Positions 1 through 64,000 of a stretch of DNA of 64,000 bases are shown in pieces (the stretch's first letter is position 1; each line of letters begins with the position of its first letter). Position numbers and translations under genes: made by a program. Below the pieces are notes generated by a model, which worked only from the letters and a program-made list of their open reading frames with translations, had not been told where the DNA came from and ran no database searches. The stretch spans positions 1 to 64,000 of IMG/VR virus record IMGVR_UViG_3300046542_000291. One strand, written 5' to 3'.

Positions 1-40
1 GCGATTGGTTCTGACCGGTTGGACCTTGGTTAACTGCCAT
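1..40 (-). CDS. 5' end of a gene running off the left edge (MAVNQGPTGQNQS...), possibly chimallin (nuclear shell protein)
   Basis: ATG at 40 with AAGGA SD and an early-type promoter at 111-126. Position three to four genes beyond the DNA polymerase matches phiKZ gp50-gp54 synteny as recalled. Only 13 codons are visible. Confidence 0.45.
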   Translation of the reverse strand, partial: MAVNQGPTGQNQS

Positions 41-110
41 GATGCTTTTTCCTTTACGATGTTACGATTCTTGATCAAGAGTCCTGATATCTCTATCAGG
101 TTGCATAATT

Positions 111-126
111 GTGATATAGACTTGAG
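111..126 (-). promoter_or_regulatory. phage early-type promoter CTCAAGTCTATATCAC
   Basis: One of six copies of a YTYAR-N-YCTAYATYAC-like motif on the minus strand upstream of minus-strand genes; resembles the phiKZ early TTTaA...TATTAC consensus. Confidence 0.6.
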
Positions 127-344
127 ATTTTTTTCAATCCACTAGCAGTCTACGACACTATAGAACTTTGGCGCAATAAGCGCTAGGTGTAACCGACGTG
201 GTTGTGAGTTACATATAGTTACACACAACTGGTCTTTAATTTTACAGACCGTCGATTTACCTCGGGCCCGGGGCATACACTTAGCACGGGAAATAGCCTT
301 ACGACAATCTCCTGTATTAAATGATGCCCTCCAGTATTTCTTTT

Positions 345-1751
345 TTACAAACGACCGAGACCACCCAGGATACGGGAATCGAAGTCAGCAATAGACTGGC
401 CATTGCCATTGGTTGGACCAGCTTCTTTAGCCTTGAGCTCCATCAGTTGTTGTTGCAGCTTGAGGACCACTTCCATGTCAATCGGCTCCAGGCTAGCCAG
501 CAAGGTATGAAGCTTGATGGTCAGAGCTTTGCGCTGCTCGGTGATTGTCTGGGTACCCTGGAATGGTGGTGGGGTCCAGTTCTCCGGAGTCTCGATCGAA
601 ATCAAGTTATCCGTTGTTGGGAGAGAAACACCTGCGCGACCAGTTGGTCCTTGCAGACCACTGAAGATACTACCATAGCCAGCAGGCAATGCATTGCGTT
701 GTACTGGGCGAAGATCATCTACGCGGGCAGTCAAACGCTCGCCATCGAACTCGGCCGTAGCGATGTCGTGGCGGGTCTTCCAGATACCACCCATCTTGTA
801 GCCATTGACCGAAGCAATGAAATCATCTTCATCGCCATTGAAGCCGGATTCCACCGCATAGTCGTACGACGTTTTGAACAATTCGTCCACTTGACTATTA
901 ATAGCAAAGGAACGTTCTGCTGCCATGATGTCTTGAGCAATGTCCCCGGCTTTCAGCTCACCGTCACGATACATGTCACGGAAGTGCATGCGCAGGATTT
1001 CGATCGACAGTGGGTGTGCCACATTCGATGGGTTGATCTTGCCGTGGTTGGTCAGTTGCTCCAACAGTTTGCCTTCCAGCGAATGCGACTTACGCGCAGC
1101 ACGCAGCAGACCGACACGATTGGTTTCCATGTGGGCACCCCGTTCATCGGCTTGTTGCAAGAAGCATTGAATACGCGCCTCCGGAATCAGCTTGGTGAGC
1201 AGTGTTTCGAAGTCGGCGCCGTCGATGTTCAGTTCACGCATCTTCTCAGGAGAAACGTCCAGAGGTTTGGTGTTCGCCGCCTGGATGATGTAGTTACGTG
1301 GAATCTCGTTCGTCTTGCGGGCAACTTCACGTTCTTCAACAGTTGCCACTTCGCTCAACGCCATGAACAACTCCAGGACATTGCCAGCCTGCGCCATGCT
1401 GACGATCTTCTGGATCTTCCACATGGCCAGCACGATGGAAACCATGGTGGCGGTAGCTGGACCGAACTCGGCGCAAATTTCCATCTTGGTGTTGAACAAC
1501 AGCGCCGTGTTGCAACGTTTCAGCACGCTGGTGATGTGAGCACCCATTTCGTTATCGGCGCGTTGCAGACCAGCGATGGCGGCACCGATGCTTGCCCAGT
1601 CTTCGTTCTTGATCCGGGTGTTGATCAGGTCCTGCAATTCCTTCCCGGAGGTCAGTGTAAGTGGACCCATGTAGCGGCCAACCGAGGAAGGCATATGGCC
1701 GGTCAGGCGGGTTTCGAAAGTGGAGATACTTTGTTGAGCGCGGATAGACAT
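345..1751 (-). CDS. hypothetical protein (468 aa), conserved-core position
   Basis: Long ORF with phage-typical codon usage and AGGA SD. Confidence 0.8.
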   Translation of the reverse strand: MSIRAQQSISTFETRLTGHMPSSVGRYMGPLTLTSGKELQDLINTRIKNEDWASIGAAIAGLQRADNEMGAHITSVLKRCNTALLFNTKMEICAEFGPATATMVSIVLAMWKIQKIVSMAQAGNVLELFMALSEVATVEEREVARKTNEIPRNYIIQAANTKPLDVSPEKMRELNIDGADFETLLTKLIPEARIQCFLQQADERGAHMETNRVGLLRAARKSHSLEGKLLEQLTNHGKINPSNVAHPLSIEILRMHFRDMYRDGELKAGDIAQDIMAAERSFAINSQVDELFKTSYDYAVESGFNGDEDDFIASVNGYKMGGIWKTRHDIATAEFDGERLTARVDDLRPVQRNALPAGYGSIFSGLQGPTGRAGVSLPTTDNLISIETPENWTPPPFQGTQTITEQRKALTIKLHTLLASLEPIDMEVVLKLQQQLMELKAKEAGPTNGNGQSIADFDSRILGGLGRL

Positions 1752-1814
1752 GCGATTTCCTTAATTAGGGGTCAATTGTATAGAACTTTACGATATTTCC
1801 AAAAGGCAAACATC

Positions 1815-2891
1815 ATGTATTCATTGTTTCGTAGCGATCCCATTGGTAGCTTAGGGATTGCAGCTGATCCCAACCTTCCTTATATCCGTCGTACGTACGA
1901 CATGTTGATTAAGGACGTTAAGAGTTACTACCGGAAAGCTCCGAAGTTTGCCGATGCAAGTAACGTCATTGCCAAGATCGTCAACCATTTTTTGGTGGAG
2001 TTCAAAAGCAGTGACTCTACGTTTGCAGCGACAGTTGATGACCAGTCTAAAGGACTGATCGCCAACCTAGGTATTGTGAGCGCGATTAATCGCGGGAAGA
2101 TCTTTACTACCGGGGTGACGTTAGGGCCACAAACCGAAGAGATCCTGGTTGCTACGTTTGAACGGTTTGACACATCGAACCTTAAAGCACGCTGGAAGGA
2201 CCTCCAGCCAATCCGTTACCTTTATCACACTCGGACTGACTGCAACCTACCGATCATGAACAACACCACCCCTGGACGGGGATACGGTGTTACCCAGGTC
2301 AATATCCCAATGCTGCTCGTGCAGTACCGGTATTGGTTGGCCAGCCAGATGATCACTGACATCCAGCCCATGAACGTGTACAAGTTCATAGGGGCTTACC
2401 CACTGGTGAATGCAATCGAATCCTACTTGGATATCGCTTACTTCAACAGGCTCTCACGTCAGGCGTACGGCATCAAGAACCAAACCTACCCATTGCCACA
2501 CCCGTTCTATTTGACGGACCTTACACCGAAGCTGGAGAAGCTAGCGGAGTACACCAACAAGCAACGTGCCCATAAAGCCGTGCAGTTGGAGCAACTCGCT
2601 CAGATTACACCGATGGTCACAAAGGATAGTCTCTACCGAGTAATTCAATTACCCCGTGAGCCTGTCACTCTCCAGAACGAATGGGCCCTAGCAATGGCTC
2701 GTTTACCGTACATCAAGTATCTCGTGAACGGGTTGAAGCAGGCACCTTCTTTCGACAGGAACCAAACCAACGAAGTGTTGATGGAGGTTAGGGAGTCCAT
2801 GGCTTCCCAAGCTTTCAGTATGAACGGTTCGAGTCCAGCAGTAATGCAGTTCAAGAAAGACGTTCAACTTCTGATTGACGAAATCAAATGA
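1815..2891 (+). CDS. putative virion structural protein (358 aa, MYSLFRSDP...)
   Basis: Real start inside the 856-aa track ORF, whose first 498 codons are antisense to 345..1751. Followed by a terminator. Virion role inferred from phiKZ-like synteny. Confidence 0.7.
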   Translation: MYSLFRSDPIGSLGIAADPNLPYIRRTYDMLIKDVKSYYRKAPKFADASNVIAKIVNHFLVEFKSSDSTFAATVDDQSKGLIANLGIVSAINRGKIFTTGVTLGPQTEEILVATFERFDTSNLKARWKDLQPIRYLYHTRTDCNLPIMNNTTPGRGYGVTQVNIPMLLVQYRYWLASQMITDIQPMNVYKFIGAYPLVNAIESYLDIAYFNRLSRQAYGIKNQTYPLPHPFYLTDLTPKLEKLAEYTNKQRAHKAVQLEQLAQITPMVTKDSLYRVIQLPREPVTLQNEWALAMARLPYIKYLVNGLKQAPSFDRNQTNEVLMEVRESMASQAFSMNGSSPAVMQFKKDVQLLIDEIK

Positions 2892-2894
2892 CAA

Positions 2895-2927
2895 CATAGG
2901 CCCTCCCGTAATGGGAGGGCTTTATGT
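2895..2927. terminator. bidirectional hairpin terminator with CATA...TTTATG flanks
   Basis: GCCCTCCC-GTAAT-GGGAGGGC between convergent genes. Confidence 0.8.
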
Positions 2928-2929
2928 CG

Positions 2930-3166
2930 TTACTGTCGGAATGGGATCGTCGAAGGAGGCCACATGCCGCGAAAAGGACGTTCCATGATCTCACTGAACG
3001 AAAGTGGTTTAGGCTTCTTATCAGCAGGAACAAAGTCCATCATCCGGTCCCAGATGCTGTTACCAGATATCTTCAACCGATGTTGCTTGAGCTCGCTTTC
3101 ACGATCACTCAGTGCTTTAGGGCAACCATTCACTTTGCCCTTAGCTTTCTTACGACGATTACCCAT
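2930..3166 (-). CDS. small basic hypothetical protein (78 aa)
   Basis: GGAG SD, directly downstream of 3172..4092, ends at the terminator. Confidence 0.65.
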   Translation of the reverse strand: MGNRRKKAKGKVNGCPKALSDRESELKQHRLKISGNSIWDRMMDFVPADKKPKPLSFSEIMERPFRGMWPPSTIPFRQ

Positions 3167-3171
3167 GGGGA

Positions 3172-4092
3172 TTACTCCGCTTCTTTGGCTACCGCATCAC
3201 GCACGTCACCGATGACATTGGCCACGGTGACAGCAGCTTCCGCGGTGCGAGTGATCTGCACTTCACCCGACGGTGTGACGTAAGCTTCAACGCCAGGGAA
3301 CTGGGCTGGTGCCAGCTCTTCGGTGGTCGCGATCTGATCGACCATAGCCAGATGCTCTGGTTTCAGGCCGAGTGGATTGTCCAGTTGGGCTTCAGGATCG
3401 ATTTCGATCACTTCAACCGGCACCAGGGGAGCAGCGGATGCTTCTTCTACCTGCTTGTCCAAACCGGATTCAACTTGACCCGGGCTGAATTCAACTTGAC
3501 CACCGGTGGTGATCATCAGCTTGTTGGCATGCTTGTAGATGAAGTACTCGTAGATTTCGGTCAGAGTACGGCTGGTGCCAGCTTCGGTCGACATCAGCTT
3601 TGGGTTGAGGTCGTACGTAGCGGCGCTGAAGAAAGCGCTGGCCAAGGTGTCTGGCTTGGAGCGGAAGAATGCAGCGGCTTGACGCTCACCCAGGATGGTG
3701 TTGAGTTCATCCTTGGCCAGTTGTTCGGCGCGCTTGATCAGCTTTTCTTCCGGAGTCAGGATACGGCACTCGGTCAGACGGGCCATGATGTGCTGAGCCT
3801 GCAACTGACGATGCATGCCCTGGACTTGACGAGTCAGGCCGCGTTGCTTCTTCTTGGAAGCCTTCTTGCCTTTCTTGGACTTCGGGTCCAGGAGGGCTTT
3901 GAAGTCACTGAACTCTTTCTCTTCGGTGGCACCGAGGATTTCCGGGGCGTGTTCGCCGCGATCACCAGGTGTACCTTTTGGGCCGACTTCGTCCATCATA
4001 TTCAAGCCTTCCATTTGGGTCAGCAGTTCACTGGTGGTTACAGACTTGCCAACGTTGGAGGCGTGCATCAGAGTTGGGGTGGACGGGTTCAT
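3172..4092 (-). CDS. hypothetical protein (306 aa)
   Basis: AAGGA SD; operon with the DNA polymerase. Confidence 0.8.
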   Translation of the reverse strand: MNPSTPTLMHASNVGKSVTTSELLTQMEGLNMMDEVGPKGTPGDRGEHAPEILGATEEKEFSDFKALLDPKSKKGKKASKKKQRGLTRQVQGMHRQLQAQHIMARLTECRILTPEEKLIKRAEQLAKDELNTILGERQAAAFFRSKPDTLASAFFSAATYDLNPKLMSTEAGTSRTLTEIYEYFIYKHANKLMITTGGQVEFSPGQVESGLDKQVEEASAAPLVPVEVIEIDPEAQLDNPLGLKPEHLAMVDQIATTEELAPAQFPGVEAYVTPSGEVQITRTAEAAVTVANVIGDVRDAVAKEAE

Positions 4093-4168
4093 CAGTTACT
4101 TCCTTTTGGTGTGGTAGGGCGAAAGCCAAGTACAATTTTGCCTTGGCTATTAAAAGTGACGGCCGGAG

Positions 4169-4312
4169 TCATTTACGTTTCCGTTTCTTGCGCTTCGGTT
4201 GGAATTCAGCGAGGCATGCCATGATCTTGCACGCCATCAAGTTCTTCTCAATCTGACGCAGTTCTTCTTTGGTCTTACGTCGAACTGGGTAGTAACCCGG
4301 TGGGGGCATCAT
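4169..4312 (-). CDS. 47-aa basic peptide MMPPPGYYPVRRKTKEELRQIEKNLMACKIMACLAEFQPKRKKRKRK
   Basis: Translated by hand; fills the gap immediately after the polymerase stop; below the ORF-track cutoff. Confidence 0.55.
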   Translation of the reverse strand: MMPPPGYYPVRRKTKEELRQIEKNLMACKIMACLAEFQPKRKKRKRK

Positions 4313-4322
4313 GGCATTTTAC

Positions 4323-6476
4323 TCAATAGAAGTCAGAGATCAAACGGGCGTTGTCTTTGTCCTGTAGGAAGATCCCGAGGGATTCCATGATCAGGTAGAA
4401 CACACCCATCGTGTTGGAGATTACGGTACGAACGTCAGCAACGCGAGTAACAAACTCAGGAACGCCATGGTTCTCCACAACCGACATCGGTACATGAAGT
4501 GCAGGGATACCTGTTTTGCCTTGCGCCATTGTCCAGGTCTTCAGTCGATAGCTGAGGGCCTTATCCTCAATCCCATCGATCCACTCGTTCATACGGGTTT
4601 TGTTGTCCGTAGTCATTGAGATCTTCACGAAGGAATATGGAGGACTCTCAAGTTCACCGTACGTTGGGGCGAACACGTCCCGCCAGAACAAGTGCTTCTT
4701 GAAGGTGTCGTTGTCTTCTTCCGCTTTATAGGAGTCAGACTTCTTCACCTGACCGGTGGTCAAATATTCGGCCTTACCAGAACGAATGGACAAGAAGATC
4801 TCACGTTCCATGTCAGCGATGTATTTCAACATCTCTGGCAGATCCAGTGAAACCTCACCCTTAACCGATTCAATGATGTCTTCCATCATCTTCTTGGCTG
4901 CTTTGTTGATCTTCGGTGGAACCTTAGAGTCTCGGAGACCCACACCCTTCACTTCCATCCGTGCCTTCTGGAACATGATCCCTTCTACGGCATCCTGAGA
5001 AGCGTAGTAGTGTTTCGATCGTGTCGTCAAAGACAGTACGGCAAAGTAGTATTCGTTCTTCATTGCCAGCAGGCGGAGCTTCTCTTTCGATACGCCCATG
5101 TTCGCTGACTGAATAGCGAGGATGTGTAGAACGGTTTCCGATACCAGGAATACCAAAGCAAACACCAGTCGTTTAGCTTCTGGTGTGAAGCAGATACGGC
5201 CGTAGAACTCTTCAACCCAGTACTGCATTGTAAACATCGTCGAGTCAGTGTCTGAGATGACCGCTGCGCGACGATAAGCAGTTGGGAAGGCATGGATACT
5301 CGGTGGGATGTTGGTGGTCAGGTAGAGCGCCTCAATCAAGAGTCGATACTCATCCAAACCATCGACAACACCTTTCGCCGTAGCGTAGACGTTCTCGAAA
5401 ACCTCTGGGTTTTCTTTCTGCAGTGTTTCGTCGTTACGTCCTTTAACCTTGTCGTAGCAGATGAACACAGACAAGAGTTTCAGGTCACCATCAAGCGTCT
5501 TGTATTCGTCTTTCGAAATCGTGTTGTTGAGATCACCCTCTTTCGAGATTGACTGCAGGAACCCTTTCACGAAATCCGGGTTGAGCTTATACAGGTGGTA
5601 CAAGTCACCCACGTACATTACTGCCGCACGTTGGTACGGAGTCATGTTCGTCGCCATGGTTAAGAACTGCGCTGTGTAAGTGCGATTCTGCCAATAGTGC
5701 GCCGAGGAATACAAGATCATGTCGACCACGTCCTGCGGGGATGGGCAAACAAGATTGTAACGGACCATCATCCGTTCAATCACATCCATGTCCGTGCAGT
5801 TGATGATCGACACCAGATTCGCTTTCACGATCTCTGGGTTGTAATAGTGGCGGTTACCCGTCAGGAACTTCTCGTTGTTTGCGTTTGCATACGACGTAGC
5901 GGTCCGGCAGGTAGAAGTCAAACTCGAGTGAGTCGACTTGTAGTACAGAATCGTTGCAGCAGATACGGTGGCTCCTGAGTAGGAGTTATTGTTGATTTTG
6001 AAGTTCTCTTGTTCGCCCTTACGAACCTTGGCTAACTCGGTGGCTTCAGGGTTGTTTTCACCCTCCAATCGCATCTGTTCTTTCTTTACCGCTTTACGGT
6101 TCGCTACGCCTTCAGCAATGTAGAGGGCGTGAGTCGATTGCCGTATTGTTTCAGGCATGTAAGCTGTCAACGAAGGAGAGAGCAGCAGTTGCTGTTTCTC
6201 AACTCGTTTTAAGAAGCCCATGAACGTTGTTTCTTTCTTGGCACGGTCACCTTGAAGGTTCTTGTCCAAGACCAGCGTTCGTGGATTGATCAACTCGAAC
6301 ATGCCACCCGTGGCAAACTCAGTTTTCACAAACTCAATGCATTGTTCTAACGGGTCCGCAGTCATCAACTGCAGGTACCGGGCGTTATCGATGATGGCAC
6401 CAGCGATGATATCAAGGTCCCGGTTGTAATCGTGAACCGATTTCAAGAACGGGTTCGGTACTTCTGGAAGGGCCAT
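4323..6476 (-). CDS. DNA polymerase, family B catalytic subunit (phiKZ gp50-like)
   Basis: Motif B FKINNNSYSG and motif C ISDTDS. Start moved to MALPEVP (AGAGG SD). Confidence 0.9.
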   Translation of the reverse strand: MALPEVPNPFLKSVHDYNRDLDIIAGAIIDNARYLQLMTADPLEQCIEFVKTEFATGGMFELINPRTLVLDKNLQGDRAKKETTFMGFLKRVEKQQLLLSPSLTAYMPETIRQSTHALYIAEGVANRKAVKKEQMRLEGENNPEATELAKVRKGEQENFKINNNSYSGATVSAATILYYKSTHSSLTSTCRTATSYANANNEKFLTGNRHYYNPEIVKANLVSIINCTDMDVIERMMVRYNLVCPSPQDVVDMILYSSAHYWQNRTYTAQFLTMATNMTPYQRAAVMYVGDLYHLYKLNPDFVKGFLQSISKEGDLNNTISKDEYKTLDGDLKLLSVFICYDKVKGRNDETLQKENPEVFENVYATAKGVVDGLDEYRLLIEALYLTTNIPPSIHAFPTAYRRAAVISDTDSTMFTMQYWVEEFYGRICFTPEAKRLVFALVFLVSETVLHILAIQSANMGVSKEKLRLLAMKNEYYFAVLSLTTRSKHYYASQDAVEGIMFQKARMEVKGVGLRDSKVPPKINKAAKKMMEDIIESVKGEVSLDLPEMLKYIADMEREIFLSIRSGKAEYLTTGQVKKSDSYKAEEDNDTFKKHLFWRDVFAPTYGELESPPYSFVKISMTTDNKTRMNEWIDGIEDKALSYRLKTWTMAQGKTGIPALHVPMSVVENHGVPEFVTRVADVRTVISNTMGVFYLIMESLGIFLQDKDNARLISDFY

Positions 6477-6602
6477 ACAAACCTCTAACACACTGTTATT
6501 CTTACGTAAGCGGTCTACCCCTAGACGAAATAAAAGGGAAAAAATTGGATGCCTCAACGAAGCATCCCAAAGAGGTAGCACATCACTTACATTCACAGAT
6601 TG

Positions 6603-6884
6603 TTATAACGGTAAGTATTTTGTTATGGCGTCTTGATAGACGTTTTCCTTTCCAACAGCAACCGAGGAGATCAGCAGCCAACGGATCAACTCATCGAATG
6701 TGAACTGCTCCGCATTGCCACCCAGGAGATCGAAGTAGCGAGGTTTATCAATCTCGAGTACTTCCATTGCCAGAGCAGCGGGCATGACCCTTAACAGACT
6801 ACTGAGGCTCTGTACCAGAGACAACTTCAGTAACAGGAGTGTACGGTCTACGGGAAGCAGTGGATCAGCGATTCCAGCAACCAT
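6603..6884 (-). CDS. hypothetical protein (93 aa)
   Basis: Fills the gap between 6865..7224 and the polymerase on the coding strand. Confidence 0.5.
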   Translation of the reverse strand: MVAGIADPLLPVDRTLLLLKLSLVQSLSSLLRVMPAALAMEVLEIDKPRYFDLLGGNAEQFTFDELIRWLLISSVAVGKENVYQDAITKYLPL

Positions 6885-7224
6885 TGATCAAATGCTTGTA
6901 GTAACGGGTAAGGCCGGTAGCGATGATACGCTTTACGTCTTGAATAGCCTGAGCATCAACGTCAGCTTCAATCGCTTTGTCGAGGGCAGCCAGATCTTTG
7001 TTGGTATTGATATTGACCGTACGGGTGAAGTCAATGGTGAAACCGTCAGTGAAACGAACCGAGCGAACCAGGTTATCGTCCACGGACCATTCCAGTCGGA
7101 GAGGATCAAGTCGGGTTGGTTCACGACCAGTCTCATGGTAGATGAACTTACCGATTTCGGTATTGGTGAAACCTGTGTTGCTGCGTGGCACAATAATCGG
7201 TTCAATTGTGAGGTGATGCATCAT
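6865..7224 (-). CDS. hypothetical protein (119 aa)
   Basis: AAAGG SD, operon strand. Confidence 0.7.
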   Translation of the reverse strand: MMHHLTIEPIIVPRSNTGFTNTEIGKFIYHETGREPTRLDPLRLEWSVDDNLVRSVRFTDGFTIDFTRTVNINTNKDLAALDKAIEADVDAQAIQDVKRIIATGLTRYYKHLINGCWNR

Positions 7225-7252
7225 ATTTACCTTTGTCTAATTAGAAGGGCGG

Positions 7253-7283
7253 CATAACGCCTCCCGAAGGAGGCATTGCTTTT
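7253..7283. terminator. hairpin terminator
   Basis: GCCTCC-CGAA-GGAGGC with CATA 5' flank. Confidence 0.65.
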
Positions 7284-7698
7284 ATTCCCAGGTTACCGAG
7301 CTGGGCTTCTCGTTGACGGCTGCTACAGCCAGCAGGATTCGTTGACGGCGAAGATCATCCAGGTCATCAAAGACCAGGCTGAGTTTCTTGCCCGCTGCGA
7401 TCACCAGGCTACCGTCACGAATCCACGGTACCCCAAGAATCACACTCTCGCCACCATCGAAGGTGACGCGAACGTAGTTGTATTGCGTTGGATCGTTTGG
7501 TACCGACACACCTGCTGCGATCAGGGACGGGTAAACGTTCCGATGAGCAACAGCGATGTCCAACCCCAGAGCTTGTGCAATCCGAGGGGTAGCGACCATT
7601 TCCAGTACGACGTTGGTGAAGTTGTTTGACAGGTAGGCATCAGGAATAACTTCAAAGCTAATTCGAGCGCCCGCCTCCACGTTTGCGATGTTCGTCAT
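7282..7698 (-). CDS. hypothetical protein (138 aa)
   Basis: GGAG SD, operon strand. Confidence 0.75.
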   Translation of the reverse strand: MTNIANVEAGARISFEVIPDAYLSNNFTNVVLEMVATPRIAQALGLDIAVAHRNVYPSLIAAGVSVPNDPTQYNYVRVTFDGGESVILGVPWIRDGSLVIAAGKKLSLVFDDLDDLRRQRILLAVAAVNEKPSSVTWE

Positions 7699-8125
7699 GT
7701 AGACTCCGGAAGGAAAGAATTGGTGAGCCGTGTTTCATAGGTTTAGGCTCAACAACCACTCCAACCGTTCCAGACATGTCGATTGGGATCATCGTAATGA
7801 TTTCTCCAACCGGAAAGTTCAGCATGAATTCGCGGTACATCCGGTAAACGTCAACCACATCTTCCGAGGTTACACCTGGGCAGATCATTTCCAATTGTTC
7901 GTCGTCGTCGAACTCCAGGAAGCCGTCATCTAAGACAACGCCATCCAAGAGCACGTTGTGAAACGCATCCATTACGATCTTTTGAAACTTACCCAACATG
8001 GCACGTCGAGTCTTCAGGTCCATGTCGGTATCAGCGATGACGTTGTCGCGATACCGTACACCGAAGGCCGCTGCGCTTTGTAATGGAACTACGAGGTAAT
8101 CGTAGCTCGGTTCATTGTGGTTCAT
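7658..8125 (-). CDS. acidic hypothetical protein (155 aa)
   Basis: AGGGG SD, operon strand. Confidence 0.7.
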   Translation of the reverse strand: MNHNEPSYDYLVVPLQSAAAFGVRYRDNVIADTDMDLKTRRAMLGKFQKIVMDAFHNVLLDGVVLDDGFLEFDDDEQLEMICPGVTSEDVVDVYRMYREFMLNFPVGEIITMIPIDMSGTVGVVVEPKPMKHGSPILSFRSLHDEHRKRGGGRSN

Positions 8126-8133
8126 GTTTACCC

Positions 8134-8544
8134 CTAGTAAACGATAGCGACCCCCCGGAGCTTTTCAGGGGTAAGTACAAGTTGCACTTTTCGACCGGTA
8201 CGTGTTTCGATGTTTTCGAAGTAGCAGGCAGCAGTCATGTAGTATTGAACCGCAAGGTTCCACACATACGTCTCAACTGGATCAGGAAGGTTATCCAAGC
8301 CTGGGACATGGTCACAAGCATGGGCAACTTTATCGTCAACCGTTAGGACGACACCGAATTCTTCTGCTCTGCCGTAATATGCCGTGCATGGGTGAATAGC
8401 TGTGTAGATCAGAGAGTGGGCAAGTTGCCTTGTCTTCAACTCATCTCCAGGTACATCAATCAACCCGAACATATTAATATCAAACACCTCCAACGTAAGG
8501 TCAGGCGTCGATGGGCTCGCCAGCCTCAGCGTCGAGTTCGTCAT
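8134..8544 (-). CDS. hypothetical protein (MTNSTLRL...)
   Basis: Start moved to the ATG with AGGA SD. Confidence 0.65.
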   Translation of the reverse strand: MTNSTLRLASPSTPDLTLEVFDINMFGLIDVPGDELKTRQLAHSLIYTAIHPCTAYYGRAEEFGVVLTVDDKVAHACDHVPGLDNLPDPVETYVWNLAVQYYMTAACYFENIETRTGRKVQLVLTPEKLRGVAIVY

Positions 8545-8989
8545 ATGAGATTCCTTGAAGAATAACCATCTGTGTTTTGTTAGGAACCATCGCAAACGTT
8601 TTGATTTCGTCTACATCATGACCGTTAAAGTGCAGGTCCCGGATTCCAGGGGCCAGCTGCGCGGCCATTGCACCGCAAGCAATCGCGAAGCACATGTTGA
8701 GGTATTGCATGATCTGCGGCATGCTGTACAGCTGCGGCTTGATCGCTTGGAACCATTCATCCACATACCAGTCGAACGGTCGGTTCTCAGGCTTGGGTGG
8801 AGATGACAACGTGAAGGTCACGTAGCGATTCACGCATTCCTGGAGAATGGCCTGAATGGCTTCCTCTTCCATCGGGAACGGTGAGTTCAGCGATTGGCTG
8901 TGGATCAGCGTAGCCATCTTGTTCAGTTCCAATGAGACCACTGGAATTGAGATGGTCACCGCACAGGTATAGCCTAGTGGCATGTTCAT
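8501..8989 (-). CDS. hypothetical protein (162 aa)
   Basis: ATGA start/stop coupling with 8986..9495. Confidence 0.7.
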   Translation of the reverse strand: MNMPLGYTCAVTISIPVVSLELNKMATLIHSQSLNSPFPMEEEAIQAILQECVNRYVTFTLSSPPKPENRPFDWYVDEWFQAIKPQLYSMPQIMQYLNMCFAIACGAMAAQLAPGIRDLHFNGHDVDEIKTFAMVPNKTQMVILQGISYDELDAEAGEPIDA

Positions 8990-9495
8990 GTCGGATGTCC
9001 GAGTTTAGATTTCATAAGCTGATGGCGCTGTTGTACTTTCTTACCACGGGATTTACTCCGCATGAAGACATCAGGGATAAGCCAATAGCTCGGGTCAACG
9101 AGGTTTTGCTCAACCCATTGGGTGATGTCGTACGTTACAACCACCAAAGCGCGATCGCGCTGTTCAGCTACATAGAAGGCCGAGATGATCCCTTTGGGCA
9201 AGACAACACGCCACAGCGTGGTTGCCATCTTAAGGAAGAGTTCTTCGTAACGTAGGACCCGTTTGCCGTACCCATGGATGTTAGGCACGGGGTGGTCACT
9301 CGGTCGGAAATTGGTGCAGTCGGTTTCCCAGGCTCTATTCACCTGAATTACCCACAACAGCAAATCGTCCCAAACTCCACCGGGGCCAATGCCGTTGTGC
9401 TTCTCTTTGTTTACGACTTGATGATACAGCTTCTTCAGTTCAGGTAACCGAGGGAGCCAAGTCCTGTGATCGATTGTGTAGACGATTGTATCCAT
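8986..9495 (-). CDS. hypothetical protein (169 aa)
   Basis: Tightly packed operon strand. Confidence 0.7.
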   Translation of the reverse strand: MDTIVYTIDHRTWLPRLPELKKLYHQVVNKEKHNGIGPGGVWDDLLLWVIQVNRAWETDCTNFRPSDHPVPNIHGYGKRVLRYEELFLKMATTLWRVVLPKGIISAFYVAEQRDRALVVVTYDITQWVEQNLVDPSYWLIPDVFMRSKSRGKKVQQRHQLMKSKLGHPT

Positions 9496-9872
9496 GGGTT
9501 ACCCACCGTGTAGATCTTAAAAAAGAGGAACACGGAATCCACATCTTCGAATGCATCAACGAAGGTTGGAATGGTTCCCACAGGCATGTACCGCTGACAT
9601 GCTTGTGCACGTCGTCTGATAAATCGAGTTATCGTTGCCAGGACATCAGAGCCGCCTTCGAAATCAAACCCAGCATAGCCGAGCTGCATCGCGATCATCT
9701 CACCGAACGTATCTTCGGGCAACACACCTTGGCAGATGGCATTGCCTATAATCTTTGCGATGGGATCTCGCTCTTCAGCGAACTCCACAAAGACCGTTAA
9801 GTAATCGGGGTCGTTGAAGCCGAAGAAGTCCTGATAAGACAATCGCAACGCATGGGTGCTGGTGAAAATCAT
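9435..9872 (-). CDS. hypothetical protein (MIFTSTH...)
   Basis: GGAGG SD before ATG 9872. Confidence 0.7.
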   Translation of the reverse strand: MIFTSTHALRLSYQDFFGFNDPDYLTVFVEFAEERDPIAKIIGNAICQGVLPEDTFGEMIAMQLGYAGFDFEGGSDVLATITRFIRRRAQACQRYMPVGTIPTFVDAFEDVDSVFLFFKIYTVGNPWIQSSTQSITGLGSLGYLN

Positions 9873-9900
9873 TATTCCTCCACGGCATACAACCACCCCA

Positions 9901-10854
9901 TTACAGGGTGGTCGATGTCACCAAATCTTGATCCAGAATGTAGCGTTCAGCACGCTCACGCTGTTTCGGGGGTAGGTAGTCCCCATTCAACATCGAACGG
10001 GCAAGGTCTGCATCGGAATCTTTCTCGACATCCAAACGGGAATCTTCATCTTCCCGCTCACGGATCTCCATGACACCGGAAGTAGAGATGTCACCGAGGT
10101 AGTGAACACCTGGGTCGATCCAGTTGCTGAAGTCTTCGATACCAAAGGCACGCAGCACTTCTCGGATGTAGCCTTTCTTGAACGCCGCCAGGTCATGAAT
10201 ACCCAGAGCCGCTGCCATGTCGTAGTTGACATCTTCAACAGTACGTCGGCTCCACTTCACTTGTGGGTGAAGGTCAGTGATCGTCTCTGCCAAGATGGCA
10301 ATGACCTGACTGATTGGATAGACCGCGAACTGCTGTTCGAATGCGTCTGTAAGCTTTTCCAGCATTTGACTGAGATCAATCCGAACGAACTCTTCGTGAT
10401 CCAGTCCCATCATCTTGTCGTATTCCAGCACACGATGATCGTCACCTTCTACCAGCACGATACTGGTGCCGGTGTTCATTACCTTCCACTGAGTCCAAGA
10501 CACGCGGTTGGCAACAGTATTTACTTGTATGGCAAGATCGTCGTAAAGTGCTTGGAGCCACTTTGGCTCGAACAGCTTTTCAGCCAACTTTACTTGTCTG
10601 TGGAGAACGGTATCAACCGAAGTACCGAACAAGATTGCTGCACGCATGACATCCCAGTCTACATGCGCTTTCATGTTCTTATTGCGTTGGTCCATCAGTT
10701 CACCGACGATGCAGTGAACGACCTGCAGCGCGATCCGTTTGTTCGGTTGAACCATCCCGCTCAGCGAATGCTGATTTTGTGCATGCTTCAGGTAGTCAAG
10801 CATCACATCTACCTGATGTCGCACATTCAGGACAATCAACTTATTATCCGACAT
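9901..10854 (-). CDS. hypothetical protein (317 aa)
   Basis: GAGAGG SD, long ORF. Confidence 0.8.
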   Translation of the reverse strand: MSDNKLIVLNVRHQVDVMLDYLKHAQNQHSLSGMVQPNKRIALQVVHCIVGELMDQRNKNMKAHVDWDVMRAAILFGTSVDTVLHRQVKLAEKLFEPKWLQALYDDLAIQVNTVANRVSWTQWKVMNTGTSIVLVEGDDHRVLEYDKMMGLDHEEFVRIDLSQMLEKLTDAFEQQFAVYPISQVIAILAETITDLHPQVKWSRRTVEDVNYDMAAALGIHDLAAFKKGYIREVLRAFGIEDFSNWIDPGVHYLGDISTSGVMEIREREDEDSRLDVEKDSDADLARSMLNGDYLPPKQRERAERYILDQDLVTSTTL

Positions 10855-10866
10855 CTTCCTCTCCCG

Positions 10867-11265
10867 TTAGTCGATAGGCAGTTGCAACCAAATGGTTCCT
10901 CCTGCCCGGTAAAAATTTGCTATCACACCGGCGTACTTCGGACCAATGGGTCTCAGGATTTCCCACAGTTCAGACCAGGCATCCACATTGAGGTTGAACC
11001 AAGCAATTTCTTCTTGGGTGTTCAACTCCTTGTTGTAGCCCGAGATCCAGATTTCCTGGAAGCTATTAATGGCAAACGAAAGGAATTCGTTAACTAACAT
11101 CTCATACGCCATGGCGCGAGACTGCTCTGCACCGTACATTAATAGCGTACGATTGCAGAGAACCTTCTGTGTTACCAAACTAGAACTGGGGTGTTGTCTG
11201 AGCAATCCCATGACACGTCTTACGTCGAATGCCAAAACGTCAGATCTACTCTGGGCTGGACTCAT
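10867..11265 (-). CDS. hypothetical protein (132 aa), first gene of an early operon
   Basis: Directly downstream of the promoter motif at 11296. Confidence 0.7.
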   Translation of the reverse strand: MSPAQSRSDVLAFDVRRVMGLLRQHPSSSLVTQKVLCNRTLLMYGAEQSRAMAYEMLVNEFLSFAINSFQEIWISGYNKELNTQEEIAWFNLNVDAWSELWEILRPIGPKYAGVIANFYRAGGTIWLQLPID

Positions 11266-11295
11266 TTTCGGATCTCTCGTAAATGCCTCAAGTCA

Positions 11296-11312
11296 GTAAT
11301 ATAGATTTGAAA
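11296..11312 (-). promoter_or_regulatory. early-type promoter TTTCAAATCTATATTAC
   Basis: Match to the repeated motif. Confidence 0.7.
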
Positions 11313-11412
11313 CTTTTTGTGATCGATTGTAAGGCCTTATGTATAGTATACCCCATGTAGGTATTAGTTTACTTACGAAAACCCTCCCAGGAGCTTTATA
11401 GGAAGCCTGAGC

Positions 11413-12225
11413 ATGAATGCCATCACTAAGGCACTCTCCGATTTGAAGTTTCGTATCCCTCCACAGATCCTCAATGACGCTTTCATGAACAAAGACATGT
11501 ACGATGCCCAGTCTAACTGTGGTGCCGCCATCTCTTTGGAGACGCGTATCCGTCAATCGGTCATTGAAGAGCGTGTGATGGTGGATATGGATCTCATCGG
11601 TGGGACTAAGACCTACATCCCGCTGGACTATCCAGTGTCGTCCCAGTGGGTTGATCCCTACACCGTGATCTATCAGATCCCAGACGAATACACCAACCAG
11701 CGAGCGATCGTTCAGGTGTTCGATATCCACTTCGGTATTCTGGGTTACCAGAACGCCGGATATGCCATGCACTATAATGAGTCGGTCATGGGGGCTGAGA
11801 CACGCAAGGTTCTGGATGCCGCTCGTCGGTTGCCTGTGGCCATGACGTCTTACATCAACATGATCAACCACAACACGGTCATGGTGCGTTACGTCTACCT
11901 GCCAACTGCTGCTGCTTATCTGTCGTGCCGTCTGGGTAACGACGATAACCTGATCAACATTCGTGCTCAAGCCATCCCACCGTTCTGCAAGTTGGTGGAG
12001 TACGCTGTTAAGGCCTACATCTATAACACCTCCTTGATCGAGATGGGTGACGCACAACTGCGTATGGGTCAAGAGCTGGGTGTCTACAAGGACACGATCA
12101 TGGAGTGGCGTGAAGCCAACGATCTCTATGATGAACAACTGAAGAAATGGCGTAAGATCTCTCGGAACTTCAACGATCCGGAAGGTAACCGTCACCACAT
12201 TCGGACGATCATGGCTGCGCCGTAA
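11413..12225 (+). CDS. putative virion structural protein (270 aa)
   Basis: Isolated plus-strand gene with AGGA SD, upstream TATG (late-type) and its own terminator; resembles phiKZ-family virion proteins. Confidence 0.7.
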
Positions 12226-12237
12226 CAAAAAAAAATA

Positions 12238-12268
12238 CATAGGCTCTCCCGTCTGGGAGAGCTTTATG
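12238..12268. terminator. bidirectional hairpin terminator
   Basis: GCTCTCCC-GTCT-GGGAGAGC with CATA/TTTATG flanks between convergent genes. Confidence 0.8.
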
Positions 12269-12269
12269 T

Positions 12270-12539
12270 TTACTTGCTTTTCTTTTTGACGAGGTCGCTA
12301 AGGACATTAGCGATGATGTGAAGAGATGCATTTTCATGAAGGTGGATTGCCTCACCTGTTTTAGTGAACGGACGCAAAGTAGCAACGTCCTCGTGCTCGT
12401 ACGAATCGTCATTCCTAGCACGGCTAACTGTAACTGTGCTGCTCCTGACTGCCACGATGTAATACCCATGCCTATATGTCGCTATCCCCTTACCGATTAG
12501 GCATGCTGCGTTAGTGATGATTAAAGTTGTGTTTTTCAT
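12270..12539 (-). CDS. hypothetical protein (89 aa), AT-rich
   Basis: AGGAG SD and its own sigma70-like promoter. Confidence 0.7.
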   Translation of the reverse strand: MKNTTLIITNAACLIGKGIATYRHGYYIVAVRSSTVTVSRARNDDSYEHEDVATLRPFTKTGEAIHLHENASLHIIANVLSDLVKKKSK

Positions 12540-12575
12540 TTCTTTCTCCTAATGTTGTTTTTGTTTGTTATTAAC

Positions 12576-12604
12576 AGTTTACCTCATTTTAAAGTAAGTG
12601 TCAA
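12576..12604 (-). promoter_or_regulatory. sigma70-type promoter TTGACA-N17-TAAACT
   Basis: Consensus -35 (12604-12599), 17-nt spacer, -10 TAAACT (12581-12576). Confidence 0.7.
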
Positions 12605-12613
12605 GTGGTACAG

Positions 12614-12650
12614 CATAAAAAGTTCTCCCCGAAGGGAGAACTCGTTTATT
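12614..12650 (-). terminator. hairpin terminator
   Basis: AGTTCTCCC-CGAA-GGGAGAACT right after the 12654 stop. Confidence 0.75.
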
Positions 12651-12653
12651 TCG

Positions 12654-13364
12654 TTAGACGTCGATGATTGCCATAAACGCCGCATGATTCTTGGCAAGGT
12701 TAGTTGCCAGTTTGAGGAAGGTCAATTGAGCACCTTCTTCGTCAACCCGTGTAACCGTGAAGAGGTGATGCCTGCCGTGGTAAACAGAAACAGCTGTGCA
12801 ATCATTGCTGATGCGACAGTTGTATTGCGAATACCAGATAACGCTTGGCAGTGGTCGCATGTCCAGAAGTTCGTTAGCCCACTTCTTTACCAGCCGTTCA
12901 AGTTCGTCGACAGAGTATTCCTTAGCGTCGACAGAATGCAACGAGGTACCCCGCTTCATCCATTCCGTCAGGTCCACGATGTTTTGAGCATCCTGGGTTG
13001 TCTTCTTGGGGTCACGTTTAGGATGACCCAGGAAATGACGGTATGCCCACAGCAAAGAGTCAGGGTGGTAGATACGGATATCATCCACAATCCAGATCCT
13101 GTCAGGCGTGCCCATGTGAATGGAAACGTCTTCAGCGATATCGATGTGAAGTCCGGTCATACCTTCCTTCTCTTCCCAACCACTGTGGCTACCACACCAC
13201 TTCTCATAAATCTCTGGAGGCAAGTCCAGATCGATATCACTGGTTTCTTTACGTAGCCCCAACAGCACCATGGCTGCGCCGTAGCCAACGATTACTTCGG
13301 TTGGATCAGCTTGCAGTTCTTGATAGACCCACTGCATGCGTGTGATGATTTCAGCACGTTTCAT
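12654..13364 (-). CDS. pol-beta superfamily nucleotidyltransferase (236 aa)
   Basis: GYGAAMVLLGLRKETSDIDL fits the GG/GxxA...G..R.T.DhD NTase signature. Confidence 0.65.
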   Translation of the reverse strand: MKRAEIITRMQWVYQELQADPTEVIVGYGAAMVLLGLRKETSDIDLDLPPEIYEKWCGSHSGWEEKEGMTGLHIDIAEDVSIHMGTPDRIWIVDDIRIYHPDSLLWAYRHFLGHPKRDPKKTTQDAQNIVDLTEWMKRGTSLHSVDAKEYSVDELERLVKKWANELLDMRPLPSVIWYSQYNCRISNDCTAVSVYHGRHHLFTVTRVDEEGAQLTFLKLATNLAKNHAAFMAIIDV

Positions 13365-13365
13365 A

Positions 13366-13884
13366 TTACTTCCTCTTTACGTCAAGTTTGGTAGTGCGGT
13401 TATGGCGAAGGGTTTCTACGATCAAGCTAGGCTTGAAAGCTTTCTGTGTATCTCGTTGCGTGAATGGTTTATCCTGATTGAATAGCACATCTCGCGACTT
13501 GTCTTGTTTGTGATGAAGCCACATGTTGAGGATGTAGCACTCTTTTGTATCCATGTACTTCTTGGCCAGATCCCAGGCTGGGTAGCCGAGAGCACGGCAG
13601 ACCAAATGTAGGCAGGTCATGTAGTTCATGCCTGACAAGTCCCGTAACTTACGGGCATGGTCTTTGACTCGCTTTTCTTTCAGACCGGGTTGTGATGCGA
13701 TACCCATCAGGATATCACCTACCCGATCATCACGTAATACGTAGTCAGGATCATCCATGTAACCATTCAGGTTATTCGCTGCCAAGAAAGCGGCGAAGTG
13801 TTCTCCTAGGGTTTTGGATACTGCTCTGACGGTGAGTTGTTTTGGTTCCTCTTGGGGAGGAATCTCTGTGATCTCAACAGACAT
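13366..13884 (-). CDS. hypothetical protein (172 aa)
   Basis: GAGG SD, downstream of an early promoter. Confidence 0.75.
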   Translation of the reverse strand: MSVEITEIPPQEEPKQLTVRAVSKTLGEHFAAFLAANNLNGYMDDPDYVLRDDRVGDILMGIASQPGLKEKRVKDHARKLRDLSGMNYMTCLHLVCRALGYPAWDLAKKYMDTKECYILNMWLHHKQDKSRDVLFNQDKPFTQRDTQKAFKPSLIVETLRHNRTTKLDVKRK

Positions 13885-13918
13885 GGTGAAGCCTCTTTAC
13901 TGGATTAGATTCATTGTA

Positions 13919-13937
13919 GTGATATAGGCTTTTAAAA
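13919..13937 (-). promoter_or_regulatory. early-type promoter TTTTAAAAGCCTATATCAC
   Basis: Match to the repeated motif. Confidence 0.7.
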
Positions 13938-13956
13938 CCTTTCAAAAAAGAAACGG

Positions 13957-13986
13957 CATATCGCCTCCCCGAAGGGAGGCTTTATG
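13957..13986. terminator. hairpin terminator
   Basis: GCCTCCC-CGAA-GGGAGGC, CATA/TTTATG flanks, after the cca stop. Confidence 0.75.
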
Positions 13987-13991
13987 TTTGT

Positions 13992-15233
13992 TCATTTCTT
14001 TGGTACGGTTGCTTTCTTGTAGGCCTTTACGGCCGTCAAGCGAGCACGTCGGATAGCTTCACCCAACACCTTCCCTGTAACACCTGTAGCCACCACTGGG
14101 CCAACATCTACGGCACGCACGACATCAGCTGCATCCCGAAGGTATTGCGCCTGCGGATAGTCACGTTGTTCAAAGCCTGTGCGTCCCCGAGCATCCATTT
14201 CACACGCCGAAACGAATTCATCGAATCGATGTGGTCGTCGGTATACATCAAAGATCTTCAGCAATGCCAGCAGCTTCGATGGAGTAAGGTCAAGAGCACG
14301 GTGGCCATGGGTGTGGTAACGACCTACCTTCATGGCTAAGTCCTGGCAGTCAGATGGAACCTTGAAGCGTTTGCTCACAGCCTTAATCAACGGCTCGCCA
14401 CTTTCTTCATGCCCGATGTGTTGTGGCCATGTTTCAGGTGGGGTTAATGCTTTACCCAGATCATGCATCAAGCACGACCAACGCACCGTCAGTGGTTGCT
14501 TGTACAGAGCAGCTTGTTCTAACACAGCCAGCACGTGGATACCTGTATCGATCTCTGGGTGATGAGCTGCTGGTTGTGGGATACCGAACAAGGCATCGAC
14601 TTCCGGCAACAACACTTTCAAGGCACCACATTCACGTAGAACTTGGATAAAGACCTGGGGATGCTCTTCCATCAACGCTCGGGACATCTCTTTCCAACTA
14701 CGCTCTGCCGTCAATGCGGCCAGCTCACCTGACGCACTGAGTTCGCACATCAACGCCATTGTTTCAGGGGCAATGGTGAAACCTAAACCAGCGTAACGGG
14801 CAGCGAAGCGAGCAACACGCAGAACACGAACTGGGTCTTCCGCAAAGGCTGGTGAGACATGGCGCAGGATGCGTGCATCCAGATCCCGTTTGCCGCCGTA
14901 GGGATCAGTCAGGTTGAGCTGATCGTCTTCAGCCATGGCATTGATCGTCAAGTCACGACGAGCCAGGTCTTCTTCCAGCGTTACTTCAGGACTGGCATGG
15001 AAGGTGAACCCGCCGTAGCCAATACCTGTTTTACGTTCGGTGCGAGCCAGTGCATATTCATCCCCGGTTTCCGGATTGATGAACACTGGGAAATCGGAAC
15101 CCACTGGTCGATAGCCTTGAGCAACCATCTCCTCAGCGGTAGAGCCAACCACCACCCAGTCCACGTCGGTTACAGGGAAGCCCAGCAATCGATCGCGTAC
15201 GGCTCCACCGACTTTATAAACGGGTGTTTTCAT
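13992..15233 (-). CDS. cca: multifunctional CCA tRNA nucleotidyltransferase / HD phosphatase (413 aa)
   Basis: [43 protein letters not shown] and the HD domain (HPEIDTG, LMHDLGK); closely follows the Pseudomonas Cca pattern. Confidence 0.95.
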
Positions 15234-15242
15234 CTTGTTCTC

Positions 15243-15557
15243 CTAGCGGTAGTGGTGCGTCATTGGAAAGATGTTGTCCATCAAACCGTCTTCGATTGCC
15301 AGGCGTGATACTGGGATAGTCAAGCCATCCTCGATGCACACTGCGTTAACAATCCGTTCAGCCTGAATGGTAACGTCAATCCAACGTGGTGTCTTCCCCG
15401 GAGCATCACGCAACCGCAACGTCAAAACTTGTGGTTGATCATTGAAACCTTTGATGTACCAATGATCACCACGACCCAGAGTAATGCGCACTTCCTCACG
15501 GGTTCCCGTGAAGTACCATTTACCATCCGACTCTTTGTTCAGTAGTAGTGGTAGCAT
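15243..15557 (-). CDS. hypothetical protein (104 aa)
   Basis: Coupled to the upstream stop (TAATG). Confidence 0.65.
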   Translation of the reverse strand: MLPLLLNKESDGKWYFTGTREEVRITLGRGDHWYIKGFNDQPQVLTLRLRDAPGKTPRWIDVTIQAERIVNAVCIEDGLTIPVSRLAIEDGLMDNIFPMTHHYR

Positions 15558-16051
15558 TATACTGCTTCCGCCTCTAGCTTGTATTTATATTGAACACCCC
15601 ATTCGGGATGTGCCCTTGCCGATGCGTAAATTGATTTCTTTCGAAGGACTGGGTATTCCTCAGTACTAACGATGGAAGTATGATAGGTAGGGTCGCTATC
15701 GGTTATGAATTGGAATAGTTCTTTGAGGTCTTCAACTTTGGCTGTTTGAACAGGAATGAGCTTCCCGTCTCCCCGAACATACCAACGTCGATATTGCCGT
15801 TTCGCCAACCGCTCCTCGACAACAGGATGAGATTGGAACTTCTCTACTTTGACACGCATGCCATTAACCGTGTTCCACACGTCGACAGTATCGTAATGTA
15901 CTAAATCATCCTTAATGAAAGCAAAGACGAAGCCTTCCAGCTTTTTGCCATAGCGGACGGCGTGTTTGAGGATCATGGCTATTTGGGCAGGCATCAGTCC
16001 GAGATCATCAGCAACGATCTCGTCCAGTAGCTTAGCTATTGACTTTGTCAT
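15557..16051 (-). CDS. hypothetical protein (MTKSIAK...)
   Basis: GGAGG SD. Confidence 0.7.
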   Translation of the reverse strand: MTKSIAKLLDEIVADDLGLMPAQIAMILKHAVRYGKKLEGFVFAFIKDDLVHYDTVDVWNTVNGMRVKVEKFQSHPVVEERLAKRQYRRWYVRGDGKLIPVQTAKVEDLKELFQFITDSDPTYHTSIVSTEEYPVLRKKSIYASARAHPEWGVQYKYKLEAEAV

Positions 16052-16133
16052 ATAGCCTCCCAATGGTTAAGTTAGTCCGGTTTCATGTCGTACCTTTCTC
16101 TTTCTTGTGGGTGGATCAAATCATTACTGCTTG

Positions 16134-16331
16134 TCAGTTAAAGCTTTTGGACATATCTTCCAACGGCAATGGACTGACCTTGTAGTAACGCTCTTCCAGC
16201 TCACCAGCAATACATTGGTGGCGGAAGAAGTTATTGGCGTCTTCTTCCTGAGTAAACCCCCGAACGAGTGACCCACCTTCAATCTCGTGGATGACCCAGA
16301 TAATGACAACGTGGTTCTTCTTCTGTGCCAT
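16134..16331 (-). CDS. hypothetical protein (65 aa)
   Basis: GGAG SD, coupled stop/start. Confidence 0.65.
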   Translation of the reverse strand: MAQKKNHVVIIWVIHEIEGGSLVRGFTQEEDANNFFRHQCIAGELEERYYKVSPLPLEDMSKSFN

Positions 16332-16759
16332 TACTCCCCCAGTATCTTGTTCATGTGTGCCAATCGCAGGACACGGTAGACTTCTTTGTTGTACATCGAT
16401 AACCCGCTACCACTAGTGAATGGGGTATAAACGACAGTGTAGCCAAGTTCGTCTTCAAGAAACTTTGCCACGGCGGCCGAACGACTGATTCCAGCAGCGC
16501 AATGGACAACGATATCTTCACCATTACACTCCGCAATGAAACGCAGTATTTTAGTGGCGTGTATGAAATCAAACACCACGTAAGCCCCGCCGATATCTTC
16601 TTCGATATCGTCAAACTCCAATCGCAATAAGCGTTTGTGTTCCACCTCAAAGACCGGTTTTGGGCTGTCGTCTTCACCGATGCTAATCATGTTGACCGGC
16701 ACACCGATGGACTGTGCCACCTGCAGCGAAAAGAAGTTAACCTTTTTGGGGTTTGGCAT
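16331..16759 (-). CDS. CX5R (PTP / dual-specificity-like) phosphatase
   Basis: VHCAAGISRSAA P-loop and the FDDI general-acid loop; start MPNPKK with GAGGT SD. Confidence 0.85.
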   Translation of the reverse strand: MPNPKKVNFFSLQVAQSIGVPVNMISIGEDDSPKPVFEVEHKRLLRLEFDDIEEDIGGAYVVFDFIHATKILRFIAECNGEDIVVHCAAGISRSAAVAKFLEDELGYTVVYTPFTSGSGLSMYNKEVYRVLRLAHMNKILGE

Positions 16760-17012
16760 AAAGTTCCACCTCACTAGGGAGCACACAGTTGCCGGTACGT
16801 GTCTTGTCTTCCATAAACCCATCGTCAATGTACAGATAGGATCGTGGGGTTACGTAGACCGCTGTCGCTGGGTTGGTGACAACGTGGTGTTTGATTGCCC
16901 CTTCACAGTCAGCCATGGTACTGAACTCAGTCAACTGTTGCTCGTGGAACAACGTGGGTAGGAACGTGCTGGTATGGAGCATTGTTACGAGTACTGCACC
17001 GACTACTGACAT
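16737..17012 (-). CDS. small hypothetical protein with hydrophobic N-terminus
   Basis: Coupled to 17012..17260. Confidence 0.6.
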   Translation of the reverse strand: MSVVGAVLVTMLHTSTFLPTLFHEQQLTEFSTMADCEGAIKHHVVTNPATAVYVTPRSYLYIDDGFMEDKTRTGNCVLPSEVELYAKPQKG

Positions 17013-17260
17013 TACGATTTACCTTGATTGATACATTCGTAGGCCGCAACTTCATACGTTTGTTTGTTGGAGATCGCAGCCTTTCCGTTTGCTGGGTTGA
17101 AGGAGACCTGGTTATTCGGATTACGTTTAGCCTGGGTGGTTTTGATTTCCAGGTGGTTGACACACTGTTGGAAGCTACCGAACGGGGTGTTGGAGAAGTC
17201 TTTGCTGGTGAGGCCGAAGAGATGTACTGTGATGTAAGTTGCAGCGAGAACCGTGGACAT
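17012..17260 (-). CDS. small hypothetical protein with hydrophobic N-terminus
   Basis: AGGA SD. Confidence 0.65.
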   Translation of the reverse strand: MSTVLAATYITVHLFGLTSKDFSNTPFGSFQQCVNHLEIKTTQAKRNPNNQVSFNPANGKAAISNKQTYEVAAYECINQGKS

Positions 17261-17292
17261 CTTATTTCCTGTAGGTCATAAAAAGAAAACAG

Positions 17293-17338
17293 CATAGAAG
17301 GAGCCCCCGTAGGGACTCCTTACCTTGGTGGGGCTATG
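17293..17338 (-). terminator. terminator after phuZ
   Basis: AAGGAG...CTCCTT hairpin with CATAG/CTATG outer arms. Confidence 0.55.
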
Positions 17339-17346
17339 CTTGTTGC

Positions 17347-18294
17347 TTAAACCACGAAACCCGCTTCGTCAGCATTGTCGTCGACACTGACCAGGCCTTT
17401 ACGGCGAGGACCTTTCGACTTCATGGTGACCAGCTTGGTTTTCTCGTCGTTGAGACCGGAGACTGCGCCCTCAACACCAACCGAGTTGATCACGAAGTGC
17501 AGTTGGGTATCACCGCCGAGTTTGGCGTCGTTACGGGCGACACCCACGGTTTGGTTGTAGGCATTGCTGAACGGAGCGATCTGGTCAACGTCGGTGTACA
17601 AGGAAGCGATCGAGATCGGGTCCAGAACACCCAGCGCTGCCTTGCGGTCAGTTTCGATGTACATGGTGCACAGTTGTGGCTCTACCGCATGACGCTTGTT
17701 GAAGAAGACCCAGTTGTGAATGTCACGTACGTCCAGGCGATCGTTCTGCTGGTCAGTCAGGCTGAGCAACGAGTCGATGGCGAACATGGCTTCGTCGTCC
17801 ATGTCAGCCCAGGCCGTTGGGTTGTTCTGAGTGAAGTGGACGATAACCGGCGAACCGGTAGCGACCGCGATACCTTCGAGGGTTTTCATGGTGTTGATCG
17901 AGTTGTCGATCTTGTCCATTGCATCCACGCAACCGATAACCACACCAACAGTCGGGTGACCACCTTTCAACAGTTCTGCCATCAAGACAGGACCGATGGT
18001 GGAACCGGAAGCACCGCCGAGGGAGAACACGACGATGTTGAACACACCCGGCTCGAAACGATCCAGGACAGTTGGAGCGAACTTACGAGCGAACGGCAGC
18101 ATATAGGAACGATCAGAACCACCGCCTTGAACGCCAGGGATCAGGAGAACCTTATCCTTCGGCAGGTGATGGGAAACGTTGGCATCACTGCCATCAACGA
18201 AACACACGTCTTCACGAGTGGCGCCAAACTTGGTGCCGATGTTGAGACCGGCGCCGCCGCAGAAGAAGATACGGGTTTTCAGTTGTTGGGACAT
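17347..18294 (-). CDS. phuZ: phage tubulin PhuZ (315 aa)
   Basis: CGGAG, GGGSDR, SLGGASGSTIGP tubulin signature, acidic C-terminal knuckle ...VDDNADEAGFVV. Confidence 0.95.
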   Translation of the reverse strand: MSQQLKTRIFFCGGAGLNIGTKFGATREDVCFVDGSDANVSHHLPKDKVLLIPGVQGGGSDRSYMLPFARKFAPTVLDRFEPGVFNIVVFSLGGASGSTIGPVLMAELLKGGHPTVGVVIGCVDAMDKIDNSINTMKTLEGIAVATGSPVIVHFTQNNPTAWADMDDEAMFAIDSLLSLTDQQNDRLDVRDIHNWVFFNKRHAVEPQLCTMYIETDRKAALGVLDPISIASLYTDVDQIAPFSNAYNQTVGVARNDAKLGGDTQLHFVINSVGVEGAVSGLNDEKTKLVTMKSKGPRRKGLVSVDDNADEAGFVV

Positions 18295-18354
18295 GGTGTT
18301 TTCCTTTTGAGTGAATTACGCTATTTACATACCACTGGGGAAAGTGGTATTTGT

Positions 18355-19143
18355 TTAGTTGCCAGTGTAGATGACTTCGACGCCGTTGCCGTCGTTCATG
18401 ACGAGGTTAAACGACTTGGTCAGTTTCTTGCCCTGCATCCAGCTTGCGCCTTGCTGCAGTACGAAGTGGTTACGCCGATCACCCCAGCAGGGCACGCCAC
18501 CGAAGAGTTCATCGAGGGGCTCTTTGAGCTCCATGCGTGAAGCCGCACAGATCGGCAATTTGCCCTGCTGGTAGTTCACTCGATAGGACTGGGCCTGTGT
18601 GCCGTCGGTATCGATGACCGCTGCATAACCCAGACGATTGGTTTCCGGATCGATGTTGTACATGACCCATTGTTCGCCGAATGGCTGCAACAATGCGTTC
18701 AGGTCACCGCGATAAACCGCCGCCACCAAAGTGACTTGTTCTTCAACCAGTTCATCGATCTTGCGGAAGTAGTGACACTGCAGGCGGGCAAGGTCGAATG
18801 CATAGCTGTATGTCACGTCGTATAGTTCGTAACCGGCTTCACGCATGGCGTCGTGCAAAGCCTCGTTACCCGCAACGATTACGCCATTACTGGTTTCCAG
18901 GTTGGATGGCCAACCATTAAAGCACTTGTCTTTAAGGTTGAAACGCATCAAATGACAGGCGGTTCTATCGGCACCTAAGGTGTTGGCCCACATGCCTGGG
19001 TCCAGTACGATTTCGGTCTTGATGAACAGACCTTGGGTCTTGCTGACGTTCTCGTAAAAGAACTTTGTCTGATCCCCGGCAGCTGGAGTGTTGGCTTCAG
19101 TCAGACCAGTTACTTCAGCAACGTTGATAAAATTAAACAGCAT
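18355..19143 (-). CDS. hypothetical protein
   Basis: Start moved to MLFNF, overlapping the upstream stop. Confidence 0.7.
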   Translation of the reverse strand: MLFNFINVAEVTGLTEANTPAAGDQTKFFYENVSKTQGLFIKTEIVLDPGMWANTLGADRTACHLMRFNLKDKCFNGWPSNLETSNGVIVAGNEALHDAMREAGYELYDVTYSYAFDLARLQCHYFRKIDELVEEQVTLVAAVYRGDLNALLQPFGEQWVMYNIDPETNRLGYAAVIDTDGTQAQSYRVNYQQGKLPICAASRMELKEPLDELFGGVPCWGDRRNHFVLQQGASWMQGKKLTKSFNLVMNDGNGVEVIYTGN

Positions 19144-19972
19144 CTGGATTACCTTTTGAAATTCGGGAGGCGTAGGCACGATCGACCATGGTGTTGAAGA
19201 GAACAACATCCCCACGGAAGGCTTGGTGTTCCTGATCACGCATGTAGTAGAACGCGCAGGACGTGACTTCGTGAGCTGCGAACTCGACCTTGTACAGGTT
19301 CTTCATGTTGAAGGCGTAGCAGGCTAACGACGATTCCGAGGCCAGGGAATGTGGCATGTCTTCGGCAGTTGGAAACAGCTCCGCCTTAACGATCAATGTC
19401 GGAACACCCTCGATCATGGCATAGCCGCTGTACTCAGAAATACGACCATCGGTTTCGTAGTTAGCCGTGTAGTACGACATTTCACGAGCGACCGCTGTAG
19501 GTACTACTTTCAGGAAGTCGCCACCATGACTCACGAACTCGATTTCCAGAGCGGAGCACTTGCTCTCGTCTCCCGTGAGATCCAGGTTCAGACACATGCT
19601 AATGTGATACGTTGTAAGGAACCCAGCAACCCGTACGTCGACATCACGGACTACGTAATGTTTCTCGAACAGGTTGTCGATGAGGTACACCAACGCTTGG
19701 TAATGGGTGTTCTGTTCACCCTGGGCATTCTTCGCTTTCAGTCGAATGTTATCCAGGTGAGCTACGATGGCTTGGGCATGGGTACGCCCCAATGGATCGC
19801 GAGCTGCATCCACACGGCAGGTTACAGTCAAGGGACAGTATTTACGTCCACCGGTTGCAAGGTGGTAGATAACGCAGTCATCTTGTCTGATGAGGAACTT
19901 ACCCGTTGCTACCATATCGATGGAGTCAAGAAGGTTCTGTTCCCCACGCATCACGATGGCTTCAGTACTCAT
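19133..19972 (-). CDS. hypothetical protein (279 aa)
   Basis: GAGGA SD. Confidence 0.75.
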   Translation of the reverse strand: MSTEAIVMRGEQNLLDSIDMVATGKFLIRQDDCVIYHLATGGRKYCPLTVTCRVDAARDPLGRTHAQAIVAHLDNIRLKAKNAQGEQNTHYQALVYLIDNLFEKHYVVRDVDVRVAGFLTTYHISMCLNLDLTGDESKCSALEIEFVSHGGDFLKVVPTAVAREMSYYTANYETDGRISEYSGYAMIEGVPTLIVKAELFPTAEDMPHSLASESSLACYAFNMKNLYKVEFAAHEVTSCAFYYMRDQEHQAFRGDVVLFNTMVDRAYASRISKGNPDAV

Positions 19973-20118
19973 GCTTGTTCCTCATTTGCTTCGGGTGCCT
20001 TGATTTGCATCCGCACCACTGTACCTTCTTTGCTGAAGGTTGCAGTGAGGACATTTCCTTTGGAAAGTTGATCCTGAAGCCAAGCGTTCAGGTTGAGTGT
20101 AGGTTGCTGTGAGAGCAT
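19969..20118 (-). CDS. 49-aa peptide MLSQQPTLNLNAWLQDQLSKGNVLTATFSKEGTVVRMQIKAPEANEEQA
   Basis: Hand translation; ATGA coupling to the next gene. Confidence 0.55.
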   Translation of the reverse strand: MLSQQPTLNLNAWLQDQLSKGNVLTATFSKEGTVVRMQIKAPEANEEQA

Positions 20119-20191
20119 TACATTTTCTCTAATTAAGTTTTACTAAGTATAAGGAAATAGTATCCGGGACCCCCCCAAAGGGTCCCCCCCG

Positions 20192-20202
20192 TATACTATT
20201 AC
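20192..20202 (-). promoter_or_regulatory. GTAATAGTATA promoter-like motif
   Basis: Same motif as upstream of the tRNA genes, here co-oriented with the minus-strand phuZ operon. Confidence 0.5.
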
Positions 20203-20257
20203 TAATTATATCTGAATAAATCAAAAACGAAAAAGCTTTTTAAAGAAGCTTTTAAGT

Positions 20258-20485
20258 CTATTTGTTAGGGTTCTTCGAACGACTACTACGGGTATGGTCA
20301 GCATGACCCCTACCCTCTTGTCGAATAACTATTCGATTCTTCTTGATCTTTGCTCCAACAAGGATTTCCAGAGAATCAGCTTTTTGATTTACCCATACAA
20401 CGAATCGATGGAACCACCCCTTGGGAGGACCATACCCATCGTTATGCGCCGCGGCGGCCGCGCGCTTTTTCTCTTTGTTGGACAT
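20258..20485 (-). CDS. small basic protein (75 aa), paralog of 20505..20723
   Basis: MSNKEKKRAAAAAHN... Confidence 0.7.
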   Translation of the reverse strand: MSNKEKKRAAAAAHNDGYGPPKGWFHRFVVWVNQKADSLEILVGAKIKKNRIVIRQEGRGHADHTRSSRSKNPNK

Positions 20486-20504
20486 GATTACCTACCCGAG
20501 ATAG

Positions 20505-20723
20505 TTACGTACGTTTGTTATGGATTCGAGAGCGCGTCTGCCGAGCTTGGTCGGCATGACTGAATCCACTGTTACGCATGCCGTTCCGTTTCACGGAAGC
20601 ATCTTTCCAGGCAGCGCTCTTCGCTACTACCCAGTCACACAGCCGCTCAACCAATCCACGCGGAGCAACATAATCGTTGTTATGCGCAGCGGCGGCACGA
20701 CGCTTCTTTGCGTTATTCGACAT
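20505..20723 (-). CDS. small basic protein (72 aa), paralog of 20258..20485
   Basis: MSNNAKKRRAAAAHN...; start moved to this Met. Confidence 0.7.
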   Translation of the reverse strand: MSNNAKKRRAAAAHNNDYVAPRGLVERLCDWVVAKSAAWKDASVKRNGMRNSGFSHADQARQTRSRIHNKRT

Positions 20724-21018
20724 CTTTGCTTTCCGTTGCATTCGGGTAAAGAGCCATGGTCTCATTACGGCCAGTTTGAGAAGTCTCACCCGTGATCTTA
20801 ACCAGGTCATGGATGTTACCCAGGAACTTCCCTTCAGCGTGAGGCTCATTCTTCACAGCAAGATCATTATTGATCAAGTGATGGAAGTCATGCATGGCAC
20901 GGACGCGTTCGATCTCTTTGCTTTCTACAAAGATCTCGTTGTGGAGCGCTGCACGCTCTCGTTTGATCTGCGATTTGGATTTCGCAAACAAGGGCTGGAT
21001 CGTGGCATTCGGATTCAT
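20713..21018 (-). CDS. hypothetical protein (101 aa)
   Basis: GGAG SD, coupled. Confidence 0.65.
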   Translation of the reverse strand: MNPNATIQPLFAKSKSQIKRERAALHNEIFVESKEIERVRAMHDFHHLINNDLAVKNEPHAEGKFLGNIHDLVKITGETSQTGRNETMALYPNATESKDVE

Positions 21019-21803
21019 TACAGAACTCCTACAATTTCTTCCAGGAAGAAAGCAGTTTGTGGACGCAACTCGTTGGTCTCAGGATCTACCTGGGACAGAG
21101 CGCGATACGAGAAAGTGAACGAATGGTCACCAACCGCCGTTACCACCTCATGAAGGCAGCCTATGGGGTTCTGTGACATGCGGTAGTGCTGTGTAACCTG
21201 TTCGGGGCCAACCATGTACACCTTTTGTGCACGAGCTCCCAGAACGCGCATCAGGTGCTCTGCTGGATCACGCAGGTACACCGGGAAATGTTTGCGCAGA
21301 GCGTACATGGTGTCGGTTACACCAACAGCCCAACCATTGATGTTCTCCGGGAGAGGGCGATCTGCGAAACAGAACATCTTACCCATGTTGATGGACAGGT
21401 AGGGTTTGCCATTCAACTGCACGAGGCGCTCCATGTTACCGTTCTTGAACGACAGGCCATGCTCGTTTGCTGTCGTCTTGTAGATCTGGGTAGACGACTT
21501 CACAATTGGATCATGCAACAAGGCATGTTGACGGATGATCTCAGCGATGAAGATCAGACCTTCTTCTTGATCAACCACCCCTTTCCACTGGTAACCCAGG
21601 TACATTTCTGAACCGATACACATGTAAATGCTACGACCACCCAAGGACGAAGATTCGAACTGGATAACCAGATCCGTTTCCGTGTCTACATGGCGATCAC
21701 TGTAACGGACATTCGAACGACGCAGGTTGGTGAGCATCTGCGTGGTCACGCCCAGTGCATTGAACTGAGCGATGGAAACTTTGGCGCTGCTAATAACAGA
21801 CAT
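21018..21803 (-). CDS. hypothetical protein (261 aa)
   Basis: AGGA SD downstream of an early promoter. Confidence 0.75.
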   Translation of the reverse strand: MSVISSAKVSIAQFNALGVTTQMLTNLRRSNVRYSDRHVDTETDLVIQFESSSLGGRSIYMCIGSEMYLGYQWKGVVDQEEGLIFIAEIIRQHALLHDPIVKSSTQIYKTTANEHGLSFKNGNMERLVQLNGKPYLSINMGKMFCFADRPLPENINGWAVGVTDTMYALRKHFPVYLRDPAEHLMRVLGARAQKVYMVGPEQVTQHYRMSQNPIGCLHEVVTAVGDHSFTFSYRALSQVDPETNELRPQTAFFLEEIVGVL

Positions 21804-21843
21804 GGGGTGTTCCTATTTGCGAAGTAGGTTAAGATACACTACT

Positions 21844-21859
21844 GTAATGTAGACTTAAG
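21844..21859 (-). promoter_or_regulatory. early-type promoter CTTAAGTCTACATTAC
   Basis: Match to the repeated motif. Confidence 0.65.
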
Positions 21860-21875
21860 AATTCTTAGAATGCGG

Positions 21876-21905
21876 CATAGTGCCTCCCTCACGGGAGGCT
21901 TTATG
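21876..21905. terminator. hairpin terminator
   Basis: GCCTCCC-TCAC-GGGAGGC, CATA/TTTATG flanks. Confidence 0.75.
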
Positions 21906-22208
21906 TCATCCAGCCCGTTTAGGTTGGATATCAAGCACCGAGGGTGCGCGCGCAGCCAGGTAGGCCAAGAAGGTGGCCTTGTCGACAACGGTGGAGCCTG
22001 GAGCGGTGTAATACGCCACGGAGAGCTTCAGTGGGGTGAGGCGATGGTCCTTGATGTTCTCATCTACCAGACGGACTTCAATAGTCGGTGGGGCAGGGAG
22101 ATAATCTTTGAGGCTGAACTCACGACGAAAGACTTCGTACGCCGTGTACTCGTTGCAGTTCAGAGTGGTCTTCAACTCGTCAATGGTGACTTCAAACGCG
22201 ATGGCCAT
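21906..22208 (-). CDS. hypothetical protein (100 aa)
   Basis: AGGA SD. Confidence 0.7.
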   Translation of the reverse strand: MAIAFEVTIDELKTTLNCNEYTAYEVFRREFSLKDYLPAPPTIEVRLVDENIKDHRLTPLKLSVAYYTAPGSTVVDKATFLAYLAARAPSVLDIQPKRAG

Positions 22209-22217
22209 GTAAATTCC

Positions 22218-22994
22218 TTACAGGTCGTAGTATTCGTGGTAAGCAGCAAGCTGCTCGTCAGACAGGGCATTACCTTGGTGAGTCAAGATAACCTGGATGT
22301 GGGAATCATCGTTACGTTTCACCCAACCCTGGATTGTCCAGTTGTAATATTCACTGATCGCCGTTTCTTCTACCGAAGTAAAGGAAACACCCAGCCGCAT
22401 CAGTCGGGTAATCAAGCGAGCCAACGACCGGCCTTGTTCACCAGGTACGTTTCCGATGACGTCCCAGATACGTGGCTCCATTGTAGGTGGATCGGTAATC
22501 ACACCTTTTATTGGAACAAAGTCCAACTTGAATGGGATGACATCCATACCTGGACTGATCGGTCGATAGATCTGGTAACCGAAACCACCACAGACATTCC
22601 GCAGATGGAAGCCAGCATCGGGTTCTGCCAGCTGCAAGGCCTCCAGATGATCCTCCAGGGCACGTACTACACCCGAGTTGTACCGAATTGCCGATTCAAT
22701 CCAATCACGCTCAAAAGCGCGCTGAGCAGATTCCTTCGGAAATTCTTTCCGCACACTGTACCCCACTTGTTCACCCGTTTCATTGTCAGTGATGACAAAC
22801 ATGTACGAGGAAGCATCCGTGAGTTGGAACTGTACCTCGAATCGAGTAGGGTCACACAACGGCCCTACTACCCGGCAATCTTTAATTGCCTTGATCTTGT
22901 TCTGCATCGCCTTATAGACGTCGCAGGGTCCACCCAGTCCACTGAGATCAATACTCGTGTCTGGTGTGGGTTTCTCGCAGCGGCGATATTCCAT
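22218..22994 (-). CDS. hypothetical protein (258 aa)
   Basis: GGAG SD. Confidence 0.75.
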   Translation of the reverse strand: MEYRRCEKPTPDTSIDLSGLGGPCDVYKAMQNKIKAIKDCRVVGPLCDPTRFEVQFQLTDASSYMFVITDNETGEQVGYSVRKEFPKESAQRAFERDWIESAIRYNSGVVRALEDHLEALQLAEPDAGFHLRNVCGGFGYQIYRPISPGMDVIPFKLDFVPIKGVITDPPTMEPRIWDVIGNVPGEQGRSLARLITRLMRLGVSFTSVEETAISEYYNWTIQGWVKRNDDSHIQVILTHQGNALSDEQLAAYHEYYDL

Positions 22995-23041
22995 GGAAAC
23001 TCCAAAAATAAACTGTACTACAGAAGATAAAAGAAAAACAA

Positions 23042-23066
23042 CATAGCCGGGGACCCGAAGGTCCCC
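23042..23066 (-). terminator. hairpin terminator
   Basis: GGGGACC-CGAA-GGTCCCC with a minus-strand U-tract. Confidence 0.7.
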
Positions 23067-23078
23067 AACTTGGTCACG

Positions 23079-24053
23079 TTACAGCGACGACGTACCCAGG
23101 TTCAGGTTGACAGTCCAATGACGACCGCCGTTACCTTCAGCATCAGGAACAACACCACGCACCGATACAACGTTACGACCAGAACTGACGTTCGCGCCGA
23201 TGTTGACCAGTTTGAAGTTACCCAAGATGCCGATGAATTCAGCCAGGTACTTCAGGCACTGTTCTTTCGGCAGGACCAGGTTGCCCACCAACAAGGAATC
23301 AACCGTTGCGGTCCAGTTCTGATCCGACAGGTAGGTTTGTTCACCCAGGCCTTCAGCCGAGGTCGACCAGCTGTTGGTACTGATCAGGGTATCCCAACCA
23401 GTGACGCCCTGTACATTCAGCGCCGGGTTGCCTGCAACACCTTTACCATTGGCCGTTTCACCACCAGACAGGAAGCCGTCTTCAGTGTAGTGCGGAATGT
23501 CGATAGCCAGCTTCGGCGCGACGAACTGGCTACGGTAAGCATTCAGGTTCAGTTCGAAGGAACCCGTACCACCGGACATGTCGATGCGCAGCATGTTACG
23601 GTTTTCACCGAGATCCAGGTTCGCATGCTGGACCACGAAGTGGACCGACAGGAGTTTCTCGAAGGCTTTGGCCATTGCGCAGGCCGCCGCTTGAACGGTC
23701 GGGTCGATTGCATGTACAAGCAGGGCAACGAACATACCGCGAACTTGTTCAGCCGAGATGACCTTCTTCTCGTTCTCGCCGCCCCATGGGCTACGGCACG
23801 CGCCGGTGGCGTTGTACTCGATGGTGCCGAAACCGTTCTTGTTAGCGTCGATCACAACGATGCTTTCGCTGGTGCCTTGGCTATAACGATTTCCTTGCGG
23901 AGCTTTGTGCCATGCGATGGTGCCTTCCGCAGGGAACAGTTCCAGGAGTTCTTTCTTCAGGATGTCAATTTGGCACATTCGGGTGTCAGTCCTTTCATTG
24001 ATGTGGGCCATAGCCCGTTTAGCGAGATACTCACGAACATAGAGCATCCACAT
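23079..24053 (-). CDS. hypothetical protein (up to 324 aa; start uncertain)
   Basis: Long ORF below an early promoter. Confidence 0.75.
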   Translation of the reverse strand: MWMLYVREYLAKRAMAHINERTDTRMCQIDILKKELLELFPAEGTIAWHKAPQGNRYSQGTSESIVVIDANKNGFGTIEYNATGACRSPWGGENEKKVISAEQVRGMFVALLVHAIDPTVQAAACAMAKAFEKLLSVHFVVQHANLDLGENRNMLRIDMSGGTGSFELNLNAYRSQFVAPKLAIDIPHYTEDGFLSGGETANGKGVAGNPALNVQGVTGWDTLISTNSWSTSAEGLGEQTYLSDQNWTATVDSLLVGNLVLPKEQCLKYLAEFIGILGNFKLVNIGANVSSGRNVVSVRGVVPDAEGNGGRHWTVNLNLGTSSL

Positions 24054-24116
24054 TTAATCATCTTCAGATAATCATGTGGACAAGTAGTTCTTTACGAACG
24101 AGCTCCATTCACTGTA

Positions 24117-24132
24117 GTGATATAGATCTGAG
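24117..24132 (-). promoter_or_regulatory. early-type promoter CTCAGATCTATATCAC
   Basis: Match to the repeated motif. Confidence 0.6.
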
Positions 24133-24182
24133 ATTTAATGCAGTGCAGGCACTCAATGATGTGATTATTTAGGAGTTGCCTC

Positions 24183-25427
24183 ATGAGCGAAACAACTATT
24201 GTCGACCTGTTCGACATTCACTTCGCAGACGTGCGAATTGACCGTATGCTCTGCAAGCGCATCATCGACTACACAACCCGTTACATGAACCGCAACGAAG
24301 ACCACTCTGCTTTCTTTGGTGGTGCGTTGCTCGGGGTTAACCCAATTCGTTTCTTCCCGTCCGATCGGGATGAATGGTTCGACAACGTGTTGGGTGTGAA
24401 CGAAGAGCTCTTGCAGCACGATTTCCTTAAACTGGAAATCATCGATCCAAGCCACAACGTTAACTCGGATGTGTACAACCACATTCCAGCGTACTTGTCT
24501 CGCCGGATCAACCAGGACATGTCTTTGCCAATCAACCTGCGTGAAGAGGCTATGATTGCCCTGTTCACCATGTTGCACATTAAGTACATGACCTCGCTGT
24601 TTGTTACCCGCTTTAAATACCCGGCGAAACGAGAAGTGGCTGAGGCTACTTTCATGGCCCTCAACTACAAGTGGGACATCCGACGTCTGGGTAGTTGGCA
24701 CGCACTGATTCGTGACCGTGCTTTGTCGATCATTGGCAAAGACACGAACTACACCCCGCACATCTTTGGTCGAGGTCCTACTTTAACGGATTACTGGTCT
24801 ACCCGGATTGTAACCGACACGCAAACACGTATTCGGGAAGTGATCAACAAGATGTACGCTGTCTACATCCGCTGCCTTAACGAAGGCTCTCGGGTTGTTA
24901 CGACTTCGGACATGGGGGTCAGTACGGACGGGGAGGCATTCCTTCGGGACAAGGTGGGTGGTTATCCAGCTTACTTGCACTACATCCATGAAGTGGTTCA
25001 GAATGAGAACAACTTCATTCGACCTGAACTCCTGGGGGTAATCGAACGGTCGATGATCGATTCGATGCCATCGGCTCCGTTTGAACAGACGCTCAAGTAC
25101 ATCACCAACAACGTTAACTTGCCGAAGACCAAGTACATCAACGAAATGATTGACGAATGCTTGCTTTACGCATTTGACTTCATGCAGTCGATCCGTACCC
25201 AGGTGGCACGTAACAATGACCTGGAAGGGCTGATCACTAAGATCCGTGCTCGTATCATGGCATCGCGTTCTTCTGACTCCCGTGTGTTGTATCTGCGCGA
25301 GACAGGTGAGAAGTTGGTGAAGGAAGCCACTGGTCTGCGGAACCCTGCGGTGTTGGCTGCTTGCCGTACAGGGGTCATGCTGTATCTGATCCTTCGGACG
25401 TTGACCAAAAGCTACTACACCCGGTAA
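24183..25427 (+). CDS. virion structural protein (414 aa, phiKZ gp32-like)
   Basis: AGGAG SD; FFGGALLGV motif recalled for this conserved family. Confidence 0.75.
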   Translation: MSETTIVDLFDIHFADVRIDRMLCKRIIDYTTRYMNRNEDHSAFFGGALLGVNPIRFFPSDRDEWFDNVLGVNEELLQHDFLKLEIIDPSHNVNSDVYNHIPAYLSRRINQDMSLPINLREEAMIALFTMLHIKYMTSLFVTRFKYPAKREVAEATFMALNYKWDIRRLGSWHALIRDRALSIIGKDTNYTPHIFGRGPTLTDYWSTRIVTDTQTRIREVINKMYAVYIRCLNEGSRVVTTSDMGVSTDGEAFLRDKVGGYPAYLHYIHEVVQNENNFIRPELLGVIERSMIDSMPSAPFEQTLKYITNNVNLPKTKYINEMIDECLLYAFDFMQSIRTQVARNNDLEGLITKIRARIMASRSSDSRVLYLRETGEKLVKEATGLRNPAVLAACRTGVMLYLILRTLTKSYYTR

Positions 25428-25445
25428 CAAAAAAAGAAAGGTAAA

Positions 25446-25472
25446 GCCCTCCCCGAAGGGAGGGTGCTTTAT
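25446..25472. terminator. bidirectional hairpin terminator
   Basis: CCCTCCC-CGAA-GGGAGGG between convergent genes. Confidence 0.75.
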
Positions 25473-25720
25473 CACGCATACGTCGGACTGTTACTCCTGA
25501 ACGATTCACCAATAGGTAGACCGTTTTGGAAGATCCGACACTCCACTAGTCGCCGAACAGCTCGACCACAGATGTTGCGTGCTTTCTCTACCGCATCCGT
25601 GAGCGAAGAGGCTTTTACGTTGTACGACGTGACCTCCTCAACTGGTAAGCGGTGAGGAGTTCCCATTTGATCAATCTCAAATGTTGGCGTACGCTGCAAA
25701 ACTTTTACTTCGATGTACAT
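25472..25720 (-). CDS. hypothetical protein (82 aa)
   Basis: Preceded by the triple ACTCA-N6-TGAGT leader. Confidence 0.65.
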   Translation of the reverse strand: MYIEVKVLQRTPTFEIDQMGTPHRLPVEEVTSYNVKASSLTDAVEKARNICGRAVRRLVECRIFQNGLPIGESFRSNSPTYA

Positions 25721-25832
25721 GTTATGTACTCATTCCCGTGAGTTGCTGTTGCGATACCCCGAAGCTCAAACTTCGGGAAGTTATGTACTCAGTCGTATGA
25801 GTTGATGGTGTTGTACTCAGTTGCATGAGTTG
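25721..25832. repeat. three copies of (GTTA)TGTACTCA-N6-TGAGTTG
   Basis: Copies at 25721-25745, 25780-25804 and 25810-25832; each has a 5-bp dyad around a variable 6-nt centre. Confidence 0.85.
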
Positions 25833-25851
25833 TGTTGGCTACGAATGTCAT
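25789..25851 (-). CDS. possible 20-aa leader peptide MTFVANTTHATEYNTINSYD
   Basis: AAGGA SD 8 nt upstream of ATG; reads through two of the repeats. Confidence 0.4.
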   Translation of the reverse strand: MTFVANTTHATEYNTINSYD

Positions 25852-25925
25852 GGGTGATTTCCTTGACGTTAGATGTATCCGGCGAGTCGCCGGGATTGTT
25901 AGGGATTTAGACGCTCCCCAAACGG

Positions 25926-25958
25926 CATAGTCCCACCCCTGCAAGGGTGGGCTTTATG
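25926..25958. terminator. hairpin terminator
   Basis: CCCACCC-CTGCAA-GGGTGGG, CATA/TTTATG flanks. Confidence 0.7.
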
Positions 25959-25975
25959 TCGTCTAGGGTTTGTCC

Positions 25976-26173
25976 TTACGTTAAGCGGTTAAAGCTCTGG
26001 ACCGCTTGTTCCAGTATTGCGTGTTTGAACTGGACTTTCACTTTCAATGAAGCGTTGTTCAATCGCCGACGGTTCTTGTCTTTGTCAGCGGTGAGTTTCA
26101 ACTTCAAGGCGAGGCGTTTGAATTCCTCGTGTGGGTTGTCCTGAACAAACTTCTTGAATTCCCGGTTGTTCAT
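25976..26173 (-). CDS. small basic protein (65 aa)
   Basis: GGGGA SD. Confidence 0.65.
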   Translation of the reverse strand: MNNREFKKFVQDNPHEEFKRLALKLKLTADKDKNRRRLNNASLKVKVQFKHAILEQAVQSFNRLT

Positions 26174-26187
26174 GCTGGCTTCCCCGG

Positions 26188-26553
26188 TTAGACGCTGTAC
26201 TGTAACTTCAGTTCTTTGTAGAACTTCAGAGATGTAACTTCACGCTCACTCCGTGCTTTGGCGGGGTCGCCTGGAATGGTCGCAGCGTCAGCTTGCTTTT
26301 GATAGAACGCGATTTCGGTATCGAGCTGCTCGGTCGTCATCACGCCCCACATTTTGGAAAGGCGTTCGAACGCTTCTCGATCTTCGGCTGTCATTGCCGT
26401 AGTGTCAATCTGCATCGCTTTGCTCCGCATGTGTTTTGTATAGTGGTGATGCCATGAACCACAGAACGGGTAACCGTGGACGGTTTGGTGTCTGTGGTAC
26501 AGGCGGTTGAACTCCCATGTTTCGTCGCGCTTCGCTTCCTTACGGGCATTCAT
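26188..26553 (-). CDS. hypothetical protein (121 aa)
   Basis: ATGA coupling. Confidence 0.7.
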   Translation of the reverse strand: MNARKEAKRDETWEFNRLYHRHQTVHGYPFCGSWHHHYTKHMRSKAMQIDTTAMTAEDREAFERLSKMWGVMTTEQLDTEIAFYQKQADAATIPGDPAKARSEREVTSLKFYKELKLQYSV

Positions 26554-26882
26554 TGCATTTGCTCCGATAAGGTGTTGTAGAACGCTTGTACTTCAGGAGC
26601 GTAATACTCGATCTCTTCTTTGGTGAATACACCATCGGGGTAGATGATGTACGAACCGGGTTGGAGAAAGGTGTTGGACGGGTTGGTATAAAGCTCCCCA
26701 GTTTCAGCGTACTTGCAGAGACTGTCCTCGTCGCAGATGACCAGGCTAGACTGCAGGTACATTTGGGTGAGCTTATCAGCATCGATCCGCTTGTGCTGGA
26801 TCACCCCAGCATAGGCGTTACCTGCCACGGCTACACTGAGGAGAGTTGCGAGGGTGAAACTTTTGATCCAGCTTGCAGACAT
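26550..26882 (-). CDS. putative secreted protein (110 aa)
   Basis: Signal-peptide-like N-terminus ending AYA. Confidence 0.7.
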   Translation of the reverse strand: MSASWIKSFTLATLLSVAVAGNAYAGVIQHKRIDADKLTQMYLQSSLVICDEDSLCKYAETGELYTNPSNTFLQPGSYIIYPDGVFTKEEIEYYAPEVQAFYNTLSEQMQ

Positions 26883-26887
26883 GCTAT

Positions 26888-29167
26888 TTACTCTTCGTCG
26901 GATTGAAAGGTTGGTTGAATGAGGAACTGTTTACGGGCACCATCGTAAGCAATGGACCAGATAACCAGGTTATTGCTGTACATGCCCAGCCACTTAAGGG
27001 TCTTCTCGACCTTGCCGGCTTTGACCACGAGTGGGGTGTAGATTTCTTTCCACACTTCCACGATGCTGTAGTTGCTGGTGCCTTCATTGTCCAGAATAAC
27101 GCGGACACGGTCGAGCTTGGCAATTTCGGCGTTGAAGCGAGTACGCAGCTTGCTGAACTTCTTCTGGCGACCGCCACTGAGTACATTCAGCAGCTCGGCA
27201 TTCTCACCACCCATGGAGGTGCCAGGAATGTGAACTTCAGCTTCGCCAAACGCACGAACCGGCGATTGACGTGGGGCTACTGGTTCTACCAGAGGAATGC
27301 CGCGTGGCGATACAGTTTCGTATGCCCCGTGACCACCGTCTTCACCCATGGTGTCGTCGCCGTTGAGTACACCGTGGTCCAGTTTCACCAGCAGAGCTTG
27401 TGTAGCTTCCACCAGTGTGTGTTCTGGACTACCCTGCAGTGCAACCGGTGCGATGAACAAACGGCTAGCCGATTTCCGCAGGATGATGAGTCCGCCGGAA
27501 TCAGACAGGGTGAGTTCACCGTCGGCAGTGAGCTCTGCGTGTTCGCCATGGATAGCGCGATGACCCAGAGTCCATTGCAGGCGATAGTTCTCAACCAGGG
27601 TTTCCAGATCAGACACCCATTCTTCGGCGATTACCGCACCACGCAGATCAGCGATCACATAGCGCAGAACGCTCGAGATCACATTGTAGAACGAACGGCC
27701 ACGCTTGGTCCACAACGCCACGGCGCTATCATCAGCGTTGATGGTTTGCGCAGAGAAGTCGTAGCGGAACACTTCGGTCAGATCACGGGCTACCAGGGTG
27801 ACACTACCGGGTTCAACCAACAGCTTATGACCACGGATACCGGCTTGGAACTGGTGACGCTCTTCCAGATCCAATTTCTTTTCGCGAGCAACATTACCCA
27901 GCTCGGACAGGAGCGAGGCAAACATGGTGTCGCGGAAAGTAGCCAGGCCATCGGGTGTGACCGGAACAGGCGGGATGATGAACGGCGAGTACAACTGCTT
28001 GCTGATTGTCGCCATTGCATCGGCCATGTCCGGTAGAAGGCTCAGATCGATTTCGTCAAAGTCACCTACTCGGGATACACTCCCCAGGTATTTGCCGTTA
28101 CGCACGAAGCCGACTGCTTCCGAAGTCATTTCCATGAAGATGCCATTGTCAGACATGCCTTGGTGAACACCACCCATGACAAACTGAACCAGTGGATGAC
28201 GATCGATCTTTTCAGCGTGCTTGAGGATAGCGGTCTTTGGCGAAGTAAACTGGATCGCCGATGCCTCCTCGATTTGCGCTTCTGGATCTACCGCCACGTC
28301 CTGACCGAGGTCAGTACCGTCTTCGGGCAACGCAGGTTCATGCAGATCCTGTTCGGTCGTGTAGGTCACATTACCAGCCATGACTTGATTCACCAGCTCT
28401 GCCAGGAAAGCCAGGATACGACTGATGTGGTGACCACATGGCTCAACCACTTCTTCGTGATAGCTCTTCAGCCAGTTGGCACCCAGGCGCATCCCGCCGG
28501 TGGTTTTGTTGATGACGAGCAATACTTGTTCTGGTGCTTTGGTGAACAGGGTAATCTGTCCACCTTCATTGCGGAGGTAGTAACCCACCGCAGTGATGCA
28601 CCAGCCGCTTGCACTGCGCAGCTCGCTGTAGTGTTCCACCTGTTGAATGATGGCCGAGCGGACAACGTCCCACATCGGTTCTTTCTTCAGGAGTTCACTC
28701 AGGTCGATGGCTTCGAGCGTACCACCCGCTTCTTCAGCTTCCGGGGTGTTCAGTGCACCGCCAGCGATTTCTTCAGCTGTCTTGGCAAGTTCATCTTTGA
28801 CGGCCAGTCGAGTGATGTTTTCCAGGGTAGCCATTACCGACCGATTGTTACGATCGATACCCGCGTTGGCACTGTAGAACGAGCCAAGGTAGTTGCCGCT
28901 GACGGACATCTGGCCGGTGGCGTCATGGATCTGGAAGATCGGACGTTCAGGGGCAGTGGAACCGACGACGATCAGATCGCCCGTTTGCTTGAGTGTAAAA
29001 CCGTTGTTCTCCATGGAGAAGTCCTGGAGCGCATGATGCGTCAGCAGTTCACTCTTCTGCTTGAACGCTTTGATGATGTCGTGGATCTTGGTAACGAAGG
29101 TAGGCCAGGCTGGATCGGAAACCAGATTAGCAACCAGGTCAGTGTTGTTGTGTTGTGCATCAGACAT
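26888..29167 (-). CDS. large early protein with internal repeats (759 aa)
   Basis: GAGG SD, early promoter at 29207. Confidence 0.85.
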   Translation of the reverse strand: MSDAQHNNTDLVANLVSDPAWPTFVTKIHDIIKAFKQKSELLTHHALQDFSMENNGFTLKQTGDLIVVGSTAPERPIFQIHDATGQMSVSGNYLGSFYSANAGIDRNNRSVMATLENITRLAVKDELAKTAEEIAGGALNTPEAEEAGGTLEAIDLSELLKKEPMWDVVRSAIIQQVEHYSELRSASGWCITAVGYYLRNEGGQITLFTKAPEQVLLVINKTTGGMRLGANWLKSYHEEVVEPCGHHISRILAFLAELVNQVMAGNVTYTTEQDLHEPALPEDGTDLGQDVAVDPEAQIEEASAIQFTSPKTAILKHAEKIDRHPLVQFVMGGVHQGMSDNGIFMEMTSEAVGFVRNGKYLGSVSRVGDFDEIDLSLLPDMADAMATISKQLYSPFIIPPVPVTPDGLATFRDTMFASLLSELGNVAREKKLDLEERHQFQAGIRGHKLLVEPGSVTLVARDLTEVFRYDFSAQTINADDSAVALWTKRGRSFYNVISSVLRYVIADLRGAVIAEEWVSDLETLVENYRLQWTLGHRAIHGEHAELTADGELTLSDSGGLIILRKSASRLFIAPVALQGSPEHTLVEATQALLVKLDHGVLNGDDTMGEDGGHGAYETVSPRGIPLVEPVAPRQSPVRAFGEAEVHIPGTSMGGENAELLNVLSGGRQKKFSKLRTRFNAEIAKLDRVRVILDNEGTSNYSIVEVWKEIYTPLVVKAGKVEKTLKWLGMYSNNLVIWSIAYDGARKQFLIQPTFQSDEE

Positions 29168-29206
29168 GTTGAAGCCTCTTTGCTTAGTGGGATGAATTAC
29201 ACTTTT

Positions 29207-29224
29207 GTAATATAGGTTTTAAAA
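29207..29224 (-). promoter_or_regulatory. early-type promoter TTTTAAAACCTATATTAC
   Basis: Best match to the phiKZ-like early consensus. Confidence 0.75.
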
Positions 29225-29243
29225 TGCTTTGAATGTAGGCAAA

Positions 29244-29276
29244 CATAAGCCCCTCCCAAACGGGAGGGGCTATATG
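29244..29276. terminator. terminator after terminase
   Basis: GCCCCTCCC-AAAC-GGGAGGGGC. Confidence 0.8.
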
Positions 29277-29279
29277 CCG

Positions 29280-31436
29280 TTACAGGGTTACTTGTGGACT
29301 GAAACGATTGGAACGAACACGACGAGAGCGTTCGTCTTTCACTTGACGAATCATGGCGTCGATACCAACACCAGCCGATTCTTCCAGGTTTACTAATCTG
29401 GCCATTGCCCTCAGCTTGAGTTCGATCTGAGCGGAGATCATCGGGTTCTTCTCAACCTTCATCTCTTCGACCAGTTTCTCAAAGTCGGCCTTCACCTTGT
29501 TGGCTTTCTGTTCGTGGTACAACTCAACCTTGGTTGGGATATAGTCACGCAGCGTTGCCTTGGAGAAGATGACGTTAGAACGGATGCCGTAGTACGACAA
29601 GTTCTGACCACGGATGCACACCCAGTGACCCAGCAGCATCGAGATCACCAAGTCATCGTGGTTACCGCGACTGTGGTCAATCCGACCGTTGCGAATCGTC
29701 AGGGACAGGATCTCTGTAATCAACAGGTTATCCTGGATACGGCGAGCCCCGTACACCATCGAGGATGGCAGAGCTTCCATATAGAGGCTGTCACGAGAAT
29801 ACCGACCACTACCGTTCGTAGCGTAACCGAAGTAACGCTTGAATCGATCGTAGAAGGACGGCTGACGTACCGACAATGGAGTTTGAATATCACGGAACTC
29901 TGTTTCCAGAATCGTGCACTCATCCACACACCGGTTGAAGATACGCTTGAACGGATCTTGACCCGCCCGGTGCAATGCAACAACCACGTAGTCGATGATG
30001 GCGGTACCCAACGACTTCCGTTCTGGAACGAACAAGACGTTTTGGTATTTGATCAACAGGTCAGCAAAGAACTGTGAAAGCTGTTGAACGTTGGTTTCAT
30101 TGTAACGCCCAGTCGCGATAATGTCATGCGTCTCGATGTCGAAGATAACCATACCCGTGGAGTCGTTGTCACGACCTAAGAGTTCAGAGGGGTCGACACC
30201 CATCATGAATTTACTGTTGGCCATCTTGTCAGCAATCTGTTCACGGGGAACAAACCAACGGATGGTGTATCCAGTTGGGGTGATCTCAATGAAGTTCGGT
30301 TCCCGTTCGGATTCCTTGATCAGCTTCTTCTCTTCTTGGGAGATAGGCGAACCTTCACCACCCACAGTCCAGATGTTAAAGTAATCTCGGTCAGCGATCT
30401 CGCCGTACTGTGCAGATTCACGCAGAGTGCTGAAGAGCCATTCGTCGGTACGACCAAGCTGTCGGTGGTTAAATGCACCGTAGATGATGGGCTTCTTGCC
30501 GGACGACGATTTCTCTACAACCTTACGCAGTTCCTTAGGTCCAGACAGATCGAAGAACTTCTCTGTCCATGGAGCACCGCCAGTCAAGAACTCGTGAGCG
30601 AATGCCCCATCTCGGGTGGTGATGTTACCTGCGGTTGTGGTGAACACGTTACCGTAGGGTTGACCGTTTGCACGCGCTTCATCACGAGCCGCAGAACCCG
30701 ATGCCAGTGCTACCGGCAGCGAGTACTCGATCAAGTTGATGTACGCCAATTCGTCGAAGTGCATGATAGGTACGGTCAAGCCTCGACCGAGTTTATCCGC
30801 AGCGATCTTGTCGTTACGACCTACAGCTGTCTTGTACTTGTTGTTCAAACGAATACAAGTCATCAGCTCTTGGTTGTCTGCGTCCATTGGATCTTTCAAA
30901 TGGATGTAATCAGGCAACAGGTCTTGCATTACCTTCAGACGCTCGATGTTAGCGTTCCGCAGTTTGCTGTCTTTTGTAATCAGGTTGATTACGGTGTTCT
31001 CACCCCAGACATACATCATACCTGTCATCAGTACGTCTGTCGATACAGACTTACCGGTCTGTCGAGGTTGTAGCAACCCGAAGTCAATGTGGTTGAAGAA
31101 CGACCAGAACAGGGAGATGTTACCCCGGTTCGCTTTAAACGGGATTGGGTTGTTACCCGAGGTCGGAGGAATGCGTGCAATCTCTCGGAAGTAATACCAA
31201 GGGTTGTACTTCGTCTCCAACCAGATTTTCATCTTGGTAGCATCATCAAGGTTAGGGTCGTAAGGATCTACCCCTTGGAGCTCAGGCTGCAAAAGAGCCA
31301 AGCAGAATTCAGCGTTCTCGATACCCATCTTCTTGTAGAGGGCAACCAGTTTCAAGAACGATACGTTGCGTGTTTGTGTGTCGGCAATGGCACTGGGGAA
31401 CTCTGCCCAGTCTTCCTTCCATAAAATCGTCCGCAT
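29280..31436 (-). CDS. terL: terminase large subunit (718 aa)
   Basis: Walker A PRQTGKS, Walker B MHFDE, RNase H-like MGVDPS and HDD motifs. Confidence 0.92.
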   Translation of the reverse strand: MRTILWKEDWAEFPSAIADTQTRNVSFLKLVALYKKMGIENAEFCLALLQPELQGVDPYDPNLDDATKMKIWLETKYNPWYYFREIARIPPTSGNNPIPFKANRGNISLFWSFFNHIDFGLLQPRQTGKSVSTDVLMTGMMYVWGENTVINLITKDSKLRNANIERLKVMQDLLPDYIHLKDPMDADNQELMTCIRLNNKYKTAVGRNDKIAADKLGRGLTVPIMHFDELAYINLIEYSLPVALASGSAARDEARANGQPYGNVFTTTAGNITTRDGAFAHEFLTGGAPWTEKFFDLSGPKELRKVVEKSSSGKKPIIYGAFNHRQLGRTDEWLFSTLRESAQYGEIADRDYFNIWTVGGEGSPISQEEKKLIKESEREPNFIEITPTGYTIRWFVPREQIADKMANSKFMMGVDPSELLGRDNDSTGMVIFDIETHDIIATGRYNETNVQQLSQFFADLLIKYQNVLFVPERKSLGTAIIDYVVVALHRAGQDPFKRIFNRCVDECTILETEFRDIQTPLSVRQPSFYDRFKRYFGYATNGSGRYSRDSLYMEALPSSMVYGARRIQDNLLITEILSLTIRNGRIDHSRGNHDDLVISMLLGHWVCIRGQNLSYYGIRSNVIFSKATLRDYIPTKVELYHEQKANKVKADFEKLVEEMKVEKNPMISAQIELKLRAMARLVNLEESAGVGIDAMIRQVKDERSRRVRSNRFSPQVTL

Positions 31437-31501
31437 GTTATATACCTCAGGTCAGTAAAATAATAATCCATATCATTATCACATACATAGAGGACATTAG
31501 A

Positions 31502-32656
31502 ATGCATGAATGGAAAGCGGTACAGGGTTTTTCAAAGTACGAGGCGAACACATCTGGTCAAATTAGAGTTATTGCGTCAGGGATTATCCGATTACCACAT
31601 GTTAGGAAAGAGGATGGGTACTATCAACTAACCTTGATTGACGATTTCTGTAAGCCATATACGACGACAGTACATCGGCTTATCGCGGAAACGTTTATTG
31701 TTAACCCGGAAGACAAAAGAACCGTTAATCACAAGGATGGCGATAAAGGGAACAACGCCGTTGATAACCTTGAGTGGGCTACTCACAAGGAGAACATCGA
31801 CCATGCGCACGATACGGGGCTGGTTAAATATACGTTCCACATTGATGTTACCGACGAGGTAACCGGTGAGACAGTCAGCTATCGCAGTAAACGCGAATTC
31901 TTTACTCAGTTCGGTTTAACGAAGCACGAAGCTGAAATGGCTTTGGCGAAGAGAGAGGATCTTTTTCTCTCCCGTTATCGAATTGAGGTTATACGGACCA
32001 GTGTTCGGGAGTCAGGTAAGCAGAGACATCTTTGCGGCTTTGATTTTAAGTTAGGTGAATTTGCCCGGTGTACCTCAAGAAAATCGGCCAGTGCACACTT
32101 CAAGATAACGGAAGGCTGCTTGGTTACAGGCCTAAAAGAAGGTAAACTGGTCAATGGGGTCTACCTGTGGTACGTTGACGATAGTGAAGGTGAAACTGGT
32201 TTATCTACCGTTACCGATGCGCAAGTCAAAGCGTCTGTGGTTGCGTATAAGGAACGTTTCAGTGGCAAGGCCTCCTACCACGTCAAGAATTACTTGACGG
32301 GGACTGTGGTTAGTCACAGCTCCATGCAAGCTGTTGCTACTCACTTTAGGCTACCTCTAGATACCGTTACCAAACATCTACAGTACCGGAAAGAGCATTT
32401 GCTATTTGGACAGTTCATCAAACGCGGTTATGATCACTGCGATTTCCCTAAATTCACAGATGATCAAATCCAGGTTAGCTTACTAGGTGCAGGGAATTCG
32501 GTTAACCCTCTTAAATCTACCCTCAACGAAACAGGAGAGATTACATACTGGCGTTCGGTACATGGTTTTTGTATGGCTAATGGATTAAATAAATCGACTG
32601 GTTCACGTTTGGTACACGCCAACAAAGTTCCCGGGTTTGACATTGTGTTCCTATGA
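31502..32656 (+). mobile_element. free-standing NUMOD4-HNH homing endonuclease (384 aa)
   Basis: NUMOD4-like start (WKAVQGFSKYEAN..GQIR), VHRLIAETF..VNHKDGDKGNN...NLEWAT..EN..H; AT-richer; antisense within the virion operon. Confidence 0.85.
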
Positions 32657-32659
32657 CAA

Positions 32660-32692
32660 CATAAAAGCCTTCCCGTTGGGGAAGGCTTTATG
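32660..32692. terminator. bidirectional hairpin terminator
   Basis: AAAGCCTTCCC-GTTG-GGGAAGGCTTT between convergent genes. Confidence 0.8.
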
Positions 32693-32703
32693 CCGTTTTA
32701 CAT

Positions 32704-34365
32704 TTACCGCTGTTTGACAGGCACGGCTGTCATTGCCAACTGCAAATCGGTCTGAGCAGTACGACGAATCCACTGAATGTACAGAAGCTCGCCATTGGCC
32801 AGATCGTTGTTGACCTTCAGCACAGAGTTCCACTGATTGACAGAGAACTCGTACTCGTTGTGCAGGAACTTCACTCGGAAGTGAGTTGGGATCGGAGCTG
32901 TAACTTCTTCTGCCGGGTTGATCAACGGCTCGGCATTGAAGTACATCTTGGTCAGCCACAGTTCCTTGGTTTGGAAACCATTCGCCAGGCGAAGGTCCCA
33001 CTGGTTGACAGCCAGCATGTCCACGTCGGCGATGAGATCGCGACCGTAAGCATCGACTTGATCCGGACGTGCACGGATCTCCCAGTTCGCACCTTGGCTC
33101 GTGCCGTCGTTCAGCAGCGCCACTTGGAAGTTGGCTACGAAACGGTACGGCTTGAAGGTACCATCGACATCGTTCAGGTTCACACCGAAAGTGAGATCCT
33201 GGATGAAGCCGTAACCCTTCGGATCGAACGGACGGGAAGTAGCACCCAACTGAGCGTGAGGTGTAACGTTCCAGAAGCGTTCACGGTCCTGGTTGTAAAG
33301 CCAGAACTCCAGACGGTAACCCACAGCTGCGTTGACCCACACTGGGTACACGAACAGACGACATTCGTAAGCACCTTCGGCCGGAGTCGTACGGGCAATG
33401 TAACGCTCGGTGATTTCACGGTCGGTAGTTGGGTTAGTACCGTAGGAGATTTCGTCTTCAGCCAAAGCGTACTTCAGCGTCATCTCGAACTCTTGCCCTA
33501 CGGTCGTAGCGATGTAGTTACGCAGACCCAACAGTTTCATTGGACCGCTGTTCGCCGACATCCGTACACGTTTACCATCACGGTAAACAACCACACCTGT
33601 CAGCGGCAAAGACTCTACCGTGATGTTGAGTGGGAACTCGATGACCCGAGGATCAGAAGGCGAGATGTAAGGGGAGTCGATCAGGATGCCCTTCACGTAC
33701 CGTTTAGCGGTATCCGGTTGACGGATGGCTTCGGTGTTACGGACAACCAACTGCGCGATCGAGAGCTGTTTACCCAGCGCGCTGTAAGCCACCAGAGTAA
33801 CGCGGTCACCATCATCCATCTTCCGGGACGTGTAACCAACCATTGGGGCAGTGATGCCTTGGCGGGTCGACGATGGATCGCGAACGATCTCAACCGGAAT
33901 GAATGGACCGAGGAAAGTTCCCGACGGGTCCCAGAACTCGGAGATGATCTCGCCGAACTCTTCGGAAATATCGCTACCGTAGAAGACTTTGTACTGGGTG
34001 ACTTGCGTACCATAGAAATGGCAACGCAGATCAGGGGCCAGGGTGTGTGGAGTAACCGTGGTGTCCAGGAACATCCGGAAAGACTCCGAAGTGTAACCTG
34101 GGCCAGTTGCTACCAACACGTTTTCTGGACCGTCTGGATCGGGGGCTACTGGAGGAGTCCAGAGTTCCAATACAGACATACCCGTGGATGGATCGACGTC
34201 GATAACGCGGAAGGTACCTTGGTCCCAATCGCGCACTTCGTCATCGATGTTCGGAACCCATTTGTCAGTCTGCCCAGGGACGCTGACAATCTGGCTCCGC
34301 AACCAAGACCGGTAACCCCGGTCCGGGTCGTAGAAGTTACTGCGTTCAAATGCCGTGAATGCCAT
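32704..34365 (-). CDS. virion structural protein (553 aa, phiKZ gp26-like)
   Basis: Size and position in the conserved terminase-sheath block. Confidence 0.8.
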   Translation of the reverse strand: MAFTAFERSNFYDPDRGYRSWLRSQIVSVPGQTDKWVPNIDDEVRDWDQGTFRVIDVDPSTGMSVLELWTPPVAPDPDGPENVLVATGPGYTSESFRMFLDTTVTPHTLAPDLRCHFYGTQVTQYKVFYGSDISEEFGEIISEFWDPSGTFLGPFIPVEIVRDPSSTRQGITAPMVGYTSRKMDDGDRVTLVAYSALGKQLSIAQLVVRNTEAIRQPDTAKRYVKGILIDSPYISPSDPRVIEFPLNITVESLPLTGVVVYRDGKRVRMSANSGPMKLLGLRNYIATTVGQEFEMTLKYALAEDEISYGTNPTTDREITERYIARTTPAEGAYECRLFVYPVWVNAAVGYRLEFWLYNQDRERFWNVTPHAQLGATSRPFDPKGYGFIQDLTFGVNLNDVDGTFKPYRFVANFQVALLNDGTSQGANWEIRARPDQVDAYGRDLIADVDMLAVNQWDLRLANGFQTKELWLTKMYFNAEPLINPAEEVTAPIPTHFRVKFLHNEYEFSVNQWNSVLKVNNDLANGELLYIQWIRRTAQTDLQLAMTAVPVKQR

Positions 34366-34367
34366 TT

Positions 34368-37073
34368 TTACGTTCTCGTGATGTAGATGAATGGTGCGAG
34401 GTCGGGCACTACGCGGAGGTTCATCTTCAGGATGCGGACAAAGAAGTCGTATTCCTGAATCGTCACACCTACCGGATCAGGCAACCAATGCGGATATACT
34501 TTCACATGGTTAGTGTTGTATTCCCGGTTGCACATATCGAAAGGTTTCAGCCAATCGTACTGCGCCGTTACTCGAGCGATGTCCATCTCACTGTAGAACC
34601 CATTCACCAGTGGTGGCTTCAGCGTACCCTTCACAATCTCGTGGAGGATCTTGTTCGCATAGACCGAAAACACATGGTAGTGTACTGGGATCTGATCTGG
34701 GTTAGGACGTGGACGCTGAGGGAAATACTCAGTCATGTAGTCACTGACTTGTTTGTCAATGGCGTCGTCTTTTACCCGAGCTGCCATGTCCGGTTGATAA
34801 ACATCACGGAACGAAGGCTGTGGAGTTTGGATCTGGTAAGGAGCACCGTTACGCTCGTCCTGGATAACCAGGTCAGCGAAGTCTTCCTCGAACTTCACAT
34901 CTTTGAAATCACGGTAGTGGCCGTCAATGATGATCCGCTGCATCTTGTGCGTATGGATATCGTAGACTGCGTTACCGGACAACACACCGTACTCGACAAA
35001 GCCGAATTCGGTAGGTGCCCAAAGCTGGAGGTCTGGCGAGCAGAAACCTGTACCGCGAATCAACACGGTGTTCAGGTCATCGAGGTATTCCAAGTTGCAC
35101 AACACAACCTTCGTTTCAGCAAAGGTGTTTCCTGGAATGATGACGTAGTCGAGGTTCTCGATCAGTGGACGGTTATTAAGGAAGACGTCCAATTGACCGA
35201 ATGGGATTTCCATCAGGGTAGAGACCGTCTCACCACCTTCAGTTTTCTCATGACGGAAGCTGAATTGAATCCAACCTGTCGTCTTGTTGAACTGATACGT
35301 TTCCATGTAGAAACGATGATCACGTCGTACCAAGCCTTTCCATTGGTTAGCCTGAGCCAACCACCGCCATACCGGCGTATCCCCTGTGGTATCTTCGAAG
35401 CCCCAATCCGCCCGGTTAGGGAGATCAGTAATGTCGATCCACTCACCCGTAGGTTCCCCAGCCCACACCGGTGTTACATAGACCCGGTAACCATAGCCAC
35501 CTGAGATGTCCACGGGGTCCAGTCCGTACTTCCCGTCAAGGTTATTCGAACCGTGGCCAGTTACTGCTTCCACCATGGTGCAGTTAGCGTTATGCACGCT
35601 GTACCGACGACCCGCTGTGTGGTAATAGTAATCGATCAACACACCCGTACTGTCATACTCGAATACCGTGGCATCCGTCCAGTAGTTGTAAGCGAGATCC
35701 GCTACCAACGATCCTTGGTCGTTGTAGACCTTGGATGGGTTGTTGGCCAACAGGTGAGCCGATTCGTGATAACCGTAAACATCACCAGCGAAGTTGATGG
35801 CGTCATCTTTAGGCGTGGTGAACTTGTCCGGAACTTGGAAAGCAATCGGGAAGATGATCTTCGGGTTTGCTGACATGAACTGAACGTAAGGTGCCTTCTC
35901 CAGATTAGCCGCTTGCCACACCGGTACCGAGTCTGCTCCGGTCATTGCACGAATGATGTCATCATCCTTCAACCGATACAGCTCTTGGATACGGGACGAC
36001 TCCGCAATCAACGGACGCTCATAACCAGACCGACGATGGTACACACGGATCACCATTGGATCGTTCACCGTCCACAGATCCGTAGGCCAACGAATTGGAT
36101 CAGTCGCATGGCGGGGGTCTTCTGGATGGAGAGCGATAAACTGCTCGCACCGAGACACAGGCAATGACCAATCACGGTGGGTCAGTTGACGCAACCAGTT
36201 CCCTTCGTTGTGGTGATAGCTGATACCACTGAACCGACCCAAGGCTGGGTTACTCTTACAGAGGAACACCGACAGGTCATCATAGAACTCGATGGTCGAG
36301 GTCTGCACGCTTTTCGGCAAATGCAAGATGTACTTGGTTTCGGTGTCCAACGTAGAGTTAAACGTAGGCAACGTTTTCATGGTGTATTCTTGAACACGAT
36401 AAATCGATGTATCCAAGATGAACTCACACCAATCCCCAACACCCGCTGTTACTAACGAGATCTCGTGCACGAATCGACCGTTAACCCAATACAGAGGAAC
36501 CGAGCCAGGCCGGAGAGCCAGGTAGTCCATGATTCGGATTTGGAACTGTCGAAGTTCCTCGGTGGTTTTCGGCAACAGAGTACGGGCTTCAACGAAGTGA
36601 CTCTGGGTCGATGTGGTCGAACGCTTGCTATGGAAGAAAGCATTCTGGTAGAAGTGAAGGTAAGGCTTGGTCTCATCCATCGAAGGAAACTTCGGCAGGA
36701 TCTTCACAGCCACCAAAAGGTTTTGTGTCGGTGTAATCAGAACCCAGGTTTGCGCACGTGGGAACTGAATCCCATTCCCTACGTAAACCTCACCAAGCAT
36801 CTTGTGCTCTTTAGCCAGGTACTCCAAAGACATCCACGTATTGTAGGTCTTTGGAAGGGCCAATGCAGAGGGGACAATCTGACCGATCTGGAACACATGG
36901 AACCAGTCTTTCTCTGTCTCGTACGGCAGGTCGTACTTTTCGTATTCGACCACGTAGTTCTTACGTGTCCCGTATTTGGGGGTGAGCTGACGAAGCTCAT
37001 ACTGGAACTGCCGATCTTGACCGAGGTTACACCAAACGTTATCGATCGCATGCCGCAACAGATAGTCGTTCAT
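34368..37073 (-). CDS. virion structural protein (901 aa, phiKZ gp27-like)
   Basis: Size and synteny. Confidence 0.8.
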   Translation of the reverse strand: MNDYLLRHAIDNVWCNLGQDRQFQYELRQLTPKYGTRKNYVVEYEKYDLPYETEKDWFHVFQIGQIVPSALALPKTYNTWMSLEYLAKEHKMLGEVYVGNGIQFPRAQTWVLITPTQNLLVAVKILPKFPSMDETKPYLHFYQNAFFHSKRSTTSTQSHFVEARTLLPKTTEELRQFQIRIMDYLALRPGSVPLYWVNGRFVHEISLVTAGVGDWCEFILDTSIYRVQEYTMKTLPTFNSTLDTETKYILHLPKSVQTSTIEFYDDLSVFLCKSNPALGRFSGISYHHNEGNWLRQLTHRDWSLPVSRCEQFIALHPEDPRHATDPIRWPTDLWTVNDPMVIRVYHRRSGYERPLIAESSRIQELYRLKDDDIIRAMTGADSVPVWQAANLEKAPYVQFMSANPKIIFPIAFQVPDKFTTPKDDAINFAGDVYGYHESAHLLANNPSKVYNDQGSLVADLAYNYWTDATVFEYDSTGVLIDYYYHTAGRRYSVHNANCTMVEAVTGHGSNNLDGKYGLDPVDISGGYGYRVYVTPVWAGEPTGEWIDITDLPNRADWGFEDTTGDTPVWRWLAQANQWKGLVRRDHRFYMETYQFNKTTGWIQFSFRHEKTEGGETVSTLMEIPFGQLDVFLNNRPLIENLDYVIIPGNTFAETKVVLCNLEYLDDLNTVLIRGTGFCSPDLQLWAPTEFGFVEYGVLSGNAVYDIHTHKMQRIIIDGHYRDFKDVKFEEDFADLVIQDERNGAPYQIQTPQPSFRDVYQPDMAARVKDDAIDKQVSDYMTEYFPQRPRPNPDQIPVHYHVFSVYANKILHEIVKGTLKPPLVNGFYSEMDIARVTAQYDWLKPFDMCNREYNTNHVKVYPHWLPDPVGVTIQEYDFFVRILKMNLRVVPDLAPFIYITRT

Positions 37074-37085
37074 TTATATCCCCTG

Positions 37086-38033
37086 TTAATTGCCCTCGTA
37101 TTCGGCCATTACGCCTTTGGAAACGAGGTTGATGAAGTTGCGAATGTCGTTACCGCGGGACTGCTGCTCAACTCGCTCGGTGATTCGAGACTTACGGTAT
37201 GAGCGATCTGCGACTGCCGTGAAAATGATGGCAATGAAAGTCGGCAGGTGTTCGAGTGCAACGCCGATGTTTTCACGTGCGTTGTTACCGAACCACTGAC
37301 CAGCCAACAGGGCATGCAGGTCAGCATATTTCAGCTCGCCCATACGAATCGTACGGCCATGAGTGGAGAGGGCGTGCGCCAAGTCATTGACGTTTACCAA
37401 TGGACCCAAGTGGTCCGGAAGTTCGTGATCGATAACTTGTTGAACAAAGTCAACAGGTACACCGGTCACTTCAGCGATCTTGCGAGAGAACAAAACTCGA
37501 GCGTCCCCTGGCTGCTGCAACGACGGATCAAGCATCCCGTAGTAGTAGTAAGCACAGATGGTATACATGGCCATCTGGGATTCAGCACCCAGGCTATAGC
37601 GCTGGACCAGAGCACCTGCTACCCAGCTAAAGAAAACCTTTGCAGGAAGGTCGGTCAACCGACTGAAGAAACCCGCGTCCCCATCGACAAGCTTCATCGT
37701 CAGCGCGACGCGCAGGCACTGTTGCTGCCAATCGCTCGGGGCAATAATCCGGAAGCTACCAGTGCGTGCATCCATGTGCATGTATTGGCGTCCATCAACC
37801 ACCAGTCGAGGTTTTTGCTCGGTGCCAATGTTGAGGATCTGCCCGAAGTTAGGAACGTCCATATGTTCGTCGGATGGAGTAATCCAACCGGTGTCCTTCA
37901 GAATCTCCCCCAACGGGGTGGCGATCTTCGGAAGTGGCAACTCCAGATCAGCACGACGAATAGCACGGAGGTAACCCTCCACTTGCGATTTGTAGAGTTG
38001 GCCCTGGGTCGTATCGTAAGGCATGATGATCAT
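37086..38033 (-). CDS. virion structural protein (315 aa, phiKZ gp28-like)
   Basis: AGGAG SD; divergent from the sheath gene. Confidence 0.75.
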   Translation of the reverse strand: MIIMPYDTTQGQLYKSQVEGYLRAIRRADLELPLPKIATPLGEILKDTGWITPSDEHMDVPNFGQILNIGTEQKPRLVVDGRQYMHMDARTGSFRIIAPSDWQQQCLRVALTMKLVDGDAGFFSRLTDLPAKVFFSWVAGALVQRYSLGAESQMAMYTICAYYYYGMLDPSLQQPGDARVLFSRKIAEVTGVPVDFVQQVIDHELPDHLGPLVNVNDLAHALSTHGRTIRMGELKYADLHALLAGQWFGNNARENIGVALEHLPTFIAIIFTAVADRSYRKSRITERVEQQSRGNDIRNFINLVSKGVMAEYEGN

Positions 38034-38159
38034 ACCTGGTCTCCTTTATTAGGGTAAAAAATAACTTTCCTGGTCAACTATAGTTAATATCTATGATTGA
38101 CCGTTAGTTAACACTCATAACATCGAGTTCAAAGCTCCATACTTGGGAGAATCAAAAAG

Positions 38160-40244
38160 ATGTCTAACATCAACGGCGTCCCTAAAGTTACCTTTTACGG
38201 TATTCGGGATCTGAGTCGCCGGGCGTTTCAACGACCACCGGTCACGTTCGCCCAGCACACACCGCTGCTGCGTCTCTTCACCGAGACCGGCCCCGAGGAA
38301 ACAACTTATGTCGGTAACGAAGAAGGTGGCTTTGCTACCATCTACGGCCAGAACTCGTTGGCAACTCGCGGTAAGTGGTTCAACATGCAGTCGTTGCTTG
38401 CAACGCAACTGCTCAGCGAAGGCAACGGCTTCTACGTGAAGCGTCTGAAGCCAGAAGATGCTGGTAACTCCGGGCGCATCATTGTTGCCCTGGAAATGGT
38501 CCGTGACATGGTTTCTCAAACCATCGTAGCGTTGGGTGGCTTCAACTACCCTAACCTCGTGACCAACCTGGATGCATCCCCACTCGCGGCCGATGCAACC
38601 GTCGAAGGTTTCCGTGCTCGCGTCATCCTGATCAAAGACAACCAGTCCGAGATCGGTACCCAGCGCGTTCTGCCTGGCGAAATGGTCAGCTCGATCGATG
38701 GTAGCCAGTCTACTGTTTATCCGCTGTTCGAACTCAGCGCTGCGTTCTTCGGTGAACAAGGCAACCGTCTGGGTATGCGTATCTGGGCTCCGACTCAGCT
38801 CGACCCAGATGGCTACGATGAAGACACCGCAGAACGTTTCAAAACGCGTATGTACCGTGTCCAGTTCGTTGAGATGCCAGTTGTCGGCAACACCCCAGTA
38901 ATCGTCAAGACTGCTGCCGGTGAAGACTTCGCTAACGTCTCCTTCGATGAAGGCGTGTACAGCGAAAGCCTCAACCAGGACTACTCGATCGCTTCCACCC
39001 TGATCGACCGTTACAGTGATGACGGTGTTGAGTCGGGTGAAACCATCCTGCACTCGCCGTTCAGCGAGCTGTGGGTTTACAGCGAAAACATCGAGTTGGT
39101 TCAAGAACTGATCTTCGATGCCGAGCGTGCCATCAACCCTTCGATCGAAGCTTCGGTTACTGTGCCTACACAGATCGACTTCCTGACCATGTTGGGTGAA
39201 GACGGCGATCCGTACCAGTCCATTCAGTTGGAAGGTGCAATCGCTAACGGCGTGACCCTGGGCAAGAACTCCACCATCTACGCCTCTGGCGGCAAAGACG
39301 GTACCATGAACCTGGAAACCTACGCTAACCTCGTAGACATCCAGAACATGAACTTCGGCAAACTGGACGACCAGTACGAAGACATCGCCTACTACCAGTT
39401 CGGCGTGTTGTACGACACCGGTCTCCCTATGGAGTCGAAGTATCGTGCAATGCAGGTATTGGGTGCTCGTCAGGATCTGCAATACCACTTCACTACCTTT
39501 GTGGAAGGTGAAGAACGCATGGCCTCTCCTTCGGAAGAAGCATCGCGTTGCCAGGCTCTGATCTCGCGTCTGCAAGCCTACCCAGAATCGACTCTCTACG
39601 GTACCCCTGTGTGCCGCGGCATGATCGTTCTGCAATCCGGTAAGTTGGTTGGTGGTGGCTACAACAAGTTTGTACCACAACTGCTCGACGTTGCTGTGAA
39701 GTGGGCGAAGTACGCTGGTGCCGGTGACGGTATCCTGCGCGAAGGCTTCGAGATGGACGTCAGCCCGAACAACCGGGTAACGTTGATCAAGTCCCCGAAC
39801 GTCAAGTTCTTCAGTTCGCGTGTTCGTGGCCAGCTCTGGGCGAACGGTGCTACCTGGTCGCAAACGTACGACTACCGTAGCCAGTTCTACCCATGCTTCC
39901 GTTCGATCTACAAGGATGATACTTCGGTATTGCTCTCGCCGGTCACCGTAAGCATCTGCTGCGACATCATGCGTCTGATCCACCGTGTGTGGGCAGACTT
40001 CACAGGTAACGCCTTCCTGACGAAAGAGCAGATCGTTGCTCGGACCGATGAGCGCATCCTGGAACTGGTTCGTGAGCGTTACGGCGATCGCGTCGATGTC
40101 ATCCCTCGCTCGGAAATCACCGCGATGGACGAGAACAACGGTACCAGCTGGACGTGCAACGTAACTGTGGCGGCGAACAACCCTCACACTACGCTGAACT
40201 TCAACCTGACCACCATCCGTCGGGAAAACAACACCGAGGCTTAA
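38160..40244 (+). CDS. contractile tail sheath protein (694 aa, phiKZ gp29-like)
   Basis: Size, N-terminal ...GIRDLS.R...P...FAQHTP pattern, followed by the tube gene, upstream TATG. Confidence 0.88.
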
Positions 40245-40281
40245 GGGCCTTGGTGTCTCCCCCTTAAAGAGGTCATGACAA

Positions 40282-41151
40282 ATGGCAAAGAAATACGATA
40301 ACCCGTTCGCTCCACGTTCGGGCTATGGTGCCAACGCATCGGCTAACATGATCAACCTGGCGCAAGCTGGTACGGTCGTGATGGCTCCTGACTTGGCCAA
40401 CCTGGCGTCCAACACGCCTTACGTCAGTCGCAACCTGATCCCGATCCTGCTGGAAGCTCCGCGGTTCTTCCGCTATGCCAACAACAGCTCTGGCTTGATC
40501 AAGTCTCTGAAGGCTCTTATCGAGAAGCACGCGCGGACTATCGACGGTCTGACTCGTACCTTCAACGTTGAATACGCCGATGCTCCTGTCGGCGGTTCGG
40601 GTGAAGTCATCTCGGCGGTAACCAACGTAACGCGTGCTCCGTCGCGCCCATCGTTCGGTTGCTGGGAATTGCAAGGTCGTTCGATCCAGCACTTCCTGGA
40701 ATGGTGGATCACTTACGGCCTGGCCGATGAGAACACCAAAGTCCCTCGCATCGTGGCCGACGGCCTGGTGAAACCTGAACACTACAACCAAACCTTCGCG
40801 GGTGCAACTGTACTGTTCATCGAGCCAGACCCAACCTGGCAGGACGTTGTTTCGGCTTACCTCTGCACCAACATGCAGCCAACCACCACTGGTGATTGGT
40901 CGAGCCGTAAGGACGCTGCCCAGATCGGTCAGAACCTGGATCTCAACATCGAGTTCACCGCACTGACCGATACGTCGGCTGGTGTTAAGATGTACGCACG
41001 CGATGTACTGCGTTCGTTGAACATCGGTGGTCTGAACCCGAACGAGTCCAAACTGTGGACCGAAGGCATCAGTGCCGACGTGGCTGCAGCGAACATCGGT
41101 ATCAAAGACCAGCTGGAAAGCGGTGCTGCGAACCGTCAAGTCTTCGGTTAA
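40282..41151 (+). CDS. tail tube protein (289 aa, phiKZ gp30-like)
   Basis: GAGG SD, directly after the sheath; TIDGL, WITYG, EPDP motifs. Confidence 0.85.
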
Positions 41152-41161
41152 GGAATAAACC

Positions 41162-41374
41162 ATGGCCACTCCAGTTACTCCGACAGGCGTTAAGCCATCG
41201 GGCCAACCAGCAAAGACATTTGCTGATTTGGTTGATGTGGATGTATTCGCTGCCGATGGCGGCTTGTTTGGGGATCTGGGTGGTCTGGCTGCTGAACGCC
41301 AAGCTGTTAAAGATTCTCCCGAGTCCGCAAGCAAGTCTATCAGCAACTACTCTGAATACCAGACTGTCGCTTAA
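41162..41374 (+). CDS. small acidic protein (70 aa)
   Basis: AAGGA SD, precedes a terminator. Confidence 0.65.
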   Translation: MATPVTPTGVKPSGQPAKTFADLVDVDVFAADGGLFGDLGGLAAERQAVKDSPESASKSISNYSEYQTVA

Positions 41375-41375
41375 A

Positions 41376-41403
41376 CATATGGCCTCCTTCGGGAGGCTTT
41401 ATG
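41376..41403. terminator. hairpin terminator
   Basis: GCCTCC-TTCG-GGAGGC-TTTT. Confidence 0.8.
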
Positions 41404-41436
41404 CCGTATCCTGTGTAACGCACAGGAGCAATAACA

Positions 41437-41916
41437 ATGAGTTCGTTTACGCGGTTCAGTAATGACGGCGGTTTGGTCTTTGACTCGAATGCCAGTAAGA
41501 AGTTGGGGAAAACATATTACCGTGTATTGACGGGTTTCCGTTATTACATCGGACATGAAGGCTCCGACAAGTATGTTGATGTTCCTACTCGGTTCTTGAC
41601 CGACGGTGCATCCACTCCATGGTTCGTGTGGTGGGCAGTGCCTCCACTCGGCGAATACTCTCAAGCTACTACTTTGCACGACTACCTGTGCGAGCACTAT
41701 GAAATCACCCAGGTGATCAATGGTGTTCCAACTCAGGTGAAGATCGACCGTAAAGAAGTCGACCGTATCCTTTACGAAGCGATGCGTGTTCTGGAAGTAG
41801 CAGCCTGGAGACGTAATGTGATTCAAGTCGGGGTGGATGGGTACCGTATCCTTACCAACCCAACGAAGCCCAATGCCAGCCCATTGAAGTTGGCTTTGCA
41901 AGAATCACGTGTTTGA
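41437..41916 (+). CDS. DUF1353-family protein (159 aa)
   Basis: VP..FLTDGAS.P....W...P.G.Y..A..LHDYL signature. Confidence 0.8.
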   Translation: MSSFTRFSNDGGLVFDSNASKKLGKTYYRVLTGFRYYIGHEGSDKYVDVPTRFLTDGASTPWFVWWAVPPLGEYSQATTLHDYLCEHYEITQVINGVPTQVKIDRKEVDRILYEAMRVLEVAAWRRNVIQVGVDGYRILTNPTKPNASPLKLALQESRV

Positions 41917-41919
41917 CGG

Positions 41920-41953
41920 CATAAAGCCCCTCCCTTTCGGGGAGGGGTCTATG
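41920..41953. terminator. bidirectional hairpin terminator
   Basis: GCCCCTCCC-TTTC-GGGGAGGGGT between convergent genes. Confidence 0.75.
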
Positions 41954-42460
41954 TCAGTGTTTTACCCAGGTCGTGGTAGACCAGGCAATGTCGTCAAGGG
42001 TGTGGACCTTGTATTCCAGGGATCGCCAAACCTTTGGGTTATGGAGAGGACGGAAGTACGTATCCGCTTCTGGGAACTTACCGTGGATATTGGTGATGTA
42101 ATGCACATCACACTGCTCGGCATATTCGTTGAACAGACGGGAGCCACCAATGATGAACAACTTCTTGGCTTCGATGTCCTTCGCCCATTGAATCGCCTCT
42201 TCCACCGATTTCACCACCAACGCATTCGGGTGGTCAATTGGAGTCGAGCTCAGTACCAGGCATTTACGACCAGGTAGTTTCGATGGAGGCAAGGATTCCC
42301 AGGTCAGTCGACCCATCACGCATGGGTGACCTACGTTGTCTACGCCCATGGTCAGTTCCTTGAAGTGCTTCAGGTCTCCCTTCACACTCCAGGGCAACTT
42401 GTTCCCTTGACCGATCTCACCGTTATCGCCAATGGCCACGATCAGACAAAGCTTAATCAT
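41954..42460 (-). CDS. folA: dihydrofolate reductase
   Basis: IVAI..NG.IG..NKLPW...DLKHFK..T, MGR.TWESLP...LPGR, IIGG motifs. Confidence 0.95.
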   Translation of the reverse strand: MIKLCLIVAIGDNGEIGQGNKLPWSVKGDLKHFKELTMGVDNVGHPCVMGRLTWESLPPSKLPGRKCLVLSSTPIDHPNALVVKSVEEAIQWAKDIEAKKLFIIGGSRLFNEYAEQCDVHYITNIHGKFPEADTYFRPLHNPKVWRSLEYKVHTLDDIAWSTTTWVKH

Positions 42461-43172
42461 TGGTAGACCCCGGCAGTGTCCCTGCATAACCATCGTTGAT
42501 GTGAGGAACAGGTGCTTCCTCTACCGGTGGTACAACTGGAGCAGCCGACTGAACGATGTCAGTTGGCGATGGGATCGTTTTGAACTCTGCCCCGTCAGCA
42601 CCATCCCGGAAGATGAACGACGCGCCGTAGTGACCCTTCAGAGGAGCCAGAGCTTCACGGTTCGCTGCCAGGCAGTTGACCAAAGCCAGTTCACCATACA
42701 AACCAACGTCCATGATTAGGCGTTCGAACGTTTTGGTTGGGGCAATGATGTCGACATCGTAATCGGGATGACCCTTTACGCTGGCCTTGTGGGAATAGGT
42801 GCCCTTGATGGACAACGAACTGGCTACGTGGTCGAACAACAATTCATACGTCGTGACCAAGTAGTTCTTCGGTGGCAGCATGTCCACCAGTTGACTGTAC
42901 GAGTTGATCAGGAACTGCAGTGGATTGCTAGCGCCCAGGAAATGGCTCGAGCCATTAACGATACCAGACCAGAGGTTCAGTTGATCAACCGTGATGTGGT
43001 GTACACCGGATTTACCCAGGATACCCACCATGTTCGACATGTACTCTTCACCATCTTGCACAACCAGCATCCCTTCGAGGATGTCGGTGAAGATGTAGTT
43101 CAAATCGATATCGCCATCCGTTGGAATGGTTTCATCGGGCGCAGGGGACAACAAGGATCGTGGATCAGTCAT
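42453..43172 (-). CDS. hypothetical protein
   Basis: Start MTDPRS with GGAAAG SD. Confidence 0.7.
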   Translation of the reverse strand: MTDPRSLLSPAPDETIPTDGDIDLNYIFTDILEGMLVVQDGEEYMSNMVGILGKSGVHHITVDQLNLWSGIVNGSSHFLGASNPLQFLINSYSQLVDMLPPKNYLVTTYELLFDHVASSLSIKGTYSHKASVKGHPDYDVDIIAPTKTFERLIMDVGLYGELALVNCLAANREALAPLKGHYGASFIFRDGADGAEFKTIPSPTDIVQSAAPVVPPVEEAPVPHINDGYAGTLPGSTND

Positions 43173-43185
43173 GGATCTTTCCAAT

Positions 43186-43581
43186 TCAGTATTGAGTGGT
43201 CAAGCCATCGCCTTTAACCGGCGCAGCTACAGGAGGGACATAAGGAACGAATCGTTCGGCGAACTCATCTGGTCGCATGATCTGAATGAACAAGATCTTC
43301 TTCAGGTCAGGGGTGCGATAGAAACGTAGAATATCCTTCGGGTGGACAATCTGGATCGATCCCTTCACCTGAGCGAACTGCTTCATGTAACCGTGATCTT
43401 TGAGGGGATAGTCACAGGAAGGGCAAGTCAACTCCAGACGATCTTTATCTACCAGATTAGACAGCCGACCAACGACTTCACCTTCGTTGATGTTGTTGAT
43501 AACGCCGTCATGTGGACAGTCGCCATTTTTGTTCCAGACGTAAGCCTCGATGAGTTCGGGCTTAGGCATGTAATAGCCCAT
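43186..43581 (-). CDS. hypothetical protein with CxxC...H (possible Zn site)
   Basis: AGGAG SD; LTCPSCDYPLKDHG. Confidence 0.65.
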   Translation of the reverse strand: MGYYMPKPELIEAYVWNKNGDCPHDGVINNINEGEVVGRLSNLVDKDRLELTCPSCDYPLKDHGYMKQFAQVKGSIQIVHPKDILRFYRTPDLKKILFIQIMRPDEFAERFVPYVPPVAAPVKGDGLTTQY

Positions 43582-43607
43582 TGGAATGCTCCTAGTGGTT
43601 GTATAGC

Positions 43608-43973
43608 TTAATCGGGTTGAGTAGATGTTTCCTCTGTACGACAGCAATCCAACAACCAGAATTGTGCACCGTCCGCATCCGCATAGATACCGTACGAAGA
43701 GACAGCCAACATTGGCCCAGGTTCAATTGATGTAAATAAGGAAGCGATCACCGCGATGGCATCTCGCTTGTGATAATCGATCGCGTATGTATATTGCCCA
43801 ACGCTCTCGCCTTCCTTGTACAACTTGACAACGGCTGTATGCTTTGTTACCCGGTCAGTTGTAATGTTGATTTCTGCTGCATCGTAGGTGTCATCGCTCA
43901 TCAACAGGGTGAGGTTAGGTTCGAGTGTAGCCATTACTCCAATGAGTAACAGCTTAGCGTTCTTGATTTGCAT
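43608..43973 (-). CDS. hypothetical protein (121 aa)
   Basis: AGGAG SD. Confidence 0.65.
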   Translation of the reverse strand: MQIKNAKLLLIGVMATLEPNLTLLMSDDTYDAAEINITTDRVTKHTAVVKLYKEGESVGQYTYAIDYHKRDAIAVIASLFTSIEPGPMLAVSSYGIYADADGAQFWLLDCCRTEETSTQPD

Positions 43974-44159
43974 TGGAGAGCTCCTGTAAAGCGTTTAAAA
44001 GAAGGATAAGGAAGAGAGCGAAGGGTTTACCAGGGTCTACCTAGAAGAGCCTCTAATGATGCTATAAAGCAAAATAAAAGCCTCCCTCCTTTGCTCTTAG
44101 TCGTCTGTAAACATACTATGCTAAGGGAGGTAAAATCTTCCCACAAACAAATGGTTCGT

Positions 44160-44186
44160 AAAAATACTGAGTTGATTAAGAGTATG
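44160..44186 (+). promoter_or_regulatory. AAAAATAC...AGAGTATG promoter-like element upstream of nrdA
   Basis: Shares AAAATAC and AGTAT with the motif at 49148 and 53437. Confidence 0.4.
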
Positions 44187-44239
44187 TTATCAACCTTATT
44201 TTTGCAAATTGCACATTACTGAATTCACGGTGTAAAGAC

Positions 44240-46525
44240 ATGATCGAAACGATTATCAAGTTGGACGGAACCGAAGAACCTTACTCCGCTCACAAGCTGA
44301 ACGGTTGGGGTGAGTGGATGGCTAAGAACCTCTACGATCTCGATTGGGGTTCCGTCGTTATGGAGGTCGTGTCTGAACTCCCTGCAAAAGTACCGTCTCA
44401 GGTACTGCAACAAGCTTTGATCGACCGCTTGCTGGACATGCGGACCTGGTCAGCCTACGTGGCTGCTGGTCGTCTGTACTCCGTGCTGGTTCGCAAGAAG
44501 ATGTATGGCCTGGACGGGATTCCAACGGTCAAAGCACTTCAAGCCCGAATGCGTAAAGACAAGGTCATCGTTAAGATGGCGTACTCGACTGCCGAGTACA
44601 ACCAGATCGAGAAGATGATCAATCATGATCTCGACATGGATACTCCACACTTCGCATTGCACCACCTTCGTCAGAAGTATGCAATTAAGAACCGTGTGAC
44701 GAACAAGGAGTACGAAACTCCTCAGTTCACTTACATGCGTATGGCCATGGCACTTGCTGAAAACGAGCCTGCCGAAACCCGCATGGAACACCTGCGTAAT
44801 TATTACGAGTTGCTGTCGCAACGACAACTCTCCGCACCAACCCCGAACTACGTCAACCTGGGCACTGTGCTGAAAGGCTTCGCCTCGTGCTGCCTGTTCG
44901 CGTCTGGCGACAATGGCGCATCGATCTCCATCGGTGTACACATCGCCGACATGATGACCCAGAACGCCGCCGGTATCGGCATGAACCTGCTGACTCGTTC
45001 CGTAGGTGATGCTGTCCGTAACGGCCTGATCGTTCACCAAGGTAAGTTGCCATACATCGCAAACCTCGGTAAAGCAGTTCGTTCGAACCTGCAGAACGGT
45101 CGTGGTGGTGCAATCTCGCTGTACTACAATGGCTTCGATCCAGAAGTGGAAGTCATCTCGCAACTGCGTAACCCACGTTCGGTAGCTGCCAAACAGAACC
45201 GTGACCTGCACTACGCACTGCTGACCAACACCTTGTTCGTTTACAAGGCTGCTCAGAAAGAAAACGTTTTCCTCTGGAACATCAAGACTGCACCCGATCT
45301 CCACGAAGCGTTCTACGGCAAAGACACCAAGAAGTTCATCGAACTGTACACGAAGTATGAGAAGGACGATTCCTTCAAGAAGACTTACGTATCGGCTCGC
45401 AAGATTCTGTTGACTGCCCTGACTGAAGCGTACGAGACTGGCACCGCCTATTGGGCGAATGCCACTGAGATGAACCGCCACACTGCGTTCCTGGAAGCAA
45501 TCCTGTCCTCGAACCTGTGTGTTGAGATCACTCAGCCTACTGCTCCGTACTACAGCATGCAAGACCTGTACTCCACTGAAGACCACGGTCGCGGTGAGAT
45601 CTCGACTTGTTCGCTGGCAGCAATCGTTGTGAACAACATTCACGACACCCCGACGTACAAGAAAGCGTCCTACTACGCTCTCAAGATGATCGACTACTGC
45701 ATCAACCACTCCAACTACCCGTTCCCACACTTGGCTCTGACTGCCAAAGCACGGATGAACGCTGGCGTTGGCATCATGGGTCTGGCTACCCACATGGCTC
45801 AGGCGGGTCTGCCTTACAGCTCTGACGCCGGTAAGCATGAGATGCACTTCGTTGCTGAACGTCACGCTTACTGCATGATTGAAGCCTCGCTTCTGATCTC
45901 GCAAGAGCGCGGTGTGGCCAAGTGGATTCACAAGACCAAGTGGCCGAAAGGTTGGTTGCCGATCGACACGTACAACCGTAACGTCGACAACATCGTTGAA
46001 GGTGGTTTCGACTACCTGTTCCCGTGGGAGAAGCTGCGTGCTCGCGTCATCGAGAATGGTGGCATCGGTCACAGTGCACTGATTGCCTACATGCCTGGCG
46101 AAGCCTCTTCGAAGGCTCTGGGTGGTGCAAACAGTATCTACCCTGTACGTCGTAAGGTCCTGACCAAAACCGACAACAACATCACCGTACACTGGGCTGC
46201 ACCGTTCAGCGATGATCCGGCTTACAAGTACGAAATGGCGTGGGACATCAAGACCAAGGACATGATCGATATGTATGCGATCTTCCAGAAGTTTACTGAC
46301 CAATCCATCTCGGCAGACTTGTTCCGTCGTATCGTCGGCAAGGAGAAGATCAGCTCGAACGAAATGCTGAACGACTTCTTCTACATGAACACCATGGGCA
46401 TGAAGACTCGGTACTACCAAAATACCGAGACCACAGCGAACCTCTCGCTGGAAGCTCTGGAATCCGCCTTCGGCAACACTGACGGCGCTGCCGCTGGTTG
46501 TGGCTCTGGCGGTTGCACCCTCTAA
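44240..46525 (+). CDS. nrdA: ribonucleotide reductase class Ia alpha subunit (761 aa)
   Basis: ATP-cone-like N-terminus, FASCC, SSNLCVEI, TCSLAA, KTRYYQN, C-terminal GCGSGGCTL. Confidence 0.95.
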   Translation: MIETIIKLDGTEEPYSAHKLNGWGEWMAKNLYDLDWGSVVMEVVSELPAKVPSQVLQQALIDRLLDMRTWSAYVAAGRLYSVLVRKKMYGLDGIPTVKALQARMRKDKVIVKMAYSTAEYNQIEKMINHDLDMDTPHFALHHLRQKYAIKNRVTNKEYETPQFTYMRMAMALAENEPAETRMEHLRNYYELLSQRQLSAPTPNYVNLGTVLKGFASCCLFASGDNGASISIGVHIADMMTQNAAGIGMNLLTRSVGDAVRNGLIVHQGKLPYIANLGKAVRSNLQNGRGGAISLYYNGFDPEVEVISQLRNPRSVAAKQNRDLHYALLTNTLFVYKAAQKENVFLWNIKTAPDLHEAFYGKDTKKFIELYTKYEKDDSFKKTYVSARKILLTALTEAYETGTAYWANATEMNRHTAFLEAILSSNLCVEITQPTAPYYSMQDLYSTEDHGRGEISTCSLAAIVVNNIHDTPTYKKASYYALKMIDYCINHSNYPFPHLALTAKARMNAGVGIMGLATHMAQAGLPYSSDAGKHEMHFVAERHAYCMIEASLLISQERGVAKWIHKTKWPKGWLPIDTYNRNVDNIVEGGFDYLFPWEKLRARVIENGGIGHSALIAYMPGEASSKALGGANSIYPVRRKVLTKTDNNITVHWAAPFSDDPAYKYEMAWDIKTKDMIDMYAIFQKFTDQSISADLFRRIVGKEKISSNEMLNDFFYMNTMGMKTRYYQNTETTANLSLEALESAFGNTDGAAAGCGSGGCTL

Positions 46526-46578
46526 AGAAATCACGGGTAGTCTTCGGGCTACCCTTCTACCCCAATCAGGACTTTCCA

Positions 46579-47739
46579 ATGACAGTTGCACTTCCAACCA
46601 AGATCTTCAACCTCGAGAAAAGCGATTACGGCAACATGAGCATCATCCTGGGCGAAGACCCGGGTCTGCTCGATTCGGTGAACAACAACCACCCGGAGCT
46701 GTACGACCTGTACAAGACTCTCCGTAACCTGGACTGGGATGAACAGGAGTTTGACTTCTCGACGTGCCTGACTGAGTTCAAGACGTGTGAGCCGACCTAC
46801 TACGACATGATGGTCAAGACGTTGGCATGGCAATGGGAAGCCGACTCGGTTGCCTCGCGTTCCATTGTTAACGTACTGTCCAACGTGGTAACTGATTCCC
46901 GTGTCTGGGCCGGTTACGTTCGTATTAACGATAACGAAGACGTGCATGCTTTGACGTACTCGGAAATCGTTCGTAACTCCTTCGACGATCCGTCGGAGAT
47001 CATGGGTGAAATCCTGGCGGTAGAACAAGCACACTCGCGTATGGCGTGCGTTGCTCGGGTAATGGGCAAAGCTCACGAGACCTCGCACAAGTATGCGTTG
47101 GGTCAAGTCGAGAACAACCAGGAAACCTACAACGACATCTTCATGTTCCTGGTAGCTCTGTACTTCCTCGAGCGTATCCAGTTCATGGCGTCGTTCGCTA
47201 TCACCTTCGCCCTGGGTAAGCTGGGTCTGTTCCAACCGATCTGCATGGCCGTCCAGAAAATCATGCAAGACGAATTCGAGATCCATGCTCAATTCGGTCA
47301 AGGTGTGTTGAAGGCAGAACTGCGTACCGAACGTGGTCGCCTGGCTTACGAACAGTGCTTCCCGCAAATGCAGGAACTGTTCTGGGAAATCCTGAAGTCG
47401 GAAATCACCTGGGCCGGTTATCTGTTCTCGGAAGGTCGTGAACTGACTGGCGTTACCAAGAACAAGCTGATCCAGTGGATCATGTTCAACGGTCGTGCTG
47501 CCGGCGGCTTCCTGGGTCTCAATGAAACCTTCCTGGAAAACAACGGGGAAGAGTTCTTCGAGATGACCGGCATGGAACTCACCTTGCCTGAGGTGAATCC
47601 ACTCGGTTACATGAACAAGTACATCGACATCTCCGACACCCAAGTCAGCAACCAAGAACAGGATGGTAACCAATACAAGGTGAACATCCTGGACATGCTG
47701 AACGAAGAAGAAAAGTTCACGTTCGAACTCCAGCTGTAA
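46579..47739 (+). CDS. nrdB: ribonucleotide reductase class Ia beta subunit (386 aa)
   Basis: WEADS, EDVHALTY (radical Tyr), LERIQF, DEFEIH; C-terminal QEQ...NQY; start MTVALP. Confidence 0.93.
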   Translation: MTVALPTKIFNLEKSDYGNMSIILGEDPGLLDSVNNNHPELYDLYKTLRNLDWDEQEFDFSTCLTEFKTCEPTYYDMMVKTLAWQWEADSVASRSIVNVLSNVVTDSRVWAGYVRINDNEDVHALTYSEIVRNSFDDPSEIMGEILAVEQAHSRMACVARVMGKAHETSHKYALGQVENNQETYNDIFMFLVALYFLERIQFMASFAITFALGKLGLFQPICMAVQKIMQDEFEIHAQFGQGVLKAELRTERGRLAYEQCFPQMQELFWEILKSEITWAGYLFSEGRELTGVTKNKLIQWIMFNGRAAGGFLGLNETFLENNGEEFFEMTGMELTLPEVNPLGYMNKYIDISDTQVSNQEQDGNQYKVNILDMLNEEEKFTFELQL

Positions 47740-47742
47740 CCT

Positions 47743-47775
47743 CATAAACGGAGTCCCTTCGGGGGCTCCTTTATG
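47743..47775. terminator. terminator after nrdB
   Basis: GGAGTCCC-TTCG-GGGGCTCC with CATA/TTTATG flanks. Confidence 0.75.
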
Positions 47776-47827
47776 TTTGCTATTTTATATAACCATCTTT
47801 ACATTCACCCACCAAACGAGGCAGCAC

Positions 47828-48922
47828 ATGAATACATTGAGTTGGCTGGAGAAGCAGGTCCCTTCTCTTGAAGATGGCCAACCCCTCCAAGAAGACGGTA
47901 CCCGTGAAGATCCGAGTAACCGTCCTGTCGTACCTGATTCCGCTGATGAAAGCGATGTAGGTGGTGATCGTTCACATGACGACAACCGTGAGCACCACAT
48001 GGGTGGTCGTGTTACAGACCCGGTTGAGGAAGTCGAGAACAACACGTTTGTCGATGACTACACCCCCGCCGATCACGTCAGAGAAGTAGAAGAAACCATT
48101 TCCATTGAAGGATTGGTCGAAGGTATCCGTAAGTTTTTCGGTATGCACAACCGAGGTAAAGACTACGTTGAGTTCGAACAAGGGAATAACCAAAACCTGG
48201 CGAACATGACCAAACAGATTGACAATACCTACGGCAACACTGAATGGTTGGGTAAGCAATCCCCCGTACAGGGCAAAGTCAAAGTTGAGGATATCTCTGG
48301 TTCGGTGAATATCGACAACCTTGCCGATAGCCTTACTCAGATTGCCAGCAGTGCCTTGCAGATCCAGAATGCCAAAACCGAAGCTGCCCGTAAGTTTGTA
48401 CAGTCGCTTAAACCTGGCCTCGATCTCATTGCTAAAGCTGGTAAGCCGACCGATGCAGCCTATGAAGCATTAAAGCCTCTTCTGGCTGAAGCAAAGCCAG
48501 CGTCTGAGCTTTACCGTGGTCCAAACAAAGCTGCTGCCTCCGATGGGAAGACGGTAGAAGAAGCAGATCCAATCGCCATCGCCGACATGCCTGCGATTGC
48601 TGGAGTGTTGTCGAAAGTCCTCAAGGACCTGGACAGTGCTAACGATGATCTACGCGAAGCTATCTATTCCACTTCGAAAGCGATGGAAATGGAATCCTTC
48701 ACCACGTACTTTGCCGAACGCCCTAATGGGAACCTGGGAACTCCAGCTGGTTCGAAATACAATGGCGATGCATGGACAGCCCTGGGCCAAGGTATTCGTA
48801 GAAAGCTTATGTCGTGCAACGTTCCACCGGTGATCGCGTCGTCTACCGCTTTTGACAAAGCATGCCGAGCTACTGCTATTTACCTGGAACGCTCCATTAA
48901 AGGCGGTAAGGTTGCTGAGTAA
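47828..48922 (+). CDS. putative internal head protein with acidic propeptide (364 aa)
   Basis: PSLE and ISIE match the S/A/G-X-E prohead protease cleavage motif of phiKZ-like phages; acidic N-terminal ~95 aa. Confidence 0.6.
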   Translation: MNTLSWLEKQVPSLEDGQPLQEDGTREDPSNRPVVPDSADESDVGGDRSHDDNREHHMGGRVTDPVEEVENNTFVDDYTPADHVREVEETISIEGLVEGIRKFFGMHNRGKDYVEFEQGNNQNLANMTKQIDNTYGNTEWLGKQSPVQGKVKVEDISGSVNIDNLADSLTQIASSALQIQNAKTEAARKFVQSLKPGLDLIAKAGKPTDAAYEALKPLLAEAKPASELYRGPNKAAASDGKTVEEADPIAIADMPAIAGVLSKVLKDLDSANDDLREAIYSTSKAMEMESFTTYFAERPNGNLGTPAGSKYNGDAWTALGQGIRRKLMSCNVPPVIASSTAFDKACRATAIYLERSIKGGKVAE

Positions 48923-49029
48923 GCAATAATATAGACCAAAGTTCGTACCTGGTCTAGTCAAAGTCGTGCGCCGGAGCCATCTCCTTTTCTTGATGGCTTC
49001 TAGAAGTGATCCTTCTGCGACTGTCACCT

Positions 49030-49059
49030 CATAACCGAGCCCTTTCGGGCTCGGTTATG
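49030..49059. terminator. hairpin terminator
   Basis: CATAACCGAGCCC-TTTC-GGGCTCGGTTATG perfect dyad. Confidence 0.8.
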
Positions 49060-49085
49060 TCTGCTTCAACTTAAAGGACATTTTG

Positions 49086-49097
49086 TGTAATAGTATA
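49086..49097 (+). promoter_or_regulatory. TGTAATAGTATA promoter-like motif, copy 1
   Basis: Identical 12-mer repeated at 49161 and 50538. Confidence 0.6.
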
Positions 49098-49147
49098 CGT
49101 GGATATTGTGCCCTCTTTGAGAAACAGTACCACCAGAGCCGAGAATT

Positions 49148-49172
49148 AAAATACTCTGCTTGTAATAGTATA
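49148..49172 (+). promoter_or_regulatory. AAAATAC-N6-TGTAATAGTATA promoter-like motif, copy 2
   Basis: Upstream of tRNA-Tyr; resembles the phiKZ middle AAanntTAC element. Confidence 0.6.
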
Positions 49173-49268
49173 CGGAAGCACTGTCGTAACGCCTAAGATT
49201 GAGTCCAGCAGCGCCTAGAGCGCGGCATAGAAAACTTTCTCTTAACGTTGCTATGGTGTTATCCTGTC

Positions 49269-49353
49269 GGGTGTGTTGGGGAGTGGCCAAACCCAGGAGA
49301 TTGTAAATCTCCCGTCGCTGACTTCGCAGGTTCGAATCCTGCTGCACCCACCA
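49269..49353 (+). tRNA. tRNA-Tyr(GTA)
   Basis: Class II cloverleaf, GGAGA-TTGTAAA-TCTCC, GCAGG-TTCGAAT-CCTGC, A73, encoded CCA. Confidence 0.95.
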
Positions 49354-49539
49354 ATTCCGGGAATGCTCTATTAGAGTGTGCCTAAAGAATCTCTTGAGAT
49401 ATACGCCCTTAACGGTACGCTCGACCTTGTCCTATGGATAACCTCGACTGCTATGAGAAGCGAAGAATGTGGTTGGTAGCGGCCCTCTCAAGTAAGATAG
49501 CTAGGTTAATGCCAGCTTAGCAAGTTACCGTGGTTTAAT

Positions 49540-49608
49540 GCCAGCGTAGTTCAATTGGTAGAACACCGGCTTAGCCGGAGGTTGTGGGTTCGATTCCCGC
49601 CGCAGGCT
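49540..49608 (+). ncRNA. tRNA-like element A with truncated anticodon arm
   Basis: GCCAGCG/CGCAGGC acceptor, GTTC/GAAC D arm, GTGGG-TTCGATT-CCCGC T arm; anticodon arm only 13 nt (CCGGC-TTA-GCCGG); no CCA. Confidence 0.8.
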
Positions 49609-49609
49609 G

Positions 49610-49719
49610 CTGATCAGAAGGCTAGCAATAGCAGAACTAAAACGAGGCGCCGGTACGCGCCTACCCAACTAACGAACGACCTGACGCGCAGGGTAATCAG
49701 TGGTTGGGGAACTGGTCAG
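49610..49719 (+). ncRNA. structured RNA, copy A
   Basis: Stems CTGATCA/TGGTCAG, GCTA/TAGC, GGCGC/GCGCC, CCCAAC/GTTGGG; linkers identical to the copy at 50201-50310. Confidence 0.8.
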
Positions 49720-49863
49720 GTAAAGAATACCCCTCTGTTGGTGGAGCGAGGCAGAGTTGGCGGCGTTAGTGATACGCAGCTGGGTTATTTGGTCTTAAGT
49801 GATCAACATCGCGGCACATTTTACCGGAGCAATGCTGGGACTAGTGCCTTACATTGTTTCATT

Positions 49864-49940
49864 GCGATCATAGCTCAGTTGGTTAGAGTACTTGCCTGTC
49901 ACGCAAGGGGTCGCGGGTTCGAGTCCCGCTGGTCGCGCCA
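49864..49940 (+). tRNA. tRNA-Asp(GTC)
   Basis: Canonical cloverleaf, CTTGC-CTGTCAC-GCAAG, G73, CCA. Confidence 0.97.
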
Positions 49941-49959
49941 TATTCACTGGAGATGTTTC

Positions 49960-50121
49960 ATGAAAGTCAAGATCCACCAACGCCCTCTTAAGGTCATGGG
50001 TCCAGCCGAATGTCGCTGCTGCGACCAACTCAGCTGGAAAGATTTGAAACTGGATAAGCAAGCATTGAAAGAAGCCGTTAACGATACAGCTTACGCTCTC
50101 GATAAACGGCGAGCAGCATAG
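49960..50121 (+). CDS. 53-aa peptide with CRCC (MKVKIHQRPL...)
   Basis: GGAGA SD; sits between tRNA-Asp and tRNA-like element B. Confidence 0.6.
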   Translation: MKVKIHQRPLKVMGPAECRCCDQLSWKDLKLDKQALKEAVNDTAYALDKRRAA

Positions 50122-50123
50122 AC

Positions 50124-50199
50124 GCCACCTTAGCTTAAATTGGTAAAGCGCCTCTACCGTAAGGTTTAGGAGATTGCAGGTTCGATTCCTGCGGTGGAT
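50124..50199 (+). ncRNA. tRNA-like element B with GNRA-capped anticodon arm
   Basis: GCTT/AAGC D arm, GCAGG-TTCGATT-CCTGC T arm, CCACC/GGTGG acceptor core; anticodon arm CCT-CT-ACC-GTAA-GGT-TT-AGG; no CCA. Confidence 0.75.
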
Positions 50200-50200
50200 G

Positions 50201-50310
50201 CCCGATAGAAGGTTCTTCGGAACAGAAGTAAAACACGGCGTCATTACACGCCGATCTAGTAAACGCGACCTAGCGATCGTAGGGTAATCAGTTACTAGAG
50301 AACTATCGGG
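50201..50310 (+). ncRNA. structured RNA, copy B
   Basis: Stems CCCGATA/TATCGGG, GTTC/GAAC (UUCG loop), GGCGT/ACGCC, TCTAGTAA/TTACTAGA; covaries with copy A. Confidence 0.8.
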
Positions 50311-50537
50311 GTACAGAGTACAGTCAGACGGGCGTATCGCAAATGCTGACTGGAACAACCTTCACTGCTTACGAGTCGGGGCAGTTCTAATCGAAAGATT
50401 GATGCAGCTGGTTAAGAGCCCAGTACTGACCACCAAATTCAAAGTTTCAAGCACCGCCTGGTCCAGAAGTTAGCCAGGGTAAAACGGTCATCCAGAGGAA
50501 GCCTGGTATAGCGATCCAAATGTAAATGTTGGTTCTA

Positions 50538-50549
50538 TGTAATAGTATA
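50538..50549 (+). promoter_or_regulatory. TGTAATAGTATA promoter-like motif, copy 3
   Basis: 20 nt upstream of tRNA-Asn. Confidence 0.6.
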
Positions 50550-50569
50550 GGACGAGCATTGCTCCCCAT

Positions 50570-50654
50570 TGGCAAGTACCCGAGTTGGTAGCAGGGGCCG
50601 GACTGTTAATCCGTTTGCGAAAGCACACCGCTGGTTCGAGTCCAGCCTTGCCAG
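50570..50654 (+). tRNA. tRNA-Asn(GTT) with long variable arm, no encoded CCA
   Basis: TGGCAAG/CTTGCCA acceptor, G73, loop CTGTTAA, variable arm TGC-GAAA-GCA, GCTGG-TTCGAGT-CCAGC. Confidence 0.8.
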
Positions 50655-50722
50655 CATTCCGTAAAAGAGTCCAATGGACTCTTTTATTCTGTCTATTAGT
50701 TCGAACCCAGGGAAGAACTTAC

Positions 50723-51289
50723 ATGTCGAAAGTTAGAACAAAAGATATCAACGGGTACATCGCGCTGTATTTACCTGACCATCCTTCAGCTAAAGAAAAC
50801 CCGAAGATGTTTGGCTGGGTGTATGAACACAGGTTAGTGGCAGAAAGTTTTTTGAATCGTCGTCTTTACGATGGTGAGGAAGTCCACCATCTGGACGAGA
50901 ATAAGAAGAATAACCACCCAGAGAATCTATTGGTACTCACGCAATCGCAACATGCGAAGTTGCATGCATGGATGAGGAGGATGGGTATTGATCCTAAGAC
51001 TTACCCAACACGTATCTGTAAAGCGTGTAAGAACGTACTATGGGTATCCCAGGAATGGTTCTGTTGCGATGCCTGTGCCAAAGTCGGTGCGCGTAAGGTA
51101 GAGCGTCCATCTAAAGAACAACTGACCATGGACATTACCGTATTGTCTTTAGTGAAAGTCGGACAGAAGTATGGAGTATCCGATAACAGTATCCGCAAGT
51201 GGTGTAAATTCTACGAAATTAATATCCAGCCAAAGTTTGCCCGCTATCGCGCAGGTGGCGGTGGTGAGGTAGCCATTCAACTACAATAA
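50723..51289 (+). CDS. HNH endonuclease with C-terminal Zn-finger/HTH (188 aa)
   Basis: YEHRLVAE...EVHHLDENKKNNHPENL; CxxC..CC..C; YGVSDNSIRKW helix-turn-helix. Confidence 0.88.
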   Translation: MSKVRTKDINGYIALYLPDHPSAKENPKMFGWVYEHRLVAESFLNRRLYDGEEVHHLDENKKNNHPENLLVLTQSQHAKLHAWMRRMGIDPKTYPTRICKACKNVLWVSQEWFCCDACAKVGARKVERPSKEQLTMDITVLSLVKVGQKYGVSDNSIRKWCKFYEINIQPKFARYRAGGGGEVAIQLQ

Positions 51290-51299
51290 AGAATTTATT

Positions 51300-51803
51300 A
51301 TGACTTACAAGCTTGAACTGATTGAACACAGTAATACCTACGAAAAAGGTAAGTTCCTGCGACTGATTGATTTACTTAGCGTCTACGAGAAGGATGGATT
51401 CATAAAGCTGATCCTTGCTGTAGAACTGGATAGTCTTGACCGCAAAGGTAAGTTGGAAACACCTTTCCATATCGTCAAGGCTTACACCGAGAGTGGCGCT
51501 TTGGTTGGGTATTCGTTTTACTATCCCAAAGAGAAGACCTGTGAGTTCTATGTACTGCCACACTGGCGGGGGAAAGGTATCGGTACGCTTCTGGTTAATG
51601 CCATGCGTGAGAACTGGTCAGGTACTTCGGTGCTCTGTGCTTACCGGGGCTTTGATGGATGGAAGAACTTCTTTGACCGTAACTTCATCCTGGAGATGGA
51701 CCCTTATGAAAATGGGGGTTCAGCAACCGAACGCAATGCGCGTAAGAAATCAGCTAAGTTGTCAATGTCTCGTCAAATGACTAAAGCTGGTATTACAGCG
51801 TAA
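51300..51803 (+). CDS. GNAT-family acetyltransferase (167 aa)
   Basis: Motif A FYVLPHWRGKGIGTLLV. Confidence 0.85.
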   Translation: MTYKLELIEHSNTYEKGKFLRLIDLLSVYEKDGFIKLILAVELDSLDRKGKLETPFHIVKAYTESGALVGYSFYYPKEKTCEFYVLPHWRGKGIGTLLVNAMRENWSGTSVLCAYRGFDGWKNFFDRNFILEMDPYENGGSATERNARKKSAKLSMSRQMTKAGITA

Positions 51804-51816
51804 AGAGGAACAACGC

Positions 51817-51939
51817 ATGGAACCGTACATGACCATCCTAGGGATGGGTTTCACAGAACACGAGCTGACGGTTTGGCTGGCTACCTTTGCAGCGTGCTGT
51901 ATGGTGGGTATGTTTGCAATGATTGCCTTTAACGACTAG
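51817..51939 (+). CDS. 40-aa single-TM peptide
   Basis: GAGGA SD; MEPYMTILGMGFTEHELTVWLATFAACCMVGMFAMIAFND. Confidence 0.65.
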   Translation: MEPYMTILGMGFTEHELTVWLATFAACCMVGMFAMIAFND

Positions 51940-51948
51940 GAAAAGAAT

Positions 51949-52260
51949 ATGTCATGTGAAGATCTTCTGTTTCATGGTAAGCGTACAACTCAAGGCGTAA
52001 AGATCCTAGAGTATCCAACCTACACCATCGCTAATCTAACGGGTAACCGTTGGAACGTTCTGTGTCGTATGTACGGTGACTCGGGTTATCAACCCAGTGA
52101 AGCGGCCTGTAAGGAGTGGGTGCGTCGCCACATCAATCATTACGTACGTTTGGAAGAGCTTACCAAACTGCAAGACAAACTGGACCGGATAGAAAAACAC
52201 ATCAAAGGCCTCGGTTATAACTCCATTGAAGAATTTGCGGTTGAGCACACAGGTGACTAG
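51949..52260 (+). CDS. hypothetical protein (103 aa)
   Basis: AGGA SD. Confidence 0.7.
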   Translation: MSCEDLLFHGKRTTQGVKILEYPTYTIANLTGNRWNVLCRMYGDSGYQPSEAACKEWVRRHINHYVRLEELTKLQDKLDRIEKHIKGLGYNSIEEFAVEHTGD

Positions 52261-52263
52261 ACC

Positions 52264-52386
52264 ATGGAAATAGTAATGACCCTGTTTGGCGCACCCATTA
52301 CTGGCGAGCAGTTAGTTTTCGGTATAGCTGCTCTTTGTATAGCCACCGCATTTATCTGCGTGGGTTTAATCGTATCTGGAGATTGA
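52264..52386 (+). CDS. 40-aa single-TM peptide
   Basis: MEIVMTLFGAPITGEQLVFGIAALCIATAFICVGLIVSGD; packed between neighbouring genes. Confidence 0.6.
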   Translation: MEIVMTLFGAPITGEQLVFGIAALCIATAFICVGLIVSGD

Positions 52387-52387
52387 T

Positions 52388-52642
52388 ATGGTACAGGCAT
52401 GTTGCGACAGCGTAGGTAAGTACATCAGTGAAGAAGGTGTCCTGGATACCGAGAAGGTACGGGAACGGTTTGGGCTGGACGCGGTAATCGAAGTACGTGA
52501 GGATAAAGAATCTGAACTGGCCAAATGGATATTCACCAGGGAAGCACGCTACCCCTCAGAGACATTTGTGATTGTCGGGGAAGTGGAATCGAAACTCTGT
52601 GTTTGCCCATGCCACCGAGTTGGTTTGATGGTGATGCATTAA
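52388..52642 (+). CDS. hypothetical protein (84 aa)
   Basis: GGAGA SD; C-terminal CVCPCH; followed by a terminator. Confidence 0.65.
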   Translation: MVQACCDSVGKYISEEGVLDTEKVRERFGLDAVIEVREDKESELAKWIFTREARYPSETFVIVGEVESKLCVCPCHRVGLMVMH

Positions 52643-52645
52643 TAG

Positions 52646-52668
52646 GGAGCCTTAGGGCTCCTTTTATG
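52646..52668 (+). terminator. hairpin terminator
   Basis: GGAGCC-TTAG-GGCTCC-TTTT. Confidence 0.7.
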
Positions 52669-52710
52669 CCCTATCGTTATGTTATTAAATTTACCGTTTA
52701 CGAGGCAACT

Positions 52711-53433
52711 ATGATCGAGCAAATGCTGAATCCAGGTGTATTGCTCCCCGAGGATACCGGCGACGTGATTTTTCTTTACGACCCCGTTACGAATACGGAT
52801 CTCATCGGCGGCCCTGCGGTGAGTACGTTATCAGGGGGCGCAATCGCCGACTCAACTATCCTGATCAATAACCAGCCCACACTTAAGTTCCCAACTACAA
52901 ACGCAAAGCATGTCATCACGTGGCCAACGGATCTAAACTTGGCTATCGGCAACTGGACATTAGAATGGTCTTTTATCAATGACAGCACACCGGCGGCGTA
53001 CGGCAACGATCTTGTAATGTATTCCAGGTCAGGTGGTTCGGGTGTAGGTGTTTATATGCGCTTCGGCAACACGGGTTTTGGTAATCGTTATTTCATGTCC
53101 GATCCGAGGGGTGCGGTTGACCAAACTTTAACACAACCTCTACCGATTGCTAACTCATCACTGACCGGGGTCACCACTAACATAGCCTTGGTGAGTATTC
53201 AAGGTGTTATCCGAATCTACGTCAACGGCGTAGCTCAAATGATGGCCCTAGGTGTAAGCACTAATACTTACGACAGACCAAGCATGATAGCTCAGGGAAT
53301 GGATAAGATTTATTCCATTGGTCTGGGGTGGGCTGTTTCTGCTGTCCCCGCGGTACCAGGTCACCGCGGACGAATTAGGTTGAGTAACTTCGCCAGATAC
53401 AGACGGAGCTATACGCCAGGACCGTTGGTGTAG
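52711..53433 (+). CDS. ConA/LamG-like lectin-fold protein, probably virion-associated (240 aa)
   Basis: GAGG SD; GNWTLEW, NIALV..QG.IRIYVNGV, IRLSNFARY pattern of phage LamG-like modules. Confidence 0.65.
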   Translation: MIEQMLNPGVLLPEDTGDVIFLYDPVTNTDLIGGPAVSTLSGGAIADSTILINNQPTLKFPTTNAKHVITWPTDLNLAIGNWTLEWSFINDSTPAAYGNDLVMYSRSGGSGVGVYMRFGNTGFGNRYFMSDPRGAVDQTLTQPLPIANSSLTGVTTNIALVSIQGVIRIYVNGVAQMMALGVSTNTYDRPSMIAQGMDKIYSIGLGWAVSAVPAVPGHRGRIRLSNFARYRRSYTPGPLV

Positions 53434-53436
53434 AAT

Positions 53437-53463
53437 AAAAATACTGGTCAGGTAATACTATAC
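53437..53463 (+). promoter_or_regulatory. AAAAATAC-N6-GGTAATACTATA promoter-like motif
   Basis: Variant of the 49148 motif, heading a non-coding RNA block. Confidence 0.55.
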
Positions 53464-53703
53464 AGGAGACTGCACTCAAACCTGTCTCTGTTGGAAGGTG
53501 CCTAAACTCAACCTAGGCAACGGGCTGCACAGCCAATAGAGTAGAAGCCCTACGACCACGTCAAGCTGTCTATAGTGAAGCCGTGATCAGGGAAGCCCAC
53601 CGCCGTACCCTTAGTATATCGAATCCGGGATAGACCCTGGTGAAGACCCAATAATCACCCGAAGGGCAAAGAAGGTGGACGGTACTACAGCGTATCTGTA
53701 GTA
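53463..53703 (+). ncRNA. candidate structured RNA
   Basis: No plus-strand ORF; stems CTCTGTTGG/CCAATAGAG, CCACC/GGTGG, GGTGA/TCACC, TACTACAG/CTGTAGTA; seven GAAG tetramers. Confidence 0.5.
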
Positions 53704-53777
53704 GCTCTGATCGTCTAACGGTAAGACAGTTGCCGCCCAGGCAACGTACATGGGTTCGACTCCCGAGATGAGCACCA
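53704..53777 (+). ncRNA. degenerate tRNA-like element C (nominal CCC anticodon, G33)
   Basis: GTCT/AGAC D arm, GTTGC-CGCCCAG-GCAAC, TTCGACT T loop, only 4 acceptor pairs, ACCA end. Confidence 0.7.
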
Positions 53778-53815
53778 TTTATAGATTCAATTGCCCCCGG
53801 AGGCATTTGCGTCGA

Positions 53816-53907
53816 ATTTGAAAGATATAGTGGGTATCACTGGCCTGACCGTGGTTGGTCCTAATGCTGGTTTCCCTCTTAATGAGAGGTAGGTATCTCT
53901 TTCAAAT
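53816..53907 (+). ncRNA. candidate four-way-junction RNA
   Basis: Closing stem ATTTGAAAGA/TCTTTCAAAT-like with inner hairpins AGTG/CACT, GACC/GGTC, CCTCT/AGAGG. Confidence 0.45.
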
Positions 53908-53984
53908 ACAGTCGCTCTTCTTACCCAAGATCGGCAACCTACGAGAATTAAGTGCACTGCTTATAAAGAGTGCCAGAGTTTGTG

Positions 53985-54070
53985 AGCGGGGTCGTCTAGC
54001 GGCCTAGGACACCGGTGGCCACCATAGCACCAAGCCGGAAACACAGGTTCGATTCCTGTCCCCAATCCCA
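53985..54070 (+). ncRNA. tRNA-Glu-like element D with expanded anticodon loop
   Basis: Glu-type D arm GTCTAGCGGCCTAGGAC, CCGG-[19 nt]-CCGG, ACAGG-TTCGATT-CCTGT, GGGG/CCCC acceptor core, CCA. Confidence 0.75.
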
Positions 54071-54077
54071 AAGTTTA

Positions 54078-54153
54078 GGATCAGTAGCTCAATTGGCAGA
54101 GCAACCGATTCCAAATCGGTAGGTTCCAAGTTCGACTCCTGGCTGGTCCGCCA
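54078..54153 (+). tRNA. tRNA-Trp(CCA)
   Basis: Canonical cloverleaf, ACCGA-TTCCAAA-TCGGT, G73, CCA. Confidence 0.95.
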
Positions 54154-54177
54154 GTTTTAAGAATCTGCTGCAGCAGA

Positions 54178-54292
54178 TAGTGTGAGACATTCGGTCTGCG
54201 ATAGTGCCAGCGCCTCGTAAGCGTGAGAAGACCCTAGGCCTCAGGATGAGGGAAAAGACCCGTAGCCGACGGAGAGCATCACACTAACACCA
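54178..54292 (+). ncRNA. candidate multibranch RNA ending ACACCA
   Basis: 8-bp closing stem TAGTGTGA/TCACACTA, inner hairpins AGAC/GTCT, CCTC/GAGG, CCGT/ACGG. Confidence 0.45.
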
Positions 54293-54310
54293 TCCCCATT
54301 GGAGTATCCC

Positions 54311-54496
54311 ATGACGTCAGTAGTTACCATCAAAGCACACCCGGTTGAAGGCAAGCAGGTCCAAGTGACCGTGAGTGACCCAACCATGAACCAGGAAGTC
54401 CTGGAACAGTTCTATCTGCAGAACGGTGAAAGCGCAGAACGCGTTGTCTACGAAGACCGTGTGGTATCCGTTCGTGAAGTTTCCAAACCTGCGTAA
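54311..54496 (+). CDS. hypothetical protein (61 aa)
   Basis: GGAG SD, strong phage codon bias. Confidence 0.7.
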   Translation: MTSVVTIKAHPVEGKQVQVTVSDPTMNQEVLEQFYLQNGESAERVVYEDRVVSVREVSKPA

Positions 54497-54517
54497 TGCA
54501 CGCACCAGAGAGTAAAG

Positions 54518-55192
54518 ATGTTCGTCGATATCAGTGCCTATTTGATCGCCACTCCTCTTCCAGTCTCCGATGAAAATCCGGTAGCGCTGGAACTCCTCGG
54601 CTCGGAAGCCTTGGTAAACTGCAAGGACGTGATCTGTCAACTGGAAGACGGCTCCATACAACTCTCCGCTCCCACGTTGGGGGCATCTAGCAAAAGTACA
54701 CACCGCACTCGGTGTGAATGGAAAGAGCCAGCTTACTGGGCTCTCGCTAGTGCCGCACATCACTGGTCTCGCCAAGAGATGGCTGTTACTCAGGTCAACT
54801 CAGCTCAGAAAGTAGTGATTGCACAAACACATGTGAAAGGCGCCACTACTCCGCCCCTGAAAGTCTTCTGGAATAAAGGGAAGATTACAGCTGGATTCCG
54901 TTCGAGTTTCGTTGATCCCACGATCAACAACTTTACCCTACTCGAAGACGTGCCTCTCGGCATACTCTTCAAAGTAAGCCTGCATGTAACAGCGGCGGGT
55001 TCTGTTTCCGTCAATGTCCTTTGCGAAGGGCGTAAATCGGTGTGTCCGGTGTTGAAATTGGACAGCTCGTGGAAAGACCAGACCTTCCAGTTCCATGGGG
55101 GTGTTTACAACCAGATCGATTACAGCGATACGACACCGCCAGAAGATGGTTCTATCTGCATAATCACCGAGTTGTCAACAACGCATTACTAA
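54518..55192 (+). CDS. polysaccharide lyase family 7 (alginate lyase, 224 aa)
   Basis: RTRCEWKE (RxExRE), IAQTHV (QIH), FHGGVYNQ (YFKAGxYxQ) motifs. Confidence 0.88.
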   Translation: MFVDISAYLIATPLPVSDENPVALELLGSEALVNCKDVICQLEDGSIQLSAPTLGASSKSTHRTRCEWKEPAYWALASAAHHWSRQEMAVTQVNSAQKVVIAQTHVKGATTPPLKVFWNKGKITAGFRSSFVDPTINNFTLLEDVPLGILFKVSLHVTAAGSVSVNVLCEGRKSVCPVLKLDSSWKDQTFQFHGGVYNQIDYSDTTPPEDGSICIITELSTTHY

Positions 55193-55199
55193 ACGTGAT

Positions 55200-55223
55200 C
55201 GGAACCTTCGGGTTCCGTTTATG
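55200..55223 (+). terminator. hairpin terminator
   Basis: CGGAACC-TTCG-GGTTCCG-TTTATG. Confidence 0.75.
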
Positions 55224-55246
55224 CCCACCAACAAAGAGTAACTAAA

Positions 55247-55825
55247 ATGAAAGAGCCTAAGACGTTCGAGCTAATCGATCATTACGTGAACGGCATGAAA
55301 GAATATATCGCCACCAATCGCGAATACTGGCGAAGATCGACCGGTGATGATCAAGCAACCTTCCTGAAAGACTTCGCTACCATCGGCGTAACGGTTCCTC
55401 GACAATCCGGAGCAACCTTCTGGGTACATACTCGTGCCATTGCCGATAAGGACTCAATGGTTATTGTCTTCGGGCAACGCGATAAAGACGCGGCTTACAA
55501 TAACTTTACCCACGCGGGGGAATACATTCCAATCCACTGCGGTAGGGAAGTTACAGCGGAAGAATGGCTACGTCGTAATGAGCAACGTGGACTTGGGGCT
55601 AAGTTCCTAGGTCGCTTCTTCACCACCGATGACGTGTTCCAGGAAATGAATAGTTGGTCCGAAGGGTTACAGGGGCACTCTCCATGGATTCGCGGACTGG
55701 GTATTAACAAAACGATTTACCTCATGGGGGCAGGTGCTATCATGAGTAAGGTGAAACGTAACAAGCTGTATAACTGGCTTGCTAACTTCACTGACCCCGA
55801 CAGCGTTATCATCACGGTGAACTAA
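55247..55825 (+). CDS. hypothetical protein (192 aa)
   Basis: Plus-strand ORF with phage codon usage. Confidence 0.7.
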   Translation: MKEPKTFELIDHYVNGMKEYIATNREYWRRSTGDDQATFLKDFATIGVTVPRQSGATFWVHTRAIADKDSMVIVFGQRDKDAAYNNFTHAGEYIPIHCGREVTAEEWLRRNEQRGLGAKFLGRFFTTDDVFQEMNSWSEGLQGHSPWIRGLGINKTIYLMGAGAIMSKVKRNKLYNWLANFTDPDSVIITVN

Positions 55826-56011
55826 ATGAGAGTCAAAGCTACAATCGAAGCCGTTGCAAAGAACATCGAATTTCACAAGATCGATCTGGACAAAGACAAC
55901 CGCATGGTGCGCCTGGGCGTAGGTCGACATGACGGTAAGTGGTTTGTTCGTGCCGACCTCTGGTTTGCGGGCTTCCGTCTCAACCAACGCGACTATACGT
56001 TGTTCGCGTAA
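55826..56011 (+). CDS. hypothetical protein (61 aa)
   Basis: Abuts the upstream stop. Confidence 0.65.
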   Translation: MRVKATIEAVAKNIEFHKIDLDKDNRMVRLGVGRHDGKWFVRADLWFAGFRLNQRDYTLFA

Positions 56012-56025
56012 CTGGTTGATTTTTC

Positions 56026-56036
56026 TGTAATAGTAT
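56026..56036 (+). promoter_or_regulatory. TGTAATAGTAT promoter-like motif
   Basis: Upstream of 56156..58012. Confidence 0.5.
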
Positions 56037-56155
56037 GTAGGTAGTGCCCGAGCCTGGACACTACCTACAGCGTTTTATGTCGCTTTGAATAATAAACAAA
56101 TACTGACAACCACCCCGTATGTGGATGACCCACGCAAAAAGAAAGGACCTTTATC

Positions 56156-58012
56156 ATGCAACTCACACCAGAAATTTTGGCTGTCATCGATACAGCCCCA
56201 GAAGAGCGTAAAGAAAGTCTCACCGAACTCATCAAAAACACCATCGCAAGCAACCTGGATAAGGATGCTTTGGCTATTGCGCAACACCTTGTGGCCTTTG
56301 GCCACTTCCACGACATGACCCGTTCGATCGTACACCCCGATGAATTGTGGGATGCGGTCTCTGCGGTCGAGGAAGAGTTGCCTGAATACTGGCAGAGCAC
56401 ATCGGACGCCATCCAGGTCTGCCGCGGTGGCAACCAGATCATCACCGAGAAGCTCGGTATCTGGCAAGCAGCCATGGATAAATACCAATCCACTAAAGAA
56501 GGTACCATCGATCCAAAGGTCATCTCCCCACTACCAGAAGAAGCTCCTGGAGACGCTCTCCTGGCTGAGTGCGACGTAACCCCTACCGTTGAGGTGGATA
56601 AACATCCAGACCTCTTCCAAACGCCTATCAGCGACGTACACAGCTTCATGAAGCTTCTGGACGAAACGTTGAACCGGTATTTCGGCATTGACAACCTCCC
56701 AGTTGGCATGATCAGCGATGAACTCGCTCGCCTGGTCCACAACAAGCTCTACGAACACTTCCTGGATCGCTACTGGGTAGAAGGCCATAACTACGCTTGG
56801 CCAAAGCGTGACCACGTTGAGCTCCGTCCTCGGAAGGTCGTTCGTATCTTCCTCGATGAGCATGATCCAGCGCCAGATCAAACACTGGCGTTCATCAAGA
56901 AAGAACTGGCCAAGTTGGATAAGGTCACCATCCTCGATTTACTGAGTAATGGCACCGTCATCGAATGTGACGTCGACCAACCAATCAATGATGCAATCGA
57001 TTCGGTTGAGTGTGAAGCCACTGCGCTGCCACACGACCCACATTCCGATGAAGACACAGCGAAGATGTTGGAAAGTCTGGAGGACCCGTCCAAGTTGTAC
57101 ATGATGAAAGTCGATGGCGAACCCACCATCCTTTACATGGATGGCGATGAAGCGGAACTGGCCAAAGAAGTATCGGCCGGTTTGCATAAGGACATCGAAC
57201 TGCTGGCTGCCGAAGGCGCTGATGCATTGATGTTTGAACACGGCCTGATCAGTAACATCCCGGATGGCTTCCCGAACGCCGAGAAATGGCGGACACTCAT
57301 TCGTGAGAACTGCAGCCGCGCTTTCCGGAAGATCCTTCTGGAAAACGGTGAGCATGAAGAACTGGCTAAGCTGGATGCAGAAGCTGGCGAGAAAGTAGTT
57401 GGTCATATCGCTGGTGCCGAGATCCTCGCTCCAGAGAAACCAAGCGAACAAATCGCTCAAGCTTCCATCGTCCCGAATGAACCGCAGGTAGATCCACTGA
57501 CCTCGTTGGTGGAACCAAAGTTCTATCGTCCACTCAGCCTGTACGACATTGATCAATTCGATATCCCGGAAGGGAAAACCGAGTTGTTCGAATCGACCTG
57601 GAACATGATTCGTCAACCCGACATGCAAGTTTGGCTGGCTGGTCGTTACGATGTTCCTGATCTGCCATGCACTCCAGCTGACCTGGTTACCGTACAACGC
57701 TTCCTGACTCCTGTTCAGGAACACCCACAGCAGGAAGTCATGTTCCGTCGTGTGCTGGAAAAGATCGGTGAAGAAGAACCGGAAATCAAGGAATGGTTGG
57801 AAAAGCGTGACGCTGCCCAAACTTCCCTGGAGTTCGATCTGACCGTCACTCCCGAAGGCCGTGCCCGTCAAAAGGTGATTGTACCGGCTGGTGTATCTGA
57901 CCCACAGACACTGCTGCGTGAGATGGGGGACTTCCTCCACACTGACGAAGGTGTGTTCATGAGTCGTGATGCTGTCGAAGCCAAGTTCGGCGTGAAGATC
58001 ATCGACGTTTAA
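56156..58012 (+). CDS. large acidic hypothetical protein (618 aa)
   Basis: AAAGGA SD, strong codon bias, terminator downstream. Confidence 0.85.
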   Translation: MQLTPEILAVIDTAPEERKESLTELIKNTIASNLDKDALAIAQHLVAFGHFHDMTRSIVHPDELWDAVSAVEEELPEYWQSTSDAIQVCRGGNQIITEKLGIWQAAMDKYQSTKEGTIDPKVISPLPEEAPGDALLAECDVTPTVEVDKHPDLFQTPISDVHSFMKLLDETLNRYFGIDNLPVGMISDELARLVHNKLYEHFLDRYWVEGHNYAWPKRDHVELRPRKVVRIFLDEHDPAPDQTLAFIKKELAKLDKVTILDLLSNGTVIECDVDQPINDAIDSVECEATALPHDPHSDEDTAKMLESLEDPSKLYMMKVDGEPTILYMDGDEAELAKEVSAGLHKDIELLAAEGADALMFEHGLISNIPDGFPNAEKWRTLIRENCSRAFRKILLENGEHEELAKLDAEAGEKVVGHIAGAEILAPEKPSEQIAQASIVPNEPQVDPLTSLVEPKFYRPLSLYDIDQFDIPEGKTELFESTWNMIRQPDMQVWLAGRYDVPDLPCTPADLVTVQRFLTPVQEHPQQEVMFRRVLEKIGEEEPEIKEWLEKRDAAQTSLEFDLTVTPEGRARQKVIVPAGVSDPQTLLREMGDFLHTDEGVFMSRDAVEAKFGVKIIDV

Positions 58013-58029
58013 GCAAAAAAAAAATACGG

Positions 58030-58064
58030 CATAAGGCCAGCCCCGTTAAGGGCTGGCTTTTATG
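58030..58064. terminator. bidirectional hairpin terminator at a strand switch
   Basis: GCCAGCCC-CGTTAA-GGGCTGGC, CATA/TATG flanks. Confidence 0.8.
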
Positions 58065-58068
58065 TCGT

Positions 58069-58305
58069 CTAACGGTACAGGAGAGCAAAGGTACCGTAGA
58101 GAGCCATTACCGTCACACCATGCAGAGCATAGGTTTCACTAGTGGACCAATACAGCAGACGAGCCTGAACGTGAGCGATACGTTCCTGGAACTTAGCCTT
58201 CTTGGATTGCTTGGTCCAGTAGTATTGCATCAGGAGACAGAAGACTGCCACTACGATCAATGCACCGCTGAACCACCAGAACGATTCGTGGATGTTCGCC
58301 CTCAT
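58069..58305 (-). CDS. small membrane protein (78 aa)
   Basis: ATGA coupling; hydrophobic segment. Confidence 0.65.
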   Translation of the reverse strand: MRANIHESFWWFSGALIVVAVFCLLMQYYWTKQSKKAKFQERIAHVQARLLYWSTSETYALHGVTVMALYGTFALLYR

Positions 58306-59069
58306 TCAATCACTTCCCATACATCGTAGGAGAGGTCAGTCTCCAGGTTAAAGGTATCCGCCGTCAGGCAGGCGGTGTAACCAACATAGTCGCTCGGCGA
58401 TTCCGGGTTCAGGACCAGAGCGTACGCATTGTCGCTAGGGAACATCGTACGGAGGTTGCGAGCGATGGCGATGCCTGTGGTAGGCAAGACTGCGATCATG
58501 TCTTTGAAGTCCACCTGAGCGCGTTCCACGAGGTAAGCACGCAGATGATCGACAACCATTTCGATCAGTGGGTCACCAAGCATGAGCGACACACCCACAC
58601 CTTGGTTATCCATGACGTGGAAAGGACCTTGACCATCGGCCAGTGTCACACGTCCCTTGTCGACCGAATCAACAGCCACCACCGCAGTTGTACCAGTTGC
58701 ATACGTGATCTGCACCTGGAAGCCAATGCCGAACATTTGCGATGCCAACATCAGGCGATCGATAGGATGCTCGACTTCCGCCAGCGTCTTGCCGTAGGCC
58801 GACTTGGTGGACAGGAAGTTAGCCATCTTGTTGTACTCGTCGCGATCGGCGTCACTCAGACACCAGACGTTGATGTTGTGCATGCCAGTACCGATGTTCA
58901 CATCGACTTTGGCTTCAACCTGACCGTTGTCCGTATAGACTTGGGCCATGTCGTTGTTGGCGCTCACCAGTCGACCAATCTGGGTAGTACCCATGACGTT
59001 GGTCTTGTGGACAAAGATGGTACGTTCGGATTGCCGACGTGCATCGATGAAGAGTTTAAGCTTGGACAT
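58302..59069 (-). CDS. hypothetical protein (255 aa)
   Basis: AGGAG SD. Confidence 0.8.
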   Translation of the reverse strand: MSKLKLFIDARRQSERTIFVHKTNVMGTTQIGRLVSANNDMAQVYTDNGQVEAKVDVNIGTGMHNINVWCLSDADRDEYNKMANFLSTKSAYGKTLAEVEHPIDRLMLASQMFGIGFQVQITYATGTTAVVAVDSVDKGRVTLADGQGPFHVMDNQGVGVSLMLGDPLIEMVVDHLRAYLVERAQVDFKDMIAVLPTTGIAIARNLRTMFPSDNAYALVLNPESPSDYVGYTACLTADTFNLETDLSYDVWEVIE

Positions 59070-59082
59070 TTGAAGCTCCTGG

Positions 59083-59259
59083 TTAGAAAGCGGGTTCGAC
59101 GATGTACATTTCCCATTCCTTCACGGCTTGACCAACGATCAAGTCGACGTTCGGATACTGCTCTTCGATATCAGAACCGCGGGCAGTGATTTGACGCTGT
59201 TCATCGCCAGACAGGTTCTTGACAGTGAGGGTGTACATTTGGTTTGGTTGCAGGGACAT
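59083..59259 (-). CDS. 58-aa protein (MSLQPNQMYTLTVKNL...)
   Basis: Hand translation; AAGGA SD; fills the gap. Confidence 0.6.
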   Translation of the reverse strand: MSLQPNQMYTLTVKNLSGDEQRQITARGSDIEEQYPNVDLIVGQAVKEWEMYIVEPAF

Positions 59260-59270
59260 GGAACGGTTCC

Positions 59271-59552
59271 TTATTTAAAGTGGTTGTAAATATCCAGGCC
59301 GGCTTCGATACCGGCAAGGAATAAGCAGAGGGTCGCAGATTGAAGCAGGAGACGATCTATGTTCGCCACCCAGGGTTTGCGTAGCCATTGGATCATAAGC
59401 AGCTCACCGAGCGCACGGCGCTTCTCAGGGGTATCTATAGGCTCACCAGCCCACGTTATACGGTGGACAACGTACCAACGCATTACTTTACGCCAGATCA
59501 TCCAGATGAGTGCGATGACAATGAACGGCTTGATGAAGTAAGCTTGCTCCAT
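59271..59552 (-). CDS. membrane protein (93 aa)
   Basis: Two hydrophobic segments. Confidence 0.65.
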   Translation of the reverse strand: MEQAYFIKPFIVIALIWMIWRKVMRWYVVHRITWAGEPIDTPEKRRALGELLMIQWLRKPWVANIDRLLLQSATLCLFLAGIEAGLDIYNHFK

Positions 59553-59556
59553 GGAG

Positions 59557-59865
59557 TTAACCTTGAACGTAGGGGTAAATAAGAAAAATCAGGCAAAGAC
59601 CACTCAGGATGATCAAGGTGTTCAGCGCAAAGCGCGTCGCGTCATACCAGATCTTGGCTTCGATATAATCAACATGAGCATTGACCATATCCACCAACCA
59701 CGTTCGGGTATAGCCTTTGTCCTTGTCTTCTTTCAAGCCCTTCATGAAAGGTCCCCAAAGACGGTATTGTCGAACACAGCAGTAAATCCAAGTGCCCATA
59801 GGCAGAGCGATTCTGAGAATCAACCCCACAACGAACAGTACTACGTAAACTGCAATGGGTGTCAT
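59557..59865 (-). CDS. membrane protein (102 aa)
   Basis: GGGGA SD; N- and C-terminal TM segments. Confidence 0.7.
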   Translation of the reverse strand: MTPIAVYVVLFVVGLILRIALPMGTWIYCCVRQYRLWGPFMKGLKEDKDKGYTRTWLVDMVNAHVDYIEAKIWYDATRFALNTLIILSGLCLIFLIYPYVQG

Positions 59866-59878
59866 GGTGTTCCCCTAG

Positions 59879-60013
59879 TTACTTGAATAGTAGTTGAAAA
59901 AGTACAAACGTAACACAGATAGTCAGTAGTACCCACAAGCCAATTCGTTGCAGCTTGTCTTTACGCATCTCCCATTGGCGACGCTTAAGTCGCTCTAACA
60001 AAACGTTGGTCAC
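59879..60013 (-). CDS. 44-aa membrane peptide (GTG start)
   Basis: GGAGA SD before GTG; basic N-terminus plus TM. Confidence 0.55.
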   Translation of the reverse strand: MTNVLLERLKRRQWEMRKDKLQRIGLWVLLTICVTFVLFQLLFK

Positions 60014-60056
60014 AATGTATCTCCAGTTAGTGATACAGGCTTGAGATTTTTTTGGA

Positions 60057-60728
60057 TTACTTATCAAGTTGCATGTAAGACTTACGGATAGGAGTGGGAT
60101 CAATGGCCAGCCATTTGGACACACGGGCACAGACTTTCTCGGCGTAGTCGTCACGAAAGGTGTTACCACCCACAACGTGGCCACTGTCCCGGACATAATA
60201 GTCATACTCTTCACTCACGGTGTTAGAGCGACGATTACCTAAGATGTGATAGTCCAGTGGGGTCATGCGGTAGTCGTCTGGAAGCAACTCCCGGATTTCT
60301 TTGAAGTACTCACGCGTACCACCAATGATAACCGGAACACCCGTGCCATGACAGATGACATTGAAATTACCACTGTCCGTGTCAACAGAACCATGAAGGG
60401 TTTTACCGTCTGCGGTTAAACAAACGAAACTGATTTCCTTCACTGTTTTCAAGCCGAACCAGTTTTCATATTGGAGCAGGTGCTTTAACGAACCACCCGA
60501 ATCCAGGAACTGAAGAAACTTCTTTTTGTTAGTGGTAAGTCCGGCAATGCCAATGGCCAGTAACACGTGCCCGAACGCCTCTACTTCACGTTGGAATAAA
60601 TGGATCTTGTCTGAATCATTGGTGGTATAACGAACAACACCGCCACCATCTTCGTTTTGCAGGGCGTGCGACCACGAGCTATGGCGATCAGCCAACATGA
60701 CATTTCCGTCACAGTAAATTTGAGTCAT
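60057..60728 (-). CDS. Ntn-hydrolase / HslV-proteasome-beta-like protein (223 aa)
   Basis: N-terminal M-T, AD at about residue 13-14, later SDK and G.AG motifs. Confidence 0.5.
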   Translation of the reverse strand: MTQIYCDGNVMLADRHSSWSHALQNEDGGGVVRYTTNDSDKIHLFQREVEAFGHVLLAIGIAGLTTNKKKFLQFLDSGGSLKHLLQYENWFGLKTVKEISFVCLTADGKTLHGSVDTDSGNFNVICHGTGVPVIIGGTREYFKEIRELLPDDYRMTPLDYHILGNRRSNTVSEEYDYYVRDSGHVVGGNTFRDDYAEKVCARVSKWLAIDPTPIRKSYMQLDK

Positions 60729-60737
60729 AATCTTTCC

Positions 60738-60947
60738 CTAGAAACCGTTAACGTAACGCCAGTGACCTAGATGCAAACAGATAGCTGACATGAACATAGT
60801 CAGCAACATGATCGACCCGGACATGGCCACCAGTGGATGATTATCTTTCAGCTTGATGCACGACCAGATAAACGTAATGGTCGAGAGCACACAGAGCGTA
60901 CAGATGAAGATCAGGATGTACAGCTTTTCTGTAGAGAGTCCCCACAT
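60738..60947 (-). CDS. 2-TM membrane protein (69 aa)
   Basis: Two hydrophobic helices. Confidence 0.65.
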   Translation of the reverse strand: MWGLSTEKLYILIFICTLCVLSTITFIWSCIKLKDNHPLVAMSGSIMLLTMFMSAICLHLGHWRYVNGF

Positions 60948-60968
60948 ACCGAAGGCCTTTTGTTTGGA

Positions 60969-61289
60969 TTAGACCCGGCGATAAGACCGAGGAGAAAGCG
61001 GAACCGATCGTGAACGTATTGGAACTGGCTTCACTCGAAAGATACGGTCATGCAATGCAACCGCTAAGACAATACCAATCGAACTACCTAATGCCCCAGT
61101 CACCATAATCCAACGACCACCTGCAACCGATGTCTGTGCAGCCAGTACCTCAGATGCCCCGATGATGGCGCCAATGATAGCCATGGGTAGATACTTCCCC
61201 GCTACCATGTTCTTTACTTGAAAGCTTTTCATGAACACAACAGAAAACGTGATCGAGAAGCTCAACATGAACAACCAAGCTTGATGCAT
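60969..61289 (-). CDS. 3-TM membrane protein (106 aa)
   Basis: Start MHQAW with GGAG SD; three hydrophobic helices. Confidence 0.65.
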   Translation of the reverse strand: MHQAWLFMLSFSITFSVVFMKSFQVKNMVAGKYLPMAIIGAIIGASEVLAAQTSVAGGRWIMVTGALGSSIGIVLAVALHDRIFRVKPVPIRSRSVPLSPRSYRRV

Positions 61290-61304
61290 AAAAACTCCAG
61301 AGGA

Positions 61305-61334
61305 CATAAAGCCCTCCCGAAGGAGAGCTCTATG
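61305..61334. terminator. hairpin terminator
   Basis: GCCCTCC-CGAA-GGAGAGC with CATA/TATG flanks. Confidence 0.6.
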
Positions 61335-61443
61335 CGTTAGACGGGGGTCACCAGGCATCCACCTATTCGTGGACGGGGGAGAGAGGTGGAGAGATTGCCC
61401 TGGGGCCCCCTAAGCCGATAATCTTACATATAGTACTGTAAGA

Positions 61444-61948
61444 TTATTGATAGTGAGTTAACCCATCGCTCCCCAACGTCCCGCCTGACAACGAACTGGT
61501 GCCTAACAACAGTTCGATAATGCGCTGCTGCACATCGTCGTACATCGACTCGTTGGCCAGGGCGCTAGTGCCATCTGTAAAGTTCATGAGATACTTTACA
61601 CCTACCTTCCCACCACCGTATTCCCCAGCCCCTGCTTCAAAATGGATCAGTGTTTCACCCGCTCCAAATTTAGGAGCGCAGAACCGGGTGAACGGAGCCA
61701 GTTGTCCAAAGGCACTCATCACGAAGATGACCTTCTCGTTTGCTTCAACGAGGTTTCGCATTCTCGCAACATGGGCTTGGTTGCTTTCCCACTTCACCAA
61801 CCATTCGTCATACATCCGACGAAGTTCTGGACCGGCAGAGGAAGGTGGTTTATCGAAGACCCGTTGTGAACGCAGGTATTCCTCAACCTCATCGTACTCC
61901 TTACGTAAGTCGGTGATGGCTGGGTACTGTAGAATGAAACGTTCCATT
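61444..61948 (-). CDS. hypothetical protein (probable start MERFIL; track ORF extends to 61986)
   Basis: GGGGT SD before MERF. Confidence 0.65.
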
Positions 61949-62120
61949 ACTTTACCCCCACTTGCGTAGTAGCAATGGCAATGCATGCCAACATAGCCAG
62001 GTTGGTGTAGAAAAGGTACTTACGTGTTTGGCTATCCGATGAACCGTTGATCAGGTGGAACACGGTCAACAATCCAATGAACCCCCAAACCGAAAACAGT
62101 TGATCAATCACTGCGGGCAT
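61947..62120 (-). CDS. small 2-TM protein (MPAVIDQ...)
   Basis: GGAGG SD; hydrophobic. Confidence 0.55.
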   Translation of the reverse strand: MPAVIDQLFSVWGFIGLLTVFHLINGSSDSQTRKYLFYTNLAMLACIAIATTQVGVK

Positions 62121-62416
62121 TGAGCCTCCCAGACATCTTTCGGAAACCACAGAGTTGCGTAGTTCAGACCGATGGTCATGTGATGCCATCCCGCTTTCTG
62201 GAAGCGATCACACACGAGTTCACGCAAGCCTTCATCAGGTACCATGCCTTCGGTCAGCGGGATGTGGATGGAACGCCACTCCCCTTCACGCATGATTCCA
62301 GGATAGGCTTCGAGGTGGGTGTTAATGTAAGCAACCACTGCATCGAGGTTGTCGAGCTTGTTGCGTTTCAAGAAGTCCAGAGTGGACATCGGTTGGGTAT
62401 GTGAATGATCAGCCAC
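62108..62416 (-). CDS. hypothetical protein (102 aa)
   Basis: GAGG SD, overlapping packing. Confidence 0.7.
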   Translation of the reverse strand: MADHSHTQPMSTLDFLKRNKLDNLDAVVAYINTHLEAYPGIMREGEWRSIHIPLTEGMVPDEGLRELVCDRFQKAGWHHMTIGLNYATLWFPKDVWEAQCPQ

Positions 62417-62681
62417 GGAGCCTCGTTGGAATCATGAACATGATTCGGTCAAAGAATTTGAAGGAGATGTTCTTCCAACCGCGAGGCTCGTAGAGCTCGT
62501 CGATCAGAGGTTGCATCCAGTCTTCCGTGCTAACATCAACACGGATGTGTTTGCCATAGCCGTTGCATGGATCGTCAACTATACGACCTCTCTTTAAAGC
62601 TTCCTCGATCTTTTCGAGTACGGCCTTAAAGTCAGGGTCATTCATCACGACCTCTTGAGCACTGGTGCGTTCTATTTGCAT
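62409..62681 (-). CDS. hypothetical protein (90 aa)
   Basis: AAGGA SD. Confidence 0.7.
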   Translation of the reverse strand: MQIERTSAQEVVMNDPDFKAVLEKIEEALKRGRIVDDPCNGYGKHIRVDVSTEDWMQPLIDELYEPRGWKNISFKFFDRIMFMIPTRLRG

Positions 62682-62917
62682 ATTTGATCCTTGAAGCGGA
62701 AGAGGTGTTTAGCCCCCACGCCGAAGGCAACACATAGGACCAGGCACAGCACTGCCCACCATGGGGACTGGTCATTCATGCTACTGAACATCGAGCCGAA
62801 GCTTATACCCGATGCCAGCGCCAGTAGGATGAAAACCAGCCAGAAGAACACTTCGCGGAGGTACATCCAGATTACTTGTTTGACGGTAACTTCACGGGCC
62901 ATATTTACGTCTGCCAT
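62672..62917 (-). CDS. 2-TM membrane protein (81 aa)
   Basis: Two hydrophobic helices. Confidence 0.65.
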   Translation of the reverse strand: MADVNMAREVTVKQVIWMYLREVFFWLVFILLALASGISFGSMFSSMNDQSPWWAVLCLVLCVAFGVGAKHLFRFKDQICK

Positions 62918-63390
62918 ATTGGAGGTTGAAGATGAGTGAACAGGCTCAGCATGTTATCAAGGGTGGCATGGTCCATTTGGTACAGTAGTTTGGCGATACG
63001 AACACCAACGTCCCAGTTCTTTTCAACGATCGTGATTCGCTGATCACCGTCAGAGAGCACAAAACAAAAATTGAACTCTCCGTTCGAAGGTACCATCATG
63101 TGTTTTGCTGTGACGTAACTACCCTGACGGTAGAACTCATCCAACTGGATAAGTGCAGTCATGTCACCAAACACACGCATCAGGTCACCAATAATCGTAT
63201 TGAGTTCGATAAAACGACTGAGTTGGTGATGCCGTGGAGAATGCGTTTCGATGAACTGCTTACGGGTATCGCCATCCAGAACCATCAACTCATTCTGAAA
63301 AGCCTCCGCTTCCTGGGTAAGGTTGTAGACAACGCCATAGACTGCGTGGTACTCATTACCGTCAATACCAACATGATCATCATTCCACAT
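62905..63390 (-). CDS. hypothetical protein (161 aa)
   Basis: AGGTG SD. Confidence 0.7.
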   Translation of the reverse strand: MWNDDHVGIDGNEYHAVYGVVYNLTQEAEAFQNELMVLDGDTRKQFIETHSPRHHQLSRFIELNTIIGDLMRVFGDMTALIQLDEFYRQGSYVTAKHMMVPSNGEFNFCFVLSDGDQRITIVEKNWDVGVRIAKLLYQMDHATLDNMLSLFTHLQPPIWQT

Positions 63391-63421
63391 AGATCACCTA
63401 TTTGCCAAAATTAAAGTGGGA

Positions 63422-63445
63422 CATAATGCCTCCCCGAAGGGAGGC
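63422..63445. terminator. hairpin terminator
   Basis: GCCTCCC-CGAA-GGGAGGC. Confidence 0.65.
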
Positions 63446-63599
63446 AAGAAGCGGACCTAGCAACCTAGGACCAGGGGAAGGTCGATTACAATCCCCAAAG
63501 TGTACGGACTCGAACCGCACGTGTCACACGCTACATTGTTAAAGAGCATCGTAAAGGAGCAGAGGTAACCAGGAACCAATAGCTCTATATAATTACACA

Positions 63600-64000
63600 C
63601 TAAACGATTGGATCATGGCCAACGGGTTCAACCGTGGTCCATGCCAGATCAGTCGGTGTAATGAGTGCCTCACCCAAACGGATGAGAGACTCTGTTCGTA
63701 GGTATTGATGATTCACGATATTGAACCGACCACCCACCGCATGTTCATATTGCTTGAACAAACGATTGATAGCCAGATCCCGATCCGATTGGACCTCGTC
63801 GTCTTTCCGAGGAAGCGGCCGTTCATCTTCAGGCCACAGTACAATAAAGCGGTAGTTGTCTACACCGTATTCCACGTGGTATGAATATTGATGCACGTTG
63901 AAATGTTCGCACTCCAGTTCGGTGTACGATTCGATAGTTGTCGTTGACTCACCAGTTAAAGCATTAAACGAGGCAAGCCTACGTCCCTTGGTTGTATCTA
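63600..64000 (-). CDS. hypothetical protein, 5' end beyond the right edge
   Basis: Frame stays open from the track start (63896) to the window end. Confidence 0.6.
   Translation of the reverse strand, partial: DTTKGRRLASFNALTGESTTTIESYTELECEHFNVHQYSYHVEYGVDNYRFIVLWPEDERPLPRKDDEVQSDRDLAINRLFKQYEHAVGGRFNIVNHQYLRTESLIRLGEALITPTDLAWTTVEPVGHDPIV

What the first reader, a model, noticed from the sequence alone, without database searches (positions are those of the whole stretch)
50570..50654. tRNA-Asn(GUU) on a class II (long variable arm) scaffold and lacking CCA
Seen: GTT anticodon, U1-A72 and G73 (Asn-type identity elements) combined with a Tyr-like 3-bp D stem and a TGC-GAAA-GCA variable arm. 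Established: bacterial tRNA-Asn is normally class I. It would need CCA addition, and the phage carries its own Cca. It may be an anticodon-switched tRNA-Tyr/Ser body or a nuclease-evading tRNA.
Basis: partly seen in the sequence, partly recalled or inferred. Interest (0 to 1): 0.6.

Follow-up and report, generated by a model that had tools for sequence, protein, structure and literature searches.

The report
Long-armed phage tRNA-Asn riding with HNH
This is a real phage tRNA for asparagine with an extra stem-loop that asparagine tRNAs normally lack; the shape is common in phages, and here the gene travels with a homing endonuclease that in phiKZ has split an ordinary tRNA-Asn gene.

Summary
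Window 50570-50654 (+) is a well-scoring tRNA with a GUU anticodon, U1-A72, G73, a 3-bp D stem with G13.A22, a 15-nt variable region (U, UGC-GAAA-GCA, CACC) and no encoded CCA. It is not a one-off. Full-length homologues exist in Psa21, phiKZ and about 20 phiKZ-like phages, a 93-kb P. fluorescens phage and IMG/VR contigs. All five helices, including the variable stem, covary. More broadly, about 10% of sampled viral loci with a tRNA(GUU) carry a long arm. A second subfamily occurs in over 500 T5-like and other enterobacterial phage records. The arms are Tyr-type in geometry but mostly GNRA-capped, and the Asn identity marks are kept. I read it as a working tRNA-Asn and the phage's only one. 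It has its own promoter-like motif and terminator, and CCA is added after transcription; the phage does encode a Cca-type enzyme. The tRNA and the HNH endonuclease gene downstream form a discrete two-gene module. In phiKZ and phiHQ this module sits inside the anticodon loop of a class I tRNA-Asn gene. In OMKO1 the long-arm gene has replaced the 3' half of the class I gene. What the arm does remains inferred.

The parts
50570..50654 (+). tRNA-Asn(GUU) with a long variable arm, from position 1 to discriminator G73; CCA is not encoded
   Evidence: ARAGORN; Rfam 50.4 bits; covariation in all five helices; only tRNA(GUU) among the 7 tRNA-model matches in the 310-kb genome
50615..50629 (+). Variable region: U44, a 3-bp stem UGC/GCA capped by a GAAA tetraloop (50619-50622), and the 4-nt linker CACC
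   Evidence: Sequence. The stem covaries at all 3 pairs, while the GAAA loop (one GCAA) and the 4-nt linker, mostly CAYC, are conserved across 16 homologues. This geometry is typical of 94 viral long-arm Asn tRNAs
50605..50607 (+). Anticodon GTT within the 7-nt loop CTGTTAA
   Evidence: invariant in alignments A2 and A3
50538..50549 (+). Promoter-like motif TGTAATAGTATA, ending 20 nt before the tRNA 5' end
   Evidence: 5 matches in the window against 0.06 expected. Two of them precede tRNA-Tyr. The exact motif also lies upstream of the Psa21 homologue. Its function as a promoter is inferred
50661..50687 (+). Intrinsic-terminator-like hairpin (12-pair stem followed by a T run), 6 nt after the tRNA
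   Evidence: equivalent hairpins follow the homologues in Psa21, phiKZ and OMKO1
50723..51289 (+). HNH_3 endonuclease gene (188 aa), the second gene of the tRNA-HNH module
   Evidence: Pfam PF13392, 43.1 bits. About 64% amino-acid identity to Psa21 PSA21_414 and phiKZ PHIKZ296. In every one of those records it lies next to the long-arm tRNA
50441..50521 (+). Conserved non-coding element at the left border of the module
   Evidence: 92.7% identical to phage D6, where it directly abuts a class I tRNA-Asn; a weaker copy is present in Psa21
13992..15233 (-). Phage Cca-type nucleotidyltransferase (413 aa), a candidate for adding CCA to this tRNA
   Evidence: PF01743 59.4 bits, PF12627 55 bits, PF01966 35.4 bits

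Best explanation
It is a working elongator tRNA-Asn from a phage-specific long-arm lineage. Inferred steps: it is transcribed as a short unit running from the TGTAATAGTATA motif to the terminator at 50661-50687. It is cut by RNase P, trimmed at the 3' end and given CCA by the phage or host Cca. It is then charged by the host's asparagine route through GUU plus G73. In Pseudomonas that route is the non-discriminating AspRS followed by GatCAB, which reads U1-A72. The tRNA reads AAC and AAU. Shown here: the gene is one half of a two-gene module, tRNA-Asn plus an HNH endonuclease, shared by otherwise unrelated regions of Pseudomonas jumbo phages. In phiKZ and phiHQ the module lies inside the anticodon loop of a class I tRNA-Asn gene. 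In OMKO1-type phages the long-arm gene has overwritten the 3' half of the class I gene. My reading is that the long-arm tRNA is the spare copy carried by a homing-endonuclease cassette that targets ordinary tRNA-Asn genes.
For: It is a tRNA under selection: Rfam score and covariation in all helices. The Asn marks are kept across 117 long-arm tRNAs: G73 in 111 and U1-A72 in 84, proportions like those of the class I phage Asn tRNAs. The identity rules come from PMC9976931. P. aeruginosa AspS is recorded as a non-discriminating enzyme. It is the only tRNA(GUU) in this genome and in OMKO1. D6 has two class I Asn genes at the matching site. A terminator and a promoter-like motif flank the gene. A Cca-type enzyme is present. 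Module evidence: by tblastx, window and phiKZ share only tRNA-Asp, this tRNA and the HNH gene across the 8-kb region compared. HNH homologues above 60% identity occur only in the 16 records that also hold the tRNA nearby. phiKZ has a 5' half (nt 1-37, 97% identical) and a 3' half (nt 36-76, 93%) of a class I Asn gene flanking a roughly 770-bp insert that holds the tRNA and the HNH gene; phiHQ is the same. The insert gives no group I intron signal. [quoted passage not shown]
Against: There is no RNA evidence for this phage: no RNA run holds the sequence. The phiKZ papers do not single out this tRNA. Charging was not tested. The enlarged D loop could affect GatCAB, for which U20a is a known antideterminant. 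The window copy has a C27.U43 mismatch and lacks CCA. The window has neither half of a class I gene beside the module, so insertion into a tRNA gene is shown only in relatives. Across IMG/VR most long-arm Asn genes have no adjacent HNH gene. Endonuclease activity and its target are inferred.
Confidence: 0.7

Rival explanations
1. The arm is a DNA-level immunity mark. The 10-nt insertion between the anticodon stem and the T stem destroys the recognition site of homing endonucleases that cut tRNA-Asn genes. Alleles with the arm therefore survive, and the variable region is the only place where a tRNA tolerates such an insertion. This adds to the best explanation rather than replacing it.
For: The tRNA and the HNH gene are linked in three phage groups, and the target gene is split in phiKZ and phiHQ. 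OMKO1 looks like the product of conversion of the paralogous class I gene. SegB recognises 27 bp, including the T-arm motif, in a tRNA-Asn gene. Long arms are enriched in Asn (about 10%) over other class I isotypes (2.8%). HNH-type ORFs flank long-arm Asn genes somewhat more often than class I ones: up to 15 family matches (8+5+2, which may overlap) among 133 ORFs against 4 (2+2) among 126.
Against: The enrichment is weak, with p between 0.016 and 0.17 depending on how far the family hits overlap. It is also confounded by phage type. Most long-arm genes have no endonuclease gene nearby. phiKZ keeps an intact class I copy beside the HNH gene. No cleavage data exist. The idea does not explain why the loop is GNRA.
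Confidence: 0.2
2. The arm protects the RNA from a host tRNA-targeting nuclease, or lets a phage factor tell it apart from host tRNA-Asn.
For: Phage tRNAs that resist host anticodon-arm nucleases are documented, for example T5 tRNA-Lys against PARIS AriB. The phage tRNA sets here are rich in GUN anticodons (Tyr, Asp, Asn, and His in relatives). The arm and its GNRA cap are strongly conserved.
Against: I found no nuclease directed at tRNA-Asn in the papers read. Known escapes work through changes in the anticodon stem-loop, not through an extra arm. Class I and long-arm alleles swap freely between close relatives.
Confidence: 0.12
3. It is a mischarging tRNA. The class II body attracts TyrRS or SerRS, so that Asn codons are read as Tyr or Ser.
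For: The D stem and arm geometry are Tyr-like. SerRS ignores the anticodon and uses the long arm plus G73. A minority of long-arm GUU tRNAs elsewhere have G1-C72, Ser-like D arms and 5-7 bp arms, for example in L019 and L060.
Against: This tRNA has G73, not the A73 needed by TyrRS and LeuRS. It has U1-A72, not the G1-C72 conserved in bacterial Ser and Tyr tRNAs. Its anticodon has U36, not A36. Its arm has a 3-bp stem and 4 unpaired nt on the 3' side, unlike Ser arms. It is the sole tRNA-Asn of several viable phages.
Confidence: 0.04
4. It is a decaying or non-decoding tRNA-like gene. Several such genes sit in the same cluster.
For: The same cluster holds three tRNA-like genes with abnormal anticodon arms. 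The window copy has lost one C of CCA and has a C.U mismatch at the top of the anticodon stem.
Against: The 7-nt anticodon loop is canonical and invariant. All helices are maintained by compensatory changes across distant phages. CCA is absent from 56% of long-arm and 42% of class I phage Asn genes.
Confidence: 0.04

Closest known systems
phiKZ 'tRNA-Asn' at 269557-269645 (AF399011) and its copies in phiKZ-like phages and Psa21
   Same: A full-length homologue, 85-96% identical, with the same five-arm architecture, the GAAA-capped 3-bp variable stem, a 4-nt CAYC linker, U1-A72 and G73. An HNH gene lies directly downstream, 64% identical at the protein level.
   Different: The window copy lacks an encoded CCA, has C27.U43, and has no class I tRNA-Asn half beside it. 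Database records name these genes only 'tRNA-Asn'; I found no text describing the long arm or the split gene.
Bacterial class II tRNAs, above all tRNA-Tyr
   Same: A long variable arm with a short stem, 1 nt on the 5' side and 3-4 unpaired nt on the 3' side, plus a 3-bp D stem with a non-Watson-Crick 13-22 pair.
   Different: The anticodon is GUU, the discriminator is G73 and the first pair is U1-A72, instead of GUA, A73 and G1-C72. The arm loop is GNRA in 61% of long-arm Asn tRNAs against 5% of phage Tyr tRNAs.
Canonical bacterial or phage class I tRNA-Asn (e.g. the two copies in D6, phiKZ 271740-271817, T5 tRNAN)
   Same: The anticodon loop, G73 and U1-A72 are the same. The anticodon arm is nearly identical to that of D6 copy 1 and the T arm is similar. 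It occupies the same genomic position in related phages.
   Different: The variable region is 15 nt instead of 5, and the D stem and D loop are of the class II type.
T4 SegB, a free-standing homing endonuclease in a phage tRNA cluster (PMC2330249)
   Same: An endonuclease gene sits among phage tRNA genes. SegB's preferred target is a tRNA-Asn gene of relatives that lack the endonuclease, and the gene is present in some close phages and absent in others.
   Different: SegB is GIY-YIG, not HNH, and carries no replacement tRNA-Asn. Here the module brings a structurally different tRNA-Asn and, in phiKZ, sits inside the target gene.
allo-tRNAs and other V-arm tRNAs with non-Ser anticodons (PMC5389517)
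   Same: A long variable arm on a tRNA whose anticodon belongs to a class I amino acid.
   Different: allo-tRNAs have 8/4 or 9/3 acceptor/T branches, Sec-like D arms and serine identity. This tRNA is 7/5 and carries Asn identity marks.

Membership tests
tRNA (Rfam RF00005) | Score above the gathering threshold over the full model, with a cloverleaf, a 7-nt anticodon loop and the T-loop motif | tested here: met
   50.4 bits against 29, model positions 1-71; ARAGORN call; five-arm minimum-energy fold
tRNA (Rfam RF00005) | Helices maintained by compensatory change in homologues | tested here: met
   19 of 23 pairs change on both sides, 96.4% of cells pair, 0 of 500 shuffles reach the observed values
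Bacterial tRNA-Asn identity | Anticodon G34 U35 U36 and discriminator G73 | tested here: met
   rule from PMC9976931; G73 in 111 of 117 long-arm relatives
Bacterial tRNA-Asn identity | U1-A72, required by GatCAB in hosts that lack AsnRS | tested here: met
   T at 50570 pairs with A at 50653; rule; U1-A72 in 84 of 117 relatives
Bacterial tRNA-Asn identity | Class I body with a 4-5 nt variable loop | tested here: not met
   15-nt variable region containing a hairpin
Bacterial tRNA-Asn identity | Charged with Asn, directly or through Asp | not testable with these tools
   Needs an aminoacylation assay
Class II tRNA scaffold | Variable region of more than 10 nt that forms a stem-loop | tested here: met
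   15 nt with a 3-bp stem and a tetraloop; the stem covaries
Class II tRNA scaffold | 3-bp D stem with a non-Watson-Crick 13-22 pair | tested here: met
   C10-G25, C11-G24, C12-G23 and G13.A22; comparison with other tRNA classes
tRNA-Tyr or tRNA-Leu identity | Discriminator A73 (for Tyr also the GUA anticodon and, in bacteria, G1-C72) | tested here: not met
   G73, GUU and U1-A72; rules
tRNA-Ser identity | G1-C72 and G2-C71, and a long arm of Ser geometry (stem of 5 bp or more, about 1 unpaired nt on the 3' side) | tested here: not met
   U1-A72; 3-bp stem with 4 unpaired nt on the 3' side. Phage Ser arms most often have 5-6 bp and 1 nt. G73 and G2-C71 are present
allo-tRNA | 8/4 or 9/3 acceptor/T-stem configuration | tested here: not met
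   7-bp acceptor stem and 5-bp T stem; definition
Group I intron in a tRNA anticodon loop | Match to the group I intron model between the two tRNA halves | tested here: not met
   No intron family at E up to 10 in phiKZ L003:2880-3880, nor at E up to 1 in window 48000-56000
Free-standing homing-endonuclease cassette | Encodes an endonuclease of a homing family | tested here: met
   PF13392 HNH_3, 43.1 bits
Free-standing homing-endonuclease cassette | Present in some close relatives and absent in others, with unrelated flanks between distant carriers | tested here: met
   D6 lacks it at the matching site, and phiKZ shares only the module. HNH is present in 16 records and absent from the OMKO1-type phages
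Free-standing homing-endonuclease cassette | Sits in or beside its target site | tested here: inconclusive
   In phiKZ and phiHQ the module splits a class I tRNA-Asn gene. In the window no target remnant is left, and the actual cut site is unknown
Free-standing homing-endonuclease cassette | Site-specific cleavage and preferential inheritance in co-infection | not testable with these tools
   Needs enzyme assays and phage crosses

The most novel reading that the evidence does not exclude
Long variable arms on phage tRNA-Asn genes are scars of conflict with homing endonucleases that target tRNA-Asn genes. An insertion in the one place a tRNA tolerates it makes the gene uncuttable. Endonuclease cassettes carry such an immune spare tRNA, so they can destroy the ordinary gene without cost. 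A selfish DNA element would thus have created a structural class of tRNA, found in about a tenth of the sampled phage loci that carry a tRNA-Asn gene, that cellular genomes lack.
Probability: 0.2. Interest if true: 0.8.

Novelty: new variant of a known kind. Interest (0 to 1): 0.55.

Why it matters
Textbooks give bacteria long-arm tRNAs only for Leu, Ser and Tyr, plus Sec. Here a fourth kind, tRNA-Asn with a Tyr-type GNRA-capped arm, turns out to be common in phages, including model phages such as phiKZ and its relatives and T5-like phages. It is rare in cellular genomes outside tRNA arrays. It sits in databases under a plain 'tRNA-Asn' label. This bears on how synthetases and GatCAB tolerate a foreign tRNA body and on annotation. 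The tRNA-plus-HNH module splits a class I tRNA-Asn gene in phiKZ and has overwritten it in the therapy phage OMKO1. That gives a concrete, testable case of a homing endonuclease that carries a replacement for the gene it disrupts.

Tried and rejected
1. Recent duplicate of the phage's own tRNA-Tyr (49269-49353): rejected. Its D arm, variable arm and acceptor stem are all different.
2. Group I intron: no Rfam signal.
3. allo-tRNA: rejected, the branch is 7/5.
4. Expression in this phage: only two DNA runs hold the sequence, the likely source being a rhizosphere metagenome, so no reads were laid.
5. Literature: ten searches and eleven papers read gave no description of a long-arm tRNA-Asn or of the split phiKZ gene. 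Subscription and older T5 literature is not in the library, so prior description cannot be excluded.
6. PARIS as a tRNA-Asn nuclease: the paper reports tRNA-Lys only.
7. General link between long-arm Asn genes and HNH genes: at most 15 family matches among 133 flanking ORFs against 4 among 126, p 0.016-0.17, and confounded by phage type. Inconclusive.
8. Class I half-gene remnants next to other long-arm Asn genes: a few candidates (L023, L070, L140, L116), no general pattern.
9. A synthetase of the Asp/Asn/Lys family (PF00152) in the phage: none found.

Full report
**The object.** The window is the first 64 kb of a 310,396-bp phage genome with direct terminal repeats. It is related to the Pseudomonas syringae jumbo phages Psa21 and D6. 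The only runs that hold it are two DNA runs, and the likely source is a rhizosphere metagenome. ARAGORN calls tRNA-Asn(gtt) at 50570-50655. Rfam's tRNA model scores 50.4 bits against a gathering score of 29.

Read directly from the sequence:
- The acceptor stem gives U1-A72.
- G73 is followed by CAU rather than CCA.
- The D stem has three G-C pairs plus G13.A22.
- The anticodon loop is CUGUUAA, on a stem of four pairs plus C27.U43.
- The variable region is 15 nt: U, UGC-GAAA-GCA, CACC.
- The T arm is standard.

**It is conserved, not an accident.** Full-length homologues of the same architecture occur in Psa21 (96.5% identity), phiKZ, about 20 phiKZ-like phages (85-86%) and the 93-kb P. fluorescens phage Y1-MI (78%). 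All of them are annotated simply as tRNA-Asn. A specific pattern found three further IMG/VR contigs. One is an AT-rich 110-kb contig whose copy has a completely different acceptor stem but the same arm.

On 16 diverse members, 96.4% of cells pair and 19 of 23 pairs change on both sides. No shuffle or slid register comes close. The variable stem covaries at all three pairs. The tetraloop, GAAA in nearly all members, and the 4-nt linker, mostly CAYC, are conserved. All close relatives encode GCCA, so the window copy has simply lost one C.

**The type is common in phages.**
ARAGORN called a tRNA(gtt) of 81 nt or more in about 107 cases.
- A scan that allowed both short and long spacings returned 119 loci. 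Twelve of them carried the long form: 10%, 95% interval 5-17%.
- A second subfamily, with G1-C72, is present at 80% coverage or more in 521 deposited phage genomes. These are mostly T5-like Salmonella and Escherichia phages and T4-like Klebsiella phages. T5 itself has a 78-nt class I gene at that place.
- In bacterial and archaeal genomes only 15 of the first 120 pattern hits were long tRNA(gtt) calls. Three of these were archaeal intron-containing tRNAs. Most of the rest lay in 8-kb stretches holding 10-36 tRNAs, that is, tRNA arrays of the mobile-element type.
- Long forms of other class I isotypes exist in viral loci (Thr-UGU, Met, Lys, His, Cys) but are rarer. They made up 2.8% of class I isotype tRNAs in loci with an ordinary Asn gene and 7.8% in loci with a long-arm Asn gene.

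**What kind of arm.** In 94 viral long-arm Asn tRNAs the arm has one unpaired nt on the 5' side, a 3-4 bp stem and 3-4 unpaired nt on the 3' side (77%). That is the geometry of phage tRNA-Tyr, where 71% have 3 nt on the 3' side. It is not the geometry of Ser (stems most often 5-6 bp, 1 nt) or Leu (1-2 nt). Unlike Tyr arms, the loop is GNRA in 61% of cases against 5%. About a third of long-arm Asn tRNAs have G13.A22, as this one does, and 13-22 is a standard pair in 44% against 75% of class I Asn tRNAs.

**Identity.** Published rules (PMC9976931) are:
- Asn: the anticodon plus G73.
- GatCAB: U1-A72.
- Tyr and Leu: A73.
- Bacterial Ser: G1-C72 and G2-C71 plus the long arm.

This tRNA has the Asn and GatCAB marks and lacks the Tyr and Leu marks. 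It also lacks the G1-C72 pair and the arm geometry of bacterial tRNA-Ser. Among 117 long-arm tRNAs, 111 have G73 and 84 have U1-A72, much like the class I phage Asn genes.

It is the only tRNA(GUU) in this genome. D6 has two class I Asn genes at the matching site. OMKO1-type phages have the long-arm gene as their only tRNA-Asn. The phage has no synthetase of the Asp/Asn/Lys family. P. aeruginosa AspS is recorded as non-discriminating. I therefore infer charging by the host route; that P. syringae uses the same route is also an inference. Nothing here tests charging.

**Expression signals.** A motif TGTAATAGTATA occurs five times in the window against 0.06 expected. One copy ends 20 nt before the tRNA, two precede tRNA-Tyr, and the motif recurs upstream of the Psa21 homologue. 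A hairpin with a 12-pair stem and a T run follows the tRNA. CCA is not encoded in 56% of long-arm and 42% of class I phage Asn genes, so its absence is ordinary. phiKZ tRNAs as a group are expressed, have mapped transcription start sites and co-sediment with ribosomal subunits. This tRNA is not singled out in those papers.

**The unexpected part: a tRNA-HNH module.** The next gene, 50723-51289, is an HNH_3 endonuclease. By tblastx, window and phiKZ share only tRNA-Asp, this tRNA and this endonuclease (64% identity) across the 8-kb region compared. Homologues above 60% identity exist in only 16 records, and those are exactly the records that also hold the long-arm tRNA 90-170 bp away.

In phiKZ the module is flanked by the two halves of a class I tRNA-Asn gene:
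- Nucleotides 1-37 (97% identical to the intact copy) lie 9 nt before the long-arm gene.
- Nucleotides 36-76 (93% identical, with a mutated T loop) lie just after the HNH gene.

phiHQ has the same layout. The roughly 770-bp insert gives no group I intron signal.

In OMKO1, the class I gene next to tRNA-Asp keeps nucleotides 1-37. It then continues with the same 8-nt spacer and the long-arm gene, and ends in the original terminator. OMKO1 has no HNH gene and no other class I copy. Psa21 keeps a class I type 5' half. The window keeps neither half, perhaps through a deletion between the repeated acceptor strands.

There is a precedent for an endonuclease aimed at a phage tRNA-Asn gene. [quoted passage not shown]

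**Reading.** I take the gene to be a working tRNA-Asn that serves as the spare carried by a homing-type cassette. What the arm does is open:
- It may protect the gene from the endonuclease. This is my preferred speculative reading.
- It may protect the RNA from host nucleases, as anticodon-arm changes do for T5 tRNA-Lys.
- It may be a tolerated inheritance from a Tyr-like body.

A general link between long-arm Asn genes and HNH genes is weak: at most 15 family matches among 133 flanking ORFs against 4 among 126, p 0.016-0.17, and confounded by phage type.

**Limits.** The frequency estimates come from capped scans with one T-loop pattern. ARAGORN calls were not curated one by one. The literature check was limited to the held library.

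Noticed in passing
window 49540-49608 (+): A tRNA-like gene (Rfam 59.5 bits) whose anticodon stem is closed by a 3-nt loop (CCGGC-TTA-GCCGG), with one acceptor mismatch. Its 5' half resembles the tRNA-Pro(UGG) of D6 and Psa21, so it may be a tRNA-Pro that lost 4 nt of its loop. ARAGORN does not call it.
   Followed up: partly
window 50125-50198 (+); L002:3805-3887 (D6, annotated tRNA-OTHER); L001:3634-3711 (Psa21): A conserved tRNA-like RNA with normal D and T arms but an extended anticodon arm; in the window its tip is a GTAA loop. Eight pairs keep pairing through double changes among the three phages. Function unknown. T5 also has annotated 'tRNA-like stable RNAs' in its tRNA region.
   Followed up: partly
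window 53985-54067 (+): A weak tRNA match (30.6 bits) with a tRNA-Glu-like D arm and about 19 nt where the 7-nt anticodon loop should be, directly before tRNA-Trp.
   Followed up: no
window 49620-49730 and 50205-50320, plus 50441-50521; L002:3880-4085; L001:3710-3910: A repeated non-coding element of about 100-200 nt. It has a hairpin around GGCGNC...GCGCC followed by CGACCTGRCGCGCAGGGTAATCAGT. Each copy follows a tRNA-like gene, and the element is conserved in D6 and Psa21. There is no Rfam match at E up to 1.
   Followed up: partly
window 20192, 49086, 49161, 50538, 56026: The motif TGTAATAGTATA occurs five times against 0.06 expected. Three copies lie just upstream of tRNA genes. It is a candidate promoter of this phage group.
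   Followed up: partly
L003:2955-2991 and L003:3764-3804 (phiKZ); PV029745 11925-11958 and 12706-12741 (phiHQ): phiKZ-type phages carry a class I tRNA-Asn gene split in its anticodon loop by the long-arm tRNA plus HNH insert. The halves are not annotated in the records seen.
   Followed up: yes
L010:794-880 (-) and many IMG/VR loci (list): Long variable arms, often GNRA-capped, also occur on phage tRNAs with His, Thr(UGU), Met, Lys, Cys, Trp, Ile(GAU), Gln, Glu and Arg anticodons. Some arrays (L117, L051, L119) hold several. The His example keeps G-1 and C73.
   Followed up: partly
L019:4717-4803 (-), L060:6795-6883 (+), L082:5533-5622 (-): A minority of long-arm GUU tRNAs have G1-C72, G73, a Ser-like D arm (GGCCGAGTGG...GGC) and arms with stems of about 4-7 bp and only 1 unpaired nt on the 3' side. 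On paper these could be serine acceptors that read Asn codons.
   Followed up: no
L023:6268-6542, L070 and L140 (offsets): Further class I tRNA-like halves, separated by 30-200 nt, lie next to long-arm Asn genes in unrelated viral contigs. They may be other split or insertion-bearing tRNA genes.
   Followed up: no
L242, L305, L333, L250 and other bacterial contigs: Long-arm tRNA(GUU) genes in bacterial assemblies (a Thermoguttaceae MAG, Verrucosispora, Mycobacterium and others) sit in dense arrays of 18-36 tRNAs within 8 kb. This suggests that these arrays share ancestry with phage tRNA clusters.
   Followed up: no
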